Origin: a virus
Lineage: Duplodnaviria > Heunggongvirae > Uroviricota > Caudoviricetes
DNA length: 29,363 bases
IMG/VR virus record: IMGVR_UViG_2713896897_000016
Coordinates: 1-29,363 of that record
Reading direction: 5' to 3' (one strand)
In this document: piece after piece, positions 1 to 29,363 of the stretch
How the letters are laid out: the number at the start of each line of letters is the position of its first letter
How positions within the stretch are numbered: position 1 is the stretch's first letter
The notes under the pieces: generated by a model
Told to the model about the DNA's origin: nothing
The model's database searches: none
What the model saw: the letters and a program-made list of their open reading frames with translations, nothing else
Made by a program: the position numbers and the translations under genes

Positions 1-231
1 CGAACCCGACGCGCCCGACTGTTGAGCACTGAGCGTTAACAGGTGCGCTGCCAGCAGATTGATAGCGAGCGCACGGCTGTTTCCGTTCAGCCAGCCGTAA
101 TCCTCCGTGCTGATATAGCACGAGGCCTGAATCCACCAGGAATCGATGAGCGCGTCGGAGTACTTGGTTACGTCAGAGAAAGCAGGGAGTTGTTGGCGAA
201 ACAGGTCGGCGTCAAAGATGATCGCCGCCAT
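1..231 (-). CDS. DUF4054-like head-tail adaptor protein, partial (runs off the left edge)
   Basis: Not in the ORF track because it has no stop in the window. An ATG at 231-229 (minus) lies 3 nt after the stop of the upstream gene. My translation is MAAIIFDADLFRQQLPAFSDVTKYSDALIDSWW...LLAAHLLTLSAQQ. It shows the F..(F/L)PxF ... AH.L pattern typical of DUF4054 proteins that follow capsid genes. Confidence 0.55.
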   Translation of the reverse strand, partial: MAAIIFDADLFRQQLPAFSDVTKYSDALIDSWWIQASCYISTEDYGWLNGNSRALAINLLAAHLLTLSAQQSGASGS

Positions 232-233
232 GA

Positions 234-620
234 TTATCTTTCCTTTTTGTTGTCGATGACTTTCGGAGGCTCCTGACCTTTAGAGATAAAATCATTTTCA
301 GTCAGCGGCGCCGATTCGTCGCGCGCTTCCATGTCACTGGCGACTTTTTCAACCGGGGCGGGTTTCGCTTCCACAACAATAAAACCGTTGGATTTGTGCA
401 ACTGAAAAACCGGGTTTTGCTCCAGCAGGACCAGATCTTCATCAGATACAGTGGTCACAACGCCTTTTGGCGTGATGAAATTTTTATCAGCCAGGTTTGC
501 GCCGCCCGCTACCAGAATTGCGCGTTCAGCAATCGGCAGATCGCCCCCGCCTTTGTGATATACCTGATATACCTGATATGCCTGTGAGCCTGTCAGCGTC
601 GAATAAATATAATGCTCCAT
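234..620 (-). CDS. Hypothetical head-module protein (128 aa)
   Basis: The ORF is packed between the major capsid gene and the DUF4054-like gene on the same strand. No family recognised. Confidence 0.6.
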   Translation of the reverse strand: MEHYIYSTLTGSQAYQVYQVYHKGGGDLPIAERAILVAGGANLADKNFITPKGVVTTVSDEDLVLLEQNPVFQLHKSNGFIVVEAKPAPVEKVASDMEARDESAPLTENDFISKGQEPPKVIDNKKER

Positions 621-631
621 GAATTCCTCTC

Positions 632-1744
632 TTAGTTGCCAGTTGCACGAACGCAGGCATACGGACGTTTCAGCATCACACCAGCAGTGGCGTTACTGAA
701 ATCCTCGGTGTAAAACTTCGCGCGCTGTTCAGCACCGATAGTGACGAACTTGGCAGGCACGAGCTGCGACCAGACGCCTTTGTCATCGGTCGAAACTTCA
801 TCAGCAAGGATGTTTTCGGCGTGAAGCTGCATGATGTTCGCGCCGCCGTTGGCACCGTCGAACTCCGGCGCGGTCTTGATGCGCCACTTCGGATAGGTTT
901 TGGAAATCCAGTCCTGTACGCTCATCCCCGTCTCAGTAGATACGCTGAGGTACGTGATTGAGCCGTTAGCGAGTGTTAACGTGCATTCGTTTTCAGTCGG
1001 ATCAACAACAGATTTCGAGTCAACCAGCAATGCGTTAGCGATCAGGCGGATATCTGCGGTGATTTCCTGGAATGTTTTACCGGACCATTTTGTCTGTCCT
1101 GATGCGCCAGCCGGGAGCGTTTTGTACGCCGGAGCCGCCGGGTCGTTCAACATACCGTAGGTGCGGTTAGTGCCGTTGTTGTAGCCGTAGAAACCAACGT
1201 CATTACGGTTGATTTCCAGAGCAATCGCCGCGCCGTTACGTTTGGTTGCCGCGCTATCAACTTTGATTTTGGCTGCGCGCGCTGATTCCAGATAACCAAC
1301 CTGCAACCCTTCTTCAAAGCGAATGACGCTGCGGCGCTCATAGCCGACGTTCCAGGACGACAGCGGGATATTGGTGTAGTCGCCGTACACCGCCGCTTTA
1401 CCCGTCAGTTCCATGACGGACTGGATGATCTCTTCGTCTTCCCAGCTACCGACAGTGGTAATGCCAATCAGGTCGTCGATTTTGCGCGGCTGCGTAACCG
1501 TGGCAACAAAGCCCGGTAGCCAGGTTTGCAACGCCTGGACTGGTACACCGTTGCTCGCCGCAGTGGTGAGGCCCGGCAAAGTGGTTGAGTCCATCGCCGC
1601 GCCCATTGTGCGCAGCGTGCGGGAATCCATGCAGATCCCCAGCTTAGACAGCCCTTTCGGATAGCCATCGCATTTCGTCAGATTGAGCGGGCGAACGTTG
1701 CGCGGCCCAATGTACGAATGAATTTGTGAAACGGTTTTACTCAT
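632..1744 (-). CDS. Major capsid protein (DUF2184-type)
   Basis: 370 aa ORF in the capsid position, downstream of a DUF2213-like gene and a small cement-like gene. The sequence style (..GITTVGSWEDEEI..GYERRSVIRFEEGL..) matches DUF2184 capsid proteins as I recall them. Confidence 0.8.
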   Translation of the reverse strand: MSKTVSQIHSYIGPRNVRPLNLTKCDGYPKGLSKLGICMDSRTLRTMGAAMDSTTLPGLTTAASNGVPVQALQTWLPGFVATVTQPRKIDDLIGITTVGSWEDEEIIQSVMELTGKAAVYGDYTNIPLSSWNVGYERRSVIRFEEGLQVGYLESARAAKIKVDSAATKRNGAAIALEINRNDVGFYGYNNGTNRTYGMLNDPAAPAYKTLPAGASGQTKWSGKTFQEITADIRLIANALLVDSKSVVDPTENECTLTLANGSITYLSVSTETGMSVQDWISKTYPKWRIKTAPEFDGANGGANIMQLHAENILADEVSTDDKGVWSQLVPAKFVTIGAEQRAKFYTEDFSNATAGVMLKRPYACVRATGN

Positions 1745-1754
1745 GATTTTTCCG

Positions 1755-2249
1755 TTAGTTAGTGAGCGTGATAACAGCAGGGCCAGCGCCAGCGGTAGAG
1801 AAATGCGTCACACGACAGTTCGGGACAAACGCACAGTTACTACCCGGATCTGTTGCGGATGCCGTGACAGTTGAGAGGATTCCTGTAGTTGTGTTGAACA
1901 CCACTTTTTGTCCAATTAATACGGCAGAGGAAAACGTGACAACGAGTATCCCCATAGAGCAGAACTCAGCGCTCAGGCCGTTGGGCAAAGCCATCGAGGC
2001 GTTCAGGGGGTTGCTCGAATCGCCGTACATAGGTTGGGATTTTGGATTGACCATGATCCCGACAAATGTGTCCGCCCCTCCGCCCGCAGTAACATGATCT
2101 CCGGCAGCGCTGAACGCGCGCCCGAAAACGTTGTTTTTGGCGTCAGAAGACTGGAGCACCGCAGAGCGCACACGGCTCGGACCCTCAGCGTAAAACTCAC
2201 CCGGCACGCCAAACGCCAGGGATTTATTGATAGCAGTTGGAAACGACAT
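1755..2249 (-). CDS. Small head protein, possibly Gp24-like structural cement/decoration protein
   Basis: 164 aa Gly/Ala/Ser-rich ORF between the scaffold-like and capsid genes. Its start overlaps the upstream stop (TAATG). The family call is tentative. Confidence 0.45.
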   Translation of the reverse strand: MSFPTAINKSLAFGVPGEFYAEGPSRVRSAVLQSSDAKNNVFGRAFSAAGDHVTAGGGADTFVGIMVNPKSQPMYGDSSNPLNASMALPNGLSAEFCSMGILVVTFSSAVLIGQKVVFNTTTGILSTVTASATDPGSNCAFVPNCRVTHFSTAGAGPAVITLTN

Positions 2250-3424
2250 TATTTGCCCCCCAGATATTTGGTAATTTCGTCACTATCAGCCGCGTCAGCC
2301 GCTGAATATGTGGTGTCGTCGCTGCCGCCGTAGTTAACAGGGCGTGCGTGGAGATAGCCCAGCAGCACGGCTTCTTCCATGCCGTCAGCACAGTTGATGC
2401 CGAGTTTTTTCACGCCGTATTTAGCGACTTCATCCAGCGTTTTTTCGCGATGGTCAAACGCGCCGATGTGGTGGGATAGTTGCTCTGCCAGCGTATCGCG
2501 GCGGGCGATCTGCCCCATGAGCATTTTCATTCCGTCTTTTTTAAAACCGTCCAGCGCGCTGCGCGTGTCCCGGATTTCTGCACGAAGTTTTTTAATTGCT
2601 GCGTCCTGCGCTGCTTTTTCTTCCGGTGGCACGTCCTCATCTCCGGTTTTTTCTTCAGGCGGTGTTGCCGTTTTTTCTTCCTCTGGTGGTGCCTCCTCAT
2701 CCGGTGTTGTCGCTGCCTGATTTGCGCCCTGTGCGGACTGGAATTGCTGGATAATCGGCATGATTTGTTTGATTGCTGCTGCGCACTGAGCCAGCGTCAT
2801 ATCTCCCTCGCCAGCGCCGTCGCCGTCCTGACCTTCTTTGTTTTCGCCTGGTTCTGCCATGTGTTTTAACTCCGATGAATCTATTGTGAATTTAAAGTGG
2901 TCGAGCACCGCGACCGTTGGCCCCATGCGCCCCTCATCAACCAGGGCAATGTGATTGCCGCGAATTTTGAGTTGCACATAGTCGTAGGGTTGACCGTTCC
3001 ACGTTCCCGGTCTGAATACGTATACGCAGCGATAGCCGCAGGAGAGTTCCTTTTTTCCGTCGGCGATTAGCTCTGCCAGACGCTGAGAAAAAACTTTGAG
3101 GTTTGCGTAGAGCGTTCCCTGATTTTCGTCGCCCTCAAAAACGACGTTTTCCCCGATAACGCCTTCAACGCCGTACTGCTCCGCTGGAGTCTCTCCCTCG
3201 CCGAGCATTTCGTGGTCGTTGATAAATGGCAGCAGCCTGAATGATTGCAGGCACTCAGGATCTGCCAGCGCCTCTGCGGGGCGGTAAACCATGTAGATTT
3301 TGTCTGCATCAGGCGCGCCGATGGTTGCCCCCATATACGGAAAAACCCCAACTTTTGAGATGGGGTTTTTGGGGATTTCGAACCAGTTGTTGAGGTCGTA
3401 TATTCGTTGAGATTGGCCCGTCAT
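2249..3424 (-). CDS. DUF2213-like prohead scaffold/protease-like protein
   Basis: The N-terminus ..IYDLNNWFEIPKNPISKVGVFPY..YRPAEAL..LPFINDHE resembles DUF2213 proteins. The C-terminus has a charged PPEE(K) repeat, which is scaffold-like. I chose the ATG at 3424 because it forms an ATGA overlap with the upstream stop. The longest ORF extends to 3475. Confidence 0.7.
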   Translation of the reverse strand: MTGQSQRIYDLNNWFEIPKNPISKVGVFPYMGATIGAPDADKIYMVYRPAEALADPECLQSFRLLPFINDHEMLGEGETPAEQYGVEGVIGENVVFEGDENQGTLYANLKVFSQRLAELIADGKKELSCGYRCVYVFRPGTWNGQPYDYVQLKIRGNHIALVDEGRMGPTVAVLDHFKFTIDSSELKHMAEPGENKEGQDGDGAGEGDMTLAQCAAAIKQIMPIIQQFQSAQGANQAATTPDEEAPPEEEKTATPPEEKTGDEDVPPEEKAAQDAAIKKLRAEIRDTRSALDGFKKDGMKMLMGQIARRDTLAEQLSHHIGAFDHREKTLDEVAKYGVKKLGINCADGMEEAVLLGYLHARPVNYGGSDDTTYSAADAADSDEITKYLGGK

Positions 3425-4294
3425 GTTGTTGTTCCATCGTCGAGTTCGATAACCGGGCGCATCCGACATTTGCAATTCGGCAGTTGTCCGGGTAATCCGC
3501 GCTCACCAGTTTTTGGGTCGATAACCGGGGGATCATTGATGTCGTATATCCCGCCGTTCAGTGTGTGCAGGTGATACGGTCGCGGCCTTTGTCCGCCCGC
3601 AGAATGTAGCCACTCGAATTTGCTGATACCCACCGACTTCATGCGTTCGGCGTTTATCGTGTTGTAAACCTTGCGGGTCTGGTCCAACGCCATGTTTTTG
3701 GCGTGGCGCTCTGTGATTCCGTTTTGCCGCTCGAAAAATGGCGTGAGATCAGCCAGGCCGTTCCCGCTACTGATTGACGACGTAACCGCGTTTTTTACAG
3801 TAGCCAGATATTGCTGAGGAATTGAGACAATCAGATTGGTGCTCTGTGTTGCCGCCGCGTTCAGCTTTTCTTTCAGAGTTCCAGAAAAAATATCCGTTGA
3901 AAGTGTCACGCCCCCCGGTTAACTGCTCGATACTCTGCCGCAGGCTGGTTGTGCTTGAGTTCGCCGCACCTTTGAGCATTTTTTCAGTGATACCCTTTGC
4001 CCGACTTTTAAAAACTTTCATGAACTTACTAGCTAATGAGTTCAACAAAATTCGTGACTGACTCGATACACTGGCGTCCGTAGCGAAATAATGTTTGCCA
4101 GTACCCGACTGAAACAGCGCGGTGATTTCCTGCTGTGTTTCCCGCGTCATCCGCCTGACCAGTTTCAGCAACTCAGCCTCAATCCTCCCCGCCTGCGCCG
4201 CGTTATAGTTGAGCGGTGCGCCCCGGATTATCTGGGGCTTGAACTGGCGCGCCCATTGTGCCTTCCTCTTCGCCAGATTGATTTTCTTCGCCAT
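3421..4294 (-). pseudogene. Minor head / head-morphogenesis protein (SPP1 gp7 / Mu F-like), split by a frameshift in a G6 run
   Basis: The N-terminal fragment (ATG 4294, [11 protein letters not shown]...SIEQLTGG) and the C-terminal fragment (3421-3909, ..FEWLHSAGGQRPRPYHL..LPNCKCRMRPV) are in different frames. They join cleanly if one G is removed from the run at 3911-3916, giving ..LTGGVTLSTDIF... The start is uncertain because ATG 4294 overlaps the portal gene by 92 nt. Confidence 0.7.
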
Positions 4295-5735
4295 TGTCGT
4301 CCTCATACGGTTCGATTCCGCTGTACCCGCTGTCCGGGTCTTTGATAATCCGGTTGCGAACGTCCACACCGTCGATAGCGCCGACCTGTGCCAGCGCGGT
4401 ATCTGTCTGCGCTTTTTTGACGTTGATATCTGCCTGCTCAGTAGCCGTGAGTGATGCCACTGGTAACCAGGTGATTTCTGTTTCGACGGGTGAGATACCG
4501 AACCGTGGCGCAATAACGGACCGCATGAGCATTTGGTGATGACGCTCTGCCAGCGGCGTGAGGTCGTTTTCCTGGATTGCCTCCAGCTCCTCGTGATAGC
4601 TCGATTCCTTGTAGCTGCCGCTGGACTGAAAACCTTTCGGCGACGTACCCATCAGTTTTGTGACCGGAACACCCGACGCGCCAGCAACTAACTGGTATTG
4701 CGTCATCGTCACCGTGTCGACGTCAGCCAGCGCGGTATCTGTCTGCTGATACGTGTCGTTACGGTCGATAATTTTCACGCCGTAGTTGTTGAGGTAATAC
4801 ATCCACAACGCCATGCGTTCCTCAAACGCCACCTGGTCAGTGAGTGCCGCTGCTGTGTTAACCGACAAAACCGTGCTGCGCTTTGTCATCGCAAGCTGCG
4901 GCCCCTCGTTTGCCGTGCGTTCTGCTGCGTAGACGCGCTCAAATATTTTCTGCGGAATCGACACACCGCCGTAGTTGTACGTCGGCTTGAGGACGTCCGG
5001 CACTTCGTTAGCGCGGAAAATACAGAAATGTGAACGATGAACACGGCCCAGCCCGTTAACACGCCACCACGTTGGCTCGTAGAAATGCAGATTTGCCGGG
5101 TTAGCAGTTGCGTTGCGGTCCAGTTCTGGAGTGAGCCAGTACGGGTCTATCTGCGATATCCCGCGATAGCTGCCCGGTTTCACGCTGTCGATATTGAACG
5201 GTTTGGCGTAGTAGTTCGGGTCGTCAGAATCCACCATGAATAACGCGTGTCTGATGCCGAAAATGCGCCCCATACGCACAAACTCGCGCATGGATTTATT
5301 CAGGCCAAAACGTTTATCCAGCCTTTGCATTGCCGCGATAATTTCCGGCGTAGCCTCGCTGCCGTCGTTTACCGTGATTTCGTAACCGTTGCGCACCGCG
5401 TCACGCGCGGGCATTGTGCAGACTTTATCCACCAGCCAGTGCTGAGCGATAACAGCACAGAGTTGATAGCCAATAAATCCCTGGCTGGCGTACCAGCCCA
5501 ACTGAGCATCGGGAACGCTGGCATCAGTGCCGCCCCATTTGCCAATTGCGGCATCCATGCCGACACCTTTACGTGTGCGGGGCATTGGTTTCTGGAGACT
5601 ACGCGCCATCAGTGCGGTCCGGTCAATTTCCGGCATGAACAACGGCACATCAGTCGAAAAAAAACCCGCTCCAGATTTGGGCGGGTCATCATTTTTTGGC
5701 AGCGGTTCGGGCTGCTGTTTTTTGAAGGGCCACAT
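4203..5735 (-). CDS. Portal protein (DUF1073-type)
   Basis: 510 aa ORF immediately downstream of the terminase large subunit, with an acidic C-terminal tail. Size and position are typical of a portal. Confidence 0.8.
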
Positions 5736-7225
5736 CAGTCAAAGAATCCTCGCTGCGGGTTAATCAACATGTCGTCTACCGCGTCCATCGCAGTGTCCAG
5801 CATATCGTCGTTGTCGTGTGTATCGTCAGCAGTAAACGCAACGGCCTCGGCAATAAATCCAACTACCCACTGTGTTGTGCCAGCTATCGTTACGCCGTCA
5901 CTGTAATACGTGTGGAATATCGGGTTCCGGTCCGCGTCGTGAGTGTCGGGGATATAAACTTTTCCGGTTTTCAGTTGCGGGATACAGTTCAGGCATCTGA
6001 CCAGTTTATTTTCGCCGTCGCCACGCTGAACCGCGTTAACTGGAATAGCGCGCCGTTTTGTGAGCGTGGTTATCAGCCCCTGCCCCGCCTGTTTATCCTC
6101 GATAGCCATATAACGCAGCGCCGCACGCTGGAGAGTATCCGACGGTTGCCAGCGCTCCCACAGCTCCTCCGCTTTTCGTAGCAGCTCCTCCGGGTCCCAT
6201 TTCCCGCGCTCCATATCGATGATATACATGTTCCCGTCCACCCCCATACCCGCCAGGGTAAAAACGGTGTAGTCGTTAAAATCTTTAACTTTGCCGGAGT
6301 TGGTATCAACGTACACAGCGCGCCAGAGCAGGCGCGGTAATTTCCTGTACGTGCGAAACCATTCGCCGTTAATCAGCCCACCGGATAATGCTGCTGGATT
6401 TTGCTGGTACTGACTCAAAAACGTGTACGCGTCACGCTCCCACAGTGCCAGCAGATCTCCCACGTACTCCATCTCGGGCCAATACGACCAGTACCGGACG
6501 CCCGCGACGGTTACGCTGTCAGTGTTTTTTACGACGCTCCAGCACTGTGTTCGCCACGGTTCCGGCAGCGCGTCGATATATTCCTCGCCAATCAGCGCGG
6601 GAATAACGGTGTGATCAAAACTCAGGCCCATTCCACCAGTGAGCATAAACCCGGTCGCGTCATCAACGTGGAGCCGCTGCTGTATAGAAATAATCGGAGT
6701 GGGATTGTCTTTAGAGCGATCCCCACGACGGGAGCGAATTGTGTTTACCAGTAACTGGTTGGCAGAGGCGCGCTTCGTCTCCGAGAACATATCGAGCGGT
6801 TTATTAAAATCGTCGAGCAGCACATAACCCGAAAATTCGGGACCGGAATAACCACCACGACCGCCAGTAATCTGACCGCCACCAGCTCGCGACACGGTTT
6901 GCCCAACTGAACGCCCCAGCGCGTTGATTATCTCCCACTCGTCAGCCTGTTTGACGCCGAACTGACAGGGCCACAACTCCTGATACTCCGGGCTGGCAAT
7001 AATATCTCTCGTTCTGCGGCTGGTACGTTTAACGAGTGAATCAGAGAACGAAATATTCAGATTACGAAAACGTTGTAACTTTTTTTCCTGCACCAGTGCG
7101 TTGATATACGCTGGCAGATGAATAGAAAAAAATTCTGTTTTTGTTGAGCCAGGCGGGGTGTTGATAATCAGATTTCGTTTCGCTGCTGTGCCGTTAATAA
7201 TGCCGTCGATTTTCGCCGCCATCAT
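5735..7225 (-). CDS. Terminase large subunit (ORF as it stands; the true N-terminus is upstream of an in-frame TAG)
   Basis: Walker A-like [11 protein letters not shown] and Walker B-like [10 protein letters not shown] motifs, plus a C-terminal nuclease-type region. The same frame continues upstream to an ATG at 7363, interrupted only by a TAG at 7237-7235. Confidence 0.9.
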
Positions 7226-7362
7226 TCGGTGGTGCTAGTTCACCATCAACCGATCACCCTGGATCAACTCAAACCACAGCCGCGTGTAATTCAAAAAAGA
7301 ACGAGTGGAGCGACGTTTCACCTCCACCCGCTTTGGAAACTCGAGACTCTCCCACTCAATCA

Positions 7363-8352
7363 TCAGTCCAGATCCCCAAATTCATTGTCTATCCAGTTTT
7401 GTGCGTTGCGGTAATCGTCCGGTGTGTAACCTGCTGCCGCGCGTTCACCTGGTTTGCCACCTGCCGTCAGATGAGCGGTCAACAGCCTGGCGAGTTCACG
7501 CCGTGCTGCGTCCTGATTTGCGGTCTGAATCTCAATACCGAATTTCGTTTCTTTCACGCCCGCGTATAGCCAGCGAGCATTACCCTCCAAATCTCGGGTG
7601 TCGGTAATAAATACCTCGCTCACTCCCTCGCCGTTACATTTCGGGCAATCAGGATGAGGATCGGCAGTATCAACAAATCCCAGGCCACCGTAATCCGGCG
7701 GCTGCTTTCCGTCTTTTGCTGCTGCGGCTGATGCTCTGTCGTATTCAGCAATATCACGCCACTGGTAGAGATGGTGTTCACCCCAGCAATAACGACAATT
7801 CACGCGTCGGTGCTGTGCCAGTTCATTCGGGTCCGCGTTTGCTATTGCTGTGTACTGATGAATCAGGTCGTCAATTGTTGCCGCCTGACGCTTTTCGAAT
7901 TTGTCGCGGAGGTGTCGAACGTAGCGCGAAACCTTAGCATTTCTTAGCAGGCGACAGGCATTTACGTATGCTGCGTTACCCTCACTCTGATACTCCGCGA
8001 GCCGGTACGCCTCCACCCTGGATTTACCCTCAGCGACGTAGTGAGCAAAATTCGCTTGCTGCGGTGACAGCCCGAAATTACTGACCTCGTCGGCTGAATC
8101 ATCTCCATCATCCCCCGCAGCTAACGAGTTTTTTTTCGCGTCAGATTTCTCTCGCTCAACTGTTTTTTCGTCCGTCCGTCCATTTTTATTTTGGACGGAT
8201 TTTTTGGACCGATTTTTTTGTCGCATCCAGCCGTGTTTTTTCGCCATATCCATCAGAGTGGATTTTGCTATACCGTGCTTATCAGCAACTTTCTGGATCG
8301 AGAGCACTCCGGCGCAGTAATCACGTTTAAGCGCGCCCTCGTCCGGTTTCAT
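7363..8352 (-). CDS. Terminase small subunit with an N-terminal HTH
   Basis: N-terminal HTH-like segment (SIQKVADKHGIAKSTLMDMAKKHGW) followed by a Terminase_2-like core (FAHYVAEGKSRVEAYRLAEY..NACRLLRNAKVSRYV). It lies directly upstream of TerL. Confidence 0.8.
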   Translation of the reverse strand: MKPDEGALKRDYCAGVLSIQKVADKHGIAKSTLMDMAKKHGWMRQKNRSKKSVQNKNGRTDEKTVEREKSDAKKNSLAAGDDGDDSADEVSNFGLSPQQANFAHYVAEGKSRVEAYRLAEYQSEGNAAYVNACRLLRNAKVSRYVRHLRDKFEKRQAATIDDLIHQYTAIANADPNELAQHRRVNCRYCWGEHHLYQWRDIAEYDRASAAAAKDGKQPPDYGGLGFVDTADPHPDCPKCNGEGVSEVFITDTRDLEGNARWLYAGVKETKFGIEIQTANQDAARRELARLLTAHLTAGGKPGERAAAGYTPDDYRNAQNWIDNEFGDLD

Positions 8353-8603
8353 TAGCCGCTTTCCTTCTCTCGTCTCATTAGTTCAGTATACGCAGAACGA
8401 TCGCCATTTTTGGCGCGCTTATACAGAGCGCCGCGTAGTTCAGCCTCGCCTTTTGCTCGCCCCTTTCTGATTGCCTCGCGATATTCAGTGAGACGTTCCG
8501 GACTCGTTTTCAGTTCGTTGATATCCATATCCAGCACATCGGCAATTTGTTGCTCGCTCATGCGGCGCGCGGCGAGCGCCTGCACCTTTTGGAAATCAAT
8601 CAT
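8352..8603 (-). CDS. Small HTH-like protein upstream of the terminase genes (83 aa)
   Basis: I chose the ATG at 8603 (ATGATTGA overlap with the upstream stop) rather than the 8741 extension, which overlaps the preceding gene. MSEQQIADVLDMDINELK looks like an HTH. The stop overlaps the TerS start (TAATG). Confidence 0.5.
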   Translation of the reverse strand: MIDFQKVQALAARRMSEQQIADVLDMDINELKTSPERLTEYREAIRKGRAKGEAELRGALYKRAKNGDRSAYTELMRREKESG

Positions 8604-9996
8604 TGTGGCTGCCTTGCCTGAACGCACTAAGAACGTCCTCTGATCTCCCAATCGGGTTACCATCGGGGAACGGTAACTCGAACTCGAATCGAATTGCACT
8701 CTCCAGTTCGTGGTGCGGTTGCTGCTGTGTCGGTACTGCATGTACCTGATATGACGAATCTGAACAAACGTGGGACTTAATCGTTAATCCGTATTTGTCG
8801 CCGATTTTTTTAATATCTTCATCGGCATGAAATTTTTGATAGAACCAGTTTCCCTTTCGATACTTTGCGGAAAAATTATTCTCATCAAAAAAATAAATTT
8901 GCCCGGTCCTGGTTGCAGCCTGCATGCAGCGCATCATGTCCTGAATAAATTTGAGGCGACGCCCGGAGAAGAACAACTCCCCATCTGGCTTACATAGAGA
9001 TGCGATAAAGGTCAGCACAGCGTGCTCTGCTTGCAGGCTGTCAACGCTATTGAGTACGCTGTCACAAATAACGTAATCAAAGGGGCCGTGTTTTCTAACG
9101 GATTCGCACATTGCTGTGATCATCCGGTGGACTGCGCTGGAATCAATCACGTTCCCGGCACCGCGACGGCGGTATAGTTCTACATCCAGCAGGTTATATC
9201 CCTGCTTGCGAAGTAGGCGCGCATAGTCTCCCTGGCCTGAACCAAAATCGATACCTCTAAGCTTTTTGCTGTCCGGTTGTTTGAGTAGCCATGGAATGGT
9301 GAGGTTTTCGTATAGCCTGGATTTGATGCTCTTCACGCCAGTTGTACGTAAACGCATCATCTGTGCGTAGGTCTGGACGTAAGTTTTTTTATCCAGGTGT
9401 TCGTAGTTGAATACGCCATAGCTGCGATCGAGATATTTTTTGTATTTCTCCCGCATAGAATCAGGTATGACGTAAACCGTCAGCGGTACAGCCAAGTGTT
9501 TGCATGCCAGCACATATTGCGCACAGTGAATAACTTCTCCCGACTCAGTGGCAACACATCCACCCCACGATCCATACTTCAGGATCATGTCACTTATTTC
9601 CCTGCGAACGTATGCCAGCCGGGAGCGATAGTTTCCGGTGATACGGTCTGCAGTAACTTGAATAAAACCGTGGTGGCCCTTCAATCCAGAAATAAAACAG
9701 TGCTCATCACCGGAATCCATATCGGTGCCGTTGTGGAGCTGGTTGAACCGGATTTCATCATAAACCGTGGTATCGCGTGACAGTTCGAATACGGCAGCTT
9801 TTTCAGTGCCAAGCAGGCGAAGCGCCTTTGTACGTTGGTGGCCAGCCACCAGCAGATTGCCGCGAACGATGAGCGGCTTTACCAGGCCAAGCTCTCGAAT
9901 ACTCTCTGCCAGTTTCTCCAGATCCTCACCATCAATGTGACGCGGGTTATAGTCAGCGCCACGCAGTCCAGCGATGTCAAAATCAAGCGTGAGCAT
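8596..9996 (-). CDS. ParB-N (ParB/sulfiredoxin) domain protein fused to a class I SAM-dependent methyltransferase
   Basis: N-terminus: YNPRHIDGEDLEKLAESIRELGLVKPLIV..LVAGHQRTKA (ParB-N box). C-terminal half: IDFGSGQGDYARLL..LLDVE..DYVICDSVLNSV (SAM motif I and post-I style). The ATG at 9996 is preceded by GGAGGT. Confidence 0.75.
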   Translation of the reverse strand: MLTLDFDIAGLRGADYNPRHIDGEDLEKLAESIRELGLVKPLIVRGNLLVAGHQRTKALRLLGTEKAAVFELSRDTTVYDEIRFNQLHNGTDMDSGDEHCFISGLKGHHGFIQVTADRITGNYRSRLAYVRREISDMILKYGSWGGCVATESGEVIHCAQYVLACKHLAVPLTVYVIPDSMREKYKKYLDRSYGVFNYEHLDKKTYVQTYAQMMRLRTTGVKSIKSRLYENLTIPWLLKQPDSKKLRGIDFGSGQGDYARLLRKQGYNLLDVELYRRRGAGNVIDSSAVHRMITAMCESVRKHGPFDYVICDSVLNSVDSLQAEHAVLTFIASLCKPDGELFFSGRRLKFIQDMMRCMQAATRTGQIYFFDENNFSAKYRKGNWFYQKFHADEDIKKIGDKYGLTIKSHVCSDSSYQVHAVPTQQQPHHELESAIRFEFELPFPDGNPIGRSEDVLSAFRQGSHND

Positions 9997-10597
9997 CGTT
10001 ACCTCCGGTGAGATAAGCAACGAATCCGAAATGTGAACCCGATTTTTCTACAAACGCGTCAAACGCCCCCATCAGGCTATTCGATTCATCATCTGTCATT
10101 GGCACGCGTTTACGATTGAACGTTAACCAGTTCATATCGTCGGCCCCTGTCTGCCCCTCATCTTTATCAAACGCTATCGGAATACCGCCGTCTGCCAGCA
10201 GTTCGTCAAGCTCAGGTTCATTGAATCCGAGCAGTGAGAGATCATAACCCTCGCCCAGTAATTCGCTCAGCTCAATACGTAGTAGGCCTTCGTCCCAACC
10301 AGCGTTAAGCGGGAGGCGATTGTCAACCATTCGGTAGGCGCGTTTTTGCTGGTCCGTTAATCCCGTCAGGGTAATTGTTGGCACCTGCTCAAGCGTAAGC
10401 AATTCAGCGGCAGCGCACCGCCCATGCCCTGCGATAATTACACCAGCCTCATCGATTAGAACCGGATTGGTCCAGCCGTATTCCTTAATGCTGGCGGCGA
10501 TCTGTTCTATTTGCTCCTCAGAATGTGTCCGCGTATTTCTTTCGTACTCATTCAGTTCGGAAATGTTTTTAAAAATAACTGCTATCTGTTCAGCCAT
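9983..10597 (-). CDS. ParB-N (ParB-like nuclease) domain protein, 204 aa
   Basis: ISELNEYERNTRTHSEEQIEQIAASIKEYGWTNPVLID..IIAGHGRCAAA is a ParB-N signature. I took the ATG at 10597. The longer ORF to 10720 adds an implausible Pro/Gly/Arg-rich leader. Confidence 0.75.
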   Translation of the reverse strand: MAEQIAVIFKNISELNEYERNTRTHSEEQIEQIAASIKEYGWTNPVLIDEAGVIIAGHGRCAAAELLTLEQVPTITLTGLTDQQKRAYRMVDNRLPLNAGWDEGLLRIELSELLGEGYDLSLLGFNEPELDELLADGGIPIAFDKDEGQTGADDMNWLTFNRKRVPMTDDESNSLMGAFDAFVEKSGSHFGFVAYLTGGNDAHA

Positions 10598-10793
10598 GTC
10601 TATTCCGATTACTATTACCCGGCTTGCGCGAGCAAGTGGGCCTCGGTTTGTATCCACGGCGCGATGTGGGTATGAATGACTGTCGCCAGCTCCAACTGGC
10701 GGCGGTCGCCCACCTTCCAATAATCACTATCGAGCGCCAGTAATTGACGCTCTGTACTGTTTATTTGCTGTAAATTGTCAACGCGTCATATTG

Positions 10794-11042
10794 TTAGACG
10801 TCGATTCGAATCGTCGCAGCCTTCAACAATCCACTACACACAGCACCGCTAACAGAGTGTCCGGCTGGGGATATTGCTGTGAATTTAGTTGAATAGGTGT
10901 CGTCTTTAGAGCACATCAACCCCGCATAACCCCGAATCTGTATATTGGTGTACCCGTTAACCTCCAGTGCTTTTCGAGCGGAATCCGGGTCAGTGCACGC
11001 AGTCAACGAGAGAAATAAGGCGGCCAGCAATGTTTTTTTCAT
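10794..11042 (-). CDS. Lipoprotein (82 aa), function unknown
   Basis: Signal peptide plus lipobox (MKKTLLAALFLSLTAC). It is the last gene of the lysis cluster. Confidence 0.7.
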   Translation of the reverse strand: MKKTLLAALFLSLTACTDPDSARKALEVNGYTNIQIRGYAGLMCSKDDTYSTKFTAISPAGHSVSGAVCSGLLKAATIRIDV

Positions 11043-11045
11043 TGC

Positions 11046-11240
11046 TTATTCCTTTACCGGACACTCAGCCGCCGCGCCCGTGGAATCAATACAATTGCCG
11101 TTTGCCGTGGTAATTTTCGTACCCGGCGCAATCGCAATATGTTTCACCGTCGTTCCGTCCGCGCGCGTCGCCTCTGTATACGTCGTGTGCGTACAGCCAG
11201 CCAGGGCGACTAGCGCCACCAGAATTAATAATCTTTTCAT
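11046..11240 (-). CDS. Small lipoprotein (64 aa); possible outer-membrane spanin or exclusion lipoprotein
   Basis: MKRLLILVALVALAGC lipobox, with GAGG upstream of the ATG at 11240. A GTG at 11246 is an alternative start. It lies immediately after the endolysin. Confidence 0.65.
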   Translation of the reverse strand: MKRLLILVALVALAGCTHTTYTEATRADGTTVKHIAIAPGTKITTANGNCIDSTGAAAECPVKE

Positions 11241-11242
11241 CG

Positions 11243-11728
11243 TCACGCCTCACTAATTGAAAAACTAATATTCACTCGTTCGGGCAAATTAAAATCAGGG
11301 ATTTCCTGAACGCCTGCGGGCCAGCGATAACCGCTCACCCGCGAGCGCGGAAATGCTTTGATATTCACCGCGTCGGACTGATTGCCGCCCAGCACCAGCA
11401 AATCACCCGCGCTATTTTGACCGACAACAAAACCAACATGCCCGCCGCCGTCGCGTTTAAATACGACAACGCACCCGAACGCCGGTTTTAATAGCTGCTC
11501 ACCCCAGCCGAGGTATGAGCCAGCCGACTCAAACCGCGTTGATTTAATTCCGCAACGTTCCAGCACAGCTCCGGTGAACGCAGCACACCAGGGAGTTTCA
11601 TCGTCTTTGATACCGCTCCGTTTGATGTCGCGCCAGAACTGGAGGATCTCCTGGTTATGCTGCTGTCCTTTAATCTCTTTCAGTCCGATAAATTTATGAG
11701 CTTCAGTAAGCCAGCGTGGTTCGCTCAT
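11243..11728 (-). CDS. Endolysin, TIGR02594/CHAP-like (NlpC/P60-type) peptidoglycan hydrolase
   Basis: Candidate catalytic Cys in ETPWCAAF and His in GGGHVGFVVG. It is directly downstream of the holin. Confidence 0.8.
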   Translation of the reverse strand: MSEPRWLTEAHKFIGLKEIKGQQHNQEILQFWRDIKRSGIKDDETPWCAAFTGAVLERCGIKSTRFESAGSYLGWGEQLLKPAFGCVVVFKRDGGGHVGFVVGQNSAGDLLVLGGNQSDAVNIKAFPRSRVSGYRWPAGVQEIPDFNLPERVNISFSISEA

Positions 11729-11755
11729 GGCCTGTCTCCATAAAAAAGCCCCGCA

Positions 11756-12076
11756 TTAGCGAGGCTGGTTATCATCCGTTACGTTTGTGAGTCGTTTTTT
11801 TCTCTGCGATACAATCCAGCGGACCCCGTGTACCCCGCCAATACCGATCAACAGTGCCACCAGCTCAGGCGTAACCTGCACCCCGTAAATTTGAGTTGGT
11901 ATCAACGGCTCAATAGCAAACGTGATTGCCGGACAGAGAATCAGATCTCCGACAGCCTGCCGCCAAGGCGCGCCCGTGTAGAACACCCTGCCGACAACGC
12001 CGACAATAGCCAGGAACATGAGCGTGATCGTGCCGTCGTTTCGCGCTACGAAATCGACTAATGATTTGTGAGGCAT
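11756..12076 (-). CDS. Holin, lambda S-like (class I, three TMDs)
   Basis: Three hydrophobic segments and a charged C-terminus (SQRKKRLTNVTDDNQPR). By-eye alignment to lambda S: GRVFYTGAPWRQAVGDLILCPAITF against [24 protein letters not shown]. Confidence 0.8.
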   Translation of the reverse strand: MPHKSLVDFVARNDGTITLMFLAIVGVVGRVFYTGAPWRQAVGDLILCPAITFAIEPLIPTQIYGVQVTPELVALLIGIGGVHGVRWIVSQRKKRLTNVTDDNQPR

Positions 12077-12514
12077 TGAATCTCACCCTTAAAAGAAATC
12101 AGTAAATAAGACGCTAACGCAACTGATTGATAAATGTTACGCCGAAAAGCGCATCGACCTTTTTCGCCTTATTGCAGATAAGCTAACGGAATTAAGTCAA
12201 TCAAGCCCCAAGCAAGTACAAAACGTAGTGAATGTTATCTATGAGCAAGAGAAACAGCACTACAAGGTTGTAATTTTCTTATGAGGTATATGAAATTGAA
12301 GAAAGCTGCCCCATCAGATTGCAAGCTCATTCAGTACCATTACACATCCTCAGGAAGACAGTTAACTAGAAGCTCCAAAGTTCCCTCTAGTTTGAATCCA
12401 TGAAATTCGGCGATTCATGGAACATAACGATCTCGCCTGAATCTTGATAAGCTGAAGGAAAGTCATCACGTTTTAGAGTAAAAGACCACCTGAAAAGGTT
12501 GTTTAGGGGCAATA

Positions 12515-12542
12515 CAAAAAAAGCGCCCGCAGGCGCTTTTTT
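12515..12542. terminator. Bidirectional rho-independent terminator
   Basis: AAAAAAA-AGCGCC-CGCA-GGCGCT-TTTTTTT. The perfect 6-bp GC stem is flanked by an A-run and a T-run. It sits 16 nt downstream of the stop of the 12558-13454 gene. Confidence 0.75.
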
Positions 12543-12557
12543 TATGATGCTAATTAA

Positions 12558-13454
12558 TTAGCTTAGCCCCTCTGCTTTACGCTGGGCTAAACGTGCTTTA
12601 AGTGAAGATGCGCTTAACACTGCACCTCGAGAAGAACCCGAGGTCTTTACTGCAACCCTTGGTTTCTGCTGAGTAGTGTTGCTCATTTTGGATCTTCCTT
12701 TTGCTGCTAAATTAGTTTGCGGACTATAACTCTTCACGTCTTGCTGGTCAAAGATTTTCGCTTCAATTTCCATCTCTTTATCATCCTCTTTTGACTCATC
12801 ATTCATCCATGCAAGCATTTCCTTCAGACAATCTACGCTTTCAAATCTCTCGATAATTTTAGTCTTTATCTTTTTATTGTAGTTGTCGATGTGGGCATCT
12901 GCAATCCAGTCTAACCGATCAATGACCTGAGCATTTTCCAACCAGATAATAAAGTTAAAATCACCACCAGAGCACGGATCCTTTTGGAAAGCAATGTTCA
13001 TACTTCGTGTAATCAGGTTTAGACCATGCTGCGAAAAGTCAAAAGCGCCACCAGTATTGATGATGCTAACGCTATCAATATACGAATTGATAGCATATGT
13101 TGAACCAGAGCCTGCACAGTAAAAAATGCTACCCAATGCTTTTAATCGCTCCGCACCTATGTAATAGGTAATCGCCCCACTCTTTCTATCCACCTCAATG
13201 AATTCACAGGTACTACGCTCTGCTTCAACATATTTTGCAATCCAATCGGCGAACTCCTCATCAACACCGATGCGGTCACCGATGTAGCCAGCCAAAATTG
13301 CTAAGATTGGGTCGATGTAGCCGGAAAAGAAAAGTATAGAGTCATTTAATACGTAATACTTCTTAAACGGTGCGGCTGCTGGCCTGTCTTCTTCATCCGT
13401 CCAAAGTTGGTCTACAGCAGCGAAAACAGAATCTTGTGCGATAATCGTAGTCAT
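12558..13454 (-). CDS. Orphan HslV/proteasome-beta-like Ntn threonine peptidase with an unrelated about 110 aa acidic-then-basic C-terminal extension
   Basis: It starts MTTIIAQD (HslV starts MTTIVSV), so Thr becomes N-terminal after Met removal. AAVDQ aligns to HslV AGDGQ (Asp17). FKKYYVLNDSILFFSG aligns to VKKVRRLYNDKVIAGFAG (Lys33), with the same 16-residue Asp-to-Lys spacing. CAGSGSTYA aligns to AIGSGGPYA. The alignment is by eye only. Confidence 0.6.
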   Translation of the reverse strand: MTTIIAQDSVFAAVDQLWTDEEDRPAAAPFKKYYVLNDSILFFSGYIDPILAILAGYIGDRIGVDEEFADWIAKYVEAERSTCEFIEVDRKSGAITYYIGAERLKALGSIFYCAGSGSTYAINSYIDSVSIINTGGAFDFSQHGLNLITRSMNIAFQKDPCSGGDFNFIIWLENAQVIDRLDWIADAHIDNYNKKIKTKIIERFESVDCLKEMLAWMNDESKEDDKEMEIEAKIFDQQDVKSYSPQTNLAAKGRSKMSNTTQQKPRVAVKTSGSSRGAVLSASSLKARLAQRKAEGLS

Positions 13455-13585
13455 TGATTCATTACATTTCTATTTTTTTCAAAATGATACAAAAAAATAA
13501 TGATTAAAGCGAATTTTTGAAGGTTAACTCAAACCCATTATGCATACAAAGTGTTGGGAGTCGTAGTAAAAAGACCTTCTAAATG

Positions 13586-13614
13586 AAAAAACCCCATCTG
13601 ATTGACGGGGTTTT
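13586..13614 (-). terminator. Intrinsic terminator-like hairpin downstream of the Q-like gene (tR'-position)
   Basis: AAAACCCC-(11 nt loop)-GGGGTTTT. On the minus strand the stem is followed by a T-run. It lies about 85-110 nt downstream of the Q-like stop, where lambdoid phages place tR'. Confidence 0.45.
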
Positions 13615-13697
13615 AAATTGTTTTGCTCAATGTGTAACACTGCCGAGCATATACAAATAGTGTCAGTTTATTTTTTCGTTTAATTAACAAAAAGTGC

Positions 13698-14354
13698 TCA
13701 TAAGTCTGAGTAGCCACGGGCTTGCATTGCTCTGCTTACATTTTGTAAATCAGTCAGCTCGGCTCTCAGTTCTCGCCGCATTGCATAAAACAAGTCTTCC
13801 TCTAAAACCTTCTCACACCATACAATCCGCTTTCGAGCGGCCTGCACATCTGTCCCTGTCATCCCTGCCAAAGTTACAGCTATACGGTGCGTGTTGAGGT
13901 GTGAGCAATGCCTGAGAACCGCAACCGCGTACATCGGGCTATCTTTTCGCAACGTCTTAACTATCACTCGCTCAATGAACTCCGCGTCATCATCAGCCTG
14001 AGTCTTTTCAAGCCAGTATTTTGTCGTGGATTGCGGGATCACCAATTCGCGTGCTTTTCGAAATAGTTCTTCGCCCCGCAGACCTTCTTCATGCAATCTG
14101 TTAACGGCATGGATGATGCGATCCGCGCTGCCCTGATCCCACTCCTTGCGCATCATTAAGCGTCCTATCACGCTTGATCCCGAACAGCCCGGGCAAGTAT
14201 CGCCCCCCATCACAGCTCCCCACAGGTTCAACATATACCGCACCCACACACGCTGACCCGGCGTTATAGTGCGTTTGCCGTGACACCAGATACGGCGTAA
14301 ATGCGCCTCACTGGTTATAAGCGGGAGTGATTTAAAACCGGCGTTATACGTCAT
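13698..14354 (-). CDS. Putative late-gene antiterminator (Q-like)
   Basis: It occupies the position between NinG and the lysis genes, with an ATGA overlap with NinG. It has a Cys-containing motif (GGDTCPGCSGSS). No close similarity to lambda Q was recognised, so the call rests mostly on synteny. Confidence 0.55.
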   Translation of the reverse strand: MTYNAGFKSLPLITSEAHLRRIWCHGKRTITPGQRVWVRYMLNLWGAVMGGDTCPGCSGSSVIGRLMMRKEWDQGSADRIIHAVNRLHEEGLRGEELFRKARELVIPQSTTKYWLEKTQADDDAEFIERVIVKTLRKDSPMYAVAVLRHCSHLNTHRIAVTLAGMTGTDVQAARKRIVWCEKVLEEDLFYAMRRELRAELTDLQNVSRAMQARGYSDL

Positions 14355-14956
14355 GCTGCGACCCTCTTTTTCAATTCACGTAATCCAGCGCGGGCCTCCG
14401 CGCGTATTTTTGCCAGTTCTTCGACGGTCCAGCGGCGTGCTGTGGTGTCTCTCTCTATCTCCAGCACAGCGGCCTCGCCAATTTTTTGCACCAGCCCAAC
14501 CCGGTAACGCTCGATATTTCCTGATTTGTAGACGTTGCAGGCATCGCATTGCAGATTGACGTTGGCACGGGTGAAACGTAACTGGCCCGCCGCCGCTGTT
14601 GTTCGGTAGTGTCCGGCGTGCCACGCAAACGCATCGCGAGTGCCGCACGAAATACAGCCCTCCCCGTTTGCCAAATCCATCTCCCGACACAGGTCATTGA
14701 ACGCGCGCTGTGTCATGTTGATCCAGTGTGTCAGGGGCTTAACTTTTGCTTTCCGCTCACGCCATTTCGCACGCTCATTTTTCGCTGATTGCACCCTCTC
14801 CTGTTTTTCTTTTGCCTGCTGTTTTTCACGCTGTTTCGCCCTGAGCTGTAGCGCGTATTCAACGCCGTGATCCGGGCAGCACCACCAGACATTAAACGTC
14901 GCCGGGTGAAACCACTCGCGGCAGATTTTGCATTTGCGCCTCGGTTGTTTAGCCAT
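14351..14956 (-). CDS. ninG: NinG/Rap-family recombination endonuclease
   Basis: MAKQPRRKCKICREWFHP..WCCPDHG...CISCG..HAGHY..NVNLQCDACN is the NinG cysteine-cluster pattern. The ATG at 14956 sits 3 nt after the upstream stop. Confidence 0.85.
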   Translation of the reverse strand: MAKQPRRKCKICREWFHPATFNVWWCCPDHGVEYALQLRAKQREKQQAKEKQERVQSAKNERAKWRERKAKVKPLTHWINMTQRAFNDLCREMDLANGEGCISCGTRDAFAWHAGHYRTTAAAGQLRFTRANVNLQCDACNVYKSGNIERYRVGLVQKIGEAAVLEIERDTTARRWTVEELAKIRAEARAGLRELKKRVAA

Positions 14957-14958
14957 AA

Positions 14959-15159
14959 TCAGATCCACATCCAGTTTTGCCAGCAACGTCGGACGCGCGG
15001 AGGTTTTTCACTCTCCGGCAACCGGGCGCTGATAGTCCACGTGACGTGATCTGGATTCAGTTCTCGCACTATCTGAACGCCACGCGCGCGATAACGCTGC
15101 TGGAGTTCGTCGGCCTCAGCAGTTGTACAATTGTCGTGGTTAAACCAGGAGTATTTCAT
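14959..15159 (-). CDS. Hypothetical nin-region protein (66 aa)
   Basis: The ORF is coupled to the HNH gene (TAATG) and to ninG. No family recognised. Confidence 0.5.
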   Translation of the reverse strand: MKYSWFNHDNCTTAEADELQQRYRARGVQIVRELNPDHVTWTISARLPESEKPPRVRRCWQNWMWI

Positions 15160-15743
15160 TACGCCTCCTGCCGTTCGCGCAGGCGCATAAATTCAGAATC
15201 GTGGGAGAGCGTTTCGCAATAACTCCACCGCATACCTCGATGCAAGCCTTGACGCCCTTGAATTGATGCGTGAACCAAAGAGGGGTTGCAACCATACCCT
15301 CTGGTTGATTGCATTGATGGATACCAATACCCAAAGCCGTTCATTTCGGCGATAACCGGGGTTTTAATTTTATTGGATAGACCGGTTTCATTAGCGTGCC
15401 TCATATTCATTTTATGAGTACACCACTCTAAGTTTTCCGGTCGATTGTTGCGCTTATTCCCGTCTATATGATTTACATGGGGATAGTTGTTGGGATTGGG
15501 AACGAAGGCCATCGCAACAAATCTATGCAGCAATTTATGCCCTCCACCAACAGACACCCGAATGTAATGAGAAGTTATACAGCCCTTCAAAATACGACTT
15601 TTGATCGTTCTGGTAGTCCAGGTTTTTTTATCTTTTCCGCACGTAACTACCTCGCGTGACAGACTACGAACACGTGCAAAAGAGCTTACTTCAAAGCTGT
15701 TTTCGTAGCCCGGCACAGGCTTCCAGATTTCCCCCTCAAACAT
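15159..15743 (-). CDS. HNH homing endonuclease with an N-terminal NUMOD4 motif
   Basis: [24 protein letters not shown] (NUMOD4) and [19 protein letters not shown] (HNH). Confidence 0.85.
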
Positions 15744-16174
15744 GGTCGACTCCTTTTGAGTGGTACTCTGAATCGGCTGGGATTCGAAGTTTTATCCCCC
15801 GTTCCACGCACCAGACCTCAATGCGGCGAAGGTAGAAGGTCATCTCCTCGGTATCCAATAATTTTGGTGGATTTAACCAATTTGGTAACACCGAAGACGG
15901 AAATTGGCTTAGCAGGGCAAAACATGCCCTTAAGATATTCGTGAAGCTCTTCCGAGATGTGCACGCAGGATGAGTAGAGACTGGCAGCTTTAGCTACATC
16001 ATCGTTCCACATCCAAAGAAGTGAGTTTTGGGAGGTTGTACGCTTTTCGCGCCACGGCTTGATAATCAGGCGATAGCATTCGCCCGACTCTAACAACGGC
16101 GTTAATTGCTGCCCTATCGCAGCGAAATTTGATTTGTGTAGGCGCAGGCCGTCACGGGGGAATTGCAATGCCAT
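15736..16174 (-). pseudogene. ninB: NinB-like recombination protein, frameshifted in an A4 run
   Basis: LIIKPWREKRTTSQNSLLWMWNDDV matches the NinB xRSxxQNxxxW core. The ORF stops at 15818. Removing one A from the run at 15862-15865 gives ..[36 protein letters not shown].., which resembles the lambda NinB C-terminus (..FAELLELIQAFGTERGVKW..). The restored length is 145 aa, ending in an ATGTTTGA overlap with the HNH start. Confidence 0.65.
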
Positions 16175-16235
16175 CGGTATCGCTCCGTTGGCACAGTGTT
16201 ACTCAGTGCGAGTTGTTCAGGCTCGCGGATGAATA

Positions 16236-16436
16236 TTATAAATCAGTTACGCCGCGAGTGTAAGAGGAGATGGGTAATCCCGCCATTTTTCGCGCATCCT
16301 CCAGTTCAGTTATTGATGTAACGAATTGGTCAGGCCGCAGGACAAAACCGCCAATAATGCGCCCCTCCTCTATTCTCACCAGTACCAGACCTGTGTGACA
16401 CTCTGCGTCTGGTATTAAATCATTCATGATTCTCAT
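16236..16436 (-). CDS. Hypothetical 66 aa protein downstream of a LexA-box-like site (antirepressor candidate)
   Basis: ATG preceded by GGGAG. It is the first ORF after a 157-nt intergenic gap in an otherwise tightly packed operon. Confidence 0.5.
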   Translation of the reverse strand: MRIMNDLIPDAECHTGLVLVRIEEGRIIGGFVLRPDQFVTSITELEDARKMAGLPISSYTRGVTDL

Positions 16437-16465
16437 GATATCTCCCGTTAAATCAGAGACATAAA

Positions 16466-16485
16466 CACTGTATGTGCGTACAGTG
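16466..16485. promoter_or_regulatory. LexA (SOS) box-like palindrome CACTGTATGTGCGTACAGTG
   Basis: Exact CTGT-N8-ACAG core with 7-bp perfect arms (CACTGTA/TACAGTG). It lies 30-49 nt upstream of the ATG at 16436. Confidence 0.5.
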
Positions 16486-16593
16486 CGACCTCATCCGGGA
16501 GCGTCTCAATAAAAACATTGGGCGCATTTTAATAATCAGCAATTAGCGCGGACAGTGGCATAACCCCCTATTGCCGACAAAACGGGGTTATTG

Positions 16594-17235
16594 TCAGTAA
16601 ATGCCAGAAGCCTGTAGCCAGCGTTTTACCGTCCGGGCTGACGGTGAATCGCTGTATTTTTCACTCAGTTTTGATACGACCGTGTTAACGAGAAATACCC
16701 GCGTACAGTTCGGGTGCGCGTCTATAACGTTGACCGCGTGTTGCAACGCCTCATGATAGTGTGGGTTGTGTGGCCTGCCGCCCTTTTTGCCGTTCCTGCG
16801 CCCGAAATCTCCGATTCTGAACGCTGATACCAGCGGGCGCATCAGCAACGTGAAAAACGCATAGGACACGCGCAAATCCCCTTTGAGTATCATGAATGCA
16901 CAACAAAACGCTGCCACACCGTGAGCATCAACAGATATTCGCATCTGGTCGCAAAACGGTTTAACACGAGAAACGAGATAGTCGAGAACTGGCGAGCCGG
17001 TACCGCCAACTACGTAATACCGGATCGCCTCTTCAAACGACACCGCCGTTACGTCTGTGTCGCCGAGTTGTTTCTTGGCGCGCGCCATTACGCGCTCGGA
17101 CATTTGAGTGAATATCTGTTCCGCACGTTCGCGGAACAGGGGCATAGTGATAGCCTGGGTGTCAAGTTTGCGCAGTAGTTCTACGCGCTCGATGAATTTT
17201 TCAGACCAATTTTCGTCATAGATACCGTGTTTCAT
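16594..17235 (-). CDS. Hypothetical 213 aa protein with a possible C-terminal resolvase-type HTH
   Basis: I took the ATG at 17235, preceded by GGGGG. The 17400 extension overlaps the upstream gene. The C-terminus GKKGGRPHNP...SARTVKRWLQASG resembles Hin/resolvase HTH tails. The call is weak. Confidence 0.55.
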   Translation of the reverse strand: MKHGIYDENWSEKFIERVELLRKLDTQAITMPLFRERAEQIFTQMSERVMARAKKQLGDTDVTAVSFEEAIRYYVVGGTGSPVLDYLVSRVKPFCDQMRISVDAHGVAAFCCAFMILKGDLRVSYAFFTLLMRPLVSAFRIGDFGRRNGKKGGRPHNPHYHEALQHAVNVIDAHPNCTRVFLVNTVVSKLSEKYSDSPSARTVKRWLQASGIY

Positions 17236-17296
17236 AATTACCCCCGAATAAATCACGCAAAACACATTTTCATTAACAATTATTCGAGGTTTGTTA

Positions 17297-17605
17297 TCAA
17301 TTTGAAACACTACCCGCCTGTTGCGCTGAGAGTAGTTGCTCCAGTTCGCGGTGCGCCTCCGCCAGCTCAATAGCGTGATAGCAGCCGCGACTGCCGTCAC
17401 TGTCTAATAGTCTATTTACAGCGGTGATCCAGCTATCTGGAGCCGCCGGATCTGGCGAGCCGTACATTGCCGCCAGCGCGATACGGGCCATCTTTACGAT
17501 TTCACCCGTCTTTATTGATGAAAACACCTCTTCATAGTCACAAGGTTCAAGACCAGCGGCATGAATAATTTCTGCAAGGCGCTCTTTTGTGATTGGAGTT
17601 GTCAT
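17297..17605 (-). CDS. Hypothetical early protein (102 aa)
   Basis: The ORF is coupled to its neighbours (ATGA-type overlap at 17602-17605). No family recognised. Confidence 0.55.
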   Translation of the reverse strand: MTTPITKERLAEIIHAAGLEPCDYEEVFSSIKTGEIVKMARIALAAMYGSPDPAAPDSWITAVNRLLDSDGSRGCYHAIELAEAHRELEQLLSAQQAGSVSN

Positions 17606-17874
17606 TTAGTTACCTGCTGACGGTTAGAGCGGCACATCAGTGCCAAAAAATTCATCTCGCAAATCAGTGCTACACGCATTTCCGCAGTAAAGCGGCAGCC
17701 GAGTTTATTTGACCTGCCGACTGACCGACGACGCTTGCGCGTTAGCTTGCGTACGTGCGCCGCATTAACCTCAGCCTGTCGATGTTTTGCCGCATAAACA
17801 CCTTTTGCTGGTATTTTCCGGTGCTGATTCTGGTACGCGGTTAACAGGTCATGTACATCTGTTGATTTAGCCAT
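17602..17874 (-). CDS. Hypothetical basic early protein (90 aa)
   Basis: The ORF abuts the upstream stop. It has an Arg/Lys-rich centre (RKLTRKRRRSVGR). Confidence 0.5.
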   Translation of the reverse strand: MAKSTDVHDLLTAYQNQHRKIPAKGVYAAKHRQAEVNAAHVRKLTRKRRRSVGRSNKLGCRFTAEMRVALICEMNFLALMCRSNRQQVTK

Positions 17875-18411
17875 CTATTCCCCCTCCACGGCTACGCCAG
17901 CGGCGCGAAGTGCGTCTATGCAGGCATCAAGCCCCTGATTAAAACCAATAGTCTCGTAATATTCCTTTGTGTGCATGTCAGGGGAATTGCGATATTCAGG
18001 CAGCGTAACGGTCACGACGCGAGACTCTAAATATTCGATATATTCCCGTAATACGTCGGCGCGGTGTTTTCCCAGCGGCAGGATTGATTTAAACCGCGTT
18101 GTGTCTGCCTGCACCCAGTCAGTTTTTTCTTGCCAGTCAATATACGCAGTGTGATAGCTATTTAATTCTGATACCCGGTTGCGCAATTTATCGCGAGAAT
18201 CAGCAATTTTTTTAGCGTATTTAGCTGATGCGGCGTTCATGCCCTCCAGCACTGTTACGCGGCGTTTCGTTGTTTCCAGTTCATCCACCAGCGCGATCAC
18301 CGCTTCTGGTGTTGCTAAATCCTGCCAGTTGTCTGACGTGTCGCAAGCCTGCCGGCACATAATTTCTTCTTCTGCCGCCGCGCGTAGTGCCTGATAATCA
18401 ATTTTGCTCAT
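17875..18411 (-). CDS. Ead/Ea22-like protein
   Basis: The N-terminus MSKIDYQALRAAAEE...WQDLATPEAVIALVDELE and a coiled-coil centre are typical of Ead/Ea22-like prophage proteins as I recall them. Confidence 0.55.
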   Translation of the reverse strand: MSKIDYQALRAAAEEEIMCRQACDTSDNWQDLATPEAVIALVDELETTKRRVTVLEGMNAASAKYAKKIADSRDKLRNRVSELNSYHTAYIDWQEKTDWVQADTTRFKSILPLGKHRADVLREYIEYLESRVVTVTLPEYRNSPDMHTKEYYETIGFNQGLDACIDALRAAGVAVEGE

Positions 18412-19109
18412 TGCGCCGTTTCCTGAATACGTTTGAATTCAATTACCCACACCCACGAGCTAGCCTGCCAACTGTCGTTGCCGTAGATGGACTTCCACAA
18501 GCTACGGAAACCGGGGTAATGCTTATCACCAATGAGGGTGCATTCCGTTGGTGCGCCCTCTGCTTTTGCATCGCATTCGCTGATATCGTTTAACCGCTCA
18601 ACTCGCACGTCGGTAATCTCCAGCAAAATACGGCTGGCCCAGCGTGGCATGTGAATTGATGGGCGCCAGGCACCTTCGAACTTTTCATTCTCAGTGTACG
18701 GCTTCCAGTCGGCATCATCAGGGATTGACCACAGGCCGTAATCACCTGGCTTTTGCTCGCAACTTGCACGGTAAATACGAGCTGCGCTTTTCTTGTCGCC
18801 CTTACACAGGTTGTCATTCCAATCAACACAACAGCCGTCTTCATTACCAAGCGTCGCCCACGTTTCGCGCACCCAAATGCGATCGCCGATTGAACCATGT
18901 GGACAAGCTGGAAGGGCTGCATATGGTTGGGTACCTGTTGGCAACCACCAATCATGGGTGTGCCCAGCGCATCGTGGGTTTTGCGCGGGTTTAACGCCCC
19001 AACACACCCCCTCGCGCTGATTCTTGATGATTCTCCGCGTCTGCGTCTTCCGCCCATCGAGAATGGCGCGCACCATTTCGCTGTTAAAAATCATTCCGCG
19101 CTCTTTCAT
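18408..19109 (-). CDS. ASCH-like domain protein (233 aa)
   Basis: MIFNSEMVRAILDGRKTQTRR is the conserved N-terminus of a common prophage ASCH/PUA-like family. ATGA coupling at both ends. Confidence 0.5.
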   Translation of the reverse strand: MKERGMIFNSEMVRAILDGRKTQTRRIIKNQREGVCWGVKPAQNPRCAGHTHDWWLPTGTQPYAALPACPHGSIGDRIWVRETWATLGNEDGCCVDWNDNLCKGDKKSAARIYRASCEQKPGDYGLWSIPDDADWKPYTENEKFEGAWRPSIHMPRWASRILLEITDVRVERLNDISECDAKAEGAPTECTLIGDKHYPGFRSLWKSIYGNDSWQASSWVWVIEFKRIQETAQ

Positions 19110-19501
19110 TCTGCTTTCCCCTCGCGCAGCTGCTCAGAAAGCTCTTTGCCGCAATAAATAGCGCCTGCGATTACCGGAATTTCATCACCGACAAAATCTC
19201 CATCATCAAGAAATTGCTGAAGACGGTCAGTTAATTTCTCAACACCCCGCGCCTCGGCTACGCGCAGGATTCTGTCTGTTGTGGGTGTCTGCACGGACTC
19301 GCGAAGAATTTCGTATGCCGCCATCATCGCTCTCTCAGGAACTTCATCATCGGCGTAGAAAGCATCAAGCGCAGTCATCATCACGCTCAGAGAGGGCTTC
19401 GAGAATTTCAGCGCTTCATTTTCTGAAGCCACTGAGTTTAATCGGGCTATTAACTGGCCTACCCACCACTGCAAATCGACGCCATCAGGACAGTTCGTCA
19501 C
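19106..19501 (-). CDS. Hypothetical early protein (131 aa)
   Basis: Coding-looking ORF on the operon strand. No family recognised. Confidence 0.55.
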   Translation of the reverse strand: MTNCPDGVDLQWWVGQLIARLNSVASENEALKFSKPSLSVMMTALDAFYADDEVPERAMMAAYEILRESVQTPTTDRILRVAEARGVEKLTDRLQQFLDDGDFVGDEIPVIAGAIYCGKELSEQLREGKAE

Positions 19502-19551
19502 TTCACGCTCTTTCTCAATCGTTTAGTGTGCAGCTGTTAGTTCACTCATGA

Positions 19552-19632
19552 TTACCCTCTCAACGCCCACGCTATAGCAAGCGCCACACCTATGGTCATA
19601 AATGCCCTCGCCCATGAAATATCGTTTCTCAT
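19552..19632 (-). CDS. Possible 26 aa hydrophobic peptide (MRNDISWARAFMTIGVALAIAWALRG)
   Basis: Below the ORF-track cutoff. The ATG at 19632 lies 4 nt after a GGGGG Shine-Dalgarno and 12 nt after the P stop. A single predicted TM helix is flanked by Arg residues. Confidence 0.35.
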   Translation of the reverse strand: MRNDISWARAFMTIGVALAIAWALRG

Positions 19633-19643
19633 AAAACCCCCTG

Positions 19644-20333
19644 TTAAATCAGCCCTGCGGATTTGCGGGCGTTATATTTTTCCAGTAATTCTTGCGCCGG
19701 AGTTTTCCCTCTCGGAGCACAAGGTGCCGCCAGTGCGCGACGAATTGGCGGGATCGGCTTGCCGTCCATTACGCGTTTTTCCCAGTCAACCAGCAGCTTT
19801 CCAGCGAGCGCGGTTAACTCACTTTCGGTCATCTGGCCCTCCGTTCCCCGGCGGCGTAACTCAATACACAGGTGGTACATAACCGGCTGTGTCCACGGGT
19901 ATTGCTCACTCGTTGGATAACGAAAAACCAGCTTTCGCCAGTTCCAGTACTCGGTCATGACGTCAGCGGCGCAGATACCCAGCACGCCTTTCCCTTCACG
20001 GCACCATGCGATGAACTGACCAGGTGAAGGCCAGAAAGGCGACGCACTGGCGCGAGCCTTTGCCATGCCGTTTGATAACTGTTCACGCTGGCTGATGCCT
20101 GCCTCTGCGAACGCGGCGATCCATTGCTGCTTTGCGGTTTTTTCATCGGCAGCGGTTTTTAAATTGGTCTGCGTGGAGGCAGGAAAAACCTGTCTAAGCT
20201 GTCTGAATAGCGCGTCAACAAGGTTTTCAGCTTCGGGATTAATAACCCTTGCCTGATCTGCGTTAGCGCCCGACATGCGCGATAACGCACGCCCATCGCG
20301 GTTTTCAATTGCGCGGTATAATTCGGTTGTCAT
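19644..20333 (-). CDS. Replication protein P (helicase loader)
   Basis: FPAS...QQWIAAFAEAGISQREQLSNGMAKARASASPFWPSPGQFIAWCRE aligns to lambda P FPAS...RQWVLAFRENGITTMEQVNAGMRVARRQNRPFLPSPGQFVAWCRE. Confidence 0.85.
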   Translation of the reverse strand: MTTELYRAIENRDGRALSRMSGANADQARVINPEAENLVDALFRQLRQVFPASTQTNLKTAADEKTAKQQWIAAFAEAGISQREQLSNGMAKARASASPFWPSPGQFIAWCREGKGVLGICAADVMTEYWNWRKLVFRYPTSEQYPWTQPVMYHLCIELRRRGTEGQMTESELTALAGKLLVDWEKRVMDGKPIPPIRRALAAPCAPRGKTPAQELLEKYNARKSAGLI

Positions 20334-21142
20334 ATAAAATCACTCCAGGCCTCAGGGCTGTTCCAGTGCTCTGAATCATCGCCGTGGTTTAAATCTTCGT
20401 GCCGCTGCTTGCGTCCTCTGGCTTCACGCTGTATCGCGAGCGTGTCCCACTTCTCACGCAGTTTTGCAGGAGATAAAATATTCGAGCACCAGAAGGAATC
20501 ACTGGCTGCCCATTTGAATAACTCACAGATTTCACGGTGTGAGCGATTATCCAGCGAACGCATCATGCGGACATCATTTGCCCACGAGGTCATATTTCGG
20601 TTTGTTGCAGACGGCCTGATTGTTTCAATCATGGCGGAAAGCCACTCAGCACAACGCAAATCATCAGCGCTTCCCCACTTTGCCATGGACGGGGTATAAA
20701 TCACCGCGTCAGGATGGGCTGATAAAAATTTCTGTAATTGCTCGTCAGGGGATTCGCCAGAATTCTCTGACGAAGATCTTTTAGTATTTACTTTCTTTTG
20801 TCTTTTGTGTGTCCCTGTTTTGGTGACATTATTAATGCTGTGATGTGAGCCGTTAATATCCCAATCGGCAATATTTTTATTTATACCAATTAACCCACAT
20901 TCACGATCTATAACCTTCATGGATATAAGCTCGTTTTTCGCAGCATTAACTTTTTGCCGCGGCAATCTGGTTATTTCAGCTAACTGCCCATCCGATATTC
21001 GGTCCATTTTTTTATTAAACCCGTATGTTTTGCGGCATACTGCGTGCGCAACTTTGCTTTGAACTTTTGTCAAATCTGCGCCTATCAGTGCCTCATAAAG
21101 ATCATTAGCAATGCGCGTATAACCGTCTTCAATTTCTGCCAC
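20330..21142 (-). CDS. Replication initiator protein O
   Basis: The N-terminal GYTRIANDLYEAL...KTYGFNKKMDRISDGQLAEITRLPRQKVNAAKNELI matches the phage O N-terminal winged-helix domain. ATGA overlap with P. Confidence 0.85.
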   Translation of the reverse strand: MAEIEDGYTRIANDLYEALIGADLTKVQSKVAHAVCRKTYGFNKKMDRISDGQLAEITRLPRQKVNAAKNELISMKVIDRECGLIGINKNIADWDINGSHHSINNVTKTGTHKRQKKVNTKRSSSENSGESPDEQLQKFLSAHPDAVIYTPSMAKWGSADDLRCAEWLSAMIETIRPSATNRNMTSWANDVRMMRSLDNRSHREICELFKWAASDSFWCSNILSPAKLREKWDTLAIQREARGRKQRHEDLNHGDDSEHWNSPEAWSDFI

Positions 21143-21161
21143 GCGAACCGCCTGAAACTGT

Positions 21162-21608
21162 TTAGTGCCCTGCCGGGATCACCGTGTTAAATAACCGATT
21201 GAACGCCTCGCGCGCCTCCTTCCCCTCTTTGCACAGCTCGCGATCAGGCGCGCCCAGGTTGACGGCGTTTAAAAACTCCGTGATCTCCTTGAGAGCCAGA
21301 GCAGATAAATACTGCGGCGCATCAGGCATTGACACGGCAGCACTACGCAGAACAGGCATGGCGCGTAATGCCGGGCCTGTCAGTTCTGCCGCCATAGCGC
21401 TATAGCGTGGGCCGTCACAGTTCTGGAAAATACGGCGCACCCCTTGCCTAGCGTTGTCCTGGTCACTGTCTGGGTCGGGTAGTAAACTGCCGCCTCCCTC
21501 GTAGTGATACTGTGCTGCTATATCCAGGCCGACGGTTTGCCAGCCCTCGCTCGCTGCCCACTGATTAATAGCCGTGGCAACGGCATCAATCGACGGAGTG
21601 ATTTGCAT
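21162..21608 (-). CDS. YdaT-like regulator (CII-position protein of Rac-type immunity regions)
   Basis: SEGWQTVGLDIAAQYHYEGGGSLLP resembles Rac YdaT EKGQAWVANAITEEYLRQGGGELPL. It lies directly downstream of the Cro-like gene. Confidence 0.65.
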   Translation of the reverse strand: MQITPSIDAVATAINQWAASEGWQTVGLDIAAQYHYEGGGSLLPDPDSDQDNARQGVRRIFQNCDGPRYSAMAAELTGPALRAMPVLRSAAVSMPDAPQYLSALALKEITEFLNAVNLGAPDRELCKEGKEAREAFNRLFNTVIPAGH

Positions 21609-21816
21609 TTTTCAGCTCCTCGCGACGATTCTGTTTATGCTGGTCATAGATAACGGGGTCGTAAGTTAGAACTCCGCCGGAAGCCTCCTGTAGTCGCATG
21701 GCCCTTGCTTCAGGTACCAACTCTTTCCATTTGTAAAAAGATGGAAGCCTGATGCCCGCAGCCTCCGCTACGCGGGTTTTACTACCAAAAAACTCTAACG
21801 CATCCCTTGTGAACAT
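21586..21816 (-). CDS. Cro/YdaS-like HTH regulator
   Basis: FFGSKTRVAEAAGIRLPSFYKWKE.VPEARAMRLQEASGG is a Cro/YdaS-type HTH. I prefer the ATG at 21816 (AAGGG 7 nt upstream). The alternatives at 21840 and 21876 would overlap an operator-like palindrome. Confidence 0.7.
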   Translation of the reverse strand: MFTRDALEFFGSKTRVAEAAGIRLPSFYKWKELVPEARAMRLQEASGGVLTYDPVIYDQHKQNRREELKNANHSVD

Positions 21817-21832
21817 TATCTTGCCCTTAAAA

Positions 21833-21846
21833 TTAGCCATAACTAA
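21833..21846. promoter_or_regulatory. Operator-like site TTAGCCATAACTAA (12/14 match to the pL palindrome)
   Basis: It lies immediately downstream of a candidate minus-strand -10 in the cI/cro intergenic region. Confidence 0.4.
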
Positions 21847-21847
21847 T

Positions 21848-21876
21848 AAAATACAACCAAATAAAAACTTGATCAA
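21848..21876 (-). promoter_or_regulatory. Candidate pR-like promoter (TTGATC-N17-TATTTT) for the cro-like operon
   Basis: Hexamers and a 17-nt spacer read directly on the minus strand. The -35 lies in the perfect palindrome CTTGATCAAG. Confidence 0.4.
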
Positions 21877-21882
21877 GAGATA

Positions 21883-21896
21883 TTAGTATTAGCTAA
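21883..21896. promoter_or_regulatory. Operator-like site TTAGTATTAGCTAA (11/14 match to the pL palindrome)
   Basis: It ends 2 nt before the repressor ATG at 21899. Confidence 0.35.
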
Positions 21897-21898
21897 CT

Positions 21899-22309
21899 AT
21901 GGATATGAAAAAGTTGACTATCGGCGAACGCATCAGATTCCGCCGCAAAGAGTTGAAATTAACGCAAAAGTCATTAGCTAAGGCCCTTGGGCTGTCTGAT
22001 GTTTCCGTATCGCAGTGGGAAAGAGATGATAGTGAGCCCACGGGGAAGAACCTTTTTGCTTTAGGGAAGGCGCTCCAGTGTTCGGCAACCTGGATTCTCT
22101 ACGGAGATAAAGAACAGACTCCGGGTGTGCCAGTAACTCAGCCGTTAGAGCTTGATGAACAGCAACGAGAGTGGCTTGAATTATTTAATTCATTACCAGA
22201 ATCGGAGCAACTCATACAACTGGAGGCCATGAGAGTAAAAGTCGAAAACTATAATCGACTATTTGATGAACTACTAAAAGCAAGAAAAAGAAACAAAACA
22301 GATAGTTAG
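21899..22309 (+). CDS. CI-like prophage repressor, XRE-family HTH, without a peptidase S24 domain
   Basis: IGERIRFRRKELKLTQKSLAKALGLSDVSVSQWERDDSEP is a classic XRE HTH. The protein is only 136 aa, and its helical C-terminus has no Ala-Gly cleavage site or Ser/Lys dyad region. It is divergent from the cro-like gene. Confidence 0.8.
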   Translation: MDMKKLTIGERIRFRRKELKLTQKSLAKALGLSDVSVSQWERDDSEPTGKNLFALGKALQCSATWILYGDKEQTPGVPVTQPLELDEQQREWLELFNSLPESEQLIQLEAMRVKVENYNRLFDELLKARKRNKTDS

Positions 22310-22352
22310 TGGAAATGGAGTAGTTGGATTTCAAGTAAGAGGGAATAGTATT

Positions 22353-22682
22353 TTGATTATTACGCATGAGAAATTTATCAATTTTTTAACTTCTGTTGGC
22401 GCGGGCGTCCAGTGTCCTGTTTGTAAGTTTGTCGGTTGGGATATAAGCGCCACTTGGGAAATCGATACCAGCGAGAAAAAGGACGATCTTATTATTAATC
22501 ATTTGCCTTACGCGAGACTTCATCGGGATGAAACCACGACAGGGTTCTCAGGCGGCCTCCCCCTTCTAATGACTAGTTGTAACAAATGTGGATACACACG
22601 GCTTCATCATTACAAAATCGTCAGTGCTACCATACAGGAAATGGATGATTTAGGGGCTGATGGGGACACTACCAATGAATAA
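22353..22682 (+). CDS. Zn-ribbon protein (109 aa), unknown function, rexA-position
   Basis: TTG start preceded by AAGAGGGAA. CPVC (res 21-24) and CNKC (res 76-79) form a putative four-Cys zinc ribbon. AT-rich codon usage. Confidence 0.6.
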   Translation: MIITHEKFINFLTSVGAGVQCPVCKFVGWDISATWEIDTSEKKDDLIINHLPYARLHRDETTTGFSGGLPLLMTSCNKCGYTRLHHYKIVSATIQEMDDLGADGDTTNE

Positions 22683-23049
22683 TGTTATATATACTAATAA
22701 CTGGGGGCCATGTTCAGGTCCTAAAAATGGCGGTGACGGAGGTGGCGGTATGTATGAGGTACGCATCGCAAAACTTGAATCAGACGTTGAAAGCATTAAG
22801 AATGATATTTCTGATCTAAAGGCCAATCTACGAACCGCGAGCACCGACCTTTCAGCAATCAGGCGTGATACGGCGGTTATGCTTCAGAAATTCGTTGATA
22901 TAGATGCTCAACTTTCAACAAAGCCAAGCAAGGATAGCCTCGAGGCCAAGGTGACCAGTTCAGCCAACAAACAAATTATCTGGACTATAGGTTCGATTAT
23001 TGCCACGGTCGGTATGGCTACTGGTCTTATTATAAAAATGATGCACTAA
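22675..23049 (+). CDS. Coiled-coil protein with a C-terminal transmembrane anchor (XhlA-like architecture), rexB-position
   Basis: Heptad-like EVRIAKLESDVESIKNDISDLKANL, then the TM segment IIWTIGSIIATVGMATGLII at the C-terminus. The start is ambiguous. ATG 22675 gives an ATGAATAA overlap, ATG 22750 has a strong GGAGG, and ATG 22660 is also possible. Confidence 0.6.
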   Translation: MNNVIYTNNWGPCSGPKNGGDGGGGMYEVRIAKLESDVESIKNDISDLKANLRTASTDLSAIRRDTAVMLQKFVDIDAQLSTKPSKDSLEAKVTSSANKQIIWTIGSIIATVGMATGLIIKMMH

Positions 23050-23066
23050 TCCCTTCATACAATAGC

Positions 23067-23089
23067 ACCGGCGAAAGCCGGTTTTTTTT
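23067..23089 (+). terminator. Rho-independent terminator ending the repressor operon
   Basis: ACCGGC-GAAA-GCCGGT followed by T8, 18 nt after the stop at 23049. Confidence 0.8.
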
Positions 23090-23150
23090 CGCTATAAAAC
23101 AGATACTTGAAAAAAATCGGCAATAAATCACGCCAAAATTAAGTTTTAAC

Positions 23151-23179
23151 TTGATTTTAATTTTAGCTATAGCTAACAT
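23151..23179 (+). promoter_or_regulatory. Candidate pL-like promoter (TTGATT-N17-TAACAT) with an embedded perfect 14-bp palindromic operator TTAGCTATAGCTAA (23163-23176)
   Basis: Hexamers, spacer and palindrome were read directly. It is oriented toward the early-left operon that begins at 23335. Confidence 0.5.
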
Positions 23180-23334
23180 CACATCGTCGAAAGCAGTCAC
23201 CCAGGCAGGATGCCCACGAAGTAGCCGCCAGCGGCATATGAAGAGCTGGATGATGTGACTATCAACAATCACTGCACAGTGATTACTCAGTAAACGTTCC
23301 GTTAGCCGCGACAAGGCCAGATGAGGGATTCGCA

Positions 23335-23736
23335 ATGAGCAACATGACAGTAACCAGGGGAACAGGGTACGACGAGGACAATATCCCGCTTTGTGGTAAG
23401 GGCCTGTTTTATTGGGTTGACGTTAATGGCAGTACCGACATGGACGGTCATCATGAGTTTGGGACCGAAAGAGAGGTCATCGAATTAATTGATGAACTCA
23501 TCCCCGCCCCGCTTTACAACGTTTACCAGCGAGCTGACGGAATGCAGATCGCAGTTAATATCAATGGCACTGCATGTTTTATGCGCCCGTTTAAGCAGGC
23601 CGCATGGCTGCGCACCGGATTTGAAGCTAATCTGGAGTACTACTGGCTCGTTGATAAACAAGTTTCAATCAGCGATACCCCGAATTTAATGGCTCATTTT
23701 GATAACGGGCGATTAGAAGTTGTGGAGGTGTTTTGA
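23335..23736 (+). CDS. Hypothetical early-left protein (133 aa)
   Basis: First ORF after the putative pL. Its stop overlaps the next start (ATGA). Confidence 0.6.
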   Translation: MSNMTVTRGTGYDEDNIPLCGKGLFYWVDVNGSTDMDGHHEFGTEREVIELIDELIPAPLYNVYQRADGMQIAVNINGTACFMRPFKQAAWLRTGFEANLEYYWLVDKQVSISDTPNLMAHFDNGRLEVVEVF

Positions 23737-23942
23737 TGAAACACCAACACTACGGCACTAAATTAGTTGAGCGCGGAGAGGTGAAGCCCGGAACATTATT
23801 ATTGTACAACGGGAAAATTTACACCGCGTCCGCAAATGTCAAAGCCGGTTTGCATATTAATACGCTACTAGAAAAAACGATGATTAAAAGCAACTTAATC
23901 ACAGTTTTTTTAGATGGTGCAGGCGAGCATTTAATTAACTAA
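23733..23942 (+). CDS. Hypothetical protein (69 aa)
   Basis: Translationally coupled small ORF. No family recognised. Confidence 0.5.
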   Translation: MMKHQHYGTKLVERGEVKPGTLLLYNGKIYTASANVKAGLHINTLLEKTMIKSNLITVFLDGAGEHLIN

Positions 23943-24006
23943 TCAGAATTAAATTTATTTATGCCCTAACAGGCAGGGATAACCACATTTAATAGCAGGT
24001 CCGATT

Positions 24007-24303
24007 ATGCCAGCTTACGCTATTTATGACGCTATTGAACAGCAACGCAATGACGCTGATGTTATTAATGTCATACGCGAAAAGGAAGAAAAAGAATTAT
24101 CAGAATGGTTTTCAGGGGCAATTAAGCCCCGCTTTATCCAGTCTGCTGTATTGACCGCATTAGGCAGCAGAGCAGATGAAAAAGCAGTAAATAACGCATT
24201 TGATGTTTGCAGTATTGAAGAACTGGTCGCGGAATTTACACAGCAATTGAGTGATGAGATAGCGCGCCAGCAACAGAAAATTAACGACAGTTTCAGAAAT
24301 TAA
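24007..24303 (+). CDS. Hypothetical protein (98 aa)
   Basis: Acidic helical ORF on the operon strand. No family recognised. Confidence 0.55.
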   Translation: MPAYAIYDAIEQQRNDADVINVIREKEEKELSEWFSGAIKPRFIQSAVLTALGSRADEKAVNNAFDVCSIEELVAEFTQQLSDEIARQQQKINDSFRN

Positions 24304-24312
24304 GGACACAAA

Positions 24313-26205
24313 ATGTCAGAATTAAAAGTCTATATCGGTGCATATATCCCCGACGAAAAATCAATTGAAGAAAACGGCGCTCGCAAAGTTGCCTACGCAT
24401 TTGAAGCGCGTGGTGAAAAACACGCGCGAGCAAAACTTTCATTTGCATTCATTGAGGAATATCCGGGAGCGCAGGACGCAGCATTTAAAAGTTTTCTTTG
24501 CGAGGACGCACCAGGAATGCCCCGCCCCGCTCTTAATGTATGGGATGAGGATTTTCTTTATGAAAATGACTGGTCCGAGGAATTAGGACACCCGGTTTCA
24601 CGTATTGAAGAACCGAAGTCAGTGGATTTTAATAAACTCTCCAGCGAGCAAAAAATCGCCGTATTAGTCAAATACTCCACCGCCGATATAACAACCGATA
24701 TGCTGCCGGACGCGCTGGAATTAACACAGGATGAGGCAGGAACATTCCCCGGTCATATTGTCGAGGCAATTAGTAAAACTCCGGCAATTACTGCTATGTA
24801 CCCCGAGCGTATTATTGAGGCCATTCAGTACGTTGTCAAAAAATGCGCAACTACCAGCAAGTGGCCCGACATCAAAGCGCAGCTCGCGAGCTGGCAGAGC
24901 GGTTTAAATCCTGAGCGCACGGAACCGGAATCAACTGAAAAATTACGCACCCCGTCAGGCGCTACCGCTGGCGGTGGTAACGCCACGGATCGCAATCCTG
25001 ATGTTGAGCATGATTTTAACTCTCTCGCGCTCGAAATCGCGCTGGGTATTCATGCACGGGCGATGGATTTTGATATTTACAATCTCCGCTCCGCGCACAT
25101 TAACCGCGCTCGGGAAATTATTAAGTATAAAGAAAAGCCGTTCCCCGCCCTGTTTGACGCGTTCCGTAATACTCCGGGTGTACTCGATTATTCCCGAGCC
25201 ATGATCATCTACGCGGTCAAAACGGCACCGGAAAATATTGAGAGCACGCCGGGTAAATTATCACACTATCTGAACACCACGCTTACGGAGTCAGACCACG
25301 AACACCCGGATCCGCAAATGATCGCTATTGCGTGTGGTACGCACACCGAAGAATCAAGCCAGGGCGAGCCAGCGCCGCAGGAAGACACACCAGAACCAGA
25401 GCGTCAGGGGCCGTTCTACTACCGCACCCCTCAGGGCGAGGTTGGGCGCGCGAATAAGCTGGCAAAACTGACAGCGGTTATTGAGCAGGGTTGCGAGGAG
25501 ATTACACGCGAGCAGTACACGGAACTCAAAAATGCGCCGTCATATGATGACGTTAGTAAACAGCTCGCAGCACAACGCGGTGAATACGTAGAGGGAATCA
25601 GCGACCCGAATGATCCGAAATGGGTTAAGACCGAAGTTCAACCAGAGGTAAAAAACCACGGTAACGGCGTGTTTTCAATTGAGGGGTTAATGGGCGAGCA
25701 GGAAAAACCAGCGGCCCCGGTCGCCTCAGATGAGGGAGTAAAAGCGAAAGAAGCCCATGTTGTAGCCACCCCGGCCCCGGTTGATTTTCAGGGCGTTGCT
25801 GCAAGTCTCGAAAAAGACATGGCAAACAAAAACGACGAGGCCAGGGGCAATCTCGCTATCTGGCGTAGCGTAATGCGGACCGATCCCCGATTCACAAAAC
25901 AGATGGTGGGAATGGGATTTGAGGGAACCAGCATCAACCCCGAATATATGATTATGCGCGCTACGGAGATATTTGGGCCTATCGGTAGTCGTTGGGGTTT
26001 TGAAATATTAGAGGACCGAATGATTCCGGGCGCTCCTTTTTCTGAGGCTGTTTATGAGGATAAAAAATTCATTTGCAACCGCATGTTGCGTGACGGTGAC
26101 GGCACCTTGCTGCATGAACAAAACCACAGCATTAAAATCCGCCTGTGGTATCAGGTCGGTGCTGATGAGGGATCGGTATATGTTCAAAACGAAACACGGA
26201 ATTAA
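24313..26205 (+). CDS. Large early protein: about 500 aa of unknown N-terminal region followed by the first half of a Rad52/Sak-type single-strand annealing core (frame breaks near 26165-26182)
   Basis: The C-terminal part ..SINPEYMIMRATEIFGPIGSRWGFEI...HSIKIRLWYQVGADEGS matches the Rad52-family beta-sheet region. The ORF ends abruptly in ..VYVQNETRN. Confidence 0.65.
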   Translation: MSELKVYIGAYIPDEKSIEENGARKVAYAFEARGEKHARAKLSFAFIEEYPGAQDAAFKSFLCEDAPGMPRPALNVWDEDFLYENDWSEELGHPVSRIEEPKSVDFNKLSSEQKIAVLVKYSTADITTDMLPDALELTQDEAGTFPGHIVEAISKTPAITAMYPERIIEAIQYVVKKCATTSKWPDIKAQLASWQSGLNPERTEPESTEKLRTPSGATAGGGNATDRNPDVEHDFNSLALEIALGIHARAMDFDIYNLRSAHINRAREIIKYKEKPFPALFDAFRNTPGVLDYSRAMIIYAVKTAPENIESTPGKLSHYLNTTLTESDHEHPDPQMIAIACGTHTEESSQGEPAPQEDTPEPERQGPFYYRTPQGEVGRANKLAKLTAVIEQGCEEITREQYTELKNAPSYDDVSKQLAAQRGEYVEGISDPNDPKWVKTEVQPEVKNHGNGVFSIEGLMGEQEKPAAPVASDEGVKAKEAHVVATPAPVDFQGVAASLEKDMANKNDEARGNLAIWRSVMRTDPRFTKQMVGMGFEGTSINPEYMIMRATEIFGPIGSRWGFEILEDRMIPGAPFSEAVYEDKKFICNRMLRDGDGTLLHEQNHSIKIRLWYQVGADEGSVYVQNETRN

Positions 26206-26629
26206 ATGTGATGGCGAGGCGCAAAAGAAATCATTAACCGATGCGCTTAAAAAGGCCTTATCCCTGCTTGGATTCTCTGCTGATGTGTGGCTCGGACTCT
26301 ATGATCTGCCAGAATACCTAGCGGAAAACAACACCGAATTTGCAATTAAAAATGCCAGCGAAAAAGCCGAGGATATTACCCGCCTCCGTGCTGAACTCGA
26401 CGAGAAAATGACGAGCGTGGCAAATACAATTGAAACGGCAGTTACCCCCAACGAAGCAAAAAAAGTTTTTGATACGCTGGCGCGAGAAATAGAAATACAC
26501 CGGAAAGCAGCCGAATCCAAAGGTGATGCCGAACACGCTAAATATCTCGCAAGTCGTTTGCGCCGCCTGAATACAATAAAAGACGCGCGCATTAAATCAC
26601 TAAATGAGCAGCAGGAGCAAACAGCATGA
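26180..26629 (+). CDS. Second half of the Rad52/Sak-type annealing protein (probably continuous with 24313-26205 before a 1-nt insertion)
   Basis: MFKTKHGIKCDGEAQKKSLTDALKKALSLLGFSADVWLGLYD carries the Rad52-family D.EA.K.A.TDALK(R/K)AL..(F/L)G signature helix. It is in the +1 frame relative to the upstream ORF and overlaps it by 26 nt. Confidence 0.6.
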   Translation: MFKTKHGIKCDGEAQKKSLTDALKKALSLLGFSADVWLGLYDLPEYLAENNTEFAIKNASEKAEDITRLRAELDEKMTSVANTIETAVTPNEAKKVFDTLAREIEIHRKAAESKGDAEHAKYLASRLRRLNTIKDARIKSLNEQQEQTA

Positions 26630-27123
26630 GTAGCACAGCAATAAATGTCGCGGGAAATATTGGCAAATTACAATCGCTGGTTGAATCAGGTGAATTTACC
26701 GTTGACGATATTGCGGACACTATTGAAGGTGAAGAACTGGCGTTAAGTGATAAATTTGACGGAATCATGACGCTGGTCCGCAATCTTGAAGGCCAGGCCA
26801 ATACAGTTGGCGAAGAAGCGAAGCGACTGGCTGACCGCAAAAAATCATTCGAAGGACAGGCGAAAAGCCTTAAAGAATACGCATTAAAATGTTTGCAAGC
26901 CGCAAACATGAAATCATTTAAAACCGAACGTAATACATTTACCGTCCGCAAAGGTTCCCTGTCGGTTGTAATTGATAATGTTGATCAACTACCTGACGAC
27001 CTGGTTGATATAGCCACTGTTATCGCGCCAGATAAGAAGAAAATAAAAGAGGCTATAGAGGCGGGGTTGGAAATTAAAGGTGCGCATCTGGAAACAGGCG
27101 CGGAATCATTACAGGTCAGATAA
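26626..27123 (+). CDS. Siphovirus Gp157-family protein
   Basis: Coiled-coil N-terminus and ..FKTERNTFTVRKGSLSVVIDNVDQLPDDLV.. resemble Gp157 proteins. These typically accompany Sak/Erf/RecT recombinases. ATGA coupling. Confidence 0.65.
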   Translation: MSSTAINVAGNIGKLQSLVESGEFTVDDIADTIEGEELALSDKFDGIMTLVRNLEGQANTVGEEAKRLADRKKSFEGQAKSLKEYALKCLQAANMKSFKTERNTFTVRKGSLSVVIDNVDQLPDDLVDIATVIAPDKKKIKEAIEAGLEIKGAHLETGAESLQVR

Positions 27124-27154
27124 CGGAGATTGGCCCTGCGGGGCCAGATATAAT

Positions 27155-27568
27155 ATGGCGCTATCACGCAGAGCAAGAATTACAAATTTCATTCATCTTA
27201 ATCCAGGAGCTTCATCGTCATTTATTTCTAAATCACTGAATATAGCAAACAGGGAATGTATCGCCTCATTAAGTCATTTAACAAACGAAGGTAAATTAAT
27301 TAAAGAAGTGTGTGGATTAAAAAAAACATACCACACGCCAGCTAATTATATTCCCATTATTGAGAATAATGATTTAGAAAAAGCACCACCATTATATAGC
27401 GTATCTGAAATCAGGCGCGTCGAAGAACAAGTGGCGCAGCTCGAAAAGCGTGGACTGTGGCGACGGGCGCAGACGTTACTGGCAGAACTGAGCGCAATGC
27501 AGAACAGCGCCAGCGGCGTCGGTCTGATCGCCCTGCGCCGCAATCGGTGTGTGCGTAATGCGAGGTAG
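27155..27568 (+). CDS. PerC/ANR-like transcriptional regulator with an N-terminal winged-helix-like region
   Basis: The C-terminal LEKRGLWRRAQTLLAEL....LRRNRCVRNA resembles the PerC/Pch signature (LE..GLyRRAA..W.....RR..C). I chose the ATG at 27155 rather than 27080, which overlaps the previous gene. Confidence 0.45.
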   Translation: MALSRRARITNFIHLNPGASSSFISKSLNIANRECIASLSHLTNEGKLIKEVCGLKKTYHTPANYIPIIENNDLEKAPPLYSVSEIRRVEEQVAQLEKRGLWRRAQTLLAELSAMQNSASGVGLIALRRNRCVRNAR

Positions 27569-27573
27569 AGAGC

Positions 27574-27795
27574 ATGAGTAGAGAACGCGAACGGCAGTAT
27601 TACGGTTTATCCGAGTGTTCATGCGGTGGTAGCCCTGTTTTGCGCGGTAGATACGCTACAGAAAACGGAAAGCGCGTCTGGTATTACCGGGTTTATTGCC
27701 AGCGCACGGCGTGTGGAAAACAAGCCGTGTTGGTTGGCGATATCTGGACCCGGCAAGACGCAATTCAGGCGTGGCAACGCCAGGTTACGAAGTGA
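27574..27795 (+). CDS. Lar-family restriction-alleviation-like protein
   Basis: The 73 aa protein has C.CGG...(W/Y)Y.V.C....CG......W....AIQAWQRQ. This matches the Lar-family pattern (CPFCGG...V.C..CG....eAI.aWNrR) in outline. Confidence 0.5.
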   Translation: MSRERERQYYGLSECSCGGSPVLRGRYATENGKRVWYYRVYCQRTACGKQAVLVGDIWTRQDAIQAWQRQVTK

Positions 27796-27858
27796 ATTTT
27801 AATTATCAGTTTATACAGACGGCCTTCAGTATATTGAGGGCCGGGATGAGGTAGCGAC

Positions 27859-28074
27859 ATGCCGCAGGTTGTTTTTAATGAGGAATGGGTGGTCGAGTCA
27901 AGACTCGCTGAAAGGACCGGCTTGACTGATGGGCAAATAAAAACTTATCGCCTAAAATTATGGATTGAGGGCGTGCACTTCAAACATCTAACGGCCTTTG
28001 GCAAAACCGATAATTCAAAAGGTCTACTCTGGTACAACTATCCTCTTATTAATAAGTTAGTTCAGGATGCATAA
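27859..28074 (+). CDS. xis: Excisionase-like protein
   Basis: Small ORF directly upstream of int and overlapping it (TAATG). The call rests on position and size; no Xis motif was matched. Confidence 0.55.
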   Translation: MPQVVFNEEWVVESRLAERTGLTDGQIKTYRLKLWIEGVHFKHLTAFGKTDNSKGLLWYNYPLINKLVQDA

Positions 28075-29363
28075 TGAAATACCCGACCGGAATTGAATTA
28101 CATAATGGCAAAATAAGAATTTCATTCACCTATCGAGGGGGGCGTTGCCGAGAGGTGTTGCACGGGTGGGCCGTAACCAGTAGTAACATACGCAAAGCCG
28201 GAAATTTGCGAGCGGCTATTGTGAGTGAAATTCAGCTAGGTGGATTTGATTATGCTGAGCGTTTCCCGGAATCTAAAGCCCTGAAAAAATTCTCGTCCAC
28301 GGTAAAAGTTAAAACATTTTCCGAGCTTTGCGATTTATATACATCCTCAAAAAAACATGAAATTTCAGCAGCTACATACGACAATCTTAATTGTGCAATA
28401 TCTGCATTACGTAAAATTGTTGGCGATAATACGCTGCTCAACGATATTGAACATGCCGACATGCTTAATTATCGCCATAAATTATTAACAAGCGACACCA
28501 TCCACTCAAAGCACGCGTGGCTTAATAAAACCGGGCGCGCCGCTTCGACTGTTAATCGATTGATGTGCACCCTGACTGGTATGATGAAACTCGCGTATCG
28601 GAGCGGCTTTATCAAAGGCATGCCCTACGATGGATTGAAATTGTTAAAAAGGTCAAAAAACACACCCGATCCACTTTTGCGCGGTGAGTACGCAGCGGTT
28701 ATTTCCGCACTTTCTGGAACTGTTTTCGCAAATCTATGGACTATTGCTATTCATACCGGATTGAGGCACTGTGAGCTTGCCGCCATGGCATGGGAGGACA
28801 TTGATCTCAATTCTGGTCAAATACATATAAGCCGCGGGCTAACAAATAAAAATTTATTTGTACCCCCCAAAACCGATGCTGGAATAAGAACAATTACGTT
28901 ATTAAAACCTGCGATTGATGCGCTCCGGGAGCAATTTAAAGTTACGGGCGCGCTCGCCAGAAGAGAAATTACTTTTCACCGCAGAGGCGTTGGTCAAACA
29001 GAGCAACAGAATTTACGATTCGTTTTTGTGCCAAGACGAAACGCGAGAAATAGCCCAGGGCATTACGCGAAAGACTCGCTCGCCTACTCGTGGGAAAATG
29101 GACTAAGGAAAGCCGGGGTTCGTTATCGGCCCCCATATCAATCAAGGCACACGTATGCGTGCTGGTCATTATCGGCTGGCGCAAATCCCGCATTCATCGC
29201 TAGTCAGATGGGGCATGAGAATGCCAAGATGGTTTTTGAGGTTTACGGAAAATGGATGACCGATCTTAATCAAAATCAGGTTGAAATTATAAACGCCAGC
29301 TTATCAGGCAATATGCCCCCACGGCGCCCCCTTGAATTATTTACATGCGCGAAAGCTTTATAA
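28074..29363 (+). CDS. int: Tyrosine integrase, Rac IntR-like (DUF3596 arm-binding N-terminus)
   Basis: N-terminus PTGIELHNGKIRISFTYRGGRCREVLHGW (compare IntR PTGVEIRGRYIRIWFMYKGKRCRETLKGW). Catalytic motifs HTGLRHCELAAMAWEDID, SRHTYACW and MGHENAKMVFEVYGKW. The stop TAA is the last codon of the window. Confidence 0.9.
   Translation: MKYPTGIELHNGKIRISFTYRGGRCREVLHGWAVTSSNIRKAGNLRAAIVSEIQLGGFDYAERFPESKALKKFSSTVKVKTFSELCDLYTSSKKHEISAATYDNLNCAISALRKIVGDNTLLNDIEHADMLNYRHKLLTSDTIHSKHAWLNKTGRAASTVNRLMCTLTGMMKLAYRSGFIKGMPYDGLKLLKRSKNTPDPLLRGEYAAVISALSGTVFANLWTIAIHTGLRHCELAAMAWEDIDLNSGQIHISRGLTNKNLFVPPKTDAGIRTITLLKPAIDALREQFKVTGALARREITFHRRGVGQTEQQNLRFVFVPRRNARNSPGHYAKDSLAYSWENGLRKAGVRYRPPYQSRHTYACWSLSAGANPAFIASQMGHENAKMVFEVYGKWMTDLNQNQVEIINASLSGNMPPRRPLELFTCAKAL

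What the first reader, a model, noticed from the sequence alone, without database searches (positions are those of the whole stretch)
8596..10597. Tandem ParB-N domain genes, the second fused to a non-canonical (class I, non-DPPY) SAM methyltransferase, between lysis and packaging genes
Two consecutive genes each start with a ParB/sulfiredoxin-type domain (..IIAGHGRCAAA.. and ..LVAGHQRTKA..). The second continues into a roughly 200-aa middle region and a Rossmann SAM-binding domain (IDFGSGQGDYARLL...DYVICDSV). I could not see the DPPY/NPPY motif of the N6/N4 DNA methylases that are usually fused to ParB-N domains in phages. The substrate (DNA, RNA, protein or small molecule) is therefore unclear. 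The position just upstream of the terminase genes suggests action on phage DNA around packaging. It could be anti-restriction modification or pac-site marking, but the architecture is unusual.
Basis: partly seen in the sequence, partly recalled or inferred. Interest (0 to 1): 0.5.

Follow-up and report, generated by a model that had tools for sequence, protein, structure and literature searches.

The report
Phage ParB pair with odd methyltransferase
Just ahead of its DNA-packaging genes, this prophage carries a conserved gene pair: a small acidic ParB-like protein and a larger protein with two ParB-type folds joined to a methyltransferase unlike any proven DNA methylase. The pair probably modifies phage DNA around packaging, but its chemistry is unknown.

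Summary
On the minus strand, gene A (9983-10597, 204 aa) is a ParB-N protein. Gene B (8596-9996, 466 aa) is ParB-N plus a class I SAM methyltransferase (Methyltransf_23). B has no DPPY/NPPY or C5 motif, and none of its 120 homologues has a DPPY/NPPY-type motif. The genes lie between the lysis genes and terminase. Start and stop codons overlap along the chain A-B-small HTH-TerS.

Three points are new here:
- B's "middle region" is a second, degenerate ParB/sulfiredoxin fold.
- A and B are an obligate pair: 91 of 95 distinct loci across at least eight phyla have an A gene next to or near B. A's C-terminal domain is specific to B-linked copies.
- Large terminase follows in at least 60 of 78 loci, and it belongs to four different types.

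In a sister cassette with the same leader, ParB, HTH and TerS, B's slot holds a TET-associated DNA glycosyltransferase.

The arrangement fits the published "ParB-Tls locus" (Iyer 2013), which is predicted to modify phage DNA at packaging. The ParB-Methyltransf_23 fusion was listed in a 2025 survey, so the architecture is widespread and already noticed, not unusual. Its substrate is still untested.

Verdict: a new variant of a known kind, most likely an NTP-regulated two-subunit DNA-modifying methyltransferase (confidence about 0.5).

The parts
10611..10721 (-). Conserved structured leader of about 111 nt, ending 13 nt before the gene A start codon. It is probably a cis-regulatory RNA or a site belonging to the ParB gene.
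   Evidence: It is 90% identical to the same position in Yersinia and E. coli phage-plasmids, although the flanking proteins are only about 58% identical. Covariance model R1 finds 10 distinct copies, always directly 5' of a phrog_620-type ParB gene. In the central hairpin, 5 of 10 pairs show compensatory changes, and there are sense-strand G-U pairs. There is no Rfam match. It occurs with both GpA-type and Terminase_6-type TerL, so it is not a cos site.
9983..10597 (-). Gene A: a stand-alone, very acidic ParB-N protein of 204 aa. Residues 1-140 are the ParB/Srx NTP-binding fold (GHGR) plus a helical region. Residues 141-204 are a conserved C-terminal domain found only in B-linked copies.
   Evidence: Pfam ParB_N scores 27.3 bits. 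It matches phrog_620 at 1e-56, and its N-terminal 140 aa match the ParB module of ParB-DNA methylase fusions (phrog_498) at 3e-46. pI is 4.3 with net charge -21. The C-terminal motif (KIPxTxEE...Y..G..GF..LL) is conserved across phyla.
9712..9996 (-). Gene B domain 1 (aa 1-95): a ParB-N / CTPase-type fold with an intact P-motif (AGHQR) and a Box III-like FNQLHNGTD motif.
   Evidence: Pfam ParB_N scores 28.7 bits. A profile search against PDB matches Spo0J at 3e-8 and also Noc and ParB. AGHQR[TS] is present in 118 of 120 homologues and FNQxHN in 119 of 120.
9397..9711 (-). Gene B domain 2 (aa 96-200): a second, sequence-divergent ParB/sulfiredoxin fold that lacks the phosphate-binding arginine (CAQY where domain 1 has GHQR).
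9277..9396 (-). Gene B basic helical linker (aa 201-240, pI 10.2).
   Evidence: AF2 secondary structure, charge calculation, and the invariant residues Q208, A211, Q212, R215, S226 and Y229.
8722..9276 (-). Gene B class I SAM methyltransferase domain (aa 241-425). It has motif I DFGSGQGDY, an acidic E273 after strand 2, CDSVLNSVD at strand 4 where DNA amino-methylases have DPPY, and a conserved YRKGxWFYQKFH hairpin.
8596..8721 (-). Gene B C-terminal helical tail (aa 426-466) and stop codon.
   Evidence: AF2 helices at 428-438 and 452-465. E438 and F439 are invariant.
8352..8603 (-). An 83-aa HTH-like protein whose start overlaps the end of B and whose stop overlaps the TerS start. It is a packaging-module accessory.
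   Evidence: ATGATTGA and TAATG overlaps. It matches phrog_309 (TerS, partial) at 2e-14. The same gene follows B in loci L004, L005 and L007, and follows the glycosyltransferase in L126.
7363..8352 (-). Terminase small subunit.
   Evidence: Pfam Terminase_2 at 3.7e-14 and phrog_51 at 1.8e-41.
5735..7225 (-). Terminase large subunit (Terminase_6C-type nuclease domain).
   Evidence: Pfam Terminase_6C at 1.3e-4 (22.4 bits, just under Pfam's 22.6-bit threshold). The position, and the portal gene downstream, support the call.

Best explanation
Genes A and B form a two-subunit, nucleotide-regulated modification enzyme of the 'ParB-terminase (ParB-Tls) locus' type.

**Expression.** No promoter- or convincing terminator-like site separates A from the lysis genes, so A and B probably ride the Q-dependent late transcript. 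Their start and stop codons overlap with those of terminase small subunit, which suggests translational coupling.

**Gene B, the catalytic subunit.** B is basic. It carries:
- one NTP-binding ParB fold with the GHQR motif;
- one degenerate ParB/Srx fold, which probably acts as a built-in pseudo-partner or interface;
- a divergent class I SAM methyltransferase.

**Gene A, the partner subunit.** A is a very acidic ParB-N protein with no DNA-binding HTH. I infer that it docks on B through its B-specific C-terminal domain and gates or activates B. The model for this is the phage ParB that activates a thymine dioxygenase on double-stranded DNA.

**Target.** The most likely target is newly replicated phage DNA just before or during packaging. 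The mark would be a methyl group placed by chemistry different from N6-A, N4-C or C5-C methylation, and its role would probably be protection from host nucleases.

**Shown versus inferred.**
- Shown: the domains, motifs and folds; the obligate A-B pairing; the position upstream of terminase; and the replacement of B by a DNA glycosyltransferase in a sister cassette.
- Inferred: physical A-B contact, NTP gating, DNA as substrate, and the biological role.
For: 1. **Domain content and fold.**
2. **A and B are an obligate pair.** Among 95 distinct B loci with enough upstream sequence, 82 have an A homologue abutting and 9 more have one within 1.5 kb. The starts and stops usually overlap. The pair occurs in Proteobacteria, Bacteroidota, Bacillota, Planctomycetota, Myxococcota, Chloroflexota, Chlorobiota and Melainabacteria.
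3. **A's C-terminal domain tracks the partner.** Its last 50 aa or so are conserved in all B-linked copies. They differ in the ParB that precedes a glycosyltransferase, although the N-terminal 140 aa are 52% identical. In three Melainabacteria loci only that C-terminal domain is kept, as an ORF of 67-87 aa.
4. **A DNA-modifying enzyme can occupy B's slot.** Locus L126 has the same leader, ParB, HTH, TerS and TerL, but carries PF20691 (TET-associated glycosyltransferase; phrog_842) where B would be.
5. **Linkage to terminase.** The first large ORF downstream is a large terminase in at least 60 of 78 distinct loci, and it belongs to four Pfam types. The module therefore goes with the packaging position, not with one particular terminase.
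6. **Charge complementarity.** A has pI 4.3 (family median 4.5) and B has pI 8.4 (family median 8.8).
7. **Literature.**
   - A stand-alone phage ParB without a DNA-binding domain activates a thymine dioxygenase on dsDNA (PMC13229309).
   - ParB-Methyltransf_23 fusions are enriched in phages and prophages. A SAM-methyltransferase fusion bound ATP through the GxxR arginine (PMC12704722).
8. **No promoter or terminator before A.** The scan of 8300-11300 found no minus-strand promoter-like site and no convincing minus-strand terminator-like site between the lysis genes and gene A.
Against: - No validated DNA methyltransferase has this catalytic domain type. The nearest sequence and structure relatives methylate small molecules, sugars, tRNA or protein.
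- No DNA-binding HTH or other DNA-recognition domain is detectable in A or B.
- A is strongly acidic, which argues against A binding DNA itself.
- No 5-hydroxymethylpyrimidine-forming enzyme (TET/JBP) is present in the window, so B is not obviously acting on a hypermodified base. The genes upstream of A in related loci are heterogeneous and give no pathway clue.
- Position next to terminase is also where unrelated accessory genes accumulate, so synteny alone does not prove a packaging-linked function.
- I could not verify that the ATP-binding protein tested by Kaljevic et al. belongs to this exact family.
Confidence: 0.5

Rival explanations
1. B methylates something other than DNA: a nucleotide or other small molecule, an RNA such as tRNA, or a protein such as a packaging or capsid component. 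In this reading the ParB/Srx folds bind or even phosphorylate the substrate, as in sulfiredoxin, SerK or SbnI, or simply sense NTP levels. The purpose could be counter-defence (altering a signalling nucleotide or a tRNA targeted by host nucleases) or control of packaging proteins.
For: All nearest sequence and structure relatives of the methyltransferase domain act on small molecules, nucleotide-sugars, tRNA or protein: UbiG, GNMT, KijD1/TcaB9, Trm9, METTL6 and PKMT2. The best structural matches of domain 2 are the ATP-using enzymes sulfiredoxin, SbnI and SerK. ParB folds bind ATP, CTP or GTP, and a methyltransferase fusion bound ATP (PMC12704722). No DNA-binding domain was found.
Against: The standing association of this ParB subfamily is with DNA-modifying enzymes. 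The N-terminal 140 aa of A match the ParB module of ParB-N6/N4 DNA methylase fusions at 3e-46. A DNA glycosyltransferase family replaces B in a sister cassette. ParB-Tls loci are known for DNA methylases. Domain 2 lacks the conserved arginine needed for nucleotide binding in ParB/Srx enzymes.
Confidence: 0.27
2. The pair is mainly a packaging accessory. The ParB folds would act as NTP-regulated nicking nucleases or DNA-handling factors for terminase, comparable to the HNH proteins that assist cos cleavage. The methyltransferase domain would be regulatory or vestigial.
For: The pair is tightly linked to TerS and TerL by position and by overlapping start and stop codons. Some ParB-N domains have non-specific nicking activity, for example B. 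cereus Bce_0392, Osa and pNOB8 ParB (cited in PMC5512222). Many viral contigs end just upstream of gene A.
Against: The module occurs with four unrelated terminase types, both cos and headful, and most phages package without it. The SAM-binding motifs are almost invariant: DFGxGxGDY in 116 of 120 homologues, with E273 and D312 invariant. This argues for a working methyltransferase, not a relic.
Confidence: 0.1
3. A and B are a plasmid or prophage partition system, with ParB proteins in the classical ParABS sense.
For: ParB_N domains are present, and close relatives sit on 48-kb E. coli plasmid-prophages. PHROG labels A a 'ParB-like partition protein'.
Against: Neither protein has an HTH or a C-terminal dimerisation domain of canonical ParB. 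No ParA gene was found in the window. The window is an integrated lambdoid prophage with an integrase. The genes lie in the late lytic operon. The family is found in many integrated prophages and lytic-type contigs.
Confidence: 0.03
4. B is an ordinary Dam-like or N4-type DNA methylase whose motifs were simply missed by eye.
For: ParB-N fusions in phages are usually N6/N4 methylases.
Confidence: 0.02

Closest known systems
ParB-Tls (ParB-terminase large subunit) loci of phages (Iyer, Zhang, Burroughs and Aravind 2013, as cited in PMC6536676 and PMC4738411), including ParB-N fused to N6/N4 DNA methylases (phrog_498, Paracoccus phage methylases)
   Same: A ParB-like gene lies upstream, a modifying enzyme sits between it and terminase, and a ParB-N domain is fused to a SAM methyltransferase. 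The N-terminal 140 aa of gene A match the ParB module of those fusions at 3e-46.
   Different: The catalytic domain is Methyltransf_23-like, not an amino- or C5-DNA methylase. Strand 4 carries CDSVLNSVD in place of DPPY. There is an extra degenerate ParB/Srx fold, and a separate obligatory ParB partner with its own C-terminal domain. No activity has been shown.
ParB-dependent phage thymine dioxygenases (5mYOX176 with ParB176; O'Toole et al. 2026, PMC13229309)
   Same: A stand-alone phage ParB without an evident DNA-binding domain is encoded next to a DNA-modifying enzyme and acts as its cognate activator. These clusters often lie near terminase and glycosyltransferase genes.
   Different: The enzyme here is a SAM methyltransferase that carries its own ParB folds, not an Fe/2OG dioxygenase. 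No dioxygenase is present in the window. Activation by A is inferred, not shown.
ParB-CTPase fold fused to Methyltransf_23 (PF13489), listed in the survey of Kaljevic et al. 2025 (PMC12704722)
   Same: The Pfam architecture is the same, and it is enriched in phages and prophages. Fusion constructs were purified, and a SAM-methyltransferase fusion bound ATP through the GxxR arginine.
   Different: As far as the text read here shows, the survey treats it as a 'predicted DNA methyltransferase' and does not mention the second ParB/Srx fold, the obligate partner gene, the link to terminase, or the substrate. I could not check whether its tested proteins belong to this exact family.
Canonical ParB / Noc / KorB CTP-dependent DNA clamps
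   Same: The N-terminal fold matches, with a GxxR P-motif and a Box III-like motif. A profile of B matches Spo0J, Noc and ParB structures.
   Different: There is no HTH DNA-binding domain, no C-terminal dimerisation domain and no ParA partner. The genes are expressed in a lytic late operon.
Sulfiredoxin / SerK / SbnI (ATP-using ParB/Srx-fold enzymes)
   Different: B's middle domain lacks the conserved arginine of the nucleotide site and shows no sequence similarity to them. An enzymatic role is unlikely but not excluded.

Membership tests
ParB/Srx N-terminal domain superfamily (PF02195) | Profile match above the curated threshold | tested here: met
   A scores 27.3 bits and B scores 28.7 bits against a threshold of 26.3. 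PHROG ParB families match down to 1e-56.
ParB/Srx N-terminal domain superfamily (PF02195) | Conserved GxxR phosphate-binding (P) motif | tested here: met
   A has GHGR and B domain 1 has GHQR. The motif is kept in 118 of 120 B homologues and at least 82 of 89 A homologues. B domain 2 does not have it (CAQY).
ParB/Srx N-terminal domain superfamily (PF02195) | NTP binding and hydrolysis | not testable with these tools
   This needs DRaCALA or ITC with ATP, CTP and GTP. A related fusion was reported to bind ATP (PMC12704722).
Canonical ParABS partition ParB (TIGR00180 type) | Central HTH DNA-binding domain and C-terminal dimerisation domain | tested here: not met
   Pfam and PHROG scans find no such domains. 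In A, only ParB-N plus a short helical region and a family-specific tail are present.
Canonical ParABS partition ParB (TIGR00180 type) | Adjacent ParA ATPase gene | tested here: not met
   No ParA/CbiA-type family appeared among the window ORFs scanned.
Amino-DNA methyltransferases (N6-A / N4-C: PF01555, PF02086, PF05063, PF02384) | (D/N/S)PP(Y/F/W/H) catalytic motif after strand 4 | tested here: not met
   The motif is absent from B and from all 120 homologues. Strand 4 is followed by CDSVLNSVD.
Amino-DNA methyltransferases (N6-A / N4-C: PF01555, PF02086, PF05063, PF02384) | Profile or fold match to the family | tested here: not met
C5-cytosine DNA methyltransferases (PF00145) | PCQ catalytic cysteine motif and ENV motif | tested here: not met
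   Neither motif is present in B and there is no Pfam hit.
Class I SAM-dependent methyltransferases (Methyltransf_23/11 group) | Profile match above threshold, GxGxG motif I, acidic residue after strand 2, Rossmann-like fold | tested here: met
Class I SAM-dependent methyltransferases (Methyltransf_23/11 group) | SAM binding and methyl transfer | not testable with these tools
   This needs biochemical assay.
ParB-Tls DNA-modification locus (Iyer et al. 2013) | A modifying-enzyme gene lying between a ParB-like gene and the terminase large subunit gene | tested here: met
   The window order is A, B, HTH, TerS, TerL. The same order holds in related loci: A adjacent or near in 91 of 95, and TerL downstream in at least 60 of 78.
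ParB-Tls DNA-modification locus (Iyer et al. 2013) | The enzyme modifies phage DNA | not testable with these tools
   There is only indirect support: a DNA glycosyltransferase family occupies the same slot in L126.
phrog_5475 (phage protein family of unknown function) | Full-length profile match | tested here: met
   E 4.1e-171, covering residues 1-461 of B and positions 1-454 of the 458-position profile.

The most novel reading that the evidence does not exclude
B is the founding member of a new class of nucleic-acid-modifying enzyme: a methyltransferase of the small-molecule type, harnessed to DNA by three ParB/Srx folds (two in cis and one supplied by A). It would work as an NTP-gated clamp or activator complex and place on phage DNA, as it is packaged, a methyl mark that no known DNA methylase family makes. 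The conserved structured leader in front of gene A (and, in other phyla, the uncharacterised 145-aa protein X) would be further parts of the same system.
Probability: 0.28. Interest if true: 0.8.

Novelty: new variant of a known kind. Interest (0 to 1): 0.5.

Why it matters
Phage DNA modifications decide whether restriction, BREX-like and other defences can act on a phage, and they are a source of new enzymes for biotechnology. This module is conserved at 33-65% identity from Enterobacteria to Bacteroidota, Bacillota, Planctomycetota and Melainabacteria. Its catalytic domain nevertheless belongs to no validated DNA methylase family, so current annotation and methylome pipelines would not predict what it does.

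If it modifies DNA, it would add a new enzyme class and probably a new mark. It would also give a second worked example, after the ParB-dependent thymine dioxygenases, of ParB folds acting as regulators of DNA-modifying enzymes and not as partition proteins.

The question can be tested directly. The standard laboratory strain E. coli ATCC 25922 carries a homologous A-B pair on its 48.5-kb plasmid-prophage.

Tried and rejected
1. **Internal duplication by sequence.** hhalign of B residues 1-100 against 101-200 found nothing. The second ParB/Srx fold was seen only by structure.
2. **Leader as a cos site.** The conserved 111-nt leader contains GGGCGACC, which from memory resembles the lambda cohesive end, and many viral contigs end just upstream of gene A. 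I rejected a cos site because the same element precedes gene A in phages with GpA-type and with Terminase_6-type large terminases, and because its central hairpin covaries. Rfam has no match.
3. **Leader as coding sequence.** The leader is in frame with A in the window, but indels of 1-2 nt among copies break the frame.
4. **Hypermodified-base substrate.** I looked for a TET/JBP dioxygenase, another methylase or a glycosyltransferase in the window that would make B a tailoring enzyme. None was found. The genes upstream of A in 62 related loci are heterogeneous.
5. **Protein X.** I tried to name this 145-aa partner, which is present in 58% of loci but not in the window. It has no Pfam or PHROG family, and its 58 homologues are either labelled 'hypothetical protein' or carry no name.
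6. **Link to a stand-alone methylase.** A relation between B's methyltransferase domain and the stand-alone Methyltransf_23 gene next to the glycosyltransferase cassette in L126 was not significant.
7. **Accession search.** A literature search for the protein accessions gave nothing.
8. **Unavailable resources.** The AlphaFold-database fold library was unavailable. The Iyer 2013 paper is not held, so it is cited through two papers that describe it.
Full report
**What is there**

All the relevant genes are on the minus strand.

- Gene A runs 9983-10597 and encodes 204 aa, starting MAEQIAVIF.
- Gene B runs 8596-9996 and encodes 466 aa, starting MLTLDFDI, with a GGAGGT ribosome-binding site four bases before its ATG.
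- B's ATG lies inside the last 14 nt of A.
- B's stop overlaps the ATG of an 83-aa HTH-like gene (8352-8603).
- The stop of that gene overlaps the ATG of the small terminase subunit (7363-8352).
- The large terminase (5735-7225) and the portal gene follow.
- An independent gene call on the identical NCBI contig (BBVG01000029.1) gives the same products.

Upstream lie a Q-type antiterminator (13698-14354), a holin, an endolysin and two small lysis-region ORFs. No promoter-like site was found on the minus strand anywhere in the scanned 8300-11300, and no terminator-like site lies between the lysis genes and gene A (the two minus-strand hits fall inside A and B).

**Check of the observation**

- Both proteins pass Pfam's ParB_N threshold. 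B also matches Methyltransf_23 at aa 242-374.
- PHROG profiles are much stronger. A is phrog_620 (1e-56). B matches phrog_5475, a family of unknown function, end to end (4e-171).
- No (D/N/S)PP(Y/F/W/H) motif occurs in B or in any of 120 homologues. B has no PCQ or ENV motif.
- A profile of the family searched against all PDB sequences finds CTP-binding ParB, Noc and Spo0J for the N-terminus. For the C-terminal domain it finds UbiG and other small-molecule methyltransferases.
- An AlphaFold2 model built on 47 homologues is confident (pLDDT 91.3, pTM 0.88).

**The middle region**

This second domain has CAQY where domain 1 has GHQR, so it lacks the phosphate-binding arginine. Its own motif, (V/I)(I/F)H(C/A)AQY, is kept in 108 of 120 homologues. 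B is thus ParB-N, then a degenerate ParB/Srx fold, then a basic linker, then a methyltransferase. The two-gene unit contains three ParB/Srx folds in all.

**How common, and in what company**

- The family has 923 cluster representatives at E <= 0.001 in the 5.8-billion-protein collection.
- Searching with only the family-specific part (residues 96-466) against 1.84 billion representatives gives 432 hits, 203 of them below 1e-30. Nearly all are about 455-490 aa, and the match starts near residue 100 of the target. The architecture is therefore fixed, and the methyltransferase domain has no close relatives outside it.
- Members occur in cultured phages of Yersinia, E. coli, Bacteroides and Brochothrix, in 172 IMG/VR stretches, and in genomes of Enterobacterales, Alphaproteobacteria, Bacillota, Planctomycetota, Myxococcota, Chloroflexota, Chlorobiota, Bacteroidia and Melainabacteria.

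Among 95 loci with distinct B sequences and at least 700 nt of upstream sequence:
- 82 have an A homologue abutting B;
- 9 more have one within 1.5 kb;
- 4 have none, and the three of those whose record names an organism are Chloroflexota.

The first large ORF downstream is a large terminase in at least 60 of 78 distinct loci. These terminases belong to four Pfam types: GpA 27, Terminase_6 about 21, TerL_ATPase 6 and Terminase_3 5. The Bacteroides phage BS-TP3 shows the order ParB, ParB-methyltransferase, TerS, TerL, with B at only 35% identity to the window protein.

**Evidence that A is B's partner**

- The N-terminal 140 residues of A resemble the ParB module of ParB-N6/N4 methylase fusions (phrog_498, 3e-46).
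- The last 50 residues or so carry a motif (KIPxTxEE...Y..G..GF..LL) that is conserved in B-linked copies from all phyla.
- In three Melainabacteria loci only this C-terminal piece is present, as an ORF of 67-87 aa abutting B.
- A is very acidic: pI 4.3, net charge -21, family median 4.5. B is basic: pI 8.4, family median 8.8, with a linker of pI 10.2.

**A natural swap experiment**

A search for the conserved leader (described under 'A cis element' below) found three further viral contigs (L126, L129 and L133) with an A-type ParB and no B.

I read L126 in full. Its order is:
- leader;
- ParB, 52% identical to A over the first 140 aa but with a different tail;
- a 295-aa protein;
- the same small HTH gene;
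- TerS;
- TerL.

The 295-aa protein is a TET-associated glycosyltransferase (PF20691, 1.6e-32; phrog_842, 4e-85). This is a family tied to glycosylation of hydroxymethylated bases in DNA. So the slot that B occupies is used elsewhere for a DNA-modifying enzyme, and the ParB tail changes with the enzyme.

**Comparison with what is known**

- Two papers describe the 'ParB-Tls locus' of Iyer et al. 2013. In it, DNA methylase and other DNA-modifying genes lie between a ParB-like gene and the terminase large subunit, ParB is sometimes fused to the methylase, and the locus is predicted to modify phage DNA during packaging (PMC6536676; PMC4738411).
- O'Toole et al. 2026 showed that a stand-alone phage ParB without a DNA-binding domain activates its cognate thymine dioxygenase on dsDNA. 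They also found that ParB, terminase, glycosyltransferase and O-methyltransferase genes recur in such clusters (PMC13229309).
- Kaljevic et al. 2025 list PF13489 among the domains fused to the ParB fold preferentially in phages and prophages. They call it a predicted DNA methyltransferase, cloned bacterial and gut-phage examples, and report that a SAM-methyltransferase fusion binds ATP through the GxxR arginine (PMC12704722).

The window's genes therefore belong to a known kind of locus, and their Pfam architecture has been noticed. The text I read from these sources does not mention the second ParB/Srx fold, the obligate partner with its own tail, the cross-phylum linkage to terminase, or the glycosyltransferase swap. 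No activity has been reported.

**Most likely mechanism**

A and B are made together late in infection. B is the catalytic subunit, and A docks on it through its C-terminal domain. Nucleotide binding to the intact P-motifs of A and of B domain 1 then controls engagement of the ParB folds and so the activity of B. The degenerate domain 2 would serve as a fixed interface. The substrate is most likely replicated phage DNA before or during packaging.

Because the catalytic domain is unlike amino- or C5-DNA methylases, and no hydroxymethyl-pyrimidine pathway is present in the window, the chemistry cannot be predicted. I give this explanation about 0.5.

The main rival, at about 0.27, is a non-DNA substrate such as a nucleotide, tRNA or protein. 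It rests on the affinities of the methyltransferase domain and on the absence of any DNA-binding domain. A packaging-accessory or nuclease role (0.1), partition (0.03) and an ordinary DNA methylase (0.02) are less likely, for the reasons given under each rival.

**A cis element**

The 111 nt at 10611-10721 (minus strand), ending 13 nt before A's ATG, are 90% identical to the same position in Yersinia and E. coli phage-plasmids whose A and B proteins are only about 58% identical. A covariance model finds 10 distinct copies, all directly 5' of an A-type ParB gene, including the three loci that lack B.

The central hairpin has compensatory changes at 5 of 10 pairs. The overall covariation exceeds all 500 shuffles and all slid controls. 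G-U pairs fall on the mRNA-sense strand. With so few, related sequences this is suggestive only.

The element occurs with two terminase types and has no Rfam match. I read it as a leader RNA or protein-binding site that belongs to the ParB gene. Its function is unknown.

**Verdict**

- The feature is a widespread, already-noticed but uncharacterised variant of the ParB-Tls DNA-modification locus, with several new anatomical details.
- It is of moderate interest and is directly testable, for example in E. coli ATCC 25922, whose 48.5-kb plasmid-prophage carries the pair.

Noticed in passing
window 10611-10721 (minus strand); also L001 4252-4363, L007 5274-5384, L013 5265-5377, L084 5258-5372, L126 5728-5838 (-): A conserved structured element of about 111 nt lies directly 5' of the stand-alone ParB gene. 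It is 90% identical between phages whose flanking proteins are about 58% identical. It has a covarying hairpin and no Rfam family. It is present whether the next enzyme is the ParB-methyltransferase or a glycosyltransferase, and with two different terminase types.
   Followed up: partly
L014 1610-2038, L017 2595-3041, L020 2240-2665 and 56 other loci (not in the window): A third conserved gene, 'X', encodes about 145 aa (consensus ...RYLWxKxVxGFD..HCAxCL...CGVSxPYxWxNNxHL...CRNFQFGA). It abuts the 3' end of gene B, on the same strand or convergent, in 59 of 102 distinct loci. It has no Pfam or PHROG family, and its 58 homologues are either labelled 'hypothetical protein' or carry no name. It is absent from the window and from the enterobacterial loci.
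   Followed up: partly
L126 4068-4955 (-), with ParB at 4921-5712 (-): This sister cassette has the same leader, ParB, small HTH, TerS and TerL, but a TET-associated glycosyltransferase (PF20691) in place of gene B. A stand-alone Methyltransf_23 gene (6040-6657) lies just upstream of the leader.
   Followed up: yes
L136 (E. coli ATCC 25922 plasmid NZ_CP009073.1) 9420-10010; L009, L011, L012 and L013 at about 8630-9390: The 48-kb E. coli and Yersinia plasmid-prophages carry a second stand-alone ParB/Srx gene (196 aa) between gene B and the GpA-type terminase. They also carry an MT-A70 methylase about 2.5 kb upstream of gene A.
   Followed up: no
L109 538-759, L113 477-740, L114 741-944: In Melainabacteria/Gastranaerophilales contigs, the ORF abutting gene B encodes only the C-terminal domain of A (67-87 aa) and no ParB-N domain.
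   Followed up: partly
L101 4119-9144, L102 2381-5292, L105 439-7617: Chloroflexota loci carry tandem arrays of two or three proteins of about 470-490 aa that each start with a ParB-N domain. These are B and B-like paralogues, and no A-type gene abuts them.
   Followed up: no
L008, L014, L021, L022, L030, L031, L020, L060 and others (first 16-200 nt of each locus): Many IMG/VR contigs, some 35-58 kb long, end within 200 nt upstream of gene A. In those phages the pair is at one physical or assembly end of the genome, just before terminase.
   Followed up: no
window 12000-14000, ORF 12558-13454 (-): A low-GC island (0.41-0.42, against about 0.5 for its neighbours) lies between the Q antiterminator and the holin. 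It carries a 298-aa ORF with a weak match to an HslV-family peptidase PHROG (1e-7). It looks like an acquired cargo gene.
   Followed up: no
window 9983-10597 (-): Gene A is unusually acidic (pI 4.3, net charge -21 over 204 aa; family median pI 4.5). This is in the range of DNA-mimic anti-restriction proteins, so a decoy role cannot be excluded.
   Followed up: no

Follow-up and report, generated by a model that had tools for sequence, protein, structure and literature searches.

A divergent proteasome homologue carried as a mobile cassette between the late regulator and the holin of a temperate phage

HslV is a dodecamer composed of two hexameric rings, and for the bacterial homologues of the proteasome beyond HslV and the actinobacterial 20S proteasome there is almost no known biology. 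One such group, the DPH (Divergent Proteasome Homolog) family, was defined by Fuchs, Alva, Lupas and co-workers (2021, Bioinformatics 37:4694; PMC8665760), with WP_074989469.1, a Pseudoalteromonas protein (locus L019), as the type sequence. As described, DPH occurs in Proteobacteria only, has neither a propeptide nor a co-occurring AAA+ partner, was listed as absent from phages and showed no genomic context that would hint at a function (Fuchs et al., 2021; PMC8665760). Phage-borne proteasome homologues of other kinds, namely PPH, AAH and PHROG 1040, have already been catalogued, none of them characterised. In the literature, we found no enzymatic, expression or phenotype data for any member of DPH.

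The locus considered here lies in a viral DNA stretch of 29,363 nucleotides (IMG/VR record IMGVR_UViG_2713896897_000016), the whole of which is hereafter the window. The original prediction placed in it an orphan HslV/proteasome-beta-like peptidase, for which no described phage system of this kind was known. The family itself, however, has been described: by sequence comparison, the encoded protein is a member of DPH as delineated by Fuchs et al. (2021; PMC8665760). Its similarity to the type sequence is readily detectable (BLASTP E=4e-11; tblastn 6e-8), a phmmer search of 1.84 billion representative sequences recovers P0030, a close relative, at 2e-5, and the features of DPH group I are all present, that is, an MTT start in every member, helices H1 and H2, and hosts that are without exception Gammaproteobacteria. 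Like the type protein, it combines the MTT, D, WT, K, G-S/T-G and DxCSG motifs with a basic C-terminal tail; it is longer (298 aa against 231 aa), the surplus consisting mainly of an acidic helix of about 50 residues and a linker. Whereas the family was described as absent from phages, the loci compared here place it in cargo slots of prophages and of an inovirus.

A self-contained cassette in phage cargo slots

The neighbourhood of the gene comprises the following features.

13698-14354, minus strand: Q-like late regulator (DUF1133 family), 218 aa, directly downstream of ninG (Pfam DUF1133, 24.8 bits, cutoff 23.1)
13588-13614, minus strand: intrinsic terminator resembling tR', located past the 3' end of the Q-like gene (terminator scan, 11 pairs and a T run)
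13503-13532, minus strand: earlier candidate promoter TTGAGT-N18-TTTAAT, outside the conserved module
13455-13497, minus strand: conserved 43-nt leader made up of a T-run, a TATCAT box at 13484-13489 and an untranslated stretch rich in A (blastn edge with the Klebsiella locus)
12558-13454, minus strand: DPH-family proteasome-beta/HslV-like putative N-terminal-threonine hydrolase, 298 aa (intact ORF and family alignment)
12514-12545, both strands: intrinsic terminator acting in both directions and moving together with the gene (fold -24.4 kcal/mol on the minus strand, -20.8 kcal/mol on the plus strand)
12093-12284, plus strand: start-less 63-codon frame, LigA-like remnant, outside the DPH module (translation)
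11756-12076, minus strand: holin (lambda S family), first lysis gene (Pfam Phage_holin_3_1, 26.4 bits)
11243-11728: CHAP-domain endolysin, coming after the holin (Pfam)
11967-14033, both strands: tract near-identical to the STEC384 prophage (pairwise alignment)

The overall picture drawn originally, in which a single intact ORF of 298 codons sits between a presumed late antiterminator and a holin in a stretch more AT-rich than its surroundings and has no partner ATPase, holds in every part. The ORF begins MTTIIAQD, and its product is identical to RefSeq WP_059215995.1, there labelled 'hypothetical protein'; the GC content between about 12000 and 13800 is 0.37-0.44 against 0.50-0.57 on either flank; and no AAA+ unfoldase or other partner ATPase is encoded within the window. 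The Q-like gene adjoins a gene for NinG (Pfam, 233 bits), and its position together with PF06530/DUF1133 co-hits at locus L007 suggests that it is the antiterminator. The plus-strand frame 12093-12284 is what remains of an NAD-dependent DNA ligase, corresponding to its helix-hairpin-helix region (tblastn to a ligA ORF, E=3e-6, 49% identity) and carries no annotation in the STEC384 prophage. Two small ORFs, 12281-12403 on the plus strand and 12387-12512 on the minus strand, yielded no family matches and were dropped as genes. Around the island we found no tRNA genes and no flanking direct or inverted repeats of the kind that would mark a transposon or an att site, and Rfam returned only sub-threshold sRNA matches, all of them on terminator hairpins.

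The limits of the cassette emerge from the comparison of the E. coli and Klebsiella loci, in which homology is confined to 12514-13497 (blastn) despite flanking Q-like proteins that are only 26% identical. The DPH gene, its 43-nt leader and its own terminator form a mobile module of about 1 kb, as proposed for a self-contained cargo gene, and this cassette travels among chromosomes and temperate phages of unrelated kinds. It has the following properties of a moron: its own terminator, a deviant composition (GC about 0.41-0.42 in every enterobacterial host) and sharp boundaries of homology in otherwise unrelated phages. The tract 11967-14033, with 6 differences from the STEC384 prophage in 2067 nt and flanks that differ by about 5%, is the footprint of a recent cassette exchange. 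Searches of the phage collection gave no match for the island (megablast) or for the 12077-12520 spacer (sensitive blastn), a tblastn search of 50,697 sequenced phage genomes found no copy of the DPH protein, and the plasmid collection contained only a 30-nt match to the terminator.

Both hairpins that had been noticed around the gene were recovered. The upstream, tR'-like one (13588-13614) folds at -15.8 kcal/mol with a z of -4.0; an equivalent hairpin with a T-run lies upstream of the DPH gene in other Q-slot prophages, and its distance to the ATG is 30-60 nt in most phage copies and about 130 nt in the window. The downstream terminator begins 15 nt past the DPH stop codon and has the form AAAAAAAGCGCC-TGCG-GGCGCTTTTTTT; a simple scan misses it because its A/T runs pair. 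A homologous element, AAAGCGCC-N3-5-GGCGCTTTTTTT, is located 3' of the gene in E. coli, Klebsiella, Lelliottia, Erwinia and Proteus as well as in two further prophage lineages included in the terminator comparison (L028 and L030).

The question of the promoter is less straightforward. The string TTGAGT-N18-TTTAAT, suggested as the gene's own promoter, is indeed present at 13532-13503, but it fails the consensus scan and falls outside the module conserved with Klebsiella. The sole conserved upstream element is the T-run with the TATCAT box at 13484-13497, which is without a recognisable -35 element and gives no match in the promoter scan; the conserved leader (13455-13497) could possibly serve as a weak promoter of the gene. 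The interval that separates the stop codon of the Q-like gene from the tR'-like hairpin yielded no convincing candidate for pR', either by scan or by eye. Given that a tR'-like hairpin lies upstream of most phage copies, Q-dependent late transcription, as for stx2, would seem at least as likely as expression in the lysogen.

The Q-to-holin slot holds the DPH gene in all six Enterobacteriaceae prophages examined, among which three families of Q and three of holin are represented. The question set for a survey, whether homologues always occupy this slot, is answered with yes for these Enterobacteriaceae prophages and with no elsewhere: in Erwinia the gene lies between icd and int, in Vibrio and Pseudoalteromonas it adjoins integrases, in an inovirus it is placed after zot, and in four or more species of Proteus and in Morganella syntenic chromosomal copies reside with no phage genes nearby. 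Across the DPH loci examined there is no conserved partner gene. Citrobacter-type prophages have an oppositely oriented gene of 336-339 aa between Q and DPH; since it matches no family and is not present at other loci, it was rejected as a partner.

These locations recall those of the toxin genes stx2 of Stx phages and ctxAB of CTXphi, which are cargo-slot genes. Like DPH, stx2 comes after Q/tR' and before the holin, and ctxAB, like the inovirus copy of DPH, lies downstream of zot. Stx and Ctx, however, are secreted AB5 toxins, whereas DPH is predicted to be a hydrolase of the cytoplasmic type, with a free N-terminal threonine and no signal peptide.

Putative catalytic core and C-terminal tail

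Within the protein, three regions can be delineated.

12915-13454, minus strand: catalytic Ntn core, residues 1-180 (invariant columns, residue-level alignments, AF2 secondary structure)
12744-12899, minus strand: two helices, residues 186-237 (AF2 secondary structure, pLDDT about 87-94)
12561-12665, minus strand: conserved basic tail, PRVAVKTSGSSRG..LKARLAQRKAEGLS, residues 264-298 (family alignment and AF2)

The core residues, with the proteasome-type numbering in parentheses, are T2 (Thr1), D15 (Asp17), T19 (Thr21), K32 (Lys33), G45 (Gly47), G115-S116-G117 (the Ser129 loop) and D159-P-C161-S162-G163 (Asp166/Ser169/Gly170). Across the DPH family, M1-T2-T3, D15, K32, G115-S116-G117 and D159-x-C-S162-G163 show little or no variation, and the catalytic residues are unchanged in 18-21 sequences with identities down to 25%. 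In residue-level alignments with proteasome beta5, the T. acidophilum beta subunit and HslV, GSGS is placed on GSGQ/GSGS and DPCSGG on RDAYSGG/RDSASGG (phmmer, hmmsearch, hhalign), and D15 is placed on Asp17 of HslV by hhalign. K32 is probably the equivalent of Lys33, judging from its motif (FKK or VKK) and offset; G45 and T19 are invariant and, by the constant offset of -2 expected for them, are the putative equivalents of Gly47 and Thr21. Family conservation and these alignments together uphold the N-terminal threonine nucleophile, the Asp17 and Lys33 equivalents and the GSG loop that were read from the sequence at the outset. The hhalign comparisons of the family profile with single sequences of HslV and T. 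acidophilum beta gave short local matches of low probability, which served for residue mapping and not as proof of homology.

The searches set beforehand as the test of a proteasome relationship diverge. At E up to 10, Pfam yields nothing above noise, either for the window protein or for any of its 21 relatives, and the NCBIfam HslV model does not match the window protein, whereas PHROG 1040 ('peptidase HslV family') matches at E=1e-7 and Foldseek searches of the structural model against PDB and BFVD return probability 1.0. The best PDB E-value obtained from sequence is about 0.01, so that sequence by itself supports the relationship weakly. The AF2 model (pLDDT 82.9, pTM 0.80) has core helices H1 (47-62), H2 (66-79), H3 (118-135) and H4 (140-158), and its predicted topology is the alpha-beta-beta-alpha sandwich of proteasome beta and HslV. 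Likeness to proteasome beta and HslV thus stands, and identity with HslV proper does not, being ruled out because neither Pfam PF00227 nor the NCBIfam HslV models match.

Several differences accord with this distinction. HslV (ClpQ) is about 175 aa long and lacks a C-terminal extension, whereas the window protein, at 298 aa, continues for 120 residues beyond its core; HslV pairs with the HslU ATPase, whereas no AAA+ gene lies beside any DPH homologue examined; and the SGG motif follows the pattern of proteasome beta, unlike that of HslV. By sequence, the window protein is as close to proteasome beta and Anbu as to HslV, or closer. It differs nonetheless from 20S proteasome beta, Anbu and BPH, with which it shares 13-20% identity, in having no propeptide and no alpha-type partner. 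The stand-alone proteasome-like genes of phages (PPH, RPC, AAH and PHROG 1040) resemble DPH in being unaccompanied and uncharacterised; according to their published description, PPH is about 140 aa long and PPH and RPC are without helix H2, which sets them apart from the window protein with its H1 and H2 (66-79) and its 180-aa core.

The C-terminal part was originally taken for an unrelated addition to the core, a view that the family alignment contradicts. Of the two predicted helices that follow the core, the second (207-237) is long and acidic and is specific to the 298-aa Enterobacterales/Morganellaceae subfamily, residues from about 205 to 255 being missing from relatives of 231-249 aa in the alignment. 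The tail that comes after it is different in kind: T271, R288 and R292 are invariant throughout the family, even in relatives that are only 25-30% identical. It is modelled by AF2 with beta-bridges and a helix (282-294), at block-mean pLDDT of 65 (261-270), 69 (271-280), 90 (281-290) and 84 (291-298), and the tail of the short homologue P0021 is also modelled, at pLDDT 71-94. The basic tail, which two independent models predict with moderate to high confidence, is a hallmark of the family. The C-terminal 117 residues alone gave nothing significant against PDB, Pfam or PHROGs.

Possible functions of the cassette

We consider it reasonably probable that the gene encodes an Ntn hydrolase of the DPH branch, a peptidase similar to MEROPS T1, which is carried in a late-transcribed cargo cassette. 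Under this scenario, methionine aminopeptidase would remove Met1 and expose Thr2 as the nucleophile; no propeptide would be needed for maturation, as in E. coli HslV; and Asp15, Lys32, Gly45, Ser116, Asp159 and Ser162 would complete a proteasome-type active site, from whose completeness cleavage of peptide bonds in the cytoplasm would be expected. There being no dedicated unfoldase, the conserved basic tail, which is modelled as though packed on the core, may be a built-in regulatory or assembly element. The order in the window would be pR'/tR', DPH, terminator, holin, and from the position behind pR'/tR' it would follow that DPH is transcribed at a high level together with the late genes by Q-modified RNA polymerase, as is stx2. 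We would speculate that the product is an accessory proteolytic effector in conflicts between phage and host or between phages, rather than a component of the virion or of lysis.

Two more specific roles deserve consideration. The original suggestion of a defence or abortive-infection effector expressed in the lysogen, in which the gene has its own promoter and an incoming phage triggers proteolysis of a phage protein or an essential host protein, can be entertained only tentatively. Compatible with it are the make-up of the cassette, which is AT-rich and holds one gene with a terminator of its own, and the recurrence of the gene in integrative islands and at prophage ends beside integrases, the usual homes of prophage defence genes; expression from the inovirus cargo slot must happen in a living carrier cell, and the chromosomal copies require a promoter of their own. 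Yet neither the window protein nor its short relatives match PADLOC-DB v2, no sensor domain is evident, the promoter is a putative one that the consensus scan does not return, and in the six enterobacterial prophages the gene belongs to the late operon and follows a tR'-like hairpin, a place where it would be silent in lysogens unless a promoter exists.

The converse possibility, that DPH serves the phage as a bulk, Q-dependent late product that degrades host defence, stress or proteostasis proteins and so secures the burst, is on present evidence also rather unlikely. It would account for the recurrence of the order pR'/tR', gene, terminator, holin with three Q families unrelated to one another and as many holin families, and virulent phages, too, bear stand-alone proteasome homologues (PHROG 1040, the BFVD matches, PPH and AAH). 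A lysis-coupled role, however, does not fit copies beside integrases or in a non-lytic inovirus, and the tblastn search of the 50,697 phage genomes detected no copy. Moreover, the vertically inherited, syntenic copies in at least four Proteus species and in Morganella show that DPH can do without a phage, which weakens any explanation tied to late expression.

That the protein is an alternative HslV, forming hexameric rings that dock on the host HslU and redirect or replace HslUV, is improbable in view of the failure of the Pfam Proteasome and NCBIfam HslV models, the equal or greater proximity to proteasome beta and Anbu, the 120 extra C-terminal residues and the lack of AAA+ co-occurrence reported for the family (Fuchs et al., 2021; PMC8665760). 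A hydrolase fold put to a use other than proteolysis, whether ligation or transpeptidation through Thr1, as in connectase, or amidase action on a modified peptide or small molecule, is quite improbable: scores to true proteasome beta subunits are far better, the proteolytic set Ser129/Asp166/Ser169 is fully kept, and the helical insertion between S3 and S4 that is the signature of connectase is missing from the window protein. Finally, a decaying or non-functional passenger ORF, to which the sole annotation as 'hypothetical protein' and the great rarity of the family (21-23 clusters among 5.8 billion proteins) might point, is very unlikely indeed given the conservation data, since the gene is intact in all copies, none of the catalytic residues varies among the Enterobacterales, Vibrionales and Alteromonadales, and dN/dS is 0.07, a value obtained with synonymous sites saturated.

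Beyond this locus, it is conceivable, although we would put it forward only as a conjecture, that DPH proteins are self-regulated, unfoldase-independent proteases that lambdoid, P2-like and filamentous phages spread as single-gene effectors of conversion or defence, using the slots that in other phages hold the genes for Shiga toxin and cholera toxin, the tail being a switch that replaces an activator of the HslU type. What is new here is the genomic context of the family: a cassette of about 1 kb with defined bounds (12514-13497) and under strong purifying selection, found in the accessory slots of temperate phages and occasionally fixed in chromosomes, with no conserved partner and with the tail as a hallmark. 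Should nothing measurable come of the protein, it would stay one more annotated member of DPH. If it proves to be proteolytically active with no ATPase to assist it, regulated threonine proteolysis would gain a new minimal model, and the protein might also represent a new kind of phage-borne effector.

Locus, fold and active site of the 298-aa protein

The composition of the window sets off a stretch over ~12000-13800, with a GC content of 0.37-0.44 compared to 0.50-0.57 in either flank, and the ORF call places in it a single intact 298-aa ORF, which is the arrangement that the original prediction had described; the Q-like gene, the holin and the two hairpins that it had placed around this ORF are recovered as well:

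12558-13454, minus strand: ORF of the DPH ('Divergent Proteasome Homolog') family, 298 aa, N-terminus MTTIIAQD, the sole long ORF of the AT-rich stretch
13698-14354, minus strand: putative Q-like gene, 218 aa, above the Pfam DUF1133 threshold, after ninG and upstream of the DPH ORF
11756-12076, minus strand: lambda-S-type holin, downstream of the DPH ORF
13614-13588, minus strand: upstream hairpin, found in the terminator scan; fold -15.8 kcal/mol, z -4.0
12514-12545, both strands: downstream hairpin; fold -24.4 kcal/mol on the coding strand, -20.8 on the other strand

A CHAP-domain endolysin is also encoded downstream of the DPH ORF, beside the holin. Some PF06530 antiterminator-Q proteins from related loci show weak matches to DUF1133 too, and this family hint, together with the position of the gene, suggests a Q-like role for the 218-aa product. 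Given that the downstream hairpin is stable on both strands, this terminator is bidirectional. The promoter string proposed originally, TTGAGT-N18-TTTAAT, is indeed present at 13532-13503 but fails a consensus scan, so that the promoter call is unsupported.

The window protein has no match in Pfam or NCBIfam. It does match PHROG 1040, 'peptidase HslV family' (E=1e-7), and a PDB sequence search retrieves proteasome beta5 (E about 0.01), with GSGSTYA aligned to GSGQTFA and KDPCSGG to RDAYSGG; sequence searches thus hint weakly, if consistently, at proteasome kinship. It is the structure model that settles the proteasome-like fold: the AlphaFold2 prediction, built with 21 homologues, reaches pLDDT 82.9 and pTM 0.80, and Foldseek concurs. 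The proteasome/HslV-like character claimed at the outset is accordingly upheld by the Foldseek and PHROG 1040 matches and by the invariant catalytic motifs, but not by Pfam. Residues M1, T2, T3, D15, W18, T19, K32, G45, G115, G117, D159, C161 and G163 are invariant family-wide, and S116 and S162 nearly so across the DPH alignment; a constant offset maps the invariant residues to Thr1, Asp17, Thr21, Lys33, Gly47, the Ser129 loop and Asp166/Ser169/Gly170, and the catalytic motif set appears complete. The mapping of D15 and of the C-terminal motifs is supported by hhalign, and the equivalences of K32, G45 and T19 are deduced from the offset. From these motifs, the active site is predicted to work like that of proteasome beta subunits and HslV. 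The nucleophile stands immediately behind Met1, an arrangement shared with E. coli HslV, and removal of this methionine by methionine aminopeptidase would activate the protein, with no propeptide involved.

The proteasome-like domain is followed by an extension that includes:

Residues 186-237: two helices, the second one long and acidic

The long acidic helix is peculiar to the Enterobacterales/Morganellaceae subfamily of 298-aa proteins. Disorder is predicted for residues 238-263, whereas the model of the tail, with short beta-bridges and a helix, is of moderate to high confidence (block-mean pLDDT of 65 for residues 261-270, 69 for 271-280, 90 for 281-290 and 84 for 291-298). Its motif, [KR]-T-S-x3-4-G ... 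R-x3-R-K-A, with T271, R288 and R292 invariant, is retained in relatives that are only 25-30% identical and lack the acidic helix, and in a second model, that of a 247-aa short DPH relative (P0021; pLDDT 91.5), the tail is confident too. Hence the tail, described originally as part of an unrelated addition, is a hallmark of the DPH family. Neither the tail nor the helices have a match in PDB, Pfam or PHROGs; the tail could be a regulator, an assembly element or a pseudo-substrate.

The protein is not HslV in the strict sense: it gives no match to the curated models, is longer by 120 residues and lacks hslU as a neighbour. New proteasome homologues including PPH, RPC and DPH have been defined in a bioinformatic catalogue (Fuchs et al., 2021; PMC8665760), in which PPH, of about 140 aa, belong to phages and hosts, and DPH are confined to a few Proteobacteria, with no phage listed and neither a genomic context nor an AAA+ partner hinting at function (Fuchs et al., 2021; PMC8665760). 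WP_074989469.1, the type sequence of DPH, is a 231-aa Pseudoalteromonas lipolytica protein (locus L019) that the homologue searches also yield, as a distant relative; its match to the window protein has E=4e-11, and all invariant motifs are common to both. Furthermore, PPH and RPC lack the pair of helices H1 and H2, whereas the model of the window protein has both. On the strength of the type-sequence match, the motifs and the two helices, we file the protein under DPH, RPC being set apart on its published description. It is therefore a member of a family otherwise known solely from that catalogue, and the original remark that no described phage system of this kind was known needs toning down. 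Our literature searches found no later functional work on DPH. The UniRef100 entry holding WP_074989469.1 (P0040) is named 'GNAT family N-acetyltransferase', which, in view of the proteasome-like motifs, looks like a misannotation.

A mobile cassette in recurrent cargo slots

DPH relatives are very rare, forming 21-23 clusters in 5.8 billion proteins and numbering 14 among 1.84 billion cluster-representative sequences; one IMG/VR contig carries a DPH gene, 50,697 phage genomes contain no copy, and the island is found in two of the 5426 complete E. coli genomes. In the comparison with the copy of Klebsiella aerogenes (82% protein identity), DNA homology is bounded at 13497 and 12514, with none beyond, and so covers the ORF together with its terminator and a 43-nt leader made up of a T-run, a TATCAT box and an A-rich untranslated region. 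The flanks differ: the Q-like proteins are only 26% identical and the two holins are of different families. Nine contexts, from six genera, were compared for the terminator, AAAGCGCC-N3-5-GGCGCTTTTTTT, and in seven of them it lies 3' of the gene. The cassette structure is thus apparent from the alignments, and the gene was rightly called self-contained cargo, inasmuch as homology stops at these boundaries and its own terminator travels along. No flanking repeats of the island were found. Gene GC is 0.41-0.42 in every enterobacterial host, and dN/dS versus Klebsiella is 0.07, with synonymous sites saturated, indicative, at the sequence level, of strong purifying selection. Compared to the STEC384 prophage, the window shows 6 differences in 2067 nt over 11967-14033, a tract that reaches ~110 nt into the 5' end of the holin and ~335 nt into the 3' end of the Q-like gene, while the flanks are ~5% different; this near-identity within diverged holin and Q-like genes points to a recent exchange by recombination in their edges.

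In all six Enterobacteriaceae prophage contexts examined (E. coli, Klebsiella, two Citrobacter lineages, Lelliottia and one further lineage), which span three Q families (DUF1133, PF06530, PF06323) and three holin families, the gene sits between Q and holin, with a hairpin and T-run 30-130 nt upstream. Other hosts use other sites:

Erwinia: gene flanked by icd and a prophage integrase
Vibrio splendidus: gene adjoins an integrase; site shared by two different elements
Pseudoalteromonas: gene flanked by two integrases
Aliivibrio: gene near a P2-like prophage
Inovirus locus L025 (IMGVR_UViG_2648501426_000001), 6001-6741: short DPH gene behind zot and an unknown ORF of 195 aa
Proteus, in at least four species, and Morganella: fixed syntenic chromosomal sites, phage genes not nearby

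The inovirus, the sole IMG/VR match, is a filamentous phage of the Vibrio type, 8.5 kb long, that encodes Zot (E=5e-40) and DUF1293, and its DPH gene occupies the post-zot position that holds ctxAB in CTXphi. These are recurrent cargo slots. No neighbour gene is conserved among the examined DPH loci and no AAA+ unfoldase is encoded within the window, so a partner gene is absent, as had been noted for an ATPase.

CRISPR spacers and other sites

Annotated CRISPR spacers in three E. coli genomes (NY1601, TB06051 and OW967178) are 100% identical to the island. One protospacer, 13433-13401 (minus strand), lies inside the DPH coding sequence and is preceded by AAG; two, 12292-12325 and 12283-12315 (plus strand), lie downstream of the gene and are preceded by ATG. 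Both triplets are type I-E PAMs. The island has three spacer matches in 1.6 kb; to the window's structural part, of 12 kb, at most two records match at >=99% identity, spacers or otherwise. A gap of 437 nt separates the holin from the cassette terminator, and in it, on the opposite strand, lies a LigA-type helix-hairpin-helix remnant:

12093-12284, plus strand: LigA-like remnant, 63 codons, no ATG/GTG/TTG start; 49% identity, tblastn E=3e-6

This remnant of LigA (NAD-dependent DNA ligase) is missing from the Klebsiella locus, where the gap between gene and holin is about 150 nt. Elsewhere in the window, a NUMOD4 + HNH_3 homing-endonuclease-like gene (15159-15743, minus strand) upstream of ninG, in a second AT-richer patch (GC 0.42-0.46), does not occur in that part of the STEC384 prophage which aligns; a 474-aa ORF with ParB N-terminal and SAM methyltransferase domains (8596-10020, minus strand) lies just downstream of the lysis genes, where the corresponding STEC384 region cannot be aligned as DNA; and 103 non-coding nt (10622-10724) recur at 90% identity, unannotated, on ~69 E. 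coli plasmids of some 48 kb, e.g. in ATCC 25922. Among related loci, a 336-339-aa gene, its family unassigned, lies on the opposite strand between Q and DPH genes in Citrobacter freundii (L007, 4737-5756, minus strand) and in another prophage (L030, 3748-4758, minus strand), a second cargo with no PADLOC or Pfam match; the nin region of the Klebsiella prophage with the closest DPH copy encodes an AbiL-like pair (L002, 1440-3169, minus strand; AbiLi E=9e-27, AbiLii E=9e-4); and in Proteus sp. CD3 (L010, about 5740-5930) the 8-mer ATTTAAGT is repeated in a long tandem array ahead of the chromosomal DPH gene.

Proposed working and role

Met removal would yield an active, cytoplasmic Thr1 peptidase that dispenses with a dedicated unfoldase and is regulated or assembled by the conserved tail. 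In the window prophage, Q-modified polymerase would be the main reader of the gene, as the first late gene, and would then pass the cassette terminator into the lysis genes, in the manner of stx2; the TATCAT box could also serve the gene as a weak promoter of its own, and the chromosomal copies would need some promoter. A role in phage-host or phage-phage conflict is speculative. The protein may be a lysogen-protecting defence effector, a possibility favoured by the integrase-adjacent, inovirus and chromosomal copies; PADLOC models include no such system. Alternatively, it may be a late protease that serves the phage, which would fit the strict placement between Q and holin behind tR'. The present analysis adds exact boundaries for the cassette, shows that a terminator travels with it and that the tail is conserved throughout the family, and surveys the slots, among them those that hold toxin genes in lambdoid and filamentous phages. 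The cassette is not a new kind of system, but it gives a tractable way into the biology of bacterial proteasome homologues.

What the first reader, a model, noticed from the sequence alone, without database searches (positions are those of the whole stretch)
16236..16593. LexA-box-like palindrome in front of a 66-aa ORF in a phage whose repressor lacks an autocleavage domain
Seen in sequence: the only sizeable intergenic gap inside the early-right operon (16437-16593) contains CACTGTATGTGCGTACAGTG (16466-16485). This has a perfect CTGT-N8-ACAG core with 7-bp arms. It lies 30 nt upstream of an ORF with a good SD (16236-16436). A weak sigma70 match (ATGAGG-N16-TACAGT) overlaps the box on the minus strand. 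The CI-like repressor (21899-22309) is 136 aa with no S24 peptidase region.

Established knowledge: phages with non-cleavable repressors, such as coliphage 186 (Tum) and Salmonella Gifsy phages, are induced through small LexA-repressed antirepressors.

Inference: the 66-aa protein may be the SOS-controlled antirepressor. Alternatively the internal promoter may give SOS-dependent, repressor-independent expression of NinB, NinG and Q.
Basis: partly seen in the sequence, partly recalled or inferred. Interest (0 to 1): 0.6.

Follow-up and report, generated by a model that had tools for sequence, protein, structure and literature searches.

The report
SOS-controlled Rem-type phage antirepressor gene
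A DNA-damage (LexA) operator sits in front of a 66-residue homologue of the known antirepressors Rem and GfoA, in a prophage whose repressor is a non-cleavable DicA type, so this is very probably the phage's DNA-damage induction switch, a known kind of mechanism in a previously uncharacterised member.

Summary
CACTGTATGTGCGTACAGTG (16466-16485) is the only CTGT-N8-ACAG site in the window. It scores 17.5 bits on a LexA matrix, against 7.8 for the next-best site, and 6 of 500 shuffles reach that score. It lies 29 nt upstream of a 66-aa ORF.

- The 136-aa repressor is 67% identical to E. coli Qin DicA and has no peptidase domain.
- The 66-aa protein belongs to the Rem family (Pfam PF27490; PHROG 340). 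This family holds two experimentally shown antirepressors: Rem, which acts on DicA, and Gifsy-1 GfoA.
- Among 75 viral loci encoding homologues, 59 carry a strong LexA box within 450 nt upstream. The box is either directly in front of the gene or in the Gifsy-like order box-dinI-gene. That is about 140-fold above the density elsewhere in the same loci.
- In all 41 viral loci where the immunity region was visible, the repressor is DicA-like.
- The nearest relative (E. coli STEC384) keeps the half-sites despite five substitutions in the box.

Most likely mechanism: DNA damage cleaves LexA, the antirepressor is made, it inactivates the repressor, and the prophage is induced.

This is a new member of a known kind. 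It adds one modest point: SOS is the usual input for Rem-type antirepressors, an input reported as unknown for Qin Rem.

The parts
16466..16485 (-). LexA (SOS) box. It reads CACTGTACGCACATACAGTG on the gene strand.
   Evidence: It is the only CTGT-N8-ACAG in the window. It scores 17.5 bits against 7.8 for the next-best site, and 6 of 500 shuffles reach that score. The half-sites are kept in E. coli STEC384 (TACTGTACAAATATACAGTA) and in L005 at the same distance from the ATG.
16504..16509 (-). Candidate -35 hexamer TTGAGA. It lies 18 nt upstream of the left half-site CACTGT (16480-16485), which would serve as the -10.
   Evidence: Read from the sequence. The layout matches the Gifsy-type dinI promoters, TTGAnn-N17-TACTGT. 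TTGAGA is kept in STEC384. The scanner does not call it, so it is inferred.
16236..16436 (-). Gene for a 66-aa Rem-family antirepressor homologue, with SD GGGAG at 16442-16446.
   Evidence: phrog_340 at E 2.6e-10. PF27490 'Rem' is on record for it. BLASTP to Qin Rem gives E 5e-8. HHalign of the family against Rem gives 98.4%. 301 homologues were found in Enterobacterales.
21899..22309 (+). DicA-type prophage repressor (136 aa, HTH_3 only, no S24 peptidase domain). It is the presumed target of the antirepressor.
   Evidence: Pfam. NCBIfam NF007257 'DicA' at 196.5 bits against a cut-off of 101. 67% identity to Qin DicA.
21586..21816 (-). Cro-like gene (P22_Cro family), the first gene of the early-right operon that derepression would release. 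The operators are presumably in 21817-21898.
   Evidence: Pfam P22_Cro at E 7e-13. Start read from the sequence. The operators are inferred, not mapped.
16560..16592 (-). Hairpin AAUAACCCC...GGGGGUUAU just after the stop of the upstream gene. It contains the motif ATAGGGGGTT (16562-16571). Its role is unknown: it may insulate the antirepressor promoter or provide a second regulatory input.
   Evidence: Fold of -14.4 kcal/mol, z -2.05, with no U-tract. In 1.45 Mb of fetched loci the motif occurs only upstream of rem-like genes, 22 of 22 times.

Best explanation
The palindrome is a LexA operator that overlaps the promoter of a small antirepressor gene of the Rem/GfoA family.

Proposed sequence of events:
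1. In the lysogen, the DicA-type repressor (21899-22309) silences the divergent early promoters. Host LexA keeps the 66-aa gene off.
2. DNA damage activates RecA, and LexA cleaves itself.
3. The 66-aa protein is made. It binds the repressor, which cannot cleave itself, and takes it off its operators.
4. Cro, the replication genes and Q are then expressed, and the prophage is induced.

Transcripts from the same promoter probably also run into ninB, ninG and Q.

Shown here:
- the site and its score;
- its conservation in relatives;
- the family membership of both proteins;
- their co-occurrence across phages.

Inferred from the characterised relatives Gifsy GfoA/GfoR and Qin Rem/DicA:
- LexA binding;
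- promoter activity;
- the protein-protein interaction.
For: Site:
- 17.5 bits on the LexA matrix, alone in the window, and rare in shuffles.
- STEC384 differs from the window at 5 of 20 box positions. The differences are confined to the two outermost bases, which change symmetrically (C..G to T..A), and to the central spacer. CTGT/ACAG stays intact and the site becomes near-consensus.
- L005, whose protein is only 50% identical, keeps a box at the same distance from the ATG.

Protein:
- PHROG 340 is shared with Rem (E 4e-21) and GfoA (E 8e-21).
- HHalign against Rem gives 98.4%.
- Pfam 'Rem' is recorded for it.

Context:
- 59 of 75 viral loci (36 of 48 distinct proteins) have a box of at least 16 bits within 450 nt upstream. 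The density is 1.75 per kb there against 0.0126 per kb elsewhere in the loci.
- 16 protein types have the order box-dinI-gene, exactly the slot of the Gifsy antirepressor. 20 have the box directly upstream.
- The repressor is DicA-like in 28 of 28 cases (26 viral loci, the window and STEC384), and in 13 of 13 further dinI-type viral loci read with 10-kb flanks.
- The window repressor is 67% identical to DicA.

Published function:
- Rem derepresses DicA-controlled dicBp (PMC10448788).
- GfoA and GftA bind their repressors and are LexA-controlled (PMC3121763).
Against: - There is no experimental test.
- The box is weaker than in the relatives because of a G+C-rich spacer. It is comparable to the recA, sulA and ydjM sites as I recall them.
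- No canonical sigma-70 promoter is called over the box. Both candidate promoters are weak.
- 16 of 75 loci, and K-12 Qin rem itself (best site 2.2 bits), have no LexA box. SOS control is therefore usual but not obligatory for the family.
- The window and STEC384 have 97% identical Rem-like proteins but only about 50% identical repressors. Partner specificity is therefore unclear, although GfoA also acts on heteroimmune repressors.
- Similarity to GfoA is seen only through the PHROG profile. Direct HHalign is weak (E 0.004).
Confidence: 0.78

Rival explanations
1. The LexA-controlled promoter exists mainly to give SOS-dependent, repressor-independent expression of the downstream genes (ninB, ninG, the Q-like antiterminator). 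On this view the 66-aa protein is not what induces the phage.
For: No terminator is predicted between the 66-aa gene and ninB. The gene always lies at the head of the nin-Q block in the related loci I read.
Against: Rem and GfoA alone are sufficient to derepress their repressors' targets (PMC10448788, PMC3121763). The 66-aa protein is their homologue. The strict pairing with DicA-like repressors is not explained by a nin/Q role. This reading is compatible with the main one as a side effect.
Confidence: 0.1
2. The palindrome is not a LexA operator. It is a chance match or an RNA hairpin or weak terminator inside the early-right operon. The Rem-like gene would then be expressed only from pR after induction by some other route.
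For: The scanner lists it as terminator-like: an 8-bp stem followed by UUUAUGUCUCU. The CTGT-N8-ACAG core alone occurs by chance in 24% of shuffles. Some relatives and Qin rem lack any box.
Against: The RNA fold is unremarkable (-11.9 kcal/mol, z -1.3). Relatives keep near-consensus LexA boxes with A+T-rich spacers, which are poor hairpins, and their density is about 140-fold above background. Substitutions in STEC384 spare exactly the LexA-critical bases.
Confidence: 0.07
3. The 66-aa protein is SOS-induced but acts elsewhere, for example by modulating RecA or LexA together with DinI, and does not act on the phage repressor.
For: In 16 protein types it is co-transcribed with a dinI homologue. 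Its small beta-hairpin-plus-helix model matches no solved fold.
Against: Homology to two proven antirepressors. In Gifsy, non-polar deletions of dinI or irsA had no significant effect on induction, while expression of the small ORF alone induced the prophage (PMC3121763). It always co-occurs with DicA-type repressors.
Confidence: 0.05

Closest known systems
Qin prophage Rem / DicA (E. coli K-12; Ragunathan et al. 2023, PMC10448788)
   Same: Same protein family for both partners. The repressor is 67% identical to DicA. The small protein is homologous to Rem over its conserved core GFxLRxxEFVTS...AG. In both phages the gene lies outside the immunity region, upstream of the Q-like gene.
   Different: Rem is 83 aa with a longer N-terminus; the window's protein is 66 aa. 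Qin rem has no LexA box (best 2.2 bits). [quoted passage not shown] Here the gene has a LexA box 29 nt from its start.
Gifsy-1/-3 GfoA/GfhA and Gifsy-2 GftA antirepressors under LexA control (Lemire et al. 2011, PMC3121763)
   Same: Same logic: a short non-cleavable repressor, a small antirepressor encoded in the nin region, and a LexA box overlapping its promoter. GfoA falls in the same PHROG (340). The same conserved hairpin and SD junction follows the gene.
   Different: In Gifsy the box controls dinI-antirepressor-irsA, whereas the window has no dinI. Direct profile similarity to GfoA is weak. There is none to GftA, which is PHROG 4847.
Coliphage 186 Tum and N15 AntC (LexA-controlled antirepressors, as cited in PMC3121763)
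   Same: SOS induction runs through a LexA-repressed antirepressor instead of repressor autocleavage.
   Different: According to PMC3121763, Tum is 146 aa and resembles DinI in its second half. No DinI-like sequence is present in the window. These are different phage types, and sequence relatedness to them was not tested here.

Membership tests
Gammaproteobacterial LexA (SOS) box | 16-bp core CTGT-N8-ACAG within a 20-bp palindrome. | tested here: met
   Perfect core and 7-bp arms at 16466-16485.
Gammaproteobacterial LexA (SOS) box | A matrix or heterology score within the range of validated sites. | tested here: met
   17.5 bits (training sites 12.7-26.9) and an HI-like value of 7.7 (training sites 0.45-9.5). 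The matrix was built from sites recalled from memory, not from a curated file.
Gammaproteobacterial LexA (SOS) box | The site overlaps or adjoins the promoter of the regulated gene. | tested here: inconclusive
   The box ends 29 nt before the ATG. There are two candidate promoters, TTGAGA-N18-CACTGT and ATGAGG-N16-TACAGT. Neither passes the scanner, and no transcription start data exist.
Gammaproteobacterial LexA (SOS) box | Bound by LexA and derepressed on DNA damage. | not testable with these tools
   Needs EMSA or footprinting and a reporter assay.
Rem / GfoA small antirepressors (Pfam PF27490 'Rem'; PHROG 340) | Sequence membership. | tested here: met
   phrog_340 at E 2.6e-10, with Rem at 4.4e-21 and GfoA at 7.6e-21 in the same PHROG. 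HHalign of the family against Rem gives 98.4%. PF27490 is on record for it, marked 'faint' for this protein. The local Pfam copy gave no hit to this family.
Rem / GfoA small antirepressors (Pfam PF27490 'Rem'; PHROG 340) | Encoded outside the immunity region of a phage whose repressor is a short, non-cleavable DicA/GfoR type. | tested here: met
   The gene lies 5.5 kb from the repressor gene. The repressor is DicA-like here. It is also DicA-like in all 41 viral loci where the immunity region was visible and in STEC384.
Rem / GfoA small antirepressors (Pfam PF27490 'Rem'; PHROG 340) | Binds the repressor and releases it from DNA; its expression alone derepresses or induces. | not testable with these tools
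   Shown only for Rem, GfoA and GftA in the cited papers. A correlation between Rem-like proteins and the repressor's C-terminal half is weak (Mantel r 0.37).
DicA / Gifsy-type non-cleavable repressors | About 135 aa, with an N-terminal HTH_3 domain, a helical C-terminal half, and no S24 peptidase domain. | tested here: met
   Pfam finds HTH_3 only. NCBIfam DicA scores 196.5 bits against a cut-off of 101. 67% identity to DicA over 131 residues.
Tum-type (186) antirepressor with a DinI-like half | A DinI-like C-terminal half. | tested here: not met
   tblastn finds no DinI match in the window. The protein is only 66 aa.

The most novel reading that the evidence does not exclude
Rem-type antirepressors form a broad Enterobacterales family whose default input is LexA. 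Some lineages have replaced the LexA box, and the window supplements it, with a distinct element: ATAGGGGGTT(GCGC), repeated every 120 bp in Klebsiella-type loci and found only upstream of rem-like genes. That element would be a second, non-SOS induction input. On this reading the window's antirepressor integrates two signals, and Qin Rem's 'unknown signal' reflects loss of the ancestral LexA box.
Probability: 0.2. Interest if true: 0.6.

Novelty: new member of a known kind. Interest (0 to 1): 0.4.

Why it matters
This explains how a lambdoid prophage with a repressor that cannot cleave itself can still respond to DNA damage.

It also extends the Gifsy model to the Rem/DicA pair. The 2023 study of Rem stated that the inducing signal was unknown. 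The comparative data here predict that SOS, acting through LexA, is the usual signal for Rem-family antirepressors across Enterobacterales, and that Qin has lost that control.

The gene is annotated 'hypothetical' wherever a source name was listed and is not annotated at all in one Klebsiella phage. Recognising it would improve prediction of which prophages are SOS-inducible, including those in STEC-like strains.

Tried and rejected
- Megablast of the region against phage records found nothing.
- The local Pfam and NCBIfam libraries gave no family for the 66-aa protein. The family name came only from precomputed hits.
- BLASTP and HHalign against Gifsy-2 GftA showed no similarity. I therefore do not claim that the protein belongs with GftA.
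- The AlphaFold model (pLDDT 74; a beta-hairpin plus a helix) matched no PDB fold, best E 1.8.
- Rfam had no hit in 15700-17300.
- The promoter scanner called nothing over the box and nothing informative in the Klebsiella repeat region.
- A genome-contig scan with the family alignment failed because no stretch was conserved enough.
- The mirror-tree test of Rem-like proteins against repressors gave only a weak correlation, confounded by shared ancestry. I do not use it as evidence of binding.
- I did not attempt a fused-chain structure prediction of the complex.

Full report
**Observation**

Read on the minus strand, the gap 16437-16593 contains CACTGTACGCACATACAGTG (16485-16466). It has 7-bp perfect arms and a perfect CTGT-N8-ACAG core.

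- It is the only such core in the window. The core alone is weak evidence: 0.29 are expected and 24 of 100 shuffles have one.
- I built a 20-column matrix from 23 E. coli LexA sites recalled from memory, which is a limitation. On it the site scores 17.5 bits. That is inside the range of the training sites (12.7-26.9) and far above the next-best site in the window (7.8).
- Six of 500 dinucleotide shuffles of the whole 29 kb reach that score anywhere.
- A heterology-index-like value from the same sites is 7.7.
- The box ends 29 nt before the ATG of a 66-aa ORF (16236-16436). That ORF has a GGGAG Shine-Dalgarno sequence, and its first ATG aligns with the starts of its homologues.
A second arrangement, TTGAGA-N18-CACTGT, mirrors the Gifsy-type promoters, where the left half-site of the box serves as the -10. 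The consensus scanner calls neither.

**Genomic setting**

The window is a lambdoid prophage with its early-right operon on the minus strand. The gene order is:

1. a Cro-like gene;
2. a CII/YdaT-like gene;
3. O- and P-like replication genes;
4. several small ORFs;
5. an ORF of unknown function (PHROG 5215);
6. the gap;
7. the 66-aa gene;
8. a NinB-like gene;
9. an HNH endonuclease gene;
10. NinG;
11. a DUF1133 Q-like gene.

The divergent 136-aa repressor has only an HTH_3 domain. It exceeds the NCBIfam cut-off for 'transcriptional repressor DicA' (196.5 bits against 101). It is 67% identical to E. coli K-12 Qin DicA over 131 residues.

The left operon carries RecE-like and Gam-like genes and no Ant/KilAC-type antirepressor. 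No DinI homologue is present.

**What the 66-aa protein is**

- It matches PHROG 340 (E 2.6e-10).
- The big protein collection records Pfam PF27490 for its relatives. A gene-context look-up names that family 'Rem'.
- I fetched Qin rem from K-12. BLASTP of the 66-aa protein against Rem gives 34% identity over 44 residues, E 5e-8.
- A 48-member family profile aligns to Rem with 98.4% probability, E 6e-15.
- The shared core is GFxLRxDEFVTS...L.EA.K.AGLP.
- Rem is the experimentally shown antirepressor of DicA, giving 165-fold derepression of dicBp (PMC10448788).
- I recovered Gifsy-1 gfoA from viral contigs with the published primer sequence. GfoA hits the same PHROG 340 at E 7.6e-21, and Rem hits it at 4.4e-21.
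- Direct HHalign of the family against the single GfoA sequence is weak (E 0.004).
- There is no similarity to Gifsy-2 GftA, which is PHROG 4847.
- The AlphaFold model is a beta-hairpin followed by a helix (pLDDT 74). It has no counterpart in the PDB.

**Comparative test of the LexA link**

The nearest relative is a prophage in E. coli STEC384/STEC379, 93% identical over the region.

- Its box reads TACTGTACAAATATACAGTA.
- Five of the 20 box positions differ from the window. The differences are the two outermost bases, which change symmetrically, and three spacer bases.
- CTGT/ACAG is untouched, and the site becomes near-consensus at 25.5 bits.

A scan of viral contigs returned 80 loci encoding homologues, with 52 distinct proteins among these loci, the window, STEC384 and the Klebsiella phage.

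- Of the 75 loci with at least 450 nt upstream, 59 carry a box of at least 16 bits within 450 nt. That is 36 of 48 distinct proteins.
- The density is 1.75 per kb there, against 0.0126 per kb in the remaining 795 kb of the same loci.
- Two architectures occur. In 20 protein types the box sits directly upstream, 48 to about 175 nt from the start. In 16 the order is box-dinI-gene, which is the Gifsy operon with the Rem-like gene in the antirepressor slot.
- L005, whose protein is only 50% identical to the window's, keeps a box at the same distance from the ATG and has conserved flanks.

The repressor was checked wherever the immunity region was visible.

- Within 6 kb upstream it is a full-length DicA-like protein in 28 of 28 cases (26 viral loci, the window and STEC384).
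- With 10-kb flanks it is DicA-like in 13 of 13 further dinI-type viral loci, each with a P22-Cro-like neighbour.
- LexA and lambda CI used as queries found nothing in the 6-kb or the 10-kb loci.

K-12 Qin rem has no LexA box; the best site in the 600 nt upstream scores 2.2 bits. [quoted passage not shown]

**Mechanism**

The best-supported model is the Gifsy/Rem scheme.

1. LexA represses the antirepressor promoter.
2. DNA damage removes LexA.
3. The 66-aa protein inactivates the DicA-type repressor.
4. The early promoters fire.

Site quality, conservation, family membership and co-occurrence are shown here. LexA binding, promoter activity and the protein contact are inferred from the characterised relatives.

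No terminator is predicted after the gene.

**Points against the model, or left open**

- The box has a G+C-rich spacer and is weaker than its relatives.
- The promoter is not securely identified.
- 16 of 75 loci lack a box.
- The window and STEC384 share a 97% identical Rem-like protein but have repressors only about 50% identical. Lemire et al. showed that GfoA acts on two heteroimmune repressors, so this need not be a problem.
- The correlation between Rem-like proteins and the repressor's C-terminal half is modest (Mantel r 0.37, against 0.15 for the N-terminal half). It is confounded by ancestry.
- The terminator reading of the palindrome is weak. Its fold is ordinary (z -1.3), and relatives conserve LexA-consensus bases rather than hairpin strength.

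**Novelty**

LexA-controlled small antirepressors for short non-cleavable repressors are established for Gifsy phages, 186 and N15 (PMC3121763). Rem/DicA is established as a pair (PMC10448788). This locus is a new, uncharacterised member of that kind.

- In the window the box acts directly on the antirepressor gene, with no dinI between them.
- In the paper library I searched, no paper links the Rem family to LexA.
- The family-wide enrichment of LexA boxes is therefore a modest new point. It gives a testable answer to what normally induces Rem-type antirepressors.

**Other things seen**

- A short hairpin with an invariant loop YCUGAACAR and covarying stem pairs follows rem-like and gfoA genes in many phages.
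- The motif ATAGGGGGTT occurs only upstream of rem-like genes. It is repeated every 120 bp in Klebsiella-type loci that lack a LexA box.
- ninB and recE look frameshifted in this window, and an HNH endonuclease gene sits at the 3' end of ninB.

Noticed in passing
window 16208-16226 (minus strand), between the 66-aa gene and ninB; also L002, L003, L055, L085/L086 and others: There is a short hairpin, GCGAG-CCTGAACAA-CTCGC, followed by CTGTGCCAACGGAG, the SD of the next gene. I found 29 distinct versions after rem-like and gfoA/gftA genes. In the 18 I aligned, the core CTGAACA of the loop YCTGAACAR is invariant and the inner three pairs always form, with GC/AU/CG/UA covariation (covariation score 0.44 against 0.16 in shuffles). 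There is no Rfam match. It is loosely boxB-like, and its function is unknown. It could also be a conserved module boundary.
   Followed up: partly
window 16562-16571 (minus strand); L002 5690/5810/5928; L063 5571-5938: The motif ATAGGGGGTT occurs 22 times in 1.45 Mb of fetched loci, about 3 expected by chance. Every copy lies upstream of a rem-like gene and on the same strand. Klebsiella-type loci that lack a LexA box carry 2-4 copies at a 120-bp period (ATAGGGGGTTGCRC...AAAATGTGCAT). The window and STEC384 have one copy plus the LexA box. It may be a second regulatory input, and it is unexplained.
   Followed up: partly
window 15736-16174 and 15159-15743 (minus strand): The NinB-like ORF is 118 aa here but 145 aa in other contigs that encode the identical 66-aa protein. 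Its C-terminal part continues in another frame, which suggests a frameshift or an assembly error. An HNH endonuclease gene (NUMOD4 + HNH_3) sits at the 3' end of ninB, and its last residues ([14 protein letters not shown]) equal the NinB C-terminus of the STEC384 relative. This suggests insertion of a homing endonuclease.
   Followed up: partly
window 24313-26205 and 26054-26629 (+ strand): A RecE-like exonuclease is split into two overlapping ORFs (630 and 191 aa) that match consecutive parts of PHROG 2489. This is a second apparent frameshift, so the prophage may be decaying or the draft assembly may carry indel errors.
   Followed up: no
window 19502-19643 (minus strand): This is a second intergenic gap of 142 nt in the early-right operon. 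It contains a possible 26-aa hydrophobic ORF (MRNDISWARAFMTIGVALAIAWALRG) preceded by GGGGG.
   Followed up: no
window 16235-16264 (minus strand): A promoter-like match, CTTACA-N18-TATAAT (10 of 12), overlaps the stop codon of the 66-aa gene. It lies just upstream of the CUGAACA hairpin and ninB.
   Followed up: no
L005 about 650-750 nt upstream of its rem-like gene; L068, L070-L072 at -851: Some relatives carry additional strong LexA boxes (27-29 bits) further upstream of the rem-like or dinI operon. This hints at more than one SOS-controlled unit in those phages.
   Followed up: no

Follow-up and report, generated by a model that had tools for sequence, protein, structure and literature searches.

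The window, which is the whole stretch of DNA analysed here (29,363 nucleotides), belongs to a lambdoid Escherichia albertii prophage and carries a two-gene cassette between its right and left operators. Reading from OR to OL, the order is a DicA-type repressor, ORF1 (109 aa), ORF2 (124 aa) and an intrinsic terminator. The features of the region are as follows:

21833..21896, no strand assigned: right operator region separating the cro-like gene from the repressor gene, with one TTAG-N6-CTAA site at 21833-21846 and another at 21883-21896
21899..22309, + strand: DicA-type prophage repressor, 136 aa, with HTH_3 and without an S24 peptidase domain (NCBIfam and Pfam)
22353..22682, + strand: ORF1, 109 aa, starting with TTG behind the Shine-Dalgarno sequence AGAGGGA; acidic zinc-ribbon protein with four cysteines, proposed adaptor/partner
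22675..23049, + strand: ORF2, long form, 124 aa, with N-peptide, Gly run, coiled coil, KPS hinge and C-terminal TM helix
22738..22752, + strand: internal ribosome-binding site GGAGG (22738-22742), 7-nt spacer and Met codon ATG (22750-22752)
22750..22917, + strand: helix of the coiled coil (residues 26-81 in the 124-aa numbering), with seven heptads that run without a break
22972..23037, + strand: C-terminal membrane helix (residues ~100-121) with a high content of Gly, Ala, Ser and Thr; just 3-4 residues come after it
23067..23089, + strand: intrinsic terminator, ACCGGCGAAAGCCGGT + T8, which ends the repressor-ORF1-ORF2 transcript and corresponds to tImm of lambda
23163..23176, no strand assigned: left operator, TTAGCTATAGCTAA, a perfect palindrome that precedes the early-left genes

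The immunity region of the prophage

The initial annotation had described two overlapping ORFs in a rexAB position, directly downstream of a repressor on the same strand and closed by a terminator at 23067-23089. All of these elements were recovered: ORF1 and ORF2 overlap by 8 nt (ATGAATAA, from the ATG at 22675 to the ORF1 stop), the repressor matches the NCBIfam model PRK09706 DicA (E = 1.4e-58; HTH_3, E = 2e-15) and the terminator is present. The TTAG-N6-CTAA sequence occurs just three times in 29 kb, with 0.24 matches expected by chance; two of the sites lie at OR and one at OL, and the terminator-closed pair is located between them. The repressor gene is the first of the lysogenic transcript, ahead of ORF1-ORF2. 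An equivalent terminator was found 3' of the effector gene, the counterpart of ORF2, in five further loci (L014, L004, L147, L148 and L149). Past OL, the early-left genes comprise a 133-aa ORF, kil (phrog_294) and gam (phrog_259). A promoter scan of 21500-23500 found no consensus promoter anywhere and is uninformative, because PR and PRM were missed as well. No RNA family and no antisense RNA was detected by an Rfam scan of 21000-24500.

The AT-richness ascribed to the two genes holds in comparison to the structural genes (GC 0.43 and GC3 0.40-0.43 for ORF1 and ORF2, against 0.53-0.55 and 0.57-0.65), but does not set them apart from the repressor, O, kil, gam and int, which are equally AT-rich. 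A megablast search with 21800-23400 returned no match in the phage collection and just two 53-nt fragments in E. coli genomes, and the DNA of this segment is specific to E. albertii.

The two proteins and a predicted internal start

ORF1 was predicted as a 109-aa protein with CPVC and CNKC cysteine pairs; these lie at residues 21-24 and 76-79, and exactly the same protein is annotated by NCBI in E. albertii. It is a member of phrog_4293 (E = 6.7e-12, residues 3-96), which has no functional annotation. Relatives were reached by profile search only, as tblastn against phages gave no match, and all four cysteines are invariant across the 44 relatives collected. The weak TTG or GTG start of the partner gene is conserved as well. 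Pfam and NCBIfam contained no significant match and PADLOC-DB v2 no match at all, and a sequence-profile comparison with solved structures yielded nothing. With a net charge of -6 and a pI of 5.2 the protein is acidic, which makes nucleic-acid binding unlikely. The structure model consists of a helix, a four-strand sheet and a second helix; since it is of moderate confidence (pLDDT 71) and has no fold match, it is solely the co-variation with ORF2 that points to an adaptor role.

For ORF2, NCBI places the start at ATG 22675 (124 aa), while the frame is open from 22660, where an alternative ATG would give 129 aa. The AlphaFold model shows a disordered stretch (residues 1-25), a helix (26-81), a break at KPS and a second helix (96-123). 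Fifteen consecutive a/d heptad positions run from I31 to L80, and the sole hydrophobic segment comprises residues 100-118 (Kyte-Doolittle mean 1.45, a moderate value), which agrees with the Gly-rich N-terminus, heptad coiled coil and single C-terminal TM helix proposed before. As there are only 0-5 residues beyond the TM helix and no signal peptide, the protein is probably tail-anchored, with nearly all of it in the cytoplasm. Its coiled-coil family is marked by the motifs M-x-E-x-R-[IV]-A-K-L-E-x-D-V-x-x-I-K and RD-x-AV-x-LQK. ORF2 belongs to phrog_3556 (E = 2.3e-31, residues 7-124), and neither this PHROG nor those of its relatives (12602, 6136 and 6324) are functionally annotated. Neither these four records nor that of phrog_4293 mention the pairing, the modularity or the predicted internal start described below. 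Pfam and NCBIfam gave nothing significant, PADLOC only coiled-coil noise (E of at least 0.007), and the profile comparison with solved structures only generic coiled coils (Lpp, sigma-1, GCN4).

ORF2 had also been likened to XhlA, the PBSX lysis protein (Pfam PF10779). This is correct for the architecture, as both are small and combine an N-terminal cytoplasmic coiled coil with a single C-terminal TM helix, but not for the sequence (12.5 bits, E = 0.17, against a gathering threshold of 34.7 bits). Furthermore, XhlA lacks the N-peptide, the Gly linker and the partner, all three of which are present in the case of ORF2, and the cassette is positioned outside any lysis cassette.

The size of ORF2 had been left at about 99-125 aa. 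A third in-frame ATG, at 22750, would give a 99-aa form (22750-23049) next to the 124-aa NCBI form, and the ambiguity reflects a conserved internal ribosome-binding site plus Met codon. GGAGG precedes the internal Met codon by 7 nt in 17 of 19 distinct junctions, compared with 0.32 expected from synonymous recoding, which serves as the control because the SD-like sequence is partly automatic from Gly-Gly codons; the junction sequences are related and do not represent independent samples. In 18 of the 19, no other site in the ORF is as strong an anti-SD match. The internal Met is conserved in more than 90 % of the family and was picked as start by gene callers in locus L065 and in several library proteins. 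The conserved ribosome-binding site together with the Met codon makes it likely that a long and a short ORF2 isoform are produced. Such a predicted dual start recalls SieB/Esc of P22 and S105/S107 of lambda. In P22, the single sieB gene, which encodes an exclusion protein acting at the membrane, gives rise to two in-frame polypeptides, of which the shorter modulates the longer (PMC12197685). The likeness does not extend to homology: no SieB family was found for ORF2 in Pfam up to E = 1 or among the PHROGs up to E = 0.1, and SieB, unlike the cassette protein, lacks both a tail anchor and a partner gene.

We also considered the possibility that the Gly-rich N-terminus is a mere untranslated leader. 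This was rejected, as the N-region is open in all pairs, is under purifying selection (8 synonymous and 4 non-synonymous changes in the first 25 codons in comparison to the Salmonella locus L014) and has a start that overlaps the stop of the partner.

A mobile family with exchangeable partners

Many enterobacterial prophages harbour relatives of the pair, and one of them is the Shiga-toxin-1 prophage of E. coli O157:H7. The pair analysis covered 31 distinct pairs across 62 loci, and three further loci were read by hand (about 65 in total). In every pair the partner lies upstream on the same strand, at a distance of -29 to +43 nt, and the reciprocal check starting from the partner found the pair in 4/4 cases. 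Co-conservation in every related locus examined rules out a chance pair of ORFs; the two genes are strictly co-conserved and translationally coupled. No homology search assigns the pair to a housekeeping phage function.

The partner proteins fall into at least four unrelated classes, and in every pair the N-terminus of the effector is of the corresponding class. Zinc-ribbon partners in turn occur with at least four different coiled-coil/TM modules, the N-motif being retained while the module is exchanged. Sister cassettes with the same zinc-ribbon partner and N-peptide bear an XhlA-like module; one such effector (L008) reaches 26.4 bits and E = 7.7e-6 in Pfam, which is still under the 34.7-bit cut-off, and is also holin-like (phrog_689, E = 1.8e-6). 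Some of these effectors are named 'hemolysin XhlA family' by NCBI. No partner-effector fusion was found among the longer family members, and an alignment of 40 members showed no conserved stretch usable for locus scanning. At least 1000 contigs carry the HK544/Stx1-prophage type and at least 1000 the Salmonella XhlA-type effector, while the Salmonella zinc-ribbon partner is found on 464 contigs. The zinc ribbon noted in the initial annotation therefore represents just one type of partner among at least four that can replace each other, and the N-peptide of the membrane protein goes with the type.

The rexAB slot is occupied behind five repressor types. The Salmonella copy follows a DicA-type repressor, the HK544 copy lambda cI (upstream of the annotated PL), and the copies in Pectobacterium, Pantoea and Serratia follow an S24-type cI; in Pectobacterium (P. 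fontis) the start codon of the partner shares 1 nt with the stop codon of cI (TAATG). In the P22-like phage UPF_BP1 the pair follows mnt, the site of sieA in P22, where the gene order is sieA-orf59a-mnt (PMC10883804). Further copies reside at tail-gene moron sites, in a P2-like prophage and in one chromosomal islet flanked by cdaR and dapD/glnD, where the neighbourhood is free of phage genes. A Salmonella copy is located immediately upstream of the tape-measure gene, the site that gene 15 occupies in HK97. The copies in Salmonella SPN3UB-type and Yersinia prophages share the orientation of the late tail genes and might thus be expressed late, and in Salmonella and Entomohabitans the cassette is found among arc, ant, Bro-N and KilA-N genes. 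Not a single one of the roughly 65 loci has lysis genes adjoining the cassette. The pair as a part of the conserved DicA-prophage backbone was rejected: it is present in 0 of 80 DicA-type repressor loci of IMG/VR, which display 16 different downstream arrangements.

Expression data are available for the O157:H7 homologue, whose mRNA was at log2 11.8-13.0 in the uninduced prophage (PMC2907692), and ECs2991, the O157:H7 partner protein, was detected in the proteome (PMC3936929). A literature survey, including DefensePredictor and the SieA paper, found no characterisation of the family and no experiment on any member; HK544 appeared only as a test phage in the Tai paper.

A possible function in the lysogen

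The arrangement resembles lambda RexA/RexB in several aspects: two co-oriented genes directly follow the repressor within the immunity region, they share its transcript and are terminated before OL/PL, and one encodes a cytoplasmic and the other an inner-membrane component. In contrast, sequence and fold are not similar, and Pfam, PHROGs, NCBIfam and PADLOC contain no Rex match. RexA (about 280 aa) is larger than the 109-aa zinc-ribbon protein ORF1, and RexB spans the membrane with four TM helices, compared with the single pass of ORF2, a tail-anchored coiled coil. The exchangeable partner and the predicted internal start are further differences. In line with the earlier impression that neither protein resembles the known exclusion systems by eye, RexA/B, SieA/B and the PADLOC defence proteins all remained without a match.

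We consider a phage-exclusion or abortive-infection module, expressed in the lysogen, to be the most likely function, and assign this reading, including the mechanism outlined here, a probability of roughly 0.45. In this view the two genes would form a moron, an accessory cassette complete in itself that moves horizontally and is transcribed together with the repressor. ORF2 would be a tail-anchored inner-membrane protein with a cytoplasmic parallel coiled-coil stalk of ~8 nm, tipped by a flexible glycine linker and, beyond it, a short N-terminal peptide, on which ORF1 may dock as an exchangeable 'head' that sets the specificity. A headless short isoform from the internal ribosome-binding site could co-assemble via the coiled coil and tune or restrain the activity, as Esc does for P22 SieB and S107 for the lambda holin S105. 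Upon sensing of a superinfecting phage via the head, the membrane helices may perturb the inner membrane and cause abortive infection; alternatively, they may block a membrane-associated step of infection, resulting in exclusion. The position is one in which phages usually place genes directed against competing phages. As an argument for exclusion the slot is circumstantial. Lysogenic slots also house virulence and fitness genes.

Two other functions are unlikely, to about the same degree. In the first, the two genes would act as an addiction or stabilisation cassette of the toxin-antitoxin kind that chiefly secures the prophage or islet, with ORF2 as small membrane toxin, ORF1 as coupled antitoxin and defence as a side effect at most. 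The gene order is indeed the classic one of type II systems, with the gene of the small partner first and that of the small membrane protein overlapping its end (8 nt in the window), the weak TTG/GTG start of the partner is conserved, and the cassette moves as a unit among unrelated elements, including the lone cdaR-dapD/glnD islet. Unlike type II antitoxins, however, the acidic partner has no DNA-binding domain (HTH, RHH or AbrB), and Pfam, PADLOC and NCBIfam revealed no similarity to known toxins or antitoxins. Four partner classes with matching N-peptides resemble specificity swapping rather than neutralisation, and the preference for sie/rex slots favours exclusion.

Secondly, the complex might exclude superinfecting phages without killing the cell, by blocking DNA entry or an inner-membrane host factor in the manner of SieA, HK97 gp15 or DicB. 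Like the morons SieA of P22 and gp15 of HK97, ORF2 is a prophage-expressed inner-membrane protein; the family occupies the exact sieA slot downstream of mnt in a P22-like phage and a site just upstream of a tape-measure gene in Salmonella, and the exchangeable heads may be suited to a variety of ejection or tape-measure proteins. On the other hand, SieA and gp15 are single-gene systems with unrelated sequences and topologies, and no similarity to the SieA, gp15, Imm or Sim families was found in Pfam or PHROGs. ORF2 is almost wholly cytoplasmic, with 0-5 residues past the TM helix, and so cannot meet a phage in the periplasm, and the XhlA/holin-like sister effectors point to membrane damage.

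A role in the lytic cycle of the prophage itself, with ORF2 as an XhlA-like holin accessory or lysis timer regulated by ORF1, or with the pair as a membrane tether that controls the activity of a repressor or antirepressor, is improbable: the XhlA architecture, the XhlA (7.7e-6) and holin PHROG (1.8e-6) scores of the sister effector, the dual-start design reminiscent of holin and antiholin and the copies amid arc, ant, Bro-N and KilA-N genes would fit, but the cassette is never beside a holin, endolysin or spanin (the P2-like prophage has its lysis genes elsewhere, on the opposite strand), lies in the window within the immunity region on the terminator-closed repressor transcript, has a homologue expressed without induction, and is missing from most relatives with the same repressor, so that it does not serve a core function.

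Returning to the preferred reading of a lysogen-expressed exclusion or abortive-infection module, a more far-reaching version, which we regard as speculative, is that the cassette may be the first known case of a modular, 'programmable' prophage immunity device. Here, a tail-anchored stalk with a membrane-damaging or membrane-blocking helix would be combined with non-covalently docked heads of at least four unrelated folds, each recognising its own N-terminal peptide, and the headless isoform would throttle the device. Recombination of partner, N-peptide and membrane module at two fixed junctions, the ATGAATAA-type overlap (or its equivalent) and the glycine-run/SD region, could generate new specificities across lambda-like, P22-like and P2-like prophages.

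If the cassette does exclude phages, it would represent an unrecognised and very common defence family that is missed by current defence-finding models, and it could shape the growth of phages, including therapeutic ones, on lysogens of Shiga-toxin E. coli and Salmonella. The matching of adaptor and N-peptide, together with the two predicted isoforms, would offer a simple model for the safety and specificity of small membrane effectors. If the function is not defence, the pair is still a widespread lysogen-expressed membrane protein pair in major pathogens.

A two-gene cassette inside the immunity region

The window, a lambdoid prophage from Escherichia albertii, encodes ORF1, a zinc-ribbon partner, and ORF2, a membrane-anchored coiled-coil effector; both are letter-for-letter identical to annotated hypothetical proteins of this species found in only 7-8 contigs. 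The features of the region are:

minus strand: P22_Cro-type cro, cII-like gene, O and P replication genes
21833-21846 and 21883-21896: OR, two TTAG-N6-CTAA sites between cro and the repressor
21899-22309, plus: DicA-type repressor (NCBIfam E = 1.4e-58)
22353-22682, plus: ORF1
22675-23049, plus: ORF2
22738-22742 and 22750, plus: GGAGG and ATG of a predicted internal start in ORF2
23067-23089, plus: terminator (6-bp stem with 5 GC, GAAA loop, T8)
23163-23176: OL, perfect palindrome TTAGCTATAGCTAA, 74 nt past the terminator
23335-23736, plus: 133-aa ORF, followed by kil and gam; integrase at the right end

TTAG-N6-CTAA occurs three times in 29 kb (0.24 expected), and these sites mark the predicted OR and OL of a DicA-type immunity system. 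Since they flank the pair, it lies inside the immunity region in the orientation of the repressor, with the terminator before OL. This agrees with the rexAB position proposed in the initial annotation, and repressor-ORF1-ORF2-terminator has the same geometry as lambda cI-rexA-rexB-tImm. The pair had also been described as AT-rich, which holds in comparison to the structural genes but not to the repressor, O, kil, gam and int, which are equally AT-rich.

The 133-aa ORF, the first gene past OL and thus in the position of lambda N, has no matches in Pfam, PHROG, NCBIfam or PADLOC, and an N-like gene was not recognised there. It is absent from the Salmonella relatives sharing repressor and cassette; kilR is the first called gene past the cassette in three of these (L014-L016), and two other minus-strand genes come first in L017. 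Downstream of gam, a 630-aa acidic protein (24313-26205, plus) has no Pfam family, and the gene in the corresponding position of the related locus L065 carries YdfE_N and YdfE_C domains. A free-standing NUMOD4 + HNH_3 homing-endonuclease-like gene (15159-15743, minus) is located left of the replication genes among minus-strand genes.

ORF1 encodes an acidic protein of 109 aa (net charge -6, pI 5.2) with a TTG start, an AGAGGGA Shine-Dalgarno sequence and the cysteine pairs CPVC and CNKC. The NCBI call starts ORF2 at ATG 22675, in an 8-nt overlap with the ORF1 stop (ATGAATAA). Its structure model consists of a disordered stretch (1-25), a helix (26-81), a break at KPS and a second helix (96-123), and the coiled coil has 15 consecutive a/d positions from I31 to L80. 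The sole hydrophobic segment (100-118) is Gly/Ala/Ser/Thr-rich and followed by three or four residues; as it is C-terminal and a signal peptide is lacking, ORF2 is predicted to be tail-anchored with its bulk in the cytoplasm. Cysteine pairs, heptads, the single C-terminal TM helix and the terminator were all confirmed as initially read.

Neither protein had a significant match in Pfam, NCBIfam or PADLOC, and both fell into PHROGs of unknown function only (ORF1: phrog_4293, E = 6.7e-12; ORF2: phrog_3556, E = 2.3e-31), bearing out the impression that they do not resemble known systems. Searching with a profile of four zinc-ribbon partners brought up 44 proteins; every one comes from Enterobacterales and is labelled 'hypothetical', and the four cysteines are their sole invariant residues. 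Exhaustive phmmer analysis of ORF2 against 1.84 billion representatives yielded 199 matches at E <= 1e-3 and 39 at E <= 1e-10. In the family alignment, a hypervariable N-terminus precedes a near-invariant block, G-G-x-x-M-x-E-x-R-[VI]-A-x-L-E-x-x-V-x-x-I, then RD-x-AV-x-LQK-x-x-D-x-D-x-x-LS-x-KPS and finally the TM helix. The literature searched contained no experiments on any family member.

Co-conservation and genomic sites

Effector loci were drawn from GenBank phages, GTDB genomes, IMG/VR and public assemblies, giving 31 distinct pairs in 62 scripted loci plus three read by hand. All of these effectors are preceded on the same strand by a partner, the intergenic distance being -29 to +43 nt and most commonly an 8-nt overlap or 3-6 nt. 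In four of four further zinc-ribbon loci examined from the partner side, a downstream gene of 94-111 aa overlaps the partner; co-conservation of the pair was found in both directions. The nearest relatives are Salmonella prophages (74% ORF2 identity) with the layout of the window: DicA-type repressor, zinc ribbon, effector, kilR and gam. Weak partner starts are frequent, with TTG in the window (22353) and the Salmonella L014 type (4688) and GTG in HK544 (L001, 2973) and the SPN3UB type (L008, 5001), which suggests that partner synthesis may be deliberately low or coupled relative to the effector.

The cassette stands directly behind five different repressor types and also occupies other sites:

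behind a DicA-type repressor: window, Salmonella
behind lambda cI: HK544, upstream of the annotated PL
behind S24-type cI: Pectobacterium (start overlaps the cI stop, TAATG), Pantoea, Serratia
behind mnt: P22-like phage, in the position of sieA in P22
arc/ant/KilA-N island between major tail and tape-measure genes: Salmonella (476 index blocks)
between tail J-like and tailspike genes: Yersinia
P2-like prophage: strand opposite the late genes
lone islet, seen once: Pantoea/Mixta chromosome (L146, 3501-4158), between cdaR and DUF3461/dapD/glnD

P22 itself carries sieA at the mnt-linked place (PMC10883804). In Pectobacterium fontis (L004, 3605-3609), the zinc-ribbon start and the cI stop overlap by one base, which implies that translation of repressor and cassette is coupled. 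In six Salmonella loci (L008-L013, ~1-6200), an immI-like island with KilA-N/P63C, Arc, Bro-N antirepressors and ORF6N separates the major tail protein/DUF6246 genes from the tape-measure gene; the cassette is constant there and the surrounding gene content strain-variable. No phage genes were present within 3.5 kb of the lone islet, so the cassette is not confined to prophages. Downstream of the effector there is a terminator in the window, L014, L004, L147, L148 and the P2-like prophage L149. Among 80 IMG/VR loci with related DicA-type repressors the pair was absent throughout, and 16 different arrangements were seen downstream; the pair is therefore an insertion, a classic moron, rather than part of the backbone.

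Modular partners and a predicted internal start

The effectors are joined to at least four unrelated partner classes:

zinc ribbon: window, Salmonella, Pectobacterium, Yersinia, Edwardsiella-like, Serratia and others
93-aa protein: HK544 gp41 = ECs2991 (phrog_12039)
94-105-aa protein: UPF_BP1 (phrog_4231)
132-150-aa protein: Pantoea, Entomohabitans (phrog_5893)

The effector N-terminal region tracks the partner class with zero exceptions. Zinc ribbons go with [DN]N[VI]..[FY]..[FWIL]P or FPQH/FPKH, the HK544 class with a 77-aa 'GKLVIAYSDKNGS' domain, and the UPF_BP1 and Pantoea/Entomohabitans classes each with a distinct N-terminus of their own. Zinc-ribbon partners and their N-motif are combined with at least four coiled-coil/TM modules: the window type, an XhlA-like type (Pfam XhlA, E = 7.7e-6; holin phrog_689, E = 1.8e-6; 'hemolysin XhlA family' at NCBI in some genomes), a short 'SNYATK' type and a 'DFRLLFGAII' type. 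On the simplest reading, the partner would bind the effector N-terminal peptide or domain, with the membrane module as an exchangeable output. An 85-aa coiled-coil + TM ORF ('RSDFKLLFGALIAAVLGLAG'; L007, 4632-4889, minus), convergent with the Entomohabitans cassette and apparently without a partner, is of the type joined to a zinc-ribbon partner in L149.

Conservation of the Met opening the coiled coil exceeds 90%. The Gly codons at -4/-3 read GGA GGN in 17 of 19 distinct junctions, so that GGAGG precedes the ATG by 7 nt; synonymous recoding at the codon usage of these loci gives an expected fraction of 0.32, a comparison that is not a clean probability because the sequences are related. In 18 of 19 junctions this site outscores every other anti-Shine-Dalgarno match in the ORF, GGAGG-ATG recurs in three of four more cassettes, whose membrane modules differ, and gene callers placed the gene start here in L065 and in several 93-99-aa library proteins. 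The region upstream is translated as well, judging from a frame open in every pair, a start overlapping the partner stop, 8 synonymous versus 4 non-synonymous changes in 25 codons between window and Salmonella, and a dN/dS of ~0.16 in the HK544 class. Two ORF2 products are thus predicted, a long form that can bear the partner and a short one lacking the head.

A candidate exclusion cassette

The best-supported reading (probability roughly 0.45) is that of a two-component cassette expressed in the lysogen and acting in phage exclusion or abortive infection, and comparative genomics has strengthened this plausible interpretation, first proposed from the sequence alone. Lysogenic expression is supported for the O157:H7 homologue rather than for the window genes themselves: its mRNA reaches log2 11.8-13.0, among the highly expressed O-island genes (PMC2907692), and the partner protein ECs2991 was detected in a rumen-fluid proteome (PMC3936929). 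Two other roles, a toxin-antitoxin-like addiction cassette or non-abortive exclusion at the inner membrane, appear unlikely to a similar degree, and a lytic-cycle or regulatory function still more so.

As an exclusion cassette, the effector would form a tail-anchored coiled-coil stalk, on which an exchangeable docked head may confer specificity and the headless isoform may modulate activity, the output being a small-residue-rich, XhlA/holin-like membrane helix. The likeness to RexAB lies in position and two-part logic and that to SieB/Esc (PMC12197685) and S105/S107 in predicted isoform control; the cassette is not a member of the RexAB or SieB/Esc families. Without homology to described systems, it is in kind a putative repressor-linked prophage exclusion module, in which partner/N-peptide modularity, swappable membrane modules and a conserved internal start are newly recognised.
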